The notes beneath the pieces were generated by a model that had not been told where the DNA came from, did not search any database, and saw only the letters and a program-made list of their open reading frames with translations. Positions 1-64,000 of a DNA stretch of 64,000 nucleotides are shown here, piece by piece. Within the stretch, counting starts at the first letter, position 1; each line of letters begins with the position of its first letter. The translations under genes and the position numbers were made by a program. Source of the DNA: Piromyces finnis finn (taxonomy: Eukaryota; Fungi; Neocallimastigomycota); the NCBI GenBank assembly GCA_002104945.1, contig MCFH01000008.1:868001-932000 (forward strand). The letters run 5' to 3'.

Positions 1-1745
1 ATTCACTAAATTGATCTATTTTTAGGTCATGATTAATTTTATATATTACATTTTCATGAACAAAATGTTTCCATTTATCGAAAACATTTCTGCTGACTTT
101 AGCTAAGTCAATAGAAGGATTACTTTCATCATTTTCCACAGTTACATCTATACACAAATCGTCTTCGGAAATATATTTATCATAAAGTCTTACAATATTA
201 ACTTCATTATTTTCAAGAATAACAGTACCTTTAATATGGTCTACGATATTTAATTGAGTAACATGAACAAAACGTGAGAGTGTTTTCATAGCGTTATAAG
301 TAATAGCCAATTGACCTTTATTTTTTTAAATATATTTACAATTATAAATTTATTAATAATTGATATTAATTCTTAAAAAAAAAAAAATTATATTTTACCT
401 GGCTTGGCCAAATCAAAAATTTTTTCTAACTTTGAAAGTGAATTTCCTTTTTAAATATTAAAAGAAAATCAAATAATTAGTAATTATTACAATAAACTAA
501 ATTTATTTATTTCTAGTATTTTACCTGTAATGGAATAATTCCACTTATCTGGCGGACCTCCCAAAAATAAATGATATAAAGTGCCAGAACCGATAGCAAA
601 TTTTAATAAAAAGGTTTCTTCAATAGGTTTATCATAGTCGGGAATTTTTATAGGATAATTATTTAATTCTCTTAGCATATCCAATGCACATTGGCATGCT
701 CTTAGTATACTATATGCTTTTACATTTTCAAAATCTTCTGGTGTATCGCATTCAAGTTCTTGTTGACTATCAATTGACCATATAATAATAATTTTATCTA
801 CTTTTGTAATAAATATAATATAATATTACATTGTCATTATTATTGTTAAGTTATTTTTTTATTATTTTAATATTTTTATTTACCTGAAAAACGAACTGTT
901 TTGTATTATAAATTTTTAGTTTATATTAGAAATATATTATTATATTAGTATTTTTATTTTGAAAGTAACTAGTAATCAAACAATATTAAACTACACTATT
1001 ATTTAATTAGAAATTATTTTATCGGAAATTTTTTAACAGCTAAGTTTTCTAGTTTAAACTATTCTAGACTATTTATATTACATTTAATTTATTTTTATAT
1101 ATATTTATTTGTAATTTTCTTATCATTTATTTAAACTTTTATTTAAATACTAATATTAATTTTGAAAAATTTTATATTCATTACAAATAAATATAAGAAT
1201 TGCTACTTTTCTTATTTAATTGCATATATTATTAATGAAATTTTTATTATAAAATATTTAAATTACCTATATCTCCATTGTACTTCTTTATTGTTTTACA
1301 TAACTCACTATAATAAGAATTTAGTGTTTTTGAAAATATTTCCCAATTATCTTTTTCGATGCTTTCTATTTCATTTTTGATATTATCATACCCTTTATTT
1401 TAGATTGATAAAAAAATAAAATGAAAAAATAGATATATTAGTTTATTATAATTTCCATTAATTATTTAATTTAAATTTAACGTAAAATTGTTGTTCATTT
1501 TTTAATAATTTATTTATATTTATCAATGGAAATATAATTAATATATTTTATTTAATTATTTTGTTTATAAATTATTAAAGGAATATATATTAACCTGAAA
1601 CCTGAACTGACATAACTACTCCATAACATTCTATAAAATTTGGAACAAGTGATTCTTCTTTAGCATAGTAAAGAAACTCACGTAAATTAACAGGCAGAAA
1701 TGGTAATACCGTATTAAGTTCTTCCCTCTGAACATAATCTCCCAT
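1..1745 (-). CDS. ADCY10: Soluble adenylyl cyclase (ADCY10/sAC)-like class III nucleotide cyclase; 5' part only, runs off the window start; multi-exon
   Basis: Manually spliced translation from ATG 1745: MGDYVQREELNTVLPFLPVNLREFLYYAKEESLVPNFIECYGVVMSVQVSG|YDNIKNEIESIEKDNWEIFSKTLNSYYSELCKTIKKYNGDI|VRFS|(V)DKIIIIWS...ACQCALDML...LKFAIGSGTLYHLFLGG...ITG|NSLSKLEKIFDLAKPG|QLAIT...WKHFVHENVIYKINHDLKIDQFSE. This is colinear with sAC C1 motifs (FDGVLMFVDISGFT; GGDILKFAGDALLALW; KIGLAAGHISMLVFG; YLSELRPVT). All introns are GT-AG. Confidence 0.8.
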
Positions 1746-3407
1746 TTTTTATTATTATTATTATTATTATACAATATTATAAAATAAATAAAAAAATATC
1801 TATATTATAAAAATAATTACAACTTATAATGTCTATTAAACAATGCTTTTTTTATGTAATATATAAATATAATTATATTTTAATCTTCAATTTATATATC
1901 ACAAGAATTCAAAAAAAAAAAAAAAAAAAAAGATAAATTTATGTAATAATATGTATATAAAGAAGAATATAATAAATAATAAATTATAATAAGAATAAAA
2001 AAAAAAAAAAAAGAAAAAAAAAAAGAAAGAAAAAAAAAAAGAAAAAAAAAAAAGGAAAAAAAAGCTTTTAATTTACAAAATTGCTTTTGTCAATTATTAT
2101 CTGTTTTTTTCCTTTTTTTTTCTTTTTCTTTGAATAAAAATGTTATTTGAAATACTTAAAAAAAAAAAAAATTAAAGATTAAAAATGAAATAAATATTAA
2201 AAATTTTCTTTTTCCTTGTGTATTATTAATATTGAATTTTTTTAAAATATATATATATTTCTTCTTTTCTCTTTTTTTTATTTATTTATTTCCTTTCTTT
2301 GTTTCTTCTACTTCCTCTGAAAATGTTAAATATTATTAATTCTTTTTATTTATTTGATATGATTGTCTTATTTGAAAACATATATATTAATAAAATGAAT
2401 ATTTATATTTATATTTCTTTCTTATTTTTCCTCTTTTTTTTTTTTCTTTTTTGTTTTCTTCTTCCTTTATATTTGTATAATTTTTCTTTTTCTTTTTTTT
2501 TTTTTTATTTTACTTAACTAATATAATTTATTCGATTATATTGATTTAAATATTTTAATTATTTTCATTTCATTCGCATGGTATTAATAAAATAGAATAT
2601 TTATAAAAAAAAAAAAAAGTGTATATATAATATGATACTATAATAACAACAAAATATATATATATATATATATAATTAATATATTATACTTCTTATTGTA
2701 TTTTATAAAAATTGTTTTTTTATAAATTTTATGGTATTTACTTTATGATATATTTGATTTATGTAATTTATAGATAATAAAAATTGTGAATAGATAAAAC
2801 AGGATTAAGTAATGATTATGTATAAAATAGTTTTCTTTTTGTATTTTTTATTATATGTAAATTAGGTTATATAAAAATCTTTCTCTATGTATTTCTTAAA
2901 ATCATAAATATTATTTATTTTTCCAAATGATTATTGTTATAATATGAATATATTAAAAATTATATAATTATTAATAACTTTTGATATATTTTCCTTAATT
3001 CTAATGATATATTAAAAGTCTTGTTTATTCAGTTAAGAATATATTTATTGAACAATATTGTATAACATTCACATTTAATTATATCTCATATTTGTAATAT
3101 TCATTATCATTCATCTATAATATATATAATTTTTATTTTCTTCCACTTTTTTTTTTTTTTTTTTAGTATTTTTTTTTTAATATTTTAAAAGGAGAAATAA
3201 CAGATTATTATTGTAAAAATATAATAAACTAATTGAAAATAATAATATTAGTAATAATGATAATATAATATTAATTATTATAATTTTATGAATATAAAAT
3301 ATATAATATGATTTATAATAATTATAAAAAAGTTTGTTTATGGAAATTTTTAAAATAAAAAGGTATAATAATTATATTAATATGATTAGAATTATTAATT
3401 CTAGTAA

Positions 3408-3440
<33 letters not shown>

Positions 3441-4700
3441 TCTTAATTTTAATCATTATTTTTTAAAGTATTTACCAAAATACTTAATGGAATATAATAA
3501 AGAAATGATAAAAATAAATTTTTAAATAATATTTAAACTTTTTTTTTTTACTAATAATAATTCATTATAAAAAAAAAATTTAAAGTATAAATATATAAAT
3601 AATTTACGAATAAAGAATTACTTGTTTATGATATAAATAAAATTATTTATAATACAAAGTTTAACATTTCATTTTAATTATGTATTATTAAAATATTTAG
3701 AATTTTATTATTAAAACTTTGTCTATTTTAATATTATTAATAAAAATCTAAATAAATAAAAATACTATTTTTTATTAATGGTTATATATCCAAAAAATGT
3801 TTTGTACATGTATTTATTATTAAATATAAAAAACTAAAAATAGGAAAAAATAATTTTAATTTTTTTTATTATTTATTTTATTTTTATAACGATTTAATTT
3901 TTACTTTTATTTTATTTTTATAATTAAAGTATCATTATTATATATATATTATTAATAAATTAGTTATTATACCTAAAATAAGCTGATATTTATTTCTATA
4001 TATTTCTTTTCTTCTTTTTACTATTAAACATATTTACATATAATAAATAAACTTTATCTTTAATTTTTTTTTTTAAAAAAGATTGTACTAATCCTTCCTT
4101 TATACTAATAACAATATATCTTTTAAGAAACAATTTTTTAAAGATTATAATTTAAAAAAAAATAGTTAATGTATTTTAAATAATTCATCATAGTAATCTG
4201 TAATTCATTAATTCATTAATAAAACAATTAAAAATAATTAAAAGAAAAAAATAAAAAAAATTAATGTTAATAATAATGTATAGTTATTAGAAAAAGGTTT
4301 ATTTTTAAATAATAATATTTTTATTATTTTCTTAATAAAAAAAAAAAAAAAACGATTTATTTCTCCAACATAAAAATAAAATTAGTTGAAATAAATTAAT
4401 TTTTTAATATAAATTTGTATAGAATAAAACATGTTTTTTTTTAATACTTTATAATAATCTATTTTATTTTATTTATTAAATTGTTTTAATGTAAAAATTT
4501 GAAGTTTTGTGTAATGTTTTAAATTTCATTTTATATATTGATTAAAAATGAATAATTTAGTTTGATTGGTTGAAAATTCAAATTTTAAATATTTTGCTTT
4601 TTTCTTTAAAGCAAAAAAAACATTTTGTTCTTATTAAAAGGATTTATTAATTATAATTTATTTAAAGATTATTTAAATTAATAATAAACTTATTTTAAAA

Positions 4701-5866
4701 ATGCCAAATAAAAAGAGAAATAGAAATAATGCAATCTCAGGTCAAAGGATAGATGATGATTTAAATGTTAATTTATCAAAAAATGCAATGAGAAGAAATA
4801 AAAGGAAAAATAAGAAAATCGAAAATGACACCCCAAGAGAATTTTTAAGAATTTTAAAATATAAAGAAATATTAGAAAATAAAAAGAAAGGTAATTAAAC
4901 CTAAAAATTTAATAATAAGAATATACATATAAATTATTATTATTATTATTATTATAAAATATAATAATATATTTTTTTCTTTTAAATAAAATAATATAAA
5001 AAAAAAACTTACTAAATTTTTATATTTTATTTTTTAAAAAGCAAAACAAAATAAAAACAAAGAAAATCCCAAAAAAAATACAGAAAATGAATTAAAAATA
5101 CAAAAAGGGGAATCTTTAAGTGCTTTCTCAAAGTAAACATAAACTTTTATTATGTTCTATAATTACTATTATTTTTATAATATATATTAAAATAGAATTT
5201 ATAATGTAGACGTGTTGAAGATGAATGTAGAATATCAATACTAAAGGCTCAAACAGTAGATACTAAGAAGAAGCAAAAAAGAAAAAAGTAATATATATTA
5301 TAGTTCATATATATTTAAAAAAAAAAATTCATTTATTAATTTTTAAACATTTTATAAATTTATTTAAAGTTACTTAATTAATAAGAAATTAAAGAAAATG
5401 AATAAATTAAAAAAAGATGAAGGATTATCTTTTGAGGATTTAAAGGACAATGTAAAATTTGGTGAACAAGCATATGAACCTCCAACAATTAATGTTGTAC
5501 CAAAAAAGAGAAAATCAAATGTAAGTTTATATATTTAATATATTTTAATGTATAACAAGAAAATCAATATTAATAAAATAAAATAAAAAAAAAAACTATT
5601 ATTTTTATTATTAATAGAATAACAATAGTTCAAATGAAAATAATACTAAAACAATTGATAATAATGAGAAGGATAATAATGAAAACAAAAAATTATCAAA
5701 ACCTAAATTGAAAACACTTTCATTAATTGAAAGAAAACACATTATTGACGAAAGAGAAAAGGTCATAGCAAATTACAGAAAAATTAAACAAAGAAAACTA
5801 CAACAATATAATCCATTTGAAGCTGAAAAGGATGAATTTGAATATGATCCAAATGATTTTTTATAA
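4701..5866 (+). CDS. CCDC137-like basic coiled-coil (nucleolar) protein; about 5 exons
   Basis: DTPREFLRILKYK, KGESLSAFSRRVEDEC, DNVKFGEQAYEPPTINVVPKKRK and IIDEREKVIANYRKIKQRK resemble the CCDC137 blocks GESDGAYIHRM, DTVKFGEVVLQPPEL and EEERERAVQAYRALKQR. Stop TAA ends at 5866. Confidence 0.65.
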
Positions 5867-6497
5867 TAAACTAATATTTTAAATACGTATAATAAACATA
5901 TAATATTTTATAATATCTTATTTATATTGGAAAGTTGAAAAAGCATAAAACTTAGCTCTAGACATTATCGTGATATTTAAATATTTTTATTCTATTTTAT
6001 ATAATATATTAAATATTGTAAATAAATCAAGTTTTATTAATAACAATTAAATAAAGACTCAACATATTTTAACATACCTATAATACAGATAAATATTTTA
6101 AGAGAGATTAATGAAATAAAAAAAAATAAAATAAAATAATATTGATAAAAATTCTTTTTATTTAATTTATATAAAAAGAATTATTTTTTTTTTTTTAAAT
6201 ATTTTGTTTTTCTTTCTTTTTTTTATATTAAAATTTCAATTCTATTATAATTTTTAAAGTTTAAAAAAATCAATTAAATTTTTATTTTATTAAATTTAAT
6301 TAAACTTTTTTTTAATTTCTTTTTATTTTTTTTTCTCAAAATTTTTATTATGCATTTATGTTTAAATTCACTTATTTAAAAATAACATAAGTATTATATC
6401 AATTTTTCTAATTAAAATAATGGTTTTAAAAACCATAGTAGTTATAAAGAAATAATATCATATTGTATATAAATATTTAAAAATATAACAAAAAAAT

Positions 6498-8031
6498 ATG
6501 GATGAAACTGAATTAATTGAGTATCTAAATAATGAAGATTTTTCAAAAAAAAAAAAGGCTGTAAAATTTATAAAAGATATTTTTAATTATGAAAGAACAA
6601 AGGATGATAATGATAACATCAATTTGATAAATAGTATAAAAAATATTTTTAATGAACTAATTCACTACTTAAATAATAATAATAATAATAATATTGATAC
6701 TATTATTATTATTTTGGATTTATTTTCAGATACAATACCAATTTTATTTGAAAAGTATAGTGAAATTTCATTAGACATAACTATGAATATAATAATGCCA
6801 TCATTAGTTAAATTATGGAAAATAACAAATAATATTATTCATGAAAAACTTCAAAATTGTATTTTTATTTGTAAAAAAAATGTAAATAACTGTAAATATT
6901 TTTACTCCCAATTATTAAAATATGGTGCTATTAACGAAGATTGGAAAATAAGATACAAATGTATTGAATATTTAACTATTTTAATCAATAGTGATAATAT
7001 TAATGAAAATCCAGAGTTTCCACTACAACCTATAATACGTGTATTAATTAATCGTTTAAATGATATATCAGAAATTGTAGTTAATTCAGCTGAGTTTACA
7101 TTAAATAGAATAATAAATTTAATAGGTGAAAAAGAATTCCTAGACATTATAGGTTTTTTACCATCTAATCAGATACAATTATTTAAAAAACATGAAAATC
7201 AATGTTTAAAAAAAGAAAGAAGTATGGCATTAAGTGCGCCAACATCCGAAGGGAAAAATATTTCTAAAACTATACCATTGTTAAAACTAAGAAAAAAAGA
7301 TTTAGAAATAAAAAATAATGATAATATTGAACTACTTTATGATGAAAAAGAAGAAACTAACTCATATGAAGAAAATAATATATATGATAACCCAATGAAT
7401 TATTTTCTTGATATAAATAAATACGCTATTAATAATGATTATGATAATAATGATAATAATGATATTACTAATAACTACGCTATTAATAATGATTATGATA
7501 ATAGCAAAAATGTTATTAATAAAGATATTAATAATACTGAAAATGATGATAATGCTACTAATAGTAACAACGAGGACGACAGAATTAATGATACTATTAA
7601 TGTTGAAAATGATATTGATAATTATTATGTTAATAATAATAATGAAAAAGATGACAATAACCTTAAATTATTAGAAATAAACGAAAGTGATGAAGTTATT
7701 AAAAATAAAAAAATTAAAAGTGATGTAATAAATTCATTAAATAATAAAAATATAAATAATACTGATAATCAATTTGATAAATGTGATGAAAATAATATAT
7801 CTAGTAGTAATAAAGAAAATTCCAATATTATTTGGGATAATGAATTAAATTTATCAAATAAAAATAATAATGATAATAAGGATAATAATAATGAATACAA
7901 TAATTTTAATCAAGTTATTGATAATAATAATATTGTTATTAATAACATTACAAAGAATGAAGATAATAATAATGAGAGTGAAAGAGAAAATATGGATAAA
8001 AACAAAAGTATTTATATAGAAAATAATGGCT

Positions 8032-8092
<61 letters not shown>

Positions 8093-11000
8093 CCTAGAAA
8101 CATTGGGGAAAAAAAATGATATTGTAGATCCAAAAAAGTTAAATGATGTTATTAATAAATTAAATAATAATAACATATTCAAAAGTATTGATATTAATAA
8201 TACTGATGCTTCATGTAAGTTAGTTACTATTATTATATATATTATATAAATTATATATGTTTATTTTTTTATAATGAAATATTACTAAAATATTCAATAA
8301 TCAATAATTTATAAATGTATATTTATATAGCTGAAGTTAGAAATATAGATTTATATAATAACTTTGATAGTGCAAATACATTATTTGATTCTAATAAAAA
8401 TCAATTATTTGACGATGATAATTTAAATTATAATATAAATAAACCAAACTTTAATAATATAAGTTTTAATAAAAATAATGTTGACGACAATAATAGAATA
8501 GAAGGAACTATAAATTCGAATACTTATTTAATTCCAAATGAAATTATCGAACAACTAGATATTAAAAATAATTGGAAAATGAGAACACAAGCAATAGATG
8601 ATCTGAAAAAATATATTTCGAATATTTTAGATCCTTCTGTTATAATTAATAATATTCAATATTATTTTAATTTCTTATACAATTTGCTAAATGATATTAA
8701 TTTTAAAATTTCTTTAAATTCTTTAATGATTATAAAACAATTAATATTAAAATCAGGTTTATACATTCAAACTTACTTAAATAGTTTAATTCCTGTATTA
8801 ATTCAAAAATTAAATGACAAAAAACAAATTATTCAACAAAATATAACGGAAATATTTTTAGTGATATCTTCAATCACTTCATCTTCAATAGTAATTAAAT
8901 ATCTTTTGAACGATTTTGGTCAAAATAATATTAATATTCAAGGTCAAATTGTAAAATTAATATTCCATATATTAAATAATAATCCTTATAACGATTATGA
9001 TTTTAATGAAATAATAACAAATTTAATACCACTATTAGAATACAATGATGAAAAATTGATTATTTCAACTTACGAAGTATTAAATAAAGTTGCCAGTTTA
9101 TCATCAACATATTCTAAAAAAATTTCTAACATCCTTAATAACAAAAGTTTTGATAATAATTATTATTCAAATAATGATTTTAATTTAAATAGTAATAGTA
9201 TTAATAATGACAATTTTAATTTGAATAATAATTATGATGGAATAATAGCAAATAATAATCAAGTAATAAATTCTGAAAAAAGTAATATTAATTTAGAAAA
9301 TTATTATAATAAACCATTTTCAATCAATGAATTATCAATGAAATCAAATTTTGATCAATCCGCTAAGATGTACAAACTCAATAATAATGGTTCTCAATAT
9401 CCTCTAAGGTAATATATAGTATATAATTTTAAAATTTGTTAAAATAAATATTAAACAATCATAATATTTAATGTAGAAACTAATTATAATGTTTAATAAT
9501 TCATTAGTCTCAATGAAAAAAGTTTATTAAATTCAGTAAGTAATATTGGTTCATCAAGAAATTCAATTATAACTCAATTTTCAAATAAAACTCTTGTTAG
9601 AAAACTTCCATGGGATAATAAAGTTTATGATTATAATTTAAACAAAAGTGATAGCAATAACTGTAGTCAAATTATATATAATAATAATGTTAATAATAAT
9701 TTAAATAAAAACTATCCAAATTACAGTACTGATAGTAATATAAATTATAATACAAATATGAATACCAATAAAATGAATTACAATAATTATACTTTACCAA
9801 ATATTAATAGTATTTATAATAATAATGAAATGAACATGTTTTTGAATTTTAATGTTAGTAATAAGAATAGTGTAGATTATAATGGTGAAGATATGTCCTA
9901 TAAAGTAGGTTCAATTAATAATACAAATATTGACTCCTCATTATATTCTGTACAAGGTATTATTGTATATAATCTGTAATTTATTTTATATTATTTATTA
10001 ATTTATTTTTATAATGTATATAGATAATAATCAATGGAATAAAACATATACAAATCAATTATCACCAATATTTCCGAATAATAATATTAATAAAAATAAA
10101 AATGTAGATATAAATTCAAATGTTGATAGTTTATCAACATATAATTCATATTATTCTGAAAATAATAATAATAATAAAAGTAAATCCATAAATACAAAAG
10201 AAATTCAAAATGAAAGTAACAATCCAAATTATAATGAAGAAAATGAAAATAATATAAATGAAAATACATCAAAAGGTAATAGCAATTATTATTATAACAA
10301 TGATAATAATAATTCATTATTAAATAAAATTTCTGAAAGTTCGAAGAATCGTACTAAAAAAATGTCAAGAAAAAATAGTGTATATTCAACGAATTCTTAT
10401 ATTAATAATGATATTGACAGTAATAATGATTACAATAATAATGATTATAACAATAATGATGATAATAAAGTATATGAAAATTTAATATCAAGCCCAGAAA
10501 TCTTTAATAATTATTTTGAAGTTTTAAAAAATAATGAAAGTCACTGGGAAGATAAAAGTGATGCAATTGAACAAATGACACATTTATTAAATAACAATAA
10601 AAAAATTTTTTTAACAAATTTAAACGAACTCTGTATAGTATTAATTGAATGTATATCCAGTTTAAGAACATCATTTTCAAAAGCATCAGTAATTTTTTGT
10701 GAAAAACTTTTTATAAATCTAGGGACATCAATGGATTCAAAAGTAGATATCATTGGAGGAGCCTTAATAAAAAAAATTGGAGAAGGCAATAATTTTATTA
10801 CTGAAATTATTGAGAAAGCCTTAAATGCAATGTGTAGTTATTGTTCATGGAACAGAACATTAGTAACTTTAATAAATAGTTCAAGTCAAAAATCCTCTAA
10901 TATTCGTCTCTCAATAGCAAATCATATGGATAATGTTATCAATGATTTATATGAACAAAATAAGCAAACAATACTTTTAAAACAAACAGATATAATAGAA

Positions 11001-12586
11001 CGATTATTAATAACTTTAATTAATTTATCATCAGATAAAATTTCTCTTACTAGAAAGAAAGCAAAACATAGTATATATATATTATTTAAACCGATTATAG
11101 ATAATGTTTTTATAAGTAAAACAAAAAATAAAACCAGCTTCTCTAACCCAGAAGAAATATTAGAAAAAGAAATTGATAAAATTCTGAAAAAAAATCTTAG
11201 TGCTGAAAATAAGAAAAAATTAACAAGTATTGTTGTAGAATTCCAAAGTAAATCATTAAATTCATTTATGGTGCAACAACAAAAGATTAATATAATATCA
11301 TCTGAATCAAATTCACCAATTAAGGAATTAGATACTACCGAAACACCTACCACAAATAAGAAAACAGTAAGTTATTTATGATAAATATGCGATACTTTAA
11401 GTATTTCTACTAAATTCTTTTTTTTTATCATCTTATTATAAATAATGTTCAATAATATTAGAAAAAGAAGTTAAAAGGTATATAAAATTAAATATATTGT
11501 AAAAACAAACAGTAATTTATTAAATGTAATATCAAATTAAAATATAATATTTATAATATCTATTTATTTATATTATTAAAATATTGATAGCTATAAAATC
11601 TAAAAGAGATAGTATAAAAGAAAGTGATATAGTGGATAAACTAAAAATTGTTTACGAAAATATCGAATCAAAAGGTAACATTTATTATAATATAATATTA
11701 TTATATATGAACAATCACAAATTTATATATGTTATAGTATTATTATTAAAATAATTAAATATATATGATATTTTAAGATTGGAAAGAAAGAAATAGTTCA
11801 ATTGATGACTTAACAGAAATAGTAATTCAAAATCCTAAAATCTTTAAGAATCAAAAATTATTATTCCCGTTATTTGATAAAATAGCAGAAAGAGGGAAAG
11901 ACACTAACACAAAAATTTCTATACATATAACAAAATCTTTAATAAAAATTATTGAAGTTTTAAAGGTATATATCATATTAATCCATAATTAGTAATAATT
12001 ATATATTATCTTATCATAATCTCAATGCTAAAAATAATTATTATTGAATTTTAACTAAAGGCTACTGTTGATCCTGTTTTAATAAATTTTGTTTCAATAT
12101 ACTTAAATAATTTATCTAGTACTAATAAATTATTACAAGTTGAAACATTAAAATTAATTAATATATTAATTGATCCTAAATATGAAATTGACCAAACTAG
12201 ATTACTTAAAATATTTTCCTATGGAATTCTTCATATACCCAACATAAAAATTAAAGAATTACTTTTAGAAAAAATGATTGGTAACTTTTAAAAACTTATT
12301 TATACTAAAAGATAATAAATACATTATCATATTAATCATATCTATTTTTAATATTAAAATAGCAATATCATCAAATTTATTTCAAACAAAACCTTCTATT
12401 ATTTGTAAGCATCTAATTCCAACTGTTATTGAATTATTAAAAATTAAAAAGAATGGAATAAAACATAGCCTAACTAAATTATTAAGACATTTATCAGATA
12501 TATATGGAAAACAAGAATTTGAAAATATAATATCATCACAATATATTGATAATTATAATGAAATATGTACATTAATTGAAAGTTAG
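6498..12586 (+). CDS. TOGARAM1: TOG-array ciliary microtubule regulator (TOGARAM1/crescerin/CHE-12/FAM179 family); four TOG/HEAT blocks separated by Asn-rich linkers
   Basis: HEAT/TOG blocks: NEDWKIRYKCIEYL...LINRLNDISEIVVNSAEFTL; NNWKMRTQAIDDLKK...LLNDINFKISLNSLMII...LIQKLNDKKQII; SHWEDKSDAIEQM...ISSLRTSFSKASVIFCEKLF...LIKKIGEGNNFITEIIEKAL; DWKERNSSIDDL...FDKIAERGKDTNTKI. Joins ORFs 6498, 8315, 9758, 10014 and 12278 through GT-AG introns, including a 16-nt exon at 11462-11477. Confidence 0.8.
8033..8089 (+). repeat. Coding (AAT)n tract giving poly-Asn in a TOGARAM1 linker
   Basis: In frame in ORF 6498-8249 (GFNNNN...NDLE). Confidence 0.9.
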
Positions 12587-13018
12587 ATAATAATATTATT
12601 TATAGATTTTTAAATATTATTATTATACCCAATTCTTATACCCAACCAATTATAAAATAAAAATAATAAACATTAAGAAAGAAAATATAATAATCTTTTT
12701 ATTTTGCTTATTTTATTTTAATTTATTTTAATCTATTTTAATTTATTTTTACTTTTTATTTTTTTTTTTTTTTTATTAATTATTATTATTTTTTTTATTC
12801 AGTTTTCCCTTTATTTTATTTTGTATTGTATTTTTTTTTTTTCTAAAAAAAAAACTCTATATATATAATATTTGATTAAATTGTTTATTAATATTTTTGT
12901 TGTTTAATATTAATTTAAGATATAATTATTAAGAATACTTTAAATCATAAATTTACATTTATATTTAAATATCTATAATATTAAAAATAAACAAAATCTT
13001 AATTATTAATATCTATTT

Positions 13019-14483
13019 TTATACAGCGTTCGATTCAAAATTAGAAGCATTTATAAATCCATATATAGTTGATTTAACTTCCTGTAATGTAATTCTTTTA
13101 CTAATATCAATTTCAAGACATTTCTTGATTAACTGATTAAAATTCGGATCGTAAGTTGAATCATCCGGTATTACAACCTGACTAAGAGTTGAAGTATGAG
13201 TTCCATTATATGGAATTTCACCATATGCCATTGCAAACATAGTACAACCAAGTGACCTTTTCAAAAGTTAATATATTATTAAAAAGATAAAACAAAAAAT
13301 AAATAAGTTAATTCTATTTTATTTACCAAATGTCAGTTCTTTCATCGATTCTCATGTCTACCAATGGCTCGAAAAATTCTGGTGGTCTATAAGTTGATGT
13401 TACAGTCTCTGATACAAAATCTTTTAAAACTAAAGCACTCTGTCTAGTTGATAATGTTACTATTTCAATTATTAATTTAAAAATTAAAATATACATAATA
13501 AATAGACTTTTCTATTATAAATTGGCTTAATATACTATTTAAATAATATATAATGTGTAATTAAGTTTTACATCTTGCTGGTGAAACAGAACCTAAATCC
13601 ATTAATATTGCGTGCTTCTCATTATCTAGAGCTACATTTTGAGGCTATAATTTATTTATCAATTAATTTCTAATATGATGTATAAATAATGTTATTAAAA
13701 ATAAAATACCTTTAAATCTCTATAAGCAAGGCATGGTTCTTGTCTAAAAATATATTAATTAAATTAATATATAATACAATTTTAAATACTGACTAATATT
13801 ATTAACTTATTAATATTTTTATAAATATTTACTTATGAAATTCTTCTAAACCATCACAAATATCAATTAAAATTTGTAATATTAAATCAAAAGATAAACC
13901 TTTTCTTGTTCTTTTAAAAGTTACATTTATTAAATCTTGAAGAGAACCATTTTGACAGTATGGAAGTAATAGCATTCCTTCTGAAGTTCCATCCTTCTTT
14001 TTTACAATTGCATAATCAATTAATTTTAGAATTCTGTTACTGCCTTCAACAGATTTATGAGCATTAATTTCATTTCTTACACGTTCTTCTTGTTCTGGAA
14101 GTTGAATACTAATATTTAATTTTATATTTCCATATTTCATATAGATGTTTAATAAATGTTTGTAATTAATAATATATATTTAAATTCTTATTGCTATTTT
14201 TCATATTTAATTATTTATATTATTCTATAATTATAAGATAATGGGTTTTATCTTACGGAATTCTTTTTAAGGCATATAAAGGAGAATTTGGTGAATCAGA
14301 CTTTCTAACTAAATAAACATATGCAAAACCACCTTCACCAATTTCTCTTAAAACAGTATATTCGGTTTCATTTAAAGTAATTTTTGGATATCCACCTAAC
14401 CGTGAAGTTATAAATACCTTAATACTTGCTACAATCCATGCTAGAGTATTTATTAGATAATTTATAAAATAACTTAAATCCAT
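13019..14483 (-). CDS. STK16: Ser/Thr kinase of the NAK family, STK16/MPSK1/Env7 type; about 7 exons
   Basis: IGEGGFAYVYLV (Gly loop), YALKRI (VAIK Lys), EINAHKSV (alphaC), LAYRDLKPQNV (catalytic loop), AILMDLGSV (the DLG variant typical of STK16), TYRPPEFFEP, IDERTDIWSLGCTMFAMAYGEIPY. Confidence 0.9.
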
Positions 14484-14741
14484 GATTATTAGATTTTTAT
14501 ATTAAAATTGATTTTATTTATTTTATTTACAATTTAATGAATATAATTCATTTTAAAATATTAATTTTAAAATTTAATACTAATACATTTTAAACGAATA
14601 AATAAACGAATAAAATTAATTCTAAAGAACTTTAAATTAAAACATTATTATAATATATTGAAATGTAAATTTAATATATATATATTAAAATTCTGTATAA
14701 AAAATAAAAATTTTATTTTACAAAGTTTTTTTTAAAAAAAA

Positions 14742-17635
14742 ATGTTAGAAGAAAATGTAATAGAATATAGAATATAAACATTAAAGAAGAGAAAATATTA
14801 AAGAATTATAAAATATTTTAATTTTATAAATATCAATGTATACATACTTAAAATTAAAAATTAAATATTCAATAAATAATATAATATCTTTTTAGGATAA
14901 CGTCAGAAATGATAACGAATTAATAAACCAAATAATAATAGCTAAAGAATTAGAGAAGGTGTTTGAATATGAAAAAGTTTTAAAAATTTATGAAAATTTA
15001 TCAGGAAAATTACCTCATTCTTGTGAAATTCTAATAAAAAAAAAAATCGAAGAAACAAAAGTAATAAATTATAATTTAATTTAAAACTTAGATATCCTTC
15101 GAATAATTAATAAATAATATTTATATAAAAGTCAAAAATTAATGTAATAATTAATAATGATGGTTTCTATTATGAGCCGTCTAATTCAAATTACTATTTG
15201 CCGGGAGGTTTTGGAATTTCAAAATCAAAATTTCAGAAATTAACTTTATATGTAATAATTATAAATATAATATAGTATCATTAAAATATTCTTAAAAATA
15301 TTAAATTGATAAACCTTTATATAAAATATATTAATATATATTATTAGCAAAAAGATGGAATAAAATGGTAAAAATATAAAAATATAAATGATTAATAAAA
15401 TAATAATAATAATTTTATTTTCAATGAATGTAGGATATACAGTATTTATCATGAAAAAAAATGTGGATGTAAGTAATTATTACTTAATAAAGAAAAGACA
15501 AATAATAATAATTTTTAAATATATTATATAAAAGGTATATTAGCAGATGATAAAGAATTAAATAAGGAAAGTCAGGTATTTTATACTTTATAAAATAATG
15601 TTTTTATTTAATACATACATTTATACCCCTTTATAAAATTATTAATTATATTATTAATTAGATTATAAATGTTATAGACAGTTTATATAATTCAATGAAA
15701 GCAGGAAAATTCCTTTTAATTGTGTAAATATAACATAATAAATTGTTATATATTCATAAATATATACAATTTCTTCTTGTAATATTAAATATTTTTAATA
15801 ATAGACCTTTAGAAAAATTAAATTATTGGGAGAGAATTATTAAACATTGGTAAATATAACTACTTAAATTTAATATAAAATTAAATAGTAGTATATTTTA
15901 ATGATATTTATTAAAAATTATATATAATATATTTTAATAGTTTACAAAATGCTATTTCAAGTAAAGTATTATATGCATTTAATATTGAAAAATAAATTAA
16001 TTAAAAAACAACATTCTAAATTGAATATATTAAATATTTATGAAGTATTTATATTTAATTCAACAACAAAAAATAGACAAGAAAAAATAAATTATATAAA
16101 TAGTAATACTGGGATATTAATCACTACATATGATATGATAACTTATAATTATACAACATTATTAATTAATTGGGATTTAATAATATGTGATGATGGTTGT
16201 AGAAAAATAAATAATCATAAAACAAAACGATATCAAGCATTAAATAAAATTAATACAAAATTTAAAATTTTGTTATCAGGTAATGTTATATTTTTAGATT
16301 CTTAAAATTTAAAATATTTAATTGTATAATTTGTTAATTGATTTTATTTTATGTTTATTCTCTTTAATTTATGTTATTTTTTTTTTTTTTTTTTATTTTG
16401 ATAAATATATAAATATATAGATAATCCATTACCAAATAAATTTTATGACATTTACTCAATTTTTAATTATTTAATGGGAAACATTAAAATGTTTGGGACA
16501 TATGAAGAATTCAAATCTAAATATATATTAAAACATTCAAATAAAACTAACAAGAATAAAAGTGTAGGAGTTGGAAATATTCTTAATGAAGATCTACAAT
16601 ATTTTATACAGTGTTTTGTTTTAAGAAGAGAAAAAGATAATCAAGAACTATATAATGAAACCGAAGAATCTGAATATTCTGATATTAACGATGATGGTAT
16701 ATAAGTATATATAAATCAAAAGTTAATGTATAAATACATTAATTAAAAATAAATATATATTTGATATTATGTAAAAATATTACAAAAAAATAAGAAACTT
16801 ATGAAAACATGAAGAATTTTATTATAGAAGATGATGAGTATATGGAAGATGAAGATATTGATGAAAACGATAAAAAATATTCTAATATTTATTGGAAAGA
16901 AGAATATTATAATGAAAAATCAAATTCAGATACAGATAATGATAATGATTTAAATAAAGAATTATTGGAATTAAATATAGATAACGAAAAAAAAGAAAAG
17001 GACCTTAATAATAGAAAAGATTTTTTTTACATAAAACCTGACTCTGACCAAAAAAAAAAAAAATACATAATAGAGAAAAATACAAGTCAAACTACAGTAA
17101 TTCATAATTATTATATTACAAATTTATTAATATTAATTTATTAAAACTTTTTTTTTTTTTTAAAAAAAAATTAATTATCGAAAAAAAGGATAAATACACA
17201 TTTAATAATAATGATATTTGTAGTTATTGTAATAAGGTTATTATCGAGAATGAAGATGGTAGCATCCGATGTTGTAAATGTGGAAACTATGAGCATTTTA
17301 CTTGTTCAGGTATTCCTTACAATACAAATATTGATAGTAAAATTAATTCACTTCGCTATTATTTCTGTCATTCATGTAGAAATTTTGGTAAAAAATAATA
17401 GTTTAAATTCATTTATATTTTTTAATTTAATAATATTATTTATTATTTACTTATTTATTAATAACACATCTTTAAATAATATTATATAGTAGGCTTAAAA
17501 GAACATTTCTACTCTCTTAACAATGAAAATAAAATGTCAATTGAATATGATAAATCATTAAATAGTAAACTTGTTAAAGAAGATGATTATATTTTAAAAT
17601 ATCTTCAAACAGAAGATACATATGATAAAATATTA

Positions 17636-17670
<35 letters not shown>

Positions 17671-18080
17671 AAAATTAAATGAGAAATATAATATAATGAA
17701 TGACGATGACAACATTCTAAATATAACTGGCAAATTCGGTATGGAAACATCGATAGATAATTTATCATCTATAATGAAAAATTCAAATGATAATATAATA
17801 TATAATATAAATAATGATGGCGATATAATTAATGAAAACTATCAAAATTACCAAGATTATATAAATGAATTTAAGTAAGTATTAATTATTTTATTTTGTT
17901 TTATTTAAATTAAATTAGATTAAATTAAATATATATTTATATTTATATAGAACATATTTAGAAAAAAAAGACAAATTGAACGCTTTAAATTCATTATTAA
18001 ATGCTAATAAATTAAATAGCAATGATTTAAATCTCCATTGGTGGATTATCAAAATAATTATAGATTTAAATATTATTTAA
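14742..18080 (+). CDS. PICH/ERCC6L-derived pseudo-ATPase: TPR - degenerate SNF2_N lobe - acidic region - PHD finger - C-terminal TPR-like helix pair; open reading frame across about 12 exons
   Basis: Spliced translation includes KLTLY|QKDGIKW|IYSIYHEKKCG|CILADDKELNKESQ|IINVI, matching PICH [38 protein letters not shown]. It also includes GILITTYDMI, WDLIICDDGCRKINNHKTK, KILLS|DNPLPNKFYDIYSIF and CFVLRREKD. A C4HC3 finger lies at 17219-17377. The C-terminal YQDYINEFK|TYLEKKDKLNALNSLLNANKLNSND resembles the PICH C-terminal TPR. Confidence 0.75.
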
Positions 18081-18262
18081 TGAATAATATTATAACTCTT
18101 ATTAATTTTAATTTTATTTTATTTTTATTTATATTTTAAAAATGTATATACAAATTATTAAGTATATAAAATATTTTGTTAAACTAAAAATCTTTCTTTT
18201 ATTCTTTTTTTTTTTTTTTTTTCTTCTTTTTTTCTATTTTATGAGATATTTATTATTATATG

Positions 18263-21137
18263 TTATATAACATTATTGATAAATGTAATGACTTTATCAA
18301 TATTAACTTTTTGATCATTATCTTCGCATGATCTTGACAATGTTATAATTTCCTGTTTATTTAATGTTATATTAAAATATAAAATTAAATTAAATTATAT
18401 TTTAGTCAATATATTTCTAAATTATTTTTCTTTATAATAATTTTTATAATTTAAATTTAATTACATGTGGATTTAAGTATTTCTGGAATAATGGTGTAAT
18501 GATTCCAATGAATTCTTCTCTTTTAATATTTTTTGTAGTTGGAAACATTTGTTTCAACCTTTCCTTATCTTCAGCACTTAAAATACCCTTGATTTTTGGA
18601 ATAATAAGTTCGAAATTTGACATTGGATATTCATCTTTTTTGCATTCCATATAATTAAATACAAATTCATCAGCATCAATCAATGTGAATATTTGACTAT
18701 TAATATTAAGTACTGCTCCAACATATAAATCTTTGCTTGTGTAATATTCAATTGGCTCGGCTGGTTGTTGACTATTAAATATATCTTCTTCTTTTTCTTC
18801 TTCTTCTTTTTTACTTGGTTTCTTAACATAATTACTTTCTAAATATTTTCCACCAACAATACCAGCTGTTTTTTTAAATACTTTTGCAAAATAACCTGAT
18901 GTAATACCAGAATTCCTTTTAAAAAAATAATTATAAATAAATGTCTATAAGTAATTATAATAAAATAAAATTAAAATTAATCTTACCTCTGCATTGGTTC
19001 ATAAATTGAAATCTTATCATCAGATACATGATAACTTATAATAAATCTTCTATCCATATTTTGTTTATATTTTGATTCCTTATATTAAAGATAAGCAAAT
19101 TAATGATCATTCTTTTAAAATAAAAAAAAAAGAAAAGAAAAGAAAAGAGAAAAAAACGTTTCTTTTTGATAATATATTTTTATTGCTTACCATTTTAGCA
19201 ACAAATCTTAAAACTATATGATCATTTTCTAACATTTTAATAATATTTTTTTTTGGTGGTTGTAACACAATGTGCTTTACAGAACCTAACGAATCTTCTT
19301 CAGATCCAAATCCATTATATTGCGGAATTGACTTATAATTTATTATAAATTTTTATAGTTTTAGTTTTCAAAATCACTAATTGATAAATAATAATATGTT
19401 ATTACCTGTCTTGGGATTTCTCCAGGTTTTTCTTTTGGAATATTATATGGCTTAAGTTCATTTTCATTCATTCCAAGATTTTTCATAAAATAATATTTTG
19501 TATAATCATCACAATCATAACTATATTATAATAATGATTTAAATAAAAAATATATTGAATTATTTGTATCACTACATTTAATTTTCTATTATTATATAAT
19601 CATTTTACATTAAACATTTTCTTCCCAAAACATTAATAACTGATCCAATTTTAAAGTCAGACCAATGATATTTTTCGTTTGATTCAAGGTCTTTATATTA
19701 TTATGTTATTTTTGTGATAATAAGCATATTAATTATTTATAAAATTATATATTTTCTTAAAATATAGTTGATGTTGAAAGACAATTAATTATACTAATAA
19801 ATTATCTTTTATATTTACCTTTCATATCTGTAAATATTTTGGGTAATGGTTGCTTCTTTAGAAGGAGAGGAAATGGACTTTTTCCATCATTTGGTTTATG
19901 AACTTCTCTAACCTCAACACAATCATCAACAAGATAATAATGAATAATAAACTCATGTATATCACCAAATAAATTACTTCTATCATCCCAAACACAATAA
20001 AATCTTAATACTTTACGATCAAATTCAATAAAGTGTTTTAATGGATATTCCTTTGACTCTTCAACTTTAATTCTAATAGGTTTATTTCTTTCTAATTGAT
20101 ATGGATCTTCTGGCATTGGTTCTGTTGGATTTAATTCAGTATTTTCAATTTCTTGATAATATCTCTTTTTAATTTTTATATATTAATTTAATATTAATAA
20201 TGCATGTGTAGAAATTTTAAATATATTTTTTAATAATTAATATTATAAAATATAAATATTTATATTTTTAATTTTTAATATATATTATATATATTTACTC
20301 TGGTAAATTCATCACAATCAACAATTCTAATTGTTTTAGAATATAATTTAATATTGATTCCAATATTAAAATCTTTTGGAGTGTAGAACTCACTACTTGA
20401 TTTTGGAATCTTTTGTCTACTAATAAGAACACCTTGTGGTATTCCACTATTTTCAACTTGTGGTTCATTAACTCGCATTGTATTATCTTCTAAATAATAA
20501 TAAATCACCACTTTACGTAAATGATACTGTTCAGATGATTGATATGTTGATTCTTTATAATAGCCAAAAAAACGGAGAACCTTTACATTTATTTAGAAAA
20601 TATATATAATTTTAATATCATTGTTACCAAAAATATAATAATTAAAAATATAAAAATTATAAATACCATTTTATCATATGCTATATATGATGGTACTTTA
20701 TTAAGTTGTTGCTCATTTTGGACCTTTAGAAGTTCGTCATAACTGGAAATTCCTCCTTTTTTATATGGACAAAACTCCTTATTTTTATGAGTATATATAA
20801 TATATGGATTATCTTCCATTTCTTTTAATAATTCTTCAGGTGAAATTTCAGCCTGAACTGGCAATGGATCACCACCAATACCATATTTTAAGTTTCTTGT
20901 CGTCATATAGCCATCATGATACCATAGTGATTGTGATCTTCGAAAATCATTTTTCTAATTATCAATTTAAATAATAATATAATAGTAAAAAGATTATATT
21001 TTAATATCTAGACAATATACATATCTATAGTATCATATTAAAATGTATACAGTAATATCTTCGAAAACATTTCCAGGAAGAAATGGTAAATGTTGAACAA
21101 TATTTGATTTCTCTACTTTTTCTGTTGTATCAGTCAT
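18263..21137 (-). CDS. EFHC1: EFHC1/Rib72 axonemal microtubule inner protein with three DM10 domains
   Basis: N-terminus QHLPFLPGNVFEDIT|...FRRSQSLWYHDGY. DM10 blocks: YDK|VLRFFGYYKES...VVIYYYLEDNTMRVNEPQVENSGIPQG; FDRKVLRFYCVWDDR...YYLVDDCVEVREVHKPNDGKSPFPLLLKK; VLRFVAKM...RRFIISYHVSDDKISIYEPMQR|NSGITSGYF. Confidence 0.92.
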
Positions 21138-21163
21138 GTACTTTTTATTATTACTATTGTTAC

Positions 21164-21235
<72 letters not shown>
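21164..21235. repeat. (TAT)n microsatellite just upstream of the EFHC1 start codon
   Basis: Directly visible; degenerate units extend to about 21146. Confidence 0.9.
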
Positions 21236-21237
<2 letters not shown>

Positions 21238-22153
21238 TACTTAAATAGTATTATATAAATATTTTTATAACTATATAATTATTTACACTAAATAATAAAA
21301 TAAAAAAAAATAATATTTAGAACAAAATATATTATTATTATTAATAGAATCCTGAAATTATTATAAATTATAACATATAGCAATTATAATATTATCGGAA
21401 TTGTTTAAATATACTAATAAATTTTTTATATATTATTAAATAAAATTATTAAGGTTAACATAAAAAAAATATTTGTTATAAAATATTATTCTAAATTGTT
21501 AACTCATTAACAATTAATTTTTCAATCTATGAATTAAAGTTATTGTTCTTACATATATATTATTAAATATTAAAACTTTACAACAATAATAATAATATTA
21601 AAACTTTAGATTATAATAAATAATAACTATAATGTATTATTTAAGTTATAAAAAAATATATATATATTATTTAAATATTGTTTAATAGTTTGTGCTACAA
21701 AATAAATATTCATTTTTTATTTTTATTTTTTTTTTTTATATTAGTTAATATTATTAATAGTAGATAAATGACATTGAAATGTTTTTTTTTTTATTTATTA
21801 TATAACACTTATACAAAATATAATTAATTAAATAGTTTTTCTATAGAGCAATCATAATTATTCTTTATTAGTTTTATTATAAATCAAAACTTATAAAATA
21901 AATATAAAATGAAAAATAATATATATTAAATATTTCGCATTAGCTATTTTATAAAAGTTATTAAGTAATTATTATTACAATATTAACTATTTAATCTTTT
22001 ATATAACATAATCCACTTATTCATATTGATATAGAATTTCTTTAAATAATTTATAATTAATAAATTATAAATAAATATTATAAATTATTATTAAATACTA
22101 CAATTAATTAATAATCCAATCATAATACAATTTTAATTAAAATAAGTCTTTTC

Positions 22154-22161
22154 AACTCCGA
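22154..22161 (+). promoter_or_regulatory. Candidate flagellar-gene cis-element AACTCCGA, starting 92 nt upstream of the ZMYND10 ATG
   Basis: Exact 8-mer shared with the CCDC148-like, DNAI7 and IFT122 upstream regions. Function is inferred. Confidence 0.45.
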
Positions 22162-22245
22162 ACTAAAAAATTAAGATATAAAATATTGATATTTATGTTA
22201 AATTTTAAATAATTGAATATACTTTTATATTTATTTTAAAAGATA

Positions 22246-22857
22246 ATGATATCAGATAATCAGTAAGTAAATATAATTGTAATATATAATACTTAGTAAT
22301 TTATGATTTATATTTTATTTTATATTAATATATTTATAACATAACAAAGATTTACTAGTGTATTAACTGCGAATGAAGCCGAGGTTTACATTCAAGAGTT
22401 AAGAAAAATCTCTGTTGAAAATTATGGAAATGATAAATGGATGAAACAACATGAATATATTGAAAAGTTGAACATTCAAGTAAAAATAAATTTTCTGTTT
22501 TACTATTAAATGAATATATATAAATATTAAAATGGTGAAATATTAAAATATGAATATAAAATATTTTATAGGCACATTTGAATGTTTCTCAACAATCAGA
22601 AGAATATATTTCTGAATTATTAATTACATATGATAAGGTTATTACATTTTACAATCACATAATATCAGTTTTAAATAATTTCATGGATTTCAACTAATAA
22701 CCATTAATTATTATTAACAAAATAGCTTGAAACATTAATATATAATTTGTTAGTAAGTGAAACATGGAGAAATAAAGTTTATCCATTAATAAGAAATAAA
22801 ATATCTCAGGGTAACAGTTTACGTGTTTATATGATGGTAATATTGTGATTATATCAT

Positions 22858-22900
<43 letters not shown>

Positions 22901-24620
22901 TTAATATTAATATTAACCATTAAATAATTTAAAATAGCTTTATCATGAAGTTACAATTGTTAACTTGTTAGAATTAGTATTGTATAACAAAAATGCATGT
23001 ATATCGGTTGAAGAAAAGATGCTTGATATGGTTGATTATTGCTCAAGAAAAGTCACATTTTTAAATACATGGTATATATATATATATATAAGCGTAAATA
23101 TAATTTAATTTTAATTATTTTATTTGCTAAATAAAAATTATTAATGTTAAAGGGAGGATGATGATGATGAAGATGAAGAAAGTGTTAAAGATATTAATAA
23201 ATTTATGGAAAGAAGTGAAGTTGAAGTAATTAATAATATTGTTATTATTAGTAACTTTTATTAATAAATGTTATTAAAATTATACCTTTTTATAATAAAA
23301 AGCAAATGAATAAGACTATAAGAAAGCAGAATTATGCTATATCAATAAATGCTTTATCTATATTAAGATATATGACTGATTATATTAATGACTTACCATT
23401 AAGTATAATGACAAGACTATTAAATACAAAAGGTATTAACATTTATATTAAGATATTTTATTATGTGTAAAGTATAATAATAAATATTTATTATATTTAA
23501 AAAAGATATGATTACTGCATTATCATATTTAATCGAATCTGTTCCATGGGTAAGAAGAACACCAAGTAATAAAATTTTAAGATGGGAAGGATCAAACTGG
23601 AAGGAAATAAGTAAAAAAGATATTTCAAAACTTTGTCAAGTTGAGGCACAAGTATGTTCTATAATTCTATAATATATTAGATTATATTTATTTTATTTTC
23701 ATTTATAAAATAATTATTTTAATATAAACGATTTAAATTTTAGATTTGGATTGCGTTGTATAATTTGATGGTTGAGCCAGAATGTCGTAGAAAATATGCA
23801 TATACAAATCATACAAGAGAAGTTATTTTGCGAGTAAATAATAAATTATAGTAAAATGAATTATAAATTTAAAATAATACTAAACAAAATTAATTTAATA
23901 CGAAAATAATTATTAGTTAAGACCATATTTAACATCACAATTAATTGATGAATTACCAATCTTAACAGACTTAAAAAGGGTTTTAGATGAATTAAGTATT
24001 TTGAATATTCCAGATAATTCTGTACAAGCTGGGTTGCTAGTGGAACAAGTAATTAAAATATATAAGTTCTTAAACCTATAAATAATTTTATTAAGTTTTA
24101 AATAACACAATTATAGATTCCTGAAATGTTAGAAGAAATTCAAAATGGAAAAGATTGGAAGAAAATAGCAAAAATATGCAAAAAAGAAATTTTAAGTGAT
24201 TCCCAAGAAAATATGATGGCTTTAGCAAAAAAGTATTTATAAAATATAATAATATATAAAAAATCATAATATTAAATTTAAAATTTCATATAATACTTTT
24301 ATTCATAATTATTTAGATTAGCTGGAATGTATAATATTGATCAATATGATTCATTAATCGATACTCCAAAGTGTGCAAAATGTGGAAGACCAGCTGATAA
24401 AAGATGCTCCAAATGTAAAAATGAATGGTAAATTTCAATTATTTTTTAATTTATAAATTTATTCAATATTTTAATTTTTAAAATTTCATATTAATTAAAT
24501 AGGTATTGCTCAAGAGAATGCCAAGTTCATTCATGGTCTACTCATAAAAAAATATGTAATTTAGTTGCTTCATATAATGAAGTAAAACCAAATGAATCAA
24601 AAATTACTGTGCTTAATTAA
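22246..24620 (+). CDS. ZMYND10: ZMYND10/BLU axonemal dynein assembly factor
   Basis: VLTANEAEVYIQELRKISVENYGNDKWMKQHEYIEKLNIQ; LLVSETWRNKVYPLI; LYHEVTIVNLLELVLYNK; C-terminal MYND finger PKCAKCGRPADKRCSKCKNEW|YCSRECQVHSWSTHKKIC. Confidence 0.93.
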
Positions 24621-25458
24621 TCAATTATTAATATTTATTAAAATTTATATTATTTCTTCCAATCATACCATAATTTAATAAAATTTTTTGATATTATAAA
24701 ATAATTATGCGTTTTTAATTAATGAAGTGTTAAAGTATTGATTTGAATTAAATTCTTGCTTTTTTTCTTTTTTCTTTTTTTTTTCTTTTTTATTTTAGAA
24801 TTAATTAGTATTGTCATATAAAAATTTAATAAATTTTCATTTTATATCACTTTCCATTTTGAAAGATATATATTTTGTATTATGTTCTTAAAATTATAAA
24901 TTTAAATTAATATTCAATTAAATTTAAGTAATTAATAATTATATCAAGAATTATATTAAACAATACAATTTATAATTATCAAAAACTAATCATAAATATA
25001 TATTTCTAAAAATATCTATTTATCACTTCCTTTTTTTTCTCGTTCATTTATTATTTTTATTTTTTTTTATTTAAAAAAGTATTGTTAATTACTATTATAT
25101 TATTTTTGGATTAAAAATGGTTAAAATAAAAATTAACTGTCAATTTTAATAATATTAAATTAATGATTATTTTGAGTTTTTGTAAAATTAATTTTGAATT
25201 AAAATTTGAGTTATTTTAAGACATAATATATATTATCATATACATAAAAATTCATAAGATATTCATACTTAAAATTAAAATCTAAAATCTATTACATTAA
25301 ATTATTATTGATTTTTTAAGGTAATTTTGTCATTCATTTGTATTCATAATAAAAATAAGTTATAATTACAACAATATTTTTAAAATGCTATTTATAATAA
25401 TATCAATAATTTACTAAGACAATAAATAATTTAATTTAAAAGTAGATTAAAAACAAAG

Positions 25459-28400
25459 ATGGATAATCAAAATAATCAAAATATAATCAAGAAAATGGAC
25501 ATTGCATCTACAAAATTGAATGATCTAAATATAGGTTAAATATTATAGTTTATATAAAATATATTTAAGAAAATAATTTCAAATTTAAAATTTTCTAACT
25601 AAAAGTTTGACTTTTAAAAAAAAAATAGATATTGAGGTTAAAATTTCAATATTGAATGAAATAAAAGATTCAATTGAAAATATACAAGCTGTAGAATATT
25701 CACGCTTTTTACATTTATTTTTTCCAGTATTTTTTTCAATTTTAACAAAAACTGAACCTTCTTTTATTAGCACACATCTTAATCAAGTAATTTAGTATTT
25801 TTATATTGTTAGATTACTAGAAAAAAAGAATTTCGAAAAAAAACTAAATATATTAATGAAAAAAACTATTAATTGTTAATAATATAGAAAATAAGAAACA
25901 CTGTTTTAGAAATTATACAAAGGATACCACATAATGAAGCTTTACAAGAGTATGTACCAGATTTAATGAAAATTTTATTGGATCTGTTAAAAAATGATAA
26001 TGAAGAAAATGGAACTATTTGTGTAAAGATTATTGTTGATCTACATAAAAATAATAAAAATATATTGGAAAATTATGTTCAAAGCTTTTTTGACATAGTA
26101 AAAGAAATGTATGGAAATATTAAACAGACTGTTACAAATGTATTTGATGATAATCAACAAACTGTAAGTAATTAAATATTTTTGATTAAAAATATAATAG
26201 TTGTAAATTTCCTTTAGTAATTAATATAAATCTCAGAAATTAATTTTTAATTGCTATATTAATATGAAATATTTTTTATTGAATTTGAATTAATCTAATT
26301 TATAAAGTATTCGTTTATTAATCTATTCATTTTTTTAATTATTATTATTAATCAATACTTAGACAAATGCAGTTGAAAATGCAAATAATAAACTTTCAAA
26401 AAGCATGTATAGTTTTAAAATATTAAAGGAATGTCCAATTATTATTGTTTTGTTATTTCAATTACATAAGAAATTTGTACAATCTAATGTTGAAGCATTT
26501 ATACCATTAATTATAGAGGTAGTTATAAAAATTATTGAAATGATATTGTGGTTAATTTATTTTATCATTAATAATTTAATCATTATATTTTTTAAAATAG
26601 TGCTTAGAATTACAACCTGAAGCGCAAAAACAAGAACACGAGGAAGCTGAGAAGAAAGGTGAGATCTTTATTGGTGTAAGCCCAAGAATTAAAAATAGAA
26701 TAGCATATGTTGATTTTAAAGCATTGCAAGTAAAGGTAATTAGGAAAATTTCAGTATTTAGCAATTAAATTAATAAGCGAGTTTTAAATAATAATATTTA
26801 TTTATAAATAGACATTGTCATTTGTAGCTTATATATTAAGAGGATTTATACAACTATTAGAGCCACATAAAGAAAGAATAGCGAAGTCTGTAATTGAATT
26901 AATGAAAGATTGTCCTCCTGATGCGTCTGGAATTAGAAAAGTATAAAAATCTTAATATTAAATAAAATGATAAAATTTGTAAAAATTATTATTAAATGTC
27001 ATAATATCATATATTTAGGAATTATTAATAGCAACAAGGCATATTTGGTATACCTCATTTAAGTTTGCTTTTATGAAGCACATTGATACTCTTTTAAATG
27101 AAAATGTATTTGTTGGAACGGGTGTAACATCCAGAGAAACATTAAGGTAAAATATCATGTTATTATTATTTTTATAATTTTTAATTTTTATAAATTAAAT
27201 TTTAATTATATTTTTTAAAAAGATCCTTAGCATATAGTATTTTGGCAGATTTATTGCATAATGTAAGATCTGAATTATCACAAAAACAACTATCTAAAAC
27301 CATATATATATATTCAAGAAATTTACATGATCAATCAATATCACCAAATATTCAGACAATGTGTGTAAAATTATTAGTAAATTTAGTTGAAGAAATAGTA
27401 AAATTAAAAAATAAAAATGAAGGTATACTATGATATAAATATATTAATTAGTATTGAAATAGAAATAAAAATTAATTTTTTTTAATAATTTAGCGAGAAA
27501 CTTACTTGTAAGACTCTTAGATGCATTTTCTAAAAAAATTTTAAGTCTTAATACTGCGTTTTCAATTATTATTAAGCATCATTATTTTCAACAGAAACAA
27601 TTAATACGAAAATCTGAAAATTTTGCAAATATTAATCCACCAAAAGGTTATTTAGATTTGGAATATTCACATCCAATTAGATCATGTATGGGTCCATTTG
27701 AAACTTCACAGGATTTAATAAAAGGTAACATTTTTATTTAATTAAATAAAATTAAATAAATAATACAATATTAAATTTGATTATTGATTGGTGTTATAAT
27801 ATTTCATTTTAAATTATAATTATTAAAAAGATATTAAGTTTCTTTTAAAATATTTAATGAGTGGATGTAAACTTGTTGTTGTTGAAATTAAGTCGTGCTC
27901 AATAAAAAATACAAAAATTGAAGGAGAGATTGAAAATAATAAAGAAAAGCAAAATTCATCTAATAATACTACTACGGAAAAAGTACCATACTATAATAAT
28001 ACAGCAGGTTCTGAAAATTGTAATGATAATAATCAACCTGAATTTAATGAAGATGAAATAGAAATATTAATTCGTATATTTAGAGAAGGGTTAAAATGTT
28101 TTAATATATATAATTTAAGTAATTTTGATGAGGAAGGTCAAATAAAGGAAGGAAATGAAATTCAAAAACAGGCAGCATTTATTCAACCAAATTTACCAAA
28201 AGACGGAAAAGAGATGCTTGATTGTTTTTCAGCATTATTTATAACAATTGAGCCATATGCATTTCAAGAAGTATTAACATCTCAAATACCTTTTTTTTAT
28301 GAACAAATTCTTATAAATCCAAATCTTGTAATAATATCACAAGCATTTTTAGCTAAACAAATAATATCCCCTAATTTTGCTAGTATATTGTTAAATTTCT

Positions 28401-31400
28401 TAATGGAAAAGTTAGAAGAATTAAAGGAAGATAATGAATTAAATTGTTTTGTCTTAATAAGATTATTTAAATTTTTGTTTATGTCAATTTCATTATTTCC
28501 ATTAACAAATGAAAAAATATTAAAACCTCATTTGAAGTCTTTAATATTAAAATCATTGGAATTTTCATCTAAAGCTCACAATCCATTAAATTATTTTACT
28601 TTATTACGTTCGCTTTTTAGAAGTATAGGAGGTGGAAAATTTGATCAATTATATAATGAAGTTTCCCCATTACTTTGTATTTTATTAGAGAGCTTAAATA
28701 ATTTATTAGCAAATACACATAAACAACATATGAAAGAGTTATTTGTCGAACTATGTTTAACAGTTCCTGTAAGATTAAGTGTTCTTATTCCATATTTATC
28801 ATATTTGATGAAACCTTTAGTAATAGCTTTGAAGGCTGGTCCAGAGTTAGTAAGTCAAGGTTTAAGAACTCTTGAATTATGTATAGATAATCTTACACAA
28901 GAATTTTTGGATCCAATTATGAATCCTGTTATAAATGATTTGATGGATGCTTTATGGAAGCATTTAAGACCACATCCATATAATATTGTACATAGTCATA
29001 CAACTTTAAGGATTCTTGGTAAATTAGGAGGTCGTAATAGAAAAATGCTTCGAATTCCGTCAGAACTTAACTATTATAAACATGATAAAGCAATGTTAGA
29101 TATTGGATTAACATCAAATTTAGAAAATTTGGTACATATGTTTGATTTAGAACCATGTTTATTTGTAGTCGAAAGACTGATTGATAAAAATTTAGCATCA
29201 AATACTTTATTTTACAAAGAGCAAATGTATCAATTTATAAAGTCATGTATTCCATTATTATTTAATATCGATATTGGAAGTTCTGAGTTATCAGCATTAT
29301 TAAATAAATATATAAATTCAAAAGATAATTTTACTGATATTCAAGTAATAGAAGAAGAAGACTATGAATTATTAGTAGATAGAGTAAGAGAAAAAACTAA
29401 AGTTCAAATTGAACCATCATATAATGCAGTTAAGAAGGTTTTATACTGTTTATATTCATTAGCATCACAAAAAGGATTTGAAGATAAAGAAGTTGTAGAT
29501 TTATGTAGAAATATGTGTATTCATTTTGCAATTTTACATATTGAAGAAATAATGCTTGCTAAATCAAAATTTAATATACAATATACCAAAGTATCCTCAT
29601 TGGATGTCAAATTCAGTCCTTTTTCTACACAAATTGATGCATTTGTTGATGCTATTGTTGATGTCATTGCGTCAGAAGAAAAAGAAAAAAGAACTGTTGG
29701 GGAAAATGCTATTAAATTATTTTATGATACATGTAAAACTTTACTAGGAAACAATAAAGATATTTTGGAACACCTTCCAGTATTCCATAAATTATCAATG
29801 AGATTCTGTTTATATTGTTTTAAGCAAGAATGGTATTATAAAAATGGAGGTAATAGCATAAAATAGTTTTATAATAATTTATAATATTACATTTTGTTTA
29901 AAATTTATGAAGTTGCTTTTTTATTTTTATTAATTATAATTAATACTAAAATTATATAATAATTATGATATATTTTAATTTACTAAATATTTATAATTAA
30001 TATAATATTTAATTTCAATTAATTAACAAAAAAAGGTTGCTTTGGTATTTCTTTATTATGTTCGAAGATTGATTTAGGAACAAAATGGATGTTAGATCAT
30101 GAATTAGAGTTTGTTAAATCATTATTATACGTATTGAAAGATACATCACCAGAAATGGCATCAAATAATATCGATGATGCAACAAAAACACTATCACATG
30201 TATTGAAAGTATGTAATAGAGATAATGATGAAGGACAAGATCGTCAAGCAGAGTTTAAAAATTTAATATTATTATTAGTATCAGAGTTACCAAATTCCAA
30301 TGGTGAAGTAAGAAAAACAGTTCAGTTGTCTCTTCAATTATTAGCAGATTTAACAGGAAATGAGGTAACTGATTTATTGGCGCCTGTTCAAGAAAACTTA
30401 TTGAAACCAATTTTTGCGAAACCATTAAGAACATTACCATTTTCAATGCAGATTGGTCATATTGATGCTGTAACATATTGCTTATCCTTAAGACCACCAT
30501 TATTGCAATTTAATGACGATTTAACTAGATTAATTGCTGAAGCACAGGCTCTAGCTGATGCTGAGGATCAGTCCTTAATTGGAAAAGGTTTACCACATAG
30601 AAATGTTTCATCATTAGTAAAGTTGAGAGTAACTTGTATAAAATTATTATCTACAGCTTTAAATTGCGAAGATTCCGCATTAAATCAAACAAATAACTTA
30701 TCGAAAAAGAATAGAATAATATCTGTATTTTTTAAATCTCTTTATTCAAATTCTAATGATGTGGTGGAAGTTGCAAACAAAGGGTTAAAACAAGTTTTAC
30801 AACAACAGAATAAATTACCAAAAGAGTTATTACAAGTTGGATTACAACCAATTTTAACAAAGTTAGGAGATTATAAAAGTTTAACTGTTCAAGGTTTAGA
30901 GGGTCTAGAAAGGTTATTAGAATTATTAAATAATTACTTTAAGATAGAAATTGGATATAAATTATTAGAACATATGAAGTCCTGGGAAGAGATTGCAACA
31001 AAAGAAAATCATTTTAATGAACCACTTTCAGAAGTTGAATCTATTAAAATAATTGTTCATATTCTTGATGTTTTTTATCAATTACCTCCAGTAGCACATG
31101 TATTAATGGATGAAATCATTACTTTTGTAATTAAAATTGAAAATAAGCTTAAAAGAAAAGTATCAAGTCCATTTAGAAAACCATTAATAAAATATTTGAA
31201 TAAATATGTATCAAAGTCAATTGAATATTTCTATAAAAACTTAACAAAACCAAATATAAGCAAGCTTTTTATTGATATTTTAAAATCAGAATATGCGTCA
31301 GTGTTAAGATTGGAAATAATAAATAATACAAATAATTTAATTGAAAATACATTTGCCATTAAAAAAGAAGATAATGAAGATGCAGATGAGTTACATTATC

Positions 31401-34400
31401 AAGGAATTTTAATTGTAAACGTTTTGTGCAGAACTCATACTAATTGGCTTATACAGAATAATAATATGGTAATAGAGAAAGTATTAGAAGTATGGGAATC
31501 ACCATATATTACATCAAATTTTTCTAAGGAAGAGGAATTACCATATAATCGTTTACAAGAAAATATATTTATATTAGAAATTTTAATTAATTATTGTATA
31601 AATAAAAATTCTGATGATTCTGATTATTACATTAAAATAATATTTTCAATGATTCGCGCATTTTGTTATTCAAGCATAATTGATTATGACTTATTGAAAC
31701 AATTTTTATGGGAAGACGTTGCACTAAAATTTACTGATGATCAAAAAAAACTTGTTTTAAATAAGTTCTTAGATTTATTTAGTGATCCAAATACTACACA
31801 GATAATAAAAATACAAACATTCAAATATTTAATTAATCCGATATTATATATATCTTTTACTAAATGCGAAAATTGTAACATTATTGACGAAGAACTCATT
31901 GAAAAAATCCATTTAAAGCTTTGGTGTCCATTTTTATTAGAACAATCTGTAATGAAATTAGATGATTCATTAAAAATAGAATTACTTCAATTTACAACAT
32001 TATTAGTTCAATATATTCCCTCAATTATATCCAATTATAGAAAAGATATAATAAAATTAGAATGGAATTTAATTAAAGTTGATGACCTAACATGTAAACA
32101 AACAGCATATGTAGCATTATCTAGATTCATTGAAGCTTTTGATACACCTGGAAAAATTGTAGTTCAAATATTTGCAGCGCTTTTAAGAGCACATCAACCA
32201 GAAGGGAGAATATTAGTTAAACAAGCCTTAGATATTTTAATTTTAGTATTACCAAAAAGAATAACGAGTCTACCAGGTCAACAAAATGACCCGAAATTTC
32301 CAACATGGGTAAGGTGGACTAGAAAAATTATTATTGAAGATAGTCAAAATAACGCACAATTAGTAATAATATATCAATTATTAATTCGCCATTCTGAGCT
32401 ATTTTATTCAAGTCGAAAACATTTTATTCCACAGATAATCGCATCATTAACCAAATTAGGTTTAACACCTAACACAGCTTATGAAACTCGTCAATTAACA
32501 GTTGAATTAATTGAATTAATTATAAATTGGGAAAAGAAATATATTGAAGAAAATAAATTAAATTCAAATAATGAAATATTAAAAGATAATAATGATAATA
32601 CTGATATAACAACATCGACAAATTCTAATAACAATGAAATCAATAATATTAATATTACTACTACTACAATTAATAATAATAATAATAAAACAGATATAAA
32701 TAAAAAAGTGGTGACAACAATTGATTCAAATCTACAAGAAATGATGATAACATATTTAATAAAATTATTGGCTATATTAAATCCAATGAATGATAATAGA
32801 AATATATTAGCCCCAAGAATAGTTTTATTAATTAAAAAATTAATAAATCTATTTCCAGATGTAATCATAAATATTGGTAATCTTGAAAAATTTATAAGAA
32901 TTGAACCAAATGAAAATCAAGCAAATGCAATAAAAACTATATTAGATGTATTAAAAATTATTGTTGATGAAAAGTCGAATTTATGGTTTATTGAAAATCT
33001 ATCTGCTATATCGAAATATTTAATTTCATATATAAAGTGTGAGAATACAATCATTATGGAATCTGTTGGTAATTTATTAATTAGTGTTTTTAAAAAAATA
33101 TATATATTGAGTAAAGAAGGAAGGAAGCTTGTTAATGAGATTGAACCATTAATGAAAGAAATTGAAAGAATTGTAATGCAAGGACTTAATAATATGAATA
33201 ATATTTTTTCGATTATAACTTTAATTGAAGCAACATATCATGAACAACCAGAAAAATTAGACAATTTAATTCCTTTATTAATAAAATTATTACAAAAATT
33301 AGTAAAAGATCATATTAATTATCAACCAAATAATAATAATAATAATATAAACAGCAACATTAATATTAATAATGGTAATAATATGAATAACAGTAATAAT
33401 AATATAAACAACAATAATAATATAAATAATAACAATACCAATACTATTACTACTATTAATAATAATACCAATACTAATACTAATAATATTCAAAATGGAC
33501 CTAATGATATAAGTTCACAATCAAGCAATAATATAGTAGCAGGAAATAATAATAATTCAATGGTTGTAAGATTATTAACTATGTTGCTGAATTTATTAAA
33601 GTTAAGAATTTCAAACATGGGCGACAATCGTAGACAAGTATTAATAGCAATAATTCAATTGATAGAAAAATCTAAAGATATTTCACTTTTGAAAAATATA
33701 TTAGATATTGTTTCAGAATGGATATTAATAAAACCAGAATCATTTCCAACAACAAAAGAAAAAGCAAACATAATGATAAAAATGATGGTATTTGAGCGTA
33801 GAGATAAATCTTTATTGGAAGAATATCTGTTATTAGTTTCAAAAATTTATTTAAATCCAAATTTTGCAAGAACTGAATTAACTATCAAATTAGAACAAGC
33901 ATTTTTACTAGGAACAAGAAATGATAATCCTAAAATTAGAAAACTTTTTACTCAAATTTTTGATAAAAGTATTGGTAAAGGTTTGTTTACAAGATTAAAT
34001 TACGTAATAGGTGTTCAAAATTGGGAATACTTATCTACATCATTTTGGTTACACCAGGCATTAGATATTTTATTAGGTTCATACATGAATACAAAACCAT
34101 TATATCAATCTAGTTCATCCTATCGAATTGTACCAATATCTCATGTAGAATCAATATTTAGATTACAATTAGGAGACAATTTTATGGATGTTGACGATAC
34201 TAATCCTAATAATATAATTGAAAATCACCAGAAATTTTTAAAGAATCTTCAAACATTGGATGTCAGTAATTTACTTATGACAATAAGACAATTAATTTAT
34301 TTAGATATTGACATGTCATCTCAAATGTGGATAAATACATTTGTAATGTCATGGTCATTTTTAAGGAAAAAAGAACGTCATGATATAATTAAGGTATTAA

Positions 34401-37400
34401 TTATATTATTAGCAAGAGAATATCATTTAAAACAAGCTGATTTTAGACCAAATGTTATACAGATATTATTAGAGGGCATTTGTAGATCTGTTCCAACAAT
34501 TCAACTTCCTCCTCAGCTAATTAAGTATTTAGGTAGAACATTTAATGCATGGCATATTGCTATTGAATTATTACAAAATAATACTCCAGATTTAAAATAT
34601 GGTATAATGTCATCTACTAAAGATGAAGAAAAAATAAAAGAATGTACAATGGATGCTTTGGCAAACTTATATGAAGAATTAAATGAAGACGATTATTTTT
34701 ATGGATTATGGCGTAGAAGATGTTTATTCCAAGAAACAAATATTGCTATTTCTTATGAACAATGTAAAAAGTGGAATGAGGCACAATATATGTATGAAGC
34801 TGCTCAGAAAAAGGCACGATCAGGTTCACATTTATATAATGAATCTGAATATTATTTATGGGAGGATCATTGGATATTATGTGCTCAGAAGTTACAACAA
34901 TGGGATATATTAACAGATTTAGCAAAACATGAAGGTGATACTAATTTACTCCTTGAATGTGCATGGAGAGTTTCTGATTGGGATTCTGAAAGTGAGTTTC
35001 TACAAAAAGCTATAAATGTTTATTCAGACGTTCCATTAGCACGTAGAAAAATATTTGAAGCTTTTCTTTTATTAAATCAATCTACTGAAAATAACAATAA
35101 ATTAGAAGAATTTAAAAAGATATATGATGAAGGTGTTCAATTAACATTGAAGAAGTGGCATATGTTACCGGAAGTTGTTTCATATTCACACATAAATTTA
35201 CTACATATGTTCCAACAATTTGTAGAATTAAATGAAGCTAATCAAATCAAAATGAATTTAAATAATACAAAGGTTGATAATATTGAAAAAAAGTCCGAAG
35301 AATTGAAGGGTATTTTACAAACATGGAGAGAAAGGTTACCAAATTATTGGGAAGATATTAATTTATGGAGTGATTTAGTTGCATGGAGACAACATATATT
35401 TTCAACTATAAATAAAGCTTACCTTCCAATTATTCAATTATTAAATCAAAATACAAACAATAGTGGTAGCAATAACAATGCAGCAAGCTCATATACTTAT
35501 CGTGGATTTCATGAAACTGCATGGATCATTAATAGATTTGCTCATATAGCAAGAAAGCATGGATTAACTGATATATGCGTAAATTCATTAAGCAAGATAT
35601 ATACTTTACCAAACATCGAAATCCAAGAAGCCTTTTATAAATTAAAAGAACAAGCTAAATGCTATTTCCAATCCTCAATTGATTATGCTACCGGATTAGA
35701 TGTTATTAATAATACTAATTTAATGTATTTCACTGATTCACAAACTTCAGAATTTTGGACATTGAAAGGGCAATTTTTATCAAAACTAAATTTAATTTCT
35801 GAAGCAAACGAGGCATTTTCAACAGCAACCAAAATTGAAATGGCATCTCCAAAAGCATGGGCACAATGGGGTATATATAATGATAATTTATTCAAAGAGC
35901 ATCCAAATGAAATTAGTTATGGTGAATATGCGATAAGTTGTTATTTACAGGCTTCAGGATTATATAAAAATTATAAATCAAGAAAATATATAGCAAGAAT
36001 ATTATGGCTCTTAAGTTTTGATGATAATAAAGGAAAGTTAACTGAAATATTTACCAAATTTAAAGGTGATTATGTTCATTGGTATTGGATTATATATATT
36101 CCTCAGTTATTAACATGCTTAGCTAATAAAGAAGCAATAAGTGCTAATATAATTATTCAAAAAATAGCTAAAGCATACCCTCAAGCATTATATTTCTTAT
36201 TAAGAACAACAAGGGAAGATTATAAATTAATTAAAAAACAAGCTGCTATGACATCGAATAATGGAAGAGATTTACATCAAAACCCGGAGGATTCTCAAGC
36301 TAAGAATAATAATTCAGGATCAACCACTATACAATCTCAACAGACACAATCATTTGGAAATAAAAAACAACCATGGGAATATGTTGAAGAAATAATGGGT
36401 ACAGTAAAAACTTCATTTCCTCTATTAACATTATCAATTGAGAAAATGATTGATCAAATTATACAAAAATTAAAACCATCACCAGATGAAGATATATATA
36501 GATTAATTGTAGCATTATTAACTGATGGAGTTCAACAACTTGTTGGAAGAATTACAAATTTTGGAGATACTCGATCATTACCACGAGGTACTGAAGCAAA
36601 TTTAAAGAGATTCCATGAATCAATGTCAGGTGGTCATCATAAATATAAAGAAGCTTTTGAAGAAGATTTTATAAAAAGCAAGCCTTCAATTACAGAATTA
36701 GTAGAAAAATTTAGAGACTGGCGTGATAAATTGGAATATCAATTAGATTTAAGAAACACAAAACAACATTTAGAATACTTTAGTCATGATTTAGTGGAAT
36801 TCGAACATAAAAAGTTTGATGATATTGAAATTCCTGGTCAATATTTATTACATAAAGATAGTAATAATGAATTTATTAGAATTGATAAATTTGAATCAAT
36901 TGTTGATGTAGTAAGAGGTCATGGAATATGCTATCGTAGATTATCATTAAGGGGTAATGATGGAAGTTTACATCCATTCGTTGTTCAACACCCAGCTGCA
37001 AGACAATGCAGAAGAGAAGAAAGAATTGTGCAATTATTTAGAATAATGAATAGTATAATGGAACGCAAAAAGGATTGTAGAAAATATAAAATAGCTTTCC
37101 ATCTTCCATTAATGGTTCCATTAGCTCCTCAAGTAAGATTGGTTCAGGATGATTTATCTTATTTATCATTACAAGAAATATATGAAAAACATTGTGAAAA
37201 ATCAGGATTCCATAAGGATGATCCAACAATTTTATATATAAATAGTATTAATAAGATAATTAATAGAGACAAAAAGAATTCTATTAAGCGTACCGTAAGT
37301 AGACAATATTTTAAATACCACTAAAAAAAATAAATTATTAAATATATATTAATTATTATTTACTTTTAATAAATAATATAGAAAAATGATGTTATAAATT

Positions 37401-38668
37401 TAAAAATGGCGATTATACAACAAATTGAAGAAACAATGGTACCTAATACTGTATTAACAAAGGTAATCAAATTATAAACTTTATTATTATTATTATTATA
37501 TATATAACTAAAATCATTTTATCAATATTTTTTTTTTTTAATAGTTTGTTCTAGGAAAAATGAAACAATATATTGATATATTTATTTTAAGAAAACAGTT
37601 CACCTATCAAATGGCAGCTGTATCATTTATGTCATATGTAATGAGTATAGCTCATAGATATCCACATAAAATAAATATTTCATTTGAAACAGGAAATATT
37701 TGGTCAACAGAATTATTGCCATGTAACTATTTAATAAATACATTAATATAACTATAAAACTATTTATAAAATTAATTTTTTTTTCTTTCTAAAACATAAA
37801 AATAAAATATATATATATAAAATTAAATATAGCTTTATCACCATCGACATTCTTGTTCGGATCAAATGAACCAGTACCATTTAGATTCACACCAAATATT
37901 CAAACATTTATTACACCTATTGGTGTTGAAGGTGTGTTTACTAATATAATGATGTCAATTGCAAGAGCATTAACTGAACCAGAGGTATTTTTTATAATAT
38001 AAAATAAAAATAAACTATAATTTGATTAAAAAAACTGAAAATAATATTTTATTATTGTAGTTCGAACTAGAAAATTATTTAGGAATATTTATTAAAGATG
38101 AAATAGTTTCAATTCAAAATATATCCCAAAAGCACCCAACACTTCAAGATAATTCATTAAGAAATTATATAACTCAAAATATAAATTTAATTCAACATAG
38201 AGCAGAATCATTATCATGCAAACAGGAAAGAATAAAGGTAATATATTAATATTTTAAATTAAAAAACATTAATCATATTAGTACTAATTATTAATTATTA
38301 TTAATCTTTATATTATATAAACATTTTTTACTAATAAAAAATAAATATAGATAAAAACATTTATTGAAAACCAAAAAGATAAAAATGTAGGAAATCAACC
38401 AAAATCGAAATTTGATTCATTAAATAGTGATGCAAAAAATAAAGAAGAAAATGATGAAGAAGACAAAAATAATAATAAGAATAATTTATCAAATGGGTTA
38501 AATGATAAGAATAAAAATAATGACGATTCTAATAAAGAGAACAATAAAAATGATGATGATGATACATTTAAAATACCTGCTAATCAAACATTAATAGATT
38601 TAATATCTCAAGCTACTAATCCTCATAAATTATCACAATTAGATATTACATGGATGCCTTATTATTAA
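25459..38668 (+). CDS. TRA1: TRRAP/Tra1 PIKK pseudokinase, scaffold of the SAGA and NuA4 complexes
   Basis: N-terminal HEAT (ENEENGTICVKIIVDLHK; SFKILKECPIIIVLLFQLH); LKAGPELVSQGLRTLELCIDNL; TTLRILGKLGGRNR; FAT (GLWRRRCLFQETNIAISYEQ); kinase-like region (CYRRLSLRGNDGSLHPFVVQHPAARQCRREERIVQLFR; HRYPHKINISFETGNIWSTEL; VPFRFTPNIQTFITPIG); FATC LSQLDITWMPYY*. Includes ORFs 27857-29866 and 30089-37324. Confidence 0.97.
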
Positions 38669-38973
38669 TCATTATTATCTATTTAATTTTCTCAAAATAC
38701 ATTAATAATATAATATTGATAATTAATCATAATTCAAATTAAAATTGTTTCATGGAAATGTTAATATTTTAATTATTTTTTATTTTTTATATATATAATT
38801 TATATCTATTTTTTTTTTATAAGTTTTTTAAAAAAGTATATAAGAATAAATAAATAAGTAAATAAATAAATAAATAAATAAATAATAAATATAAAAGATT
38901 TATTATTAATTAAATAATATATTTATTTTTTATTGTATATATTTAAAAGAAAAATAAAAACTTAAATAATGTA

Positions 38974-39005
<32 letters not shown>

Positions 39006-39134
39006 GTATAATATTTTTAAATAAAAAATACTTAAATGTTTTAATAAATATTATAGAATTTCTAAAAACATATAAAATTTCTTTTAATTAAGATTATTTA
39101 TATATAATTAAAAAGCTTTATTGAAATATGTAAA

Positions 39135-41602
39135 ATGTTTTTAAAAAAAATTGAAGATAAAAAAATAAAATCATTAATATTTGAAGATGAAGAAAAAAAT
39201 AAATGCTTGGATCCTTTTATAATTGATTTATTATCCAAAATAGATATTCAATGGTAAAATATTATTTTTTTGCTATTTTTATTTTAAATATTAATATTAA
39301 ATATATTTTGTTTTACTATTTAATTTCTATGCAGGACTTTTATGACAAATGAAGAAGTAATAAATACATATATTTATAAAATATCTAATTAATTATTAAC
39401 AGTATAATAATATGATTTTTTTAATGATATTTTCTATTTTCAACAAACAATAAAGTTTAATCCAGTTTCATTAGCATTATCATTATTGGATACAAGTTCA
39501 TTGGGAAGAAATTATGAGGATTTTAATAATATGCTAATAAATTTGGATGAAGCTATGAATATAATTGTTAATGGTAAAATTTAATTTAACATATTTTAAA
39601 TATTAAATGAAATTATAGTAATTTATTTATATATATTATTTTTATAAAGAATCATATTTATCATTTAATAACTCAATTCATACTTTTAGTAGTGTAGCAG
39701 GAAATCTTTCAGGTAGAATTTTATTATTTTTTTTAATATTTACAAATTTATATAATTTTCTTTCTTTTTTTTTTTTTTTATTCCTTTTAAAAGAAAAATT
39801 AAGAATAACAAAAAATAACAATTTTATAGATTCACAAAAGAGAGTAAGAGAAATGAAAGAAGAATTAATTCATTGCAAAGAATTATTACAATGTAAACGC
39901 TCAGATTTAATGCAACAATGGATGCAAAGCATCGAGTATAAAGAAATGATACAAATGCTTGATACGATGTAACATCCACATAATAAACACTTTATATTTT
40001 GAATATATTTTTTCGTAATATTAATTTCATTTATTTTATTTCATATTATTTTATTATTTTATATTATTTCTTCCTTTTATGAAGTGATGAATTAAGAGAT
40101 GCTCCTGATAAAATATTAGAATTAATATCATCAAAACATTATCTTACAGCAACAAAATATTTATTAAAATATCTTGAAATTGCTAATAATATTGACTACC
40201 AAAGTATAGGTGCTTTAGATGATATTCGTCATGATTTGAATATTATTAAAGCTGTAATTATTATATTATTATGAAGTTAAAATAAACAATTAATCTATAC
40301 TAATAAAACTAATTTTTTTAATTATTTAAGTCAATATATAATTCATTAATTGAAGATTTACATAATCATATTTATTTAAAAAGTAAATTTTGTTCAACTC
40401 AAAGTAATAATGAAGATAATGAAAGTAATTGTTTTAGTACATATATAATATTATTATTTATTTATTACTTATCTAAAAAAAATAAATTAATGAAATAATA
40501 ATAATATAATAGATAATTTATATAATGGAAATGATGTCTTTCAAAGGTTTATATTACAAAATAAAAATTTTAAAATATTTTTAATATTATATATTTGAAC
40601 TTTAAGTATTAATTAGATTTTGTATTTATAAGTCAAATAAAATTAAATGAAGTTATTACACCAACTAAAAAAGAAGACCAACAAGGAAAAAAAATTGGTA
40701 CATAGTTTATATATATAGAATTAAATAAACAAAAAAAATATAATATAACATTAATAAGAATTTAATAATTAACTAATAATAAATAACAAACAAATAAAAA
40801 AGAGCTTATGAATACAAGTAAATTGTTCTATAAAAAATTGGATGAAAACTATCAAAATGAAGAGGTATAAGAAATATTATTAAGTTTATATATATATAGA
40901 TAGATAGATAAATAATTATATAAATATCAAGATTGTAGAAGATCCAGAAAAAAATCCTGAATTAGATTCAAATAATTTTATGAAAATTATATTAGAATGT
41001 TTAAGATTATTAGAGCAATTACCAGAAGCATTAGAGGTAAATATATAAAAATAAAAAATAGTATATAATAAACTTTTAAAAAATGTAAAATATATAATTT
41101 ATTATGATAATATAGACAATTAGACAAAGGCTTCCTCTTGAATTATATAGTGTGGTTGAGAAAACAATTAACGAAATCGATAAAAAGTAAAATAATATTA
41201 ATAGTATTATGTTAATATTTATATTATATAAATTTTAAAATATATTTATTTATTACTATATAGAAATGAAAATTCATATAATATAAGTAAAAATTCAAAA
41301 ATAATATTTAAATCAAAAAATATATCCGATTTAATTGGTATTAACTCACAAGAAGCGAAGTCAAATTTATTAAAAGATATGTTAAAACTTTTATATTCAA
41401 AACTTGATTCAATTGTTCAGATTCATGCATTTATTTTGAGTACCTCAGAAAAAATGTTAAAAGTATATATTTTATAAATAATTTTTCTTTATAAAAAATA
41501 CAATTAATAAAAATGATAATTATGATATTATTAAACATTATATAAACTTAATAAAAATATAATCAATATAAAGTTAGAAGGGATTCAGTGTAAGTTGATA
41601 AA

Positions 41603-41672
<70 letters not shown>

Positions 41673-44600
41673 GCAACAATATATACAATCAGAGATGTTT
41701 GGATTGCTGTTCAAAACGAAGTATATATATATAATAATAATTATATTAAAAATTTTATTATAATATAATTATTATAATAATTAACTAATAATGTTAAAAC
41801 TTAATAATATATATTAACATAGATTAGATCTTTATTATATGATTATTTAACAACACCTGAAACAGGTGTTAATACATACCAAAATTTGGTTTATTCTATT
41901 AATGAAAGATTGAGAGACGCAAAAAAAAATAAAGAGAGAAACAAAGTATATATAAATATAATATAGATTCTAATTACAGTGTTTTTTATTTATAATTTCA
42001 TAAAAACGTTTATTTTTTAATTTTATTTTTAGCTATTGTTTAGGTTTATAGATGAAGATTTTACAAAATCAACCAACGATCTTTATAACAAAAATAATGT
42101 TTATGATAATATTTTAAAAGAAGTCATTAAAAAAAAAGATGAAAATACACATTCCCAGTCATTGATTGTTATTGATAAGTATTCAAATTCACATAAAGTC
42201 ATTGGTCATAAGCTTCTTCTTCATCCTGATTCAAGAAGAGTCTTAGCTATTTTTAAACCAACATGCGATTTTATGGAAAAGATGGAAAATATTGTATCGA
42301 TTTCGAAAGGGTAAAATACTTTAATATTTTTTAAGTAAAATTTTTTGAAATTATTAAATATATATATTTTATAAATATTTTAGAAAAGATGATATATCTG
42401 ATTTTCGTGTTTTTTTAGATGACTTTATTTGTAATATTTTCTTACCACAGATGGAAGAAAAAGTTATGGAATATTTTCATTTATATATATCTGGTAATAA
42501 TCGAAAACTTTATTAATTTTCATTTAAAAATATTTAACATTAATATTAATATTACATTTTATTAAAAATCTTTTTAAATAAAGGTGAAGACGAATTCCAA
42601 GCGGAATTAAATGAATCATTATATCCATGGCCTCTATTAAAAGTTGAAAATATTATTAATACATATTAATATTTACTTTGTTTACTAATTCTTTTAAATA
42701 AATTATAGAGCTCTGTTTCATGTGCAATTATAACAAAAGGATTATGTACTACTATAAATGACGTACCAATTCATCAAGAAAAATTTATATTTATGATTGA
42801 AACTATTATTAACAAATATTATGAAAAATGTGTTCTACGATTTAAATGTAAAGAAATTATTATTACATCAAATTTCTTAAATTCTTATTATTTATTTAAT
42901 TTTTTGTACTATATAAATTATAATAGCTTTGCTTTCATGTGATCAATCTATAACAAATAATGATCAAACAATTTGTTCCAAATGGATCCAAGAAGAAGAA
43001 ATTATTCAATTATTATCTCAAAATTCTAATATATTAAATAGATCTGTTTGTATTTAAATTTAAAATAATTATAAGTAGAAATAATAAAAAAATTATTAAT
43101 TAATTATATTTAAATTAGAATCTGAATATCAATAAGAATCTGGATGAAAAATTAGCAAAAGAAGTAATTTTAATATAAAAATAATATTATTAATTAGTTT
43201 ATTTAAAATTAATAAATTTTATTTTATTATTATAAACATTGTATAGGAATTAAATATCGAATTAGGATTAAAACAAGATAGATCGTTTGAAAGAGGTGAA
43301 TTAATTTTCGATTATAATAAATTGGAAGCTTTAGCTAATTTAAACCATAGTCTCGTAAGAAATTTAATCTTTAATTTAATTTTTAATGATATATAAAAAC
43401 ATAATTAATATTACTAATATAAACAAATATATACAAATTATATGATTAAGGAATGGCTCGTATTCCAAATAAAACGCTTATTGAGTCAAAATATTAAAAT
43501 TAATAAATCTTCTTTAGATGAAAAAATCATGTCATCAACTTCGAGTTTGGAAATAAATGTATTAATATATTATCTATAATATTAAATTGATAATATTTAA
43601 AATTAATATTATAATTTATTAATATATTATAATAAGGATTTAATGAATTTAAATTCAAATGAAAGTCTTGAAATGCATCAACCAAAACAAGATAAACCTG
43701 TATTTTTAGAAATATCAGAAGAAATGCAAAAGTAAGATTTTTATATTAATTTTAATGAATTAATATTGTAAAAATATTAAAAAGTTTTATTTTTAAAAAT
43801 GTAAGTCGTATAAATAATATATTAAGTAGTTTCCAAAGTTTATCAGAAATGTGTTTATATGCATTGAGAATTGAATTACGTTGCCATTCAATGTTTTATT
43901 TAGACTTATCATTTAGAGAAGTAATTTTTCAATTAAAAATTGAAGCTAAAATAAAATTAATAAATAATTTTTAATAATGCTAATTACTAATATTAATACA
44001 GGGTAATTTTCTTCTCGATAATGAAATTCCAGAGCCTGATTCTTACGTTTTTATGCTTAATAAAGATTTAACAAAATGTGAAGAAATAATGAAATCAATA
44101 TTAAAACCAAATAAAATAAGATTTTTATTTAATGATTTAGGATCATTAATGGTTAATATATTAATGACTAATATAAAATATATAAAATGCATAAATAAAT
44201 ATGGTATATTAAGATTAGGTAGAAATGTCAGATCAATTCAACAAGTAAAATAATTACTTTATTTATTTATTTATTTAATAATTTACTATTTCGTTAAACA
44301 AATAACATAACGCATATTTTTAATATAAATGTAGGTTTTAAATAGTATCTCAGGTTCATATGAATCAAGTATGGATATTGCTAAGGAATATTTTGAATTA
44401 TTAAATCTTGATTCAGAAGTATATAGCATTATTTGAAAATAAATTATTAAATTAGGAAATAATATATTTTTTTAAAAAAGAATAATTAAATAATATTTAT
44501 TATAAATATTTTAATAATATTTATTAGGAATTTATGAAAAAAATTGAAGATAATGGACAAGGACCATTCACATATGAACAATTAAAATTCTTATTAGATT

Positions 44601-44809
44601 TAATGAATTCGGAATATTTGAATAAAGAACAAATATATCAAAAATTAGAAAAAGAAAAACAAATTCAGTTAGCTAGATCATTAAGTAATATAAATGTTGA
44701 AAATGATTTTACATCATTACAAAATGAAAAAAGAAACATTGATGAAATACAAATTAAATATTATGAATATGTAGAAAAACTAAAAATGTTATGTACTGAT
44801 TCAAATTAA
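39135..44809 (+). CDS. SEC8: Exocyst complex component Sec8/EXOC4; highly intron-rich
   Basis: W|DFMTNEE|FNPVSLALSLLDTSSLGR...LDEAMNIIVN|...KEELIHCKELLQCKRSDLMQQW; HKLLLHPDSRRVLAIFKPT; LYALRIELRCHSMFYL; C-terminal FTYEQLKFLLDL. The start codon is approximate. Confidence 0.88.
41606..41671. repeat. (TAA)n microsatellite filling most of a SEC8 intron
   Basis: Directly visible between the GTAAGT donor (about 41590) and the AAG acceptor (41673). Confidence 0.9.
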
Positions 44810-45000
44810 AACAGAAAATATATCATAAAAGATAAATTTTTATTAAGAATTTTTTAAAATTAATAATTTAAAAAAATAAAAATTAAAATAGCTTAATTGT
44901 AATATATATAATGAAATGTAATATTATATTTAAAAATATAAAATAAAATAGTGAAAGGAATTAATAAAATGACTAAATGTTTATGTTATAAAATGTTAAT

Positions 45001-45125
45001 AAAATAAAATAAAATAAAATAAAATAAAATAAAATAAAATAAAATAAAATAAAATAAAATAAAATAAAATAAAATAAAATAAAATAAAATAAAATAAAAT
45101 AAAATAAAATAAAATAAAATAAAAT
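45001..45125. repeat. Perfect (AAAAT)n pentanucleotide microsatellite, about 25 units, between SEC8 and DNAI7
   Basis: Directly visible tandem array. Confidence 0.97.
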
Positions 45126-45137
45126 AAAAATAATAAA

Positions 45138-45145
45138 TCGGAGTT
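45138..45145 (-). promoter_or_regulatory. Candidate cis-element AACTCCGA (TCGGAGTT on the + strand), about 120 nt upstream of the DNAI7 ATG
   Basis: Exact match in otherwise CpG-poor intergenic DNA, next to the (AAAAT)n tract. Confidence 0.45.
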
Positions 45146-45266
45146 AATCTTTAATAAATTCAAAAAACATTAAAATTTAAAATGTGTTGTGTAACATTTC
45201 AATATTTTATTTTTTAAAAATATGTATTTTTTTTAAAAAAAAAAAAAGAGTTAATATTTTAAAATA

Positions 45267-48937
<3,671 letters not shown>

Positions 48938-49113
48938 TTACTTCATTTACTTATATATTAATATCTATTTATTTAAAATAATTTAAAATTTTATATATAC
49001 TAAATCAGAAAATGTAAATGATATTTTATTATTTAACTAACAAAAAATAAATAAATATATATGTAATTAATTTTGTAATGATGATGATATATTTTTATAT
49101 AATAAAGTTTATC

Positions 49114-49121
49114 AACTCCGA
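49114..49121 (+). promoter_or_regulatory. Candidate cis-element AACTCCGA, starting 93 nt upstream of the CCDC148-like ATG
   Basis: Exact match. The extended context TCAACTCCGAA is identical to the ZMYND10 site and lies at nearly the same distance from the ATG. Confidence 0.45.
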
Positions 49122-49206
49122 ATAAATTTGTTAAATTATTTAAATAGAAAATTATTTAAAAAATGAATATAGTAGTTTATTATAATAAACTAATAATAAA
49201 GAAAAT

Positions 49207-51855
49207 ATGGATAGGAATAAAATTCAAATCCAAAATAAATCATTTTCAAAACTTTTTAAAGATATAAAAGAATCATCTTATGATAATTCAAGTTATTATG
49301 ACTGTTATAAAAAATTTTTAAAAAATCAGAAAGATAGTAATAAACTAATTCTTCAAAAGGTTTAATAAATAAAATGATTATGAAATACTTTATTTTCCAT
49401 TAATTCTAACAATTAAATTAATACTATAACAATAGATAAATAAATATGAGAATTTATCTAATGCTAATAAAAGTTTAGATGGATTAAATACTCATAAAAA
49501 GATATGGATAAACTATTTAAAATATAATGATAATTTAAAGTAATTATAAATTATGTTTAATGCATATTTATATTTATGAGTAGTTTTTATATAATAATTT
49601 TAAGATATATAACTTTCTAAATTTTTAAGAAATAAAATAGAAAATGATATTCTAAATATTCTAAAAAAACAAATAATAAATACAACAAATAATGATTTAA
49701 TAGCAATTATTGATAGTTATATTAATGAATTAACTTTGAATAACAATGAATATGAAAAATATAAAAATGGTATTTAATAAATAATATAAAATATATAAGA
49801 AATTTATATAAATTCTAAAAATATTAAATTTTTTAAAAAGGTACCATAACTAATGTTTTGTCAATATCAAAATCAATGAAGTCACAATTTTTTTCTAATA
49901 ATAATATACTAAAAGAAAATATTTCAAAAATAAATGAAAATTTTAAAGAAGAAATTAATTCAGTAATTATAAATATTATTATATATTAATTATTAATATT
50001 AATATTAAATAAATATTTAACATAAAATTATTTAATATCTAGCTAGAAGAAGAAGAAAAGAAACTAAGTTCACAAGTTTCAAGCATATATTATAAATATG
50101 AAAATGATATTAACTTTGGAAATAACAATCCTTGGATATTTGATATTGAAATAGGAAAACCATGCCGTTTTTTAGATTTAACATGTCTTAATGAAGAATT
50201 TAAAAATTTTTGCAATGATAAATATACCAAGTAATGATTATATAAACTCTATTATATTATATATTATTATGAAAAATTTATATTGATTTAAAATGTTAGA
50301 TTTATTACCAATAATATAAACGATATAAATAAAAGTCGTCCAAATAAGAAAATAATACAAGATTTTCAATTACTTGAAAAATTAAATGAAGAATATATGA
50401 AATCATCAAATAAAAGATTTATTTTATTAGAAGAAAGAATTTCAAATGAATTAAATACTAACAAAAGCATAGCTGCTGTATGATATTTAATTTATAATAT
50501 TTTTTTTTTTAAAAATTATTTAAGAATATTAAAAATTTTTATTTTTATATTAATAGAACATGATAGATATATATCATGAGTATTTAAGGAAAAAAAATAA
50601 TTACAAAAGTAATATAAAAGCATTTATAACTCATAGGAATGAAATGATGAATGAAATTATAAATAGTATTAATGTAATATTATTAAAAATAATTATTTAC
50701 GTTTATAAAATATAAATGTTAATAAATTTATTTTTTTAATAATATTAAGAACATCAATAAAGACATAAAAAATAAAAATATTAATAATAAAAGCAGAGAA
50801 AAACAAATAGAATATATTGAAAAATTACATTTAAAGTTAAAAAAATGGAGAGAAGAAAAAATACAAAAACTAAAAGAAGAAGAAAAAATAGAGAGCTTCA
50901 AAAAATTAGAAATTTTAAAAATTAAGGTATAATATATTTAATCAAATAATCTTAAATATATAAAAATTAATATATTATTATATTAAGAAAATTGAAAGCC
51001 AAAAAAAGGAATTAAGGAAATTTAAAAATCAACAACGATTAAATAAATATCATCAAATTATTGAGGAAAGAGAAAGAAAAAGAAAAATGGAAGAAGAATA
51101 TGCTAAAAAACTTGAAGATATAAAACAAAATGAGATATCCAAAGTAATATTTTAAATATTATAAATTAAAGTTTACAAAATTTATTTATTTCTAATATAT
51201 CTATTTTGAAAGTACAATCAAGAAAGAATAGACTTTAGAAGAAATGAATATAAAAATCATCTTTTAGAAAAAAAAAAAAAAAAAGAAGAGGAGAATAAAA
51301 TGAAACAACTACGTGAATTACATTTAGAAAAATTGAGAGCTATGGTTAGAATTTCAGCTGAAATGTAATTTTAATTATTATATTTTAATATTAATATTAT
51401 AATAATATTTATATTCATTTTATATTTTATATATTAAATTATTAAAAAAGAGATCCAGAAAGAGTAAAAAAACCAACTATCTCTTCATTAAAATCAAAAT
51501 CAATACTTGATAAAGTAATATATATACAAATTTTAAAAATTATATATTTTTTCAATATTAAGATTTTATATCTAATTATATTAGGATAGGTTATTTATTA
51601 TTAATGGTTATTTTGATAAACAAATTATGAAAGACAAAAGGTATATTAAATTAATTTTTGGTTATATGAAAATATTATTATATCAAATTTTTATTAAATA
51701 CAATATTGTTATTATTGTTAAATTTTAGAATAAGAGTAACAGAAGCATTGCAAAGAGAGGGATTATTACATAGTGATTATGCAAAATTAGTAATTAGCCA
51801 ATTGACAGAAACATCTAATAAATATAGAAATAAATCGGAAATTCCTTTTAATTAA
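49207..51855 (+). CDS. CCDC148-like coiled-coil protein; highly intron-rich
   Basis: C-terminus EKLRAMVRISAE...DPERVKKPT...LFIINGYFDKQIMKDK|RIRVTEALQREGLLHSDYAKLVISQL resembles CCDC148 (FDPVRMMSDT...[42 protein letters not shown]). The central region is a charged coiled coil. Confidence 0.7.
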
Positions 51856-52191
51856 TATTATACCACATAGTAAATAAAAAAACTATTATTTTACTATTAT
51901 ATTATTGCTATCTTTAATAAAAAAAATGTATATATATATAATTATATATATAAATAAAGCAAACTTTGATTTTATCCAAATTATTTAGGTTTTTTTTTTT
52001 AAAAATCTTATTTTATATTAAATCATTGTTTTAAATTTTGTGAATAAATAAATAACTTTATTTATAAATAAATAAAAATTAATTTTAGCGATTTTTGAAA
52101 ACAGTAATTTAATATTTAATATTTATTTAATTTGTAAATTTGAAATTTAATATTTTAATAAAACATCGAAATTTTATTTTTAATAGAAAGA

Positions 52192-55100
52192 ATGTCTTTT
52201 ATACCATCAGGTCTTCTGAATGATATTAAAAAGTTAGCAAATATAGAAAAGGATGGGCAAGTTGTAGCATATTCTACAAATAATTTAAATAAAAAAAAAA
52301 GAGAGCATAAGCATGAAAAAAAAAATAAAGGATCAAAAAAAGAGTTAGATAAAGATGAAACTGGAGTAAATCAATTTCCATCATTGAATACAAATAATAA
52401 TATAATAGAAAATAAATTATATAATAATTATGAAATAACATCATCAAAAAATAATAATATCAAATCAACAGAAGAAATAAAATTAAATTATAATGACAAT
52501 AATAACCAATTAAATGTACCTTCTAAATATACAGAAAGCAATGATAATGTGAAAAATAAAATAAATACTTCAAATGATAATAAAACTAATACAATAAAAG
52601 AAGATGATTTCTTTAATAATGAATTAAAAAATAATCTTTCACCTTTGAATAAGTCATCACCAATTGGAAAAATAAAAATGAAACAAACTAAATCGCCTAT
52701 TGAAGCACCAGCATTTCAATATCCAATCACTAAAGCAAAAATTTCTCATTTACAAAATAAAAATAGATCCAACAAATTAAGGAAAGAATTGGCATTTTTA
52801 TATGATGTCCAAAATAATGTATCAGAAATTCAAGGAAAACCTAACACTGATAAAAATAAAGAAAATCATTTAAATTCTATTATTAATGATATAATTCCAA
52901 AAATTAATACAATACCTGGTAATAATATAAAGAATAGTTTATATGACGAAGAAATTGATATAGTAACTAAAATTGCTATACCAAAAGATTTAAATTCAAA
53001 AGAACTAAATTTCGTTACAATAAGAGAAAATAACTCTAATGAGGTTAAGAAATTATTTTTATATATATAATTAATATTAAAAATTAAATAAGACTTATAT
53101 TTTATTACTATTATTATTATTATTATTATATTTTTTGTTTTTGTTGTTGATATTATTATTGTCATAAATTCATATATTAAATAGAATTTAAATATATCAT
53201 ACCCATCTTTAAATCCTGTTTCAAGGAAAGAAGTAATATTATTAAAATATGAAATGCTAAAATCACTTGAAAAGAAAGGATTAATTGACCATAATGGAAA
53301 TGATATTTGTTATCCTACTGATATGCACTCATTTTTAAAAATAATAAAAGAAGAGCAACAACTTTATGATATTGTATTTGAAGAATTGATTAGACAAGTT
53401 ACAATTCAAATGAATGAAAGAGGTGAACTATTATCATATTTACGAAAAAGATATTCAAATATGTTTTCTAAAATCCCAGAACACATATTAAATGTTCATA
53501 CAGAGCTTATTGCTCAGCGAAAGATAAGTGAAAGACTCGCATCAGAATTGATGCGATCAAAAGAAGTAATATTAAAGCTAATAAAAGAAATTGATGAAAT
53601 AAAAATTCATGATCAAGAAATTAGTAAACAAGCTGAAAAGGCTCAAAATAAATTATTAAATATACTTACGGAGTCTGATGGTAATGACTTGGTATTAGAG
53701 GAATATCAAAAGTTATATCGCATGCAACGAAATAGATTAGAAGATAATAATAAATTAACGGAGAATGAAAAAAGAACATGGACAAATCTAGCAATTGGTT
53801 TAGCCTTGCGTATTGGTAGAGAACATGGCTTCCCTGAGATTATACAATTGCAAAGCTATTGTAATACTCGTTTACTATCATCAATTCAAATTATATCTTT
53901 TATTAATGATGAGAAAATTAAATCAATAAATGAATTAGATAAAAAAATTGATATATGGAGTCAAGAATTAATAGAATTATCTCATTCTATTATTGAAGAA
54001 GATGATAATAACATTGAGATTCTTACCAAGTTGGCTCATGAAATTACATTGATGCAAAATAATTTTGATATTTCAAATGACACCGAAAATGAAACAGAAT
54101 TTTCAAAAAATATTAATATGTTTGATTATTCTGTATTAATGAAGAGTTTATCAGATTGGATAAATATGACTACATCTGTGTCAACAAGATTCACGAGTGA
54201 TAAAGATATTATTATATCAGAAAAAATTAAGTTATCCAGATCGATTAGTCAAGAATGGTGTGAATACGCATATGTATATTTAAGAAAATTAAAAAAATCA
54301 ACAAATGGAAAAAGATTTGCACCAATAACTGATAAACTAAACATGATAATAAAATTAATTGATGAATGGTATTTAAAATTAGAAGTCAGAGTGACTGGTG
54401 AAGATGGTGTGGCAAGTCAAGTAATTAGCTTACAAAATCAAGTCGAGGATAGGTATATTTTCTATAATCAAAATGTTTATAAAAAAAGAAGAAAAATATA
54501 AAAATATAATACATTGTTTTATATATTAATATTCTTATATTTTGATTTACAATGCAATAATATTAATATAGATTTAATTATTTAAATTCAAAAGGCACAA
54601 TAACAAAACTTTCTCAACAAGATAAACATATATTAAATGATTATTTAAATCAATGGCAATCACAAATTAATAATATACTTTGTAATAATAATATTTATAT
54701 TAAAAATATTATAAATTTTATTTTAGTATTCGATTAACATTAATATATAATAAAATTACTTAATAATATTAGCAAATTTAAGAATATCTTCAAAATCAGA
54801 TATGACTAAAGTTCCAAAAAATATAAATTCATGGCTCTCCAATATTAGAGAAATACTAAATTCAGATTATGAATTCCAAAAAGAAGAAAACGAAAAAATC
54901 AATCAAAATATGCTCTCGTGGATGACGGGAGTGTTAGCTCAAGTTTCCAAGGATTCTCATTCAGCATTAGATGAAAATGAAAAAGAATTATCGCAATTAT
55001 TACAAGAATTATATCTATTCAATTCTTCTCTGAAAGACTGTGACAACTACATAGAAGTTGGGGAAAACAATGATAAGATTAAGAAATTAACTGACATAAT

Positions 55101-55452
55101 TAAGTAATGATTTATATTGTTTTTATTTAAGTAATATGTAATAATATTAGTATATTGATATAAAAATATTTTATTATTTTATTTTAGGAATATAACAGAA
55201 AATTGGGCTAATATAGCGGAAAAATTATTAAAACATGAAAAAGAAGAAAAAGAAAAGTTAAATCAAATTAAAAGAAATGAAAATCTTACTGTAGAAGAAT
55301 TAATTAACAAACCTGATGAATCTTTGAATTTAATTAATTCGATTAATGAATGTTCTAAGGTAGAAAACGAATCTCTATCTATTACAAACCCCGAACTCAA
55401 TATAGATATGGAAAAAATTAATAGCTTAAAGGGTCAAGCAATGCAAGAATAA
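52192..55452 (+). CDS. AXDND1: AXDND1-like protein (axonemal dynein light chain p28 domain within a long coiled-coil protein)
   Basis: YPSLNPVSRKEVILLKYEMLK...EEQQLYDIVFEELIRQVTIQMNERGELLSYLRKRYSNMF, the Ax_dynein_light (p28/DNALI1) signature, embedded in a protein of roughly 900 aa. That length fits AXDND1 rather than the short p28. Confidence 0.78.
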
Positions 55453-55817
55453 TTTAAATTTTGTTTAATTTATTGACTATTATTTTTCTAATTGTAAAAA
55501 ATAAATTAATAAAGATTAACAGTTTTTTAATTACATTATTAAAAGAAATATATTAATTAAAATTAATATATAGAATTAAATATTGGATTAAATATTGAAA
55601 CAAGATAAATATTTGATCTTTTTACAATGCAAAAAAAAATTTTCTATTTTTTCATTTGTTTTTTTTTAAAATAAAAAAATTTCTATCTTTTTATTAGAAT
55701 ATAAACTAAATTTTTATATAATATTTAATATATATTATATGCCTATATACTTATATTTTATTATTTTATTTTTAATATATATATTTAATTAATAATATAT
55801 ATATAATTCTTCTTTAT

Positions 55818-58800
55818 TTATGATTTATTAACTTTATTTCTACAAAATGGACAAGCTTGTTTTTGTAATAATGAAAATTCATATTCAGTTGATTCGAAGA
55901 AATGATTACAAAGCGGACAAACCGTTATAGAAATGTCTGTTAATACTGATTTGTAGAACTTTATAGGTATACATTTTTTGTTCCAATTCTTTATATAAAC
56001 ATCATGCTTATTCATTGATTTTAGAGTTTCCCTATCAACTTCAATTGATTTATATTCTTCCCTATTTTCTCTACCTGCACCTGCAAGAAGTTTTAAAAAT
56101 AAATCGTTTTCTTTATCATTGCCAATTTTCATTTGTTGAACATTTTCATTTGAATCTGCTAAATCCCTTATATAAATATCTTTATTTATCAGTTGTATTG
56201 CCTCTTCTTCCGTAATTCCATCCTTTAATGAAAATTCAACGACAGGTAAATTTTCAAATGAATAAAAAGAATGAATAAATGGCTCAAAGCAATTTGAACA
56301 TTCATTCCCATTTTGATTAAGAAGTGGATTGACAAAAGAGCATTGATAGCATACAGATTTTAACTCTTCTTTATCGTTATTTAATTTTCCTCTAGAAAGT
56401 ACAGTTCCTAGATCTATTGACTCTTTCCATTCATCAGGTATTTTTAATTGCTGCATTTTTTCATAAATAGTTTTTGATAATTGACTAGCACCTAATTGTG
56501 ATGATATTTTAGCTAATGCATATAAAACATATAATTTTGAAATACCATGTGGTAAACTATGCTTATTACCATAATTCAAAATATATCTAGACATACTAAA
56601 CAATGCTTCTGGTAAATGTGGAGTAAATGGTTCATCGATATATCTCTGAATAAAATAATAAACATAGTATATTTCTGATAATTTCTGATATTCATAAAAC
56701 TTTTTTAATGATTTTTTATCAGTATTTGATAATTCATCATACGAAAGATGATCTGGTATATTTTCAAGATGTTCTTGAGATAAAATCCAAATATAATATG
56801 AAGCATCATCAAAACGTTTTTCAATAATAGAATTTATGGTCAATTGTTCTAAAACCTTATAAGCTTCTTCTGGTTTTTTGGCTTTTCTGAAATATTCTTG
56901 CGCTTCAATAAATCTATTATTAATAGAAAGCCAATTAGCATATGGTAAATAAATTTGATGAGCAATATCAGGATGAGTCTCTGCAATATTAAAAGCTTCC
57001 TCCCAATTATGTAATTCAATATGTAAATTAAGAAGATGACCTATATCACCCATTTTAGTTAAAGTTTCCATTGCATAATTTGTTTCATTATTTTTTTTAA
57101 AATAATCAACACATAAGCTTAAAGCCTTTTTCTCTGATTTGTCAATTAAATGAACAACTTCAATTAATTTATCAAATGCTTTATTAGATCCTAAAATATT
57201 TATAGCTCTTATATAATCACCAACTTCAATATATGTAGAAGCTGCAGCTAAATCGTCATTAGTACTTTGTTGCATAATTGCCTTTTTTTTTAATATACTT
57301 TCAATATTAATATTTGCATCATGAGCAATCTTGGTTGCCTCGGTCCATTTATTTAATGAAGTATACATATCAATAGCTCTTTGTGGATCACCACCTTTTA
57401 CAAAATATTGAGAAGCCTTCACAATTTAATGAATTTTCAATAAGATAAAGAAATTTAAAAAAATAAAAAGTAAAATATCAAATTAATATTTATTTTTTAG
57501 TTTAATAGAAATTTTATGCTACTAAATATCACTGTAGATATTATAATAATATAATTAATTTTATATTTTTACCTCTGAGTATTTTCCTTCATATGCAATA
57601 ATTTCACCCATTATTATATATTTATTATATTTTCCTTCTTTTAACATTCTTTCAATAACTTGTATTAATTCTAAATGTTTTAAATCTCTTATTCTAATAT
57701 AAGCTTTTTTAGCAATATCTAGATTTAAATTTAATAATGCTTCATATGCAAATTTTTCACAGTCATCATCTGTCACACCTAATGTTACTATACCATAACC
57801 TTTATCAAATTCTTTTTTCCTTATACAACATTCTAATGACTCCGTTTGAGGAATATGAATTGTTGACATGGAATAAACATGCAAACAAAATACTCTTGTT
57901 CCTTTAAACCCAACAACAAATCCTTGCATTTTTTGCTCATAACTTGGAAAATCATCAACTTTTACATATAGTGAACCATTTCCAGAATAACATAACATAT
58001 CTTCATTTTCCATATTCCATGCCACACTACTAGCGTTAGGTTCTTGATATAATAAAGTATTGTTTCTTAAATCATATACGGAACAAATATATTGTTCATC
58101 AATAACAGCTAATTTGTTTCTTGATAAACTAAGATCAAGACAATGAATTGCAGATTCTAATTTCATTATTTCTATAGGGAAAGTATTATTTAAAAATATT
58201 TTTAGAATTTGGCCATTCTTCAAACCAATTAAAAGGCATTCTTGTTTTTTATGACCACCAATTACTTTAATATATCTAATCAAAGATTCTAAATTCCATT
58301 CCTTTTCTTTTTCACCTGAAAAATTGTACATTTGTAATTTTTTTTCTAAACATAATATAATATGTTCAGATGTAACTACTAATAAATTACAATCTAATTT
58401 CTTTATTATTTTTTCTTTAATTCTATAATGCATATCTGTAGCATCATCATGAAAGAGCTCATAAATTATAATTTTCTCTGGTAGTTGAACAGCTAATCTA
58501 TCACGATACACTGCAATCTTCTTAACATAATCTCTACAGCGTATTCTTGCCCTTTGATTTGTAGAAAGATGTTGTATAACAACATCTGTCATATTATCAC
58601 GATAAGCATAACGATCATGATGAAGGCCATGAACTGTACTAAATACAACTTGATACATTGAAATAGTACCATCATTACAACCTACTGCAACATAATTTTG
58701 GTTTGGGCGAACTTTACAACACCATACCCAACTATTTCTTTCACATAATGTTCCAATATTAATACCATCAGTCGTCCATAATGAAACTTTATTATCTGAA

Positions 58801-59668
58801 CCACCAATAACAACATAGTCTCCATTTGTAAAGTAAGAAATTGAGCATGGATCATAATCTAAAACTCTATCACGACCAACTTGCCTACCGTTTATCTGAA
58901 AAAATGATAATTTCCTTGACCAATCTGTAACTGCTAATATTTGTTGATCATTATGTGGGTTTGGATTCCATGATAATGCCCATATTGGTAATGTACTTCT
59001 TTCAATTCTTATTTTTTCCTCCCCTAATTTATTTCTTATAGATATATGACCATTATACATACCTAGTGCTATATATTGACCATCACTTGTCCATGACGAA
59101 CATAAAATTCTTGATGGAACCTATTTTAAATTATTTTTATTTTTTTGTTTATTTTTATTAAGTTTTTATTAAAAATATATAATATTTTAATTTGAATATT
59201 TTTAATATTATAAATTGGGTATATGTATATATATTACTGATATTAATAAATTTTTATTACCTTATGTTTTATAACAGATTTTTGTTCAGCAGACCAGAGT
59301 CCAAAATCTGACAAGGTACAACTAACAACTTGGCCTGAAACTGGATTAAAAGATAAATGTTGAATTGGGTCATTATGATGATATTTTAATATTCCTTCAT
59401 ATTTATTATTCCATATAATAACATCTTTATCTGCACCACCTGAAGCAAATTGCTTTCCATCTTGAGAATAATCCAAGCAATACACAGTATTTTTATGAGC
59501 TTTCAATGTTTGTATTAAGCTACCTTCATTTGATTCATAAACTAATATTTGATTTCCTACAGCTGCTAATATCTCTGATCCATCTGGAGAAAAAGCAATA
59601 TCATAAATAGGTTGTTGATTTCCTTCATGGTCATTAATAGTATCACTCCAAGATAAAAATGCCCTCAT
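55818..59668 (-). CDS. IFT122: IFT122 (WDR10), intraflagellar transport complex A core subunit; 3 exons
   Basis: WD40 start [61 protein letters not shown]; [25 protein letters not shown]; [22 protein letters not shown]; TPR region; C-terminal CPLCNHFF...CPFCR. Confidence 0.97.
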
Positions 59669-60048
59669 TAAATCAATACTTTAATTAAATATTTTATGTA
59701 TGTAATTAATTTTTTTCAATAAATCTAGATTTATGTTTTTCTCTTTTTTTATAATTTATATAAAATTTATAGACAACCTGCTTATAATTGTATAATTGAA
59801 TATTAGAGTTTTTGTATATTTATTTTATATATCTCTTAAAAATTTAAATAATAATTTTTTTTTATTTATTTAATTATTATTGTTTATGGACAAAAATATT
59901 AATAAGTTTATTGTACAAAAATGTACATTTTCTTTTTTTTTTTTTTTTTTTTTTTTTTGAAAAGTATTATAGTTTAAATAAAATAATTTCTAATATAAAG
60001 TAGTAAATTTTTCAAAGATTTTAAAAAATGGCACATAAATTATGCATA

Positions 60049-60056
60049 TCGGAGTT
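60049..60056 (-). promoter_or_regulatory. Candidate cis-element AACTCCGA, about 380 nt upstream of the IFT122 ATG
   Basis: Exact match (TCGGAGTT on the + strand) in the IFT122 upstream intergenic region. Confidence 0.4.
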
Positions 60057-60385
60057 TAAAAATAATATGAATATTTTCTTTGATATAATGAAATATTTAA
60101 TAAATTTTGGTTACAAAATGTAAAAAGAATTATTTTAAAGGTATTACAAAAACTTAAATTCAAAATGTAACCCACAAAATATAAAAAATAATAATAATAA
60201 TAATAATAACTAATATACATATAAATTCAAATTTATATAATAATTATGAATTAATTATTTTTTATTTATAAAAAGTTAAATTATATTTTAATTTATTTAT
60301 ATATAGTAATTATAACATTGGTATATTTTAATATGTTTATACCAAAGAATTTTAGTAAAACATATTAATGATTTTATATTTTAAT

Positions 60386-62644
60386 TTATTTATAAAACTT
60401 TATGTTTCTTAGAATTTCGTTTGTAGCGGTATCAATATTTTCAGGTTTAATATATTCACTTGAAAAACTAAGTATTAATAGTTATATTTTTAATAAATTG
60501 AGAATAATTTAAATTACAGATATTAAAAAAATAAAATTATAATAATGTTTTATATAATAAAAGGATACAGTATGAAAATTCTATGCATATTTTCTGTCCT
60601 AATAAATATATATATTATATTTATCATATTTGTGTTAAAATTATATATATATTTAATTATATATGTTGATATTAATTATATAGTTATTGTATTTACTTTG
60701 CATAAAACCTATATTGATCTTTAGTGATTGATATTTCATTAACACCTGGAATTTTTATAAGTGAACTATATTATATATTATATATATTATATAATTTAAT
60801 TTTGTAATAAATTAAAATAACTTTGATGTAAAATATGATTTTTATACCATGTTTGATGATAAAAGTTCCAAAATATATTTATAATTTCTCTTTGTTGAAT
60901 TTCTGGACCAGGGCGAAGTTTTGGGAATATTGTATTTCCTGTTTTAATATTTATATATAATAAGGCGAAGACTTCTCTCTTGGCAAATAATCTTAATAAT
61001 ACGGGTGGTTCCTATTATTTATGTTTATTTAAAATTTGTTGATTTGTTTTTTAATCAATTATATTTATAATATATAATATATATAAATACATTTATTATT
61101 AATTTATATATAATTTATAAATATCATTATTATTATTTTTTTTTTTGTGTGTGTATTTATAGTATTAAAAATCCAAATATTTGAAAATGTAAAAACCTCA
61201 ATTGGGATGTCAAGTCTAGATTGAATTAAAGATATTCTAAATTCTTCAACACTTTGCTTAAAAATGCTGAATGGTTTATCTATAAATGATTTAAAAACAA
61301 ATATATAACTTTGCATTTTAACAAAATAGAGATTACACCAATTTTCTTGTAAATAAACTGGAATATATAAAAATTTTTGGGTGCTAATAGGTCTTGCTTT
61401 ATAATATTGTAAAATCTATTAATAACAATATATAGAAAAACATTTGTTAATAATATGATTATTTATAATATAATATAATATTATAAATAATTATAATTAT
61501 AAAATGACCATTCTTGATTCATGTAATGAAAATCTACTATGAAGTATAGATTCCCCTAATATAATAAGTGAAGAATTACTACAAATTCCATCTTGATTTT
61601 CAAATACTGACAATAATTTATCTAATCTTTCTTGAACATTTTCCTCTATTGAAATCTAGCAATTATATTTATACAGTGATGAAATAAAATAATTATATTC
61701 CTTTATTAATTTTTATTCAATATTAATACTAGATCAATTATAATAAATGAAGTTACTATATTAATTTACTTTTTTTATTCCTTTAACAATAATCGTTGGG
61801 CTTAATTCTAGCATTTGATTACACAAAATGTCCTATTTTCATGAATAAATATATATATTTCGCTAATTATTAAATATTGGTGATTATATTTTAGAATATT
61901 AATATGTTAACTTCTATACTAATTTTACCTGTATTCCATTAAAATCAGTAAAGCTATTATTCCATTCTGATGATTTTCCAAAAATAAACTTTTTTATTAT
62001 ATATATATAATAATAGATACAACTTTATTAAAATATTTATTATATATTTTAATAAATGTTTTATTATCGAAATTTATAAAAACCTCGCACAATTCTTCGA
62101 TATCTTTTATAATAGTTTTTAAAACATAACTTCCAATATTTAATGAACTATGAAGAACAAAAAGATACTGTTTTTTATCATTTATATAAAAAAATATATT
62201 GATACTTTTACTCTTTTATACTCTATTCTCTTACTGTAAAAACATTAATTATAATTGCCTTTTATAATAAATATTATTTTATATTACATTTCCAACTTCT
62301 CTAAATAATATTTTACTATCTGATGTTATAACTTCTTTAATATTTTCTTCAAACAACGATTGACAAAAATTTGATGTTGATGATGAAAATCCAAGAAAAA
62401 GACTTATATTGAATAGTCAAATTATAATTATTAATATTGCTATTTTAATATTACTAATCAAATAATCGAATATATATTTGCATACTTTTCATCTAATTTC
62501 TTTCCAGATACTAAAATATATATAATAATAAAATAATATTAAAATAAATAATTATTTTCTATTTTAATTTTTAAAAAATAAATAATTACTATTTTTTGAA
62601 AGTAAAACTTTTCCAGCTTTGTTAATAATATAAAAATTTTCCAT
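60386..62644 (-). CDS. Tri-longin protein of the FUZ/MON1/HPS1 family (Fuzzy-like), about 375 aa over about 12 short exons; mostly missed by the ORF track
   Basis: Spliced translation: MEKFYIINKAGKVLLSKN|ISGKKLDEN|LFLGFSSSTSNFCQSLFEENIKEVITSDSKILFREVGN|YLFVLHSS (longin-1 topology)...ELCE|FIFG...SSLIILGESILHSRF...FLYIPVYLQENWCNLYFV...REVFALLYINIKTGNTIFP...REIINIFWNFYHQT...HRIFIL|FSSEYIKPENIDTATNEILRNIK*. The family assignment comes from motif recall only. Confidence 0.55.
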
Positions 62645-62836
62645 ATTTTTTTTTTTAGAAATAATTTGGAATTTAGTATTTTTTTATTTTTACTTTTATT
62701 ACTTATATGAATTATATATATTTAAATAATCATTAAAAACTCAAAGAATTAATTATTAAAATAATTATTTTTATTAAATATACTATATTAAAATAAAATA
62801 TAAATACACAAAAGAAATTCTGAGTTTAAATATGTT

Positions 62837-62871
<35 letters not shown>

Positions 62872-63185
62872 AAATTTTGTGAAACAAGTATAATTACTTA
62901 AAGTTTATATATTGTTTATTTAATAATAATATACAAGCTATTTTAATAAAAATTTTTTATTTTTATCTACATACACTTCACATAATTAATAATAATTATA
63001 TGAACAATTTTTTAAATATTTTTATATATATTTAATTTTATTAGTGTTGAAAAAATTAAAGAATAATATATATGAATAAATAATTTAGTAAAGTATTATA
63101 ACTCTTTAATAAACGTTTAAATGTTTAGATATAAACATAGAATAAATTATGTATATTACTTTTTTTATCTTATATTAATTTATTT

Positions 63186-64000
63186 TTAGTCTTCATCTGA
63201 GCCATCTGGTCCAAATTGAGAGTAATCAATTTTTTTACCTCTTGTACGTCTTCCACCAGAAATAATATTTTTAGTATCAAGGAAATCAAGTTCATTTTCT
63301 ATAGTATATAAAGAATATATAAATAAAGGCATGAATAATTCAAATACAATAAGTAAATTCTTTCTCTCAAATTATTATATTTAGATTTTGTTTTTCTTTC
63401 TCTTTGATTTACCTAATGTTTCATCATCTTCATCTTCAGAATCACTAGAATGACTTTTCTTTGCTCTCTTTGATGGCTTTTTGCTTTTACCGGATGATCC
63501 CTTACCTTTTTTTGTTGATTTTCTTTTTCTTTTTCTATCGTAACTAGAATCTTCATCAGATTCTGTTAATTCTTCTTCTTCTTCTTCCGATGATGAAACT
63601 ATTATTTTATAAATATTTAACAATAAAATATATTATATAATTTAATGAATATACTAATTTGAAAAATTTTTATAATTTAAATTTTCAAATTTCCAATTAT
63701 TAATAATTAGGTTATGTATATATAATACCTTCTTCTTCTTCTTCATCAGAATTAACAACAAATCCATCATCATCATCATAAGTATCTAAGTTCTTTCCTT
63801 TTTTAATTAACTCTCTTTCCTGTCTTTCATATTCAAGTTCTTGAAGTCTAGCTTGTTTTTCTAGGGCTGCATTAGATTTTCTTGAAGATGCACCAGATTG
63901 TTTTGAAACTTTTTTTGAAGTAATACTAATTTCGAAAATATATACATATGTTTAAATATCATTATTACTTTAGGAAAAAAAATATTTTGAAATGGTATAT
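63186..64000 (-). CDS. CHZ-domain histone chaperone (Chz1/HIRIP3-like); 3' part only, start lies beyond the window
   Basis: Acidic and Lys/Arg-rich tracts followed by the terminal exon ENELDFLDTKNIISGGRRTRGKKIDYSQFGPDGSDED*, which matches the CHZ motif (EIDTSNIITSGRRTRGKVIDY). Confidence 0.8.

Follow-up and report, generated by a model that had tools for sequence, protein, structure and literature searches.

The window, a 64-kb stretch of DNA, contains a gene that encodes, in a reading that we favour with moderate confidence, an expressed pseudo-enzyme derived from a PICH/ERCC6L-type SNF2 translocase and now working as a non-motor chromatin adaptor. Taken alone, the structural and evolutionary part of this statement is highly probable, and the adaptor mechanism, which is suggested by the domain content, is put forward tentatively. 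The gene lies on the plus strand, with a putative start ATG at 14742 and a TAA stop codon at 18078-18080, and is modelled with 15 exons and 682 codons (683 with the stop codon, which is the only one in frame and the last). Orthologues are present in at least two other species, represented by the metagenome contigs L001 and L010/L007, and three or four species-level variants of this lineage-restricted gene were found in public data.

SNF2 lobe 1, TPR-like modules and affinity to PICH/ERCC6L

The Pfam domain SNF2-rel_dom matched exon 10 (16046-16279) with 31 bits (cut-off 24.9) over profile positions 87-160 and exon 11 (16421-16696) with 16.9 bits over the consecutive positions 163-224, the Pfam, profile and folding work having been done exon by exon. 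Comparison by hhalign with an alignment of ERCC6L proteins (A6) gave a probability of 98.7% (E = 3.7e-16) for exon 10, which carries motifs Ib (ILITTYD), II and Ic (KINNHKTK), and of 92% (E = 5.8e-7) for exon 11, which carries a remnant of motif III, the lobe-1 helical region up to FVLRREKD and the start of an acidic tract. PDB sequence searches with exons 2, 10 and 11 confirmed SNF2, did not separate the subfamilies and found no PICH TPR. In an all-against-1.84-billion HMMER search, the sole non-orthologous matches were two PICH-like proteins and one RAD54-like protein. The best of them, the canonical PICH-like gene P0003/L008, matches through exon 10 alone, and was rejected as a paralogue from this lineage since it belongs to an organism with 27% GC. 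A canonical PICH of the lineage was not among the best 120 matches to the chytrid ERCC6L protein P0064 (down to 501 bits).

The two ends of the protein resemble the TPR modules of PICH. When the PICH TPR profile was run on 1449 six-frame segments, the five top-ranking ones all came from the first or the last coding exon of the gene in the three species. Exon 15 (17951-18080), which encodes a TPR-like module followed by the stop codon, was matched in all three species (E = 0.003-0.07 over the 1449 segments) and by hhalign in register (P = 0.002); conversely, the exon-15 profile matched the last ~50 residues of each of the 25 ERCC6L proteins tested, the chytrid ones best. Therefore, as in PICH/ERCC6L, a C-terminal TPR module stands at the end of the protein. 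For exon 2 (14896-15060), encoding TPR-like helices at about residues 6-60, the same profile gave E = 0.0034 in L001 and 1.4 in L010, the window copy alone having no match; hhalign placed the exon in TPR register (P = 0.004), and the best match of the reverse profile was the chytrid ERCC6L protein P0132 (residues 123-145, E = 3e-5). These profile results are suggestive, not decisive, of an N-terminal TPR module of PICH type. Between exon 2 and the Q motif, exon 3 (15132-15251) forms a linker with an invariant NSNYYLPGGF (alignment A9) that aligns colinearly just before the ERCC6L Q motif, with a P of 0.08 that is not significant.

It could be argued that the SNF2 lobe comes from another subfamily (RAD54, ERCC6/CSB, ERCC6L2 or other Rad54-like proteins) and that the TPR-like ends are convergent or chance helical repeats, given that with the exon-10 profile the best PICH-like matches lie 2-5 bits from the RAD54-like protein P0004 (which itself scores 437 bits to zebrafish Rad54), that the PDB searches leave the subfamilies unseparated, that the reference proteins compared were ERCC6L-like and RAD54-like ones, and that the TPR matches are weak one by one (E = 0.003-0.07, hhalign probabilities of 9-15%). 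However, with the exon-11 profile the RAD54-like protein ranks 219th of 240 and obtains 8 bits, where ERCC6L-like proteins have a median of 18 bits and reach 46 at most, and ILADD precedes the P-loop in the gene as it does in the aligned ERCC6L proteins. Together with the exclusive ranking of the first and last coding exons and the extreme C-terminal position of the exon-15 match in every ERCC6L protein tested, this makes an origin outside PICH distinctly unlikely. PICH ancestry of the gene, judged from these comparisons, appears likely.

ATP motifs, the missing second lobe and the PHD finger

All three nucleotide-binding motifs of lobe 1 are degenerate. Motif I lies in exon 6 (15535-15575), which is the tblastn match to the Walker A stretch of 21 ERCC6L proteins and encodes the degenerate Walker A ILADDKELNKESQ; GxGKT is not kept in it, DDKELNKE being found at 15546-15569, and ELNKE in the window (ELDKE in L001 and L010) is aligned to MGLGKT of the ERCC6L proteins. 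Both glycines and the Thr of the P-loop are replaced, and the Lys of GKT is kept in all three species. Motif II, in exon 10, reads DDGC at 16189-16200 and no longer DExH (DEGH/DEAH), with DDGC or DDSC aligned to DEGH and the Glu and His replaced in every orthologue. In motif III, in exon 11, S-D-[NVI]-P is aligned to TGTP. The DNA-contact motifs of lobe 1 were retained, namely Ia, in the region encoded by exon 8 (15805-15849; (LIV)PLEKLNYWE), Ib (TTY) and Ic (KxxxxKTK). A putative remnant of the Q motif (QKDGIKW) was seen in the sequence of exon 4 (20 nt, 15348-15367), exon 5 (35 nt, 15434-15468) encodes IYSIYHEKKCG, and exon 7 (15662-15723) lies between motifs I and Ia.

The second RecA lobe was found nowhere: Pfam Helicase_C matched no exon, the ERCC6L alignment showed no similarity to exon 12 (P = 0.66) and no match of its lobe 2 or PICH family domain to exon 14 (P = 0.43), ERCC6L proteins matched only the exon-10 region in the whole 64-kb window, and the flanks of L001 and L010 contain no lobe 2 either. 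Weak tblastn matches of exon 14 to the lobe-2 start of plant CHR24-like proteins had made this exon a candidate vestige of lobe 2, which was rejected on the profile-profile comparison (P = 0.43). The PICH family domain (PFD), which follows the helicase domain in PICH (PMC8565832), was not found in exons 12 and 14, which match none of alignment A6, including its conserved post-helicase block.

The protein might still be a motor or the partner of one, either by residual nucleotide binding or because a lobe 2 encoded elsewhere joins lobe 1 in trans. The conserved Lys of GKT and the conservation of motifs Ia, Ib and Ic would agree with this, and a call of inactivity from sequence can fail, since Drosophila SUUR, once predicted to be inactive, hydrolyses ATP. 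Even so, residual or shared motor activity is very unlikely, given that the P-loop glycines and Thr, the Glu and His of motif II and motif III are replaced in every orthologue and that lobe 2 was found neither in the gene, nor in the window, nor in the flanks of the orthologues.

Downstream of lobe 1 there are an Asp/Glu-rich tract in exon 12 (16795-17096), with the invariant block FII[ED]D[DE]EY..D.DIDENDK (alignment A10), and a C4HC3 PHD finger in exon 13 (17189-17387). The first Cys codon of the finger is at 17219 and the last at 17375-17377, and the ligands follow the pattern C-x2-C-x13-C-x2-C-x4-H-x2-C-x22-C-x2-C in the window, all eight being invariant in the three species, with two long spacers that differ by up to 3 residues. 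Pfam PHD (PF00628) matched all three orthologues (best E = 2.4e-6), the window copy with 21.1 bits and E = 3e-4, below the cut-off of 24 bits. A PDB profile search with exon 13 retrieved almost solely PHD fingers, with PHF23 as the best match (E = 4e-4). AlphaFold2 on the three-sequence alignment of exon 13 gave a poor model (pLDDT 56), and a Foldseek search with it at E <= 0.001 returned nothing. The position two residues ahead of the zinc-binding His is aromatic, being Y, F or W according to the species. Exon 14 (17490-17874) comprises a conserved region and an Asn run, and the C-terminal TPR module begins in its last part; the exon had no match in Pfam or in the ESM Atlas.

An earlier note on this DNA had described a SNF2 lobe 1 with degenerate motifs, a missing lobe 2 and a PHD finger, and had located DDKELNKE, DDGC and the C4HC3 finger where they were found here, in a stretch (14742-18080) whose ends coincide with the ATG and the stop codon. 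The lobe is present, every orthologue shows the same kind of decay in motifs I, II and III, the absence of lobe 2 is upheld by Pfam, the profile comparisons and the search of the 64-kb window, and the finger is recovered by Pfam and by the PDB profile matches. The PICH-type TPRs proposed for both ends are supported at the profile level, suggestively for the N-terminal one, with modest values per match and a very consistent position, and the proposal that the finger is new for the ERCC6L family agrees with the matches listed, among which none of the ~240 ERCC6L-like proteins has a PHD.

Transcripts, orthologues and selection

The gene model was checked against transcript contigs of four runs from three independent studies. 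Contigs from these studies cover exons 2-15 (about 14896-18045), and the introns are missing from them at GT..AG borders; therefore, they derive from spliced RNA. One of them spans 14896-17624, which places the PHD finger on one mRNA with the SNF2 part. The junctions 15060/15132, 15468/15535, 15849/15941, 15960/16046 and 16696/16795, as well as those of exons 7 and 8, were seen in four runs, and 17096/17189 and 17387/17490 in transcripts, whereas 15251/15348, 15367/15434, 16279/16421 and 17874/17951 are not listed as joints and were deduced from contig offsets and one mismatch. The six micro-exons, among them exon 9 (20 nt, 15941-15960), total 223 nt, the exact offset found in the contigs, and the length of exon 4 is fixed because this offset demands it. 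For exon 12 the contigs show the acceptor 16795, which gives 11 in-frame codons more than an acceptor at 16828 would. In exon 14 the contigs cover 17489-17624 and 17681-17871, the Asn-repeat stretch at 17625-17680 being outside all listed contig pieces. Putative exon 1 (14742-14756; ATG plus 4 codons, donor GTAATA) was seen in the sequence, outside the aligned contigs, and is required because exon 2 has no Met; 19 unplaced bases are present upstream of 14896 on one contig. Contig depth is near zero in 16294-16414, the sole bin wholly within an intron. The DNA has 17% GC, with 21% in exons versus 9.5% in introns.

The gene, L001 and L010/L007 agree in the order of their exons, in intron phases and in their flanks, which share a DM10-domain gene and an upstream minus-strand ORF of 76 aa that carries part of the protein-kinase gene of the window. 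The neighbouring DM10 gene is of flagellar type, which, like the 17% GC and the chytrid-best TPR matches, fits a probably zoosporic gut fungus, the kind of organism that the earlier note had assumed. The borders of exon 6 are the same in L001 and L010, and a phase-1 intron inside the Asp codon of S-D-N-P (exon 11) is conserved in all species. The orthologues also keep the degenerate motifs, as ILADDKEL[ND]KE, DDGC/DDSC and SD[NVI]P, together with all eight zinc ligands. Exons are 74-85% identical and introns are at the identity level of shuffled sequences, that is, saturated. By exon, conservation is 43-78% for exon 2 and identity 73% for exon 5 (both L001 and L010), 70-80% for exon 7 and 74-81% for exon 10 among the orthologues, 85% for exon 8 (L001) and 64% for exon 14 (L010); exon 15 is the most conserved, with 78-90%. 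Overall dN/dS is 0.19-0.24; lobe-1 exon 10 has about 0.1-0.25 and exon 15 about 0.05. A metagenome scan with the exon-10 alignment gave 598 pattern matches, 0 of them confirmed, in a collection evidently without contigs of the L001/L010 type.

The loss of all catalytic motifs and of half of the enzyme, as well as low-complexity Asn/Asp runs that are expanded in L001, might suggest a transcribed, decaying duplicate without a function of its own. This is disfavoured and highly improbable, as 14 introns leave the frame of 682 codons uninterrupted, and it is open in three species despite introns diverged to saturation, dN/dS is about 0.2, the dead motifs are themselves conserved, and three studies show spliced transcripts of the gene. 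That two neighbouring genes were wrongly joined, one a SNF2 fragment ending at the in-frame TAA that retention of intron 11 creates at 16702, the other a PHD protein that begins with the ATG at 16809, is practically eliminated and, for the assembled transcripts, refuted by the junction 16696/16795 in four runs, single contigs from 14896 to 17624, the near-zero depth in the intronic bin and the same arrangement in L001 and L010. The earlier note had taken the locus for one gene and not a pseudogene, and had suggested that its splicing be checked by transcripts and its constraint by dN/dS among orthologues; the transcripts bear out the GT-AG chain for exons 2-15 and a single SNF2-PHD message, and the ratio of about 0.2 across intact copies in three species indicates purifying selection.

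Proposed function and comparison with known systems

With half of the motor gone, the ATP motifs lost and a PHD finger joined, a DNA motor appears to have been turned into a non-catalytic chromatin adaptor. From PICH the protein would have retained RecA lobe 1 with its DNA-contact motifs and a TPR module at either end. Motifs I, II and III would no longer provide nucleotide-binding chemistry (GxGKT to ELNKE, DEGH to DDGC, TGTP to SDNP), the PICH family domain would be gone along with the entire lobe 2, and the acidic tract and the PHD finger would have been gained after lobe 1, ahead of the C-terminal TPR. Such a protein is predicted to be unable to hydrolyse ATP or to translocate. It could act as a scaffold in which the PHD finger docks on the tail of histone H3, DNA is bound by the dead lobe 1 or this lobe serves as an interaction surface, and the two TPR modules bring in partner proteins in the manner of the PICH TPRs. 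We put the chance of this adaptor mechanism at slightly below even.

A bolder and unlikely possibility is that the PICH gene itself, and not a spare copy, was converted in this fungal lineage to a motor-less, histone-reading scaffold, in which the PHD finger would tether the TPR partner network and so replace ATP-driven tracking on stretched DNA. If this were true, anaphase DNA bridges would be dealt with in a eukaryote that has no PICH motor, or the machinery for them would have been put to new use there.

SNF2 proteins are defined by a two-lobed ATP-driven motor, and therefore a conserved, selected and expressed relative with lobe 1 only is unusual, all the more so as it keeps the DNA-contact motifs while every nucleotide-binding motif is replaced. 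The gene is a natural experiment in how far one dead RecA lobe plus PICH TPR modules can function without translocation, and a handle on which PICH functions are those of a scaffold rather than a motor. It also adds a PHD finger to the ERCC6L family, and provides a handle on the rewiring of chromatin and chromosome-segregation machinery in an extremely AT-rich fungal lineage, although its reach is limited because of its restriction to that lineage.

Among known systems, PICH/ERCC6L proteins, including the chytrid "ERCC-6-like" proteins of Rhizophlyctis rosea (P0134) and Borealophlyctis nickersoniae (P0132), have, like the gene, SNF2 lobe 1 followed by a C-terminal TPR at the end, preceded by an N-terminal TPR that has a probable counterpart in exon 2, and share with the gene the lobe-1 Q motif, ILADD..., TTY, KIKN..TK and FLRR.K. 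In contrast to them, the gene has destroyed motifs I, II and III, lacks the HELICc lobe and the PFD, contains the inserted acidic tract and PHD finger, and encodes 682 residues versus about 1000-1400 in the full-length ERCC6L proteins listed. Drosophila SUUR is likewise a chromatin protein with an N-terminal SNF2-related region, long deemed catalytically inactive and without nucleosome-remodelling activity, and it hydrolyses ATP in vitro, the mutation of its putative Walker A lysine serving as negative control (PMC9917439). Unlike the gene, SUUR belongs to an unrelated lineage, has no PHD or TPR, and combines a putative Walker A lysine with ATP hydrolysis.

The best PDB matches of the exon-13 profile were H3K4-methyl-reader PHD fingers (PHF23, SIZ1, SHL/EBS, BPTF, TAF3, PHF13 and PHF2), which have the same C4HC3 spacing, although the scores are weak (best E = 4e-4) and the other cage aromatics of these readers are not evident in the finger of the gene. 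Its aromatic residue before the His sits where the readers have the cage Trp, whose role in H3K4-methyl-reader PHD fingers is established.

A SNF2 domain and a PHD-type finger are also combined in one polypeptide in CHD3/4/5, ATRX (ADD), SHPRH and Trypanosoma brucei SNF2PH. These proteins have both RecA lobes with intact motifs and belong to other subfamilies (Mi-2, ATRX, SHPRH, ISWI-like); the finger is N-terminal to the motor in CHD and ATRX proteins and inside the motor in SHPRH, and it is not known to replace lobe 2 in any of them. In T. brucei SNF2PH, the PHD is needed for targeting (PMC6893287).

Transcribed gene model

The window is extremely AT-rich (GC about 17% by composition count), and the gene occupies 14742-18080 of the plus strand as a series of short open segments with GT..AG borders, with 21% GC in exons versus 9.5% in introns. 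Four runs in public archives, drawn from three studies, contained roughly half of the words sampled from this stretch, as they would if they carried its exons alone, and introns were missing at GT..AG borders in run contigs aligned to the window, indicating that these contigs derive from spliced RNA. A single contig of 1687 nt spans 14896 to 17624 and further contigs span 17681-17871 and 17955-18045, the Asn-repeat stretch 17625-17680 being covered by no listed contig piece. The six micro-exons (20, 35, 41, 62, 45 and 20 nt) amount to 223 nt, identical to the contig offset; the junctions 15251/15348, 15367/15434, 16279/16421 and 17874/17951 were deduced from offsets and one mismatch, not listed as joints. 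The exon 12 acceptor is at 16795, in frame and 33 nt upstream of a candidate acceptor read by eye. With a putative start exon of five codons, plausibly beginning at the ATG at 14742, the model comprises 683 codons and its sole stop is the last codon. Exon 14 has a tandem TAG/TAG acceptor (NAGNAG, 17488-17493), with both sites in frame and one codon apart; the contigs use 17490.

A sequence check found every motif quoted in the earlier note at its place on the plus strand: DDKELNKE (15546-15569), DDGC (16189-16200), S-D-N-P via a split codon across intron 16280-16420, FVLRREKD in exon 11, the C4HC3 finger (17219 to 17377) and ALNSLLNANKLNSND in the last exon. Domain searches were run exon by exon. 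Pfam SNF2-rel_dom matched exon 10 with 31 bits (cut-off 24.9) and exon 11 with 16.9 bits at the next profile positions, and exon 13 matched PHD below the curated cut-off of 24 bits (21.1 bits, E 3e-4); no further domain, and no Helicase_C, was detected in any exon searched singly. Since the spliced contig from 14896 to 17624 joins the SNF2 part to the PHD finger and the frame is intact, the alternative that two neighbouring genes had been wrongly joined is refuted for the assembled transcripts, and the single gene previously proposed stands.

Orthologous loci and conservation

An exhaustive HMMER search with exon 10 among 1.84 billion representative proteins returned only five matches at E <= 0.001, two of which are exon-sized fragments, 75-80% identical, with DDGC or DDSC; a third orthologous fragment was added by word search. 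Exact look-up gave their contigs, L001 (12 kb), L010 (10 kb) and L007, nearly the same sequence as L010, with a GC content of about 17-18% (measured for L001 and L007). In L001, tblastn with the window exon peptides recovered exons 2, 3, 5-8 and 10-15, collinear with the window; in L010 it recovered exons 2, 3, 5-7 and 10-15 but not exon 8. Downstream, a DM10-domain gene (19805-20511, minus strand; Pfam 81 and 94 bits on two exons) is shared by the window and all three loci, which places them in synteny; its EFHC-like flagellar type fits a flagellated (zoosporic) organism. Upstream, a 76-aa minus-strand ORF (14253-14483) is matched by counterparts of equal length in L001 and L010; it has no Pfam match of its own, carries a GxGxxG-like kinase motif and adjoins an ORF matching Pkinase (13832-14140, 25.8 bits), the two belonging to protein-kinase gene exons at 13832-14483 (minus strand). 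Judged by the shared exon order and flanking genes, the L001 and L010/L007 loci represent the orthologous gene in at least two other species. Exon 14 of L001 bears a long Asn/Asp low-complexity expansion (L001:7600-8170), absent from L010 and from the window, where the Asn run is shorter (11 residues, 17637-17669).

The ATP motifs, described earlier as degenerate, are replaced in the window and conserved as such in the orthologues: the Walker A region reads ILADDKEL[ND]KE[SN]Q with identical exon borders, motif II is DDGC or DDSC, and motif III is S-D-[N/V/I]-P, its Asp codon split in each by a phase-1 intron. The dN/dS comparison among orthologues suggested in the earlier note gave 0.24 (L001), 0.21 (L007) and 0.19 (L010), rough values by the Nei-Gojobori method summed over exons, given synonymous sites near saturation and extreme composition; exon 15 was near 0.05 by the same method. 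An independent benchmark agrees, in that between the window and L010 intron similarity was at the level of shuffled sequence while exons kept 74-85% DNA identity. A decaying pseudogene is not tenable, as the intact frame had already led the earlier note to propose.

Probable PICH ancestry and the missing second lobe

The defining parts of PICH are an SNF2 ATPase, HELICc, a PFD and N- and C-terminal TPRs (PMC8565832). Among the non-orthologous exon-10 matches, P0005 has relatives that bear the name 'ERCC-6-like' in animals, chytrids and plants (CHR24), P0004 is RAD54-like, and P0003 comes from a canonical PICH-like gene that has few introns (L008:170-2910, plus strand; SNF2-rel_dom, Helicase_C and, at E 1.6e-12, a C-terminal TPR), from two Logan assemblies of a 27% GC eukaryote. 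In the whole protein library, no active relative comes closer to exon 10 than the motif I-III exon of this gene. Exon 10 alone did not separate these three proteins into PICH-like and RAD54-like by score; the exon-11 profile did so, with 8 bits for P0004 versus an ERCC6L-like median of 18 and maximum of 46.

More weight falls on the architecture. A PICH TPR profile, built by running jackhmmer on the C-terminal end of an ERCC6L-like protein, collected TPRs from either terminus of the family's proteins. When the window, L001 and L010 were searched with it as all 1449 of their six-frame segments, the top five matches were L010 exon 15, L001 exon 2, L001 exon 15, window exon 15 and L010 exon 2, in keeping with the N-terminal TPR-like helices and PICH-like C-terminal TPR noted earlier. 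Reciprocally, the last ~50 residues of 25 of 25 ERCC6L proteins (631-1396 residues) matched the exon-15 profile, which scored best on the chytrids Rhizophlyctis and Borealophlyctis, and the exon-2 profile matched best near the N-terminus of a Borealophlyctis protein (E 3e-5); pairwise hhalign in TPR register gave P 0.002 and 0.004. The matches are singly modest, and their agreement in position is not plausibly due to chance. We therefore take PICH descent to be the best and a quite probable reading, drawn from profiles and positions. No canonical PICH of this lineage was among the 120 best matches of a chytrid ERCC6L query.

Lobe 2, the source of motif VI, is absent, as reported previously: besides the lack of Helicase_C, three-species profiles of exons 12 and 14 had no similarity (P 0.66 and 0.43) to a 20-sequence ERCC6L-like alignment including lobe 2 and the post-helicase block, and 240 ERCC6L-like proteins matched the whole 64-kb window only at the exon-10 region. 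Exon 14 had seemed a candidate vestige of lobe 2 from weak tblastn alignments to the beginning of that lobe, a reading rejected on the same profile comparison.

PHD finger and proposed role

The ligand pattern in exon 13 is C-x2-C-x13-C-x2-C-x4-H-x2-C-x22-C-x2-C, its eight ligands are invariant across three species and Pfam PHD matched three of three orthologues (best E 2.4e-6), in line with the canonical C4HC3 finger named in the earlier note. A PDB profile search returned PHD fingers almost exclusively, including PHF23, SIZ1, SHL, KMT2D, PHF20, BPTF, TAF3 and PHF13. Methyl-lysine readers carry a cage Trp two residues before the zinc-binding His; exon 13 has an aromatic (Y, F or W) at this position, the rest of the cage not being evident in its sequence. 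The AlphaFold model of this exon was poor (pLDDT 56), and a fold search with it gave no match. The PHD appears new to the ERCC6L family, in line with the novelty first suggested, since none of about 240 listed ERCC6L-like proteins had a PHD in precomputed Pfam lists.

With the ATP-binding residues of lobe 1 replaced and its DNA-contact motifs conserved (Ia LIVP..L..W, Ib ILITTYD, Ic KINN.KTK), the protein would be unable to translocate and might serve as a scaffold, in which the PHD would read a histone tail and the dead lobe would hold DNA or a partner. In the acidic tract of exon 12 (16815-16900), the three species share an invariant block, FII[ED]D[DE]EY[MI]ED.DIDENDK.Y.NI.WKE, in which an acidic run comes after a hydrophobic core; its FII[ED]D[DE]EY portion looks like a candidate SUMO-interacting motif. 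Caution in calling the lobe inactive comes from the SNF2-related SUUR, formerly thought inactive, which does hydrolyse ATP (PMC9917439). The TPRs would recruit proteins, a role proposed by likeness to those of PICH, which recruit BEND3 and other partners (PMC8565832).
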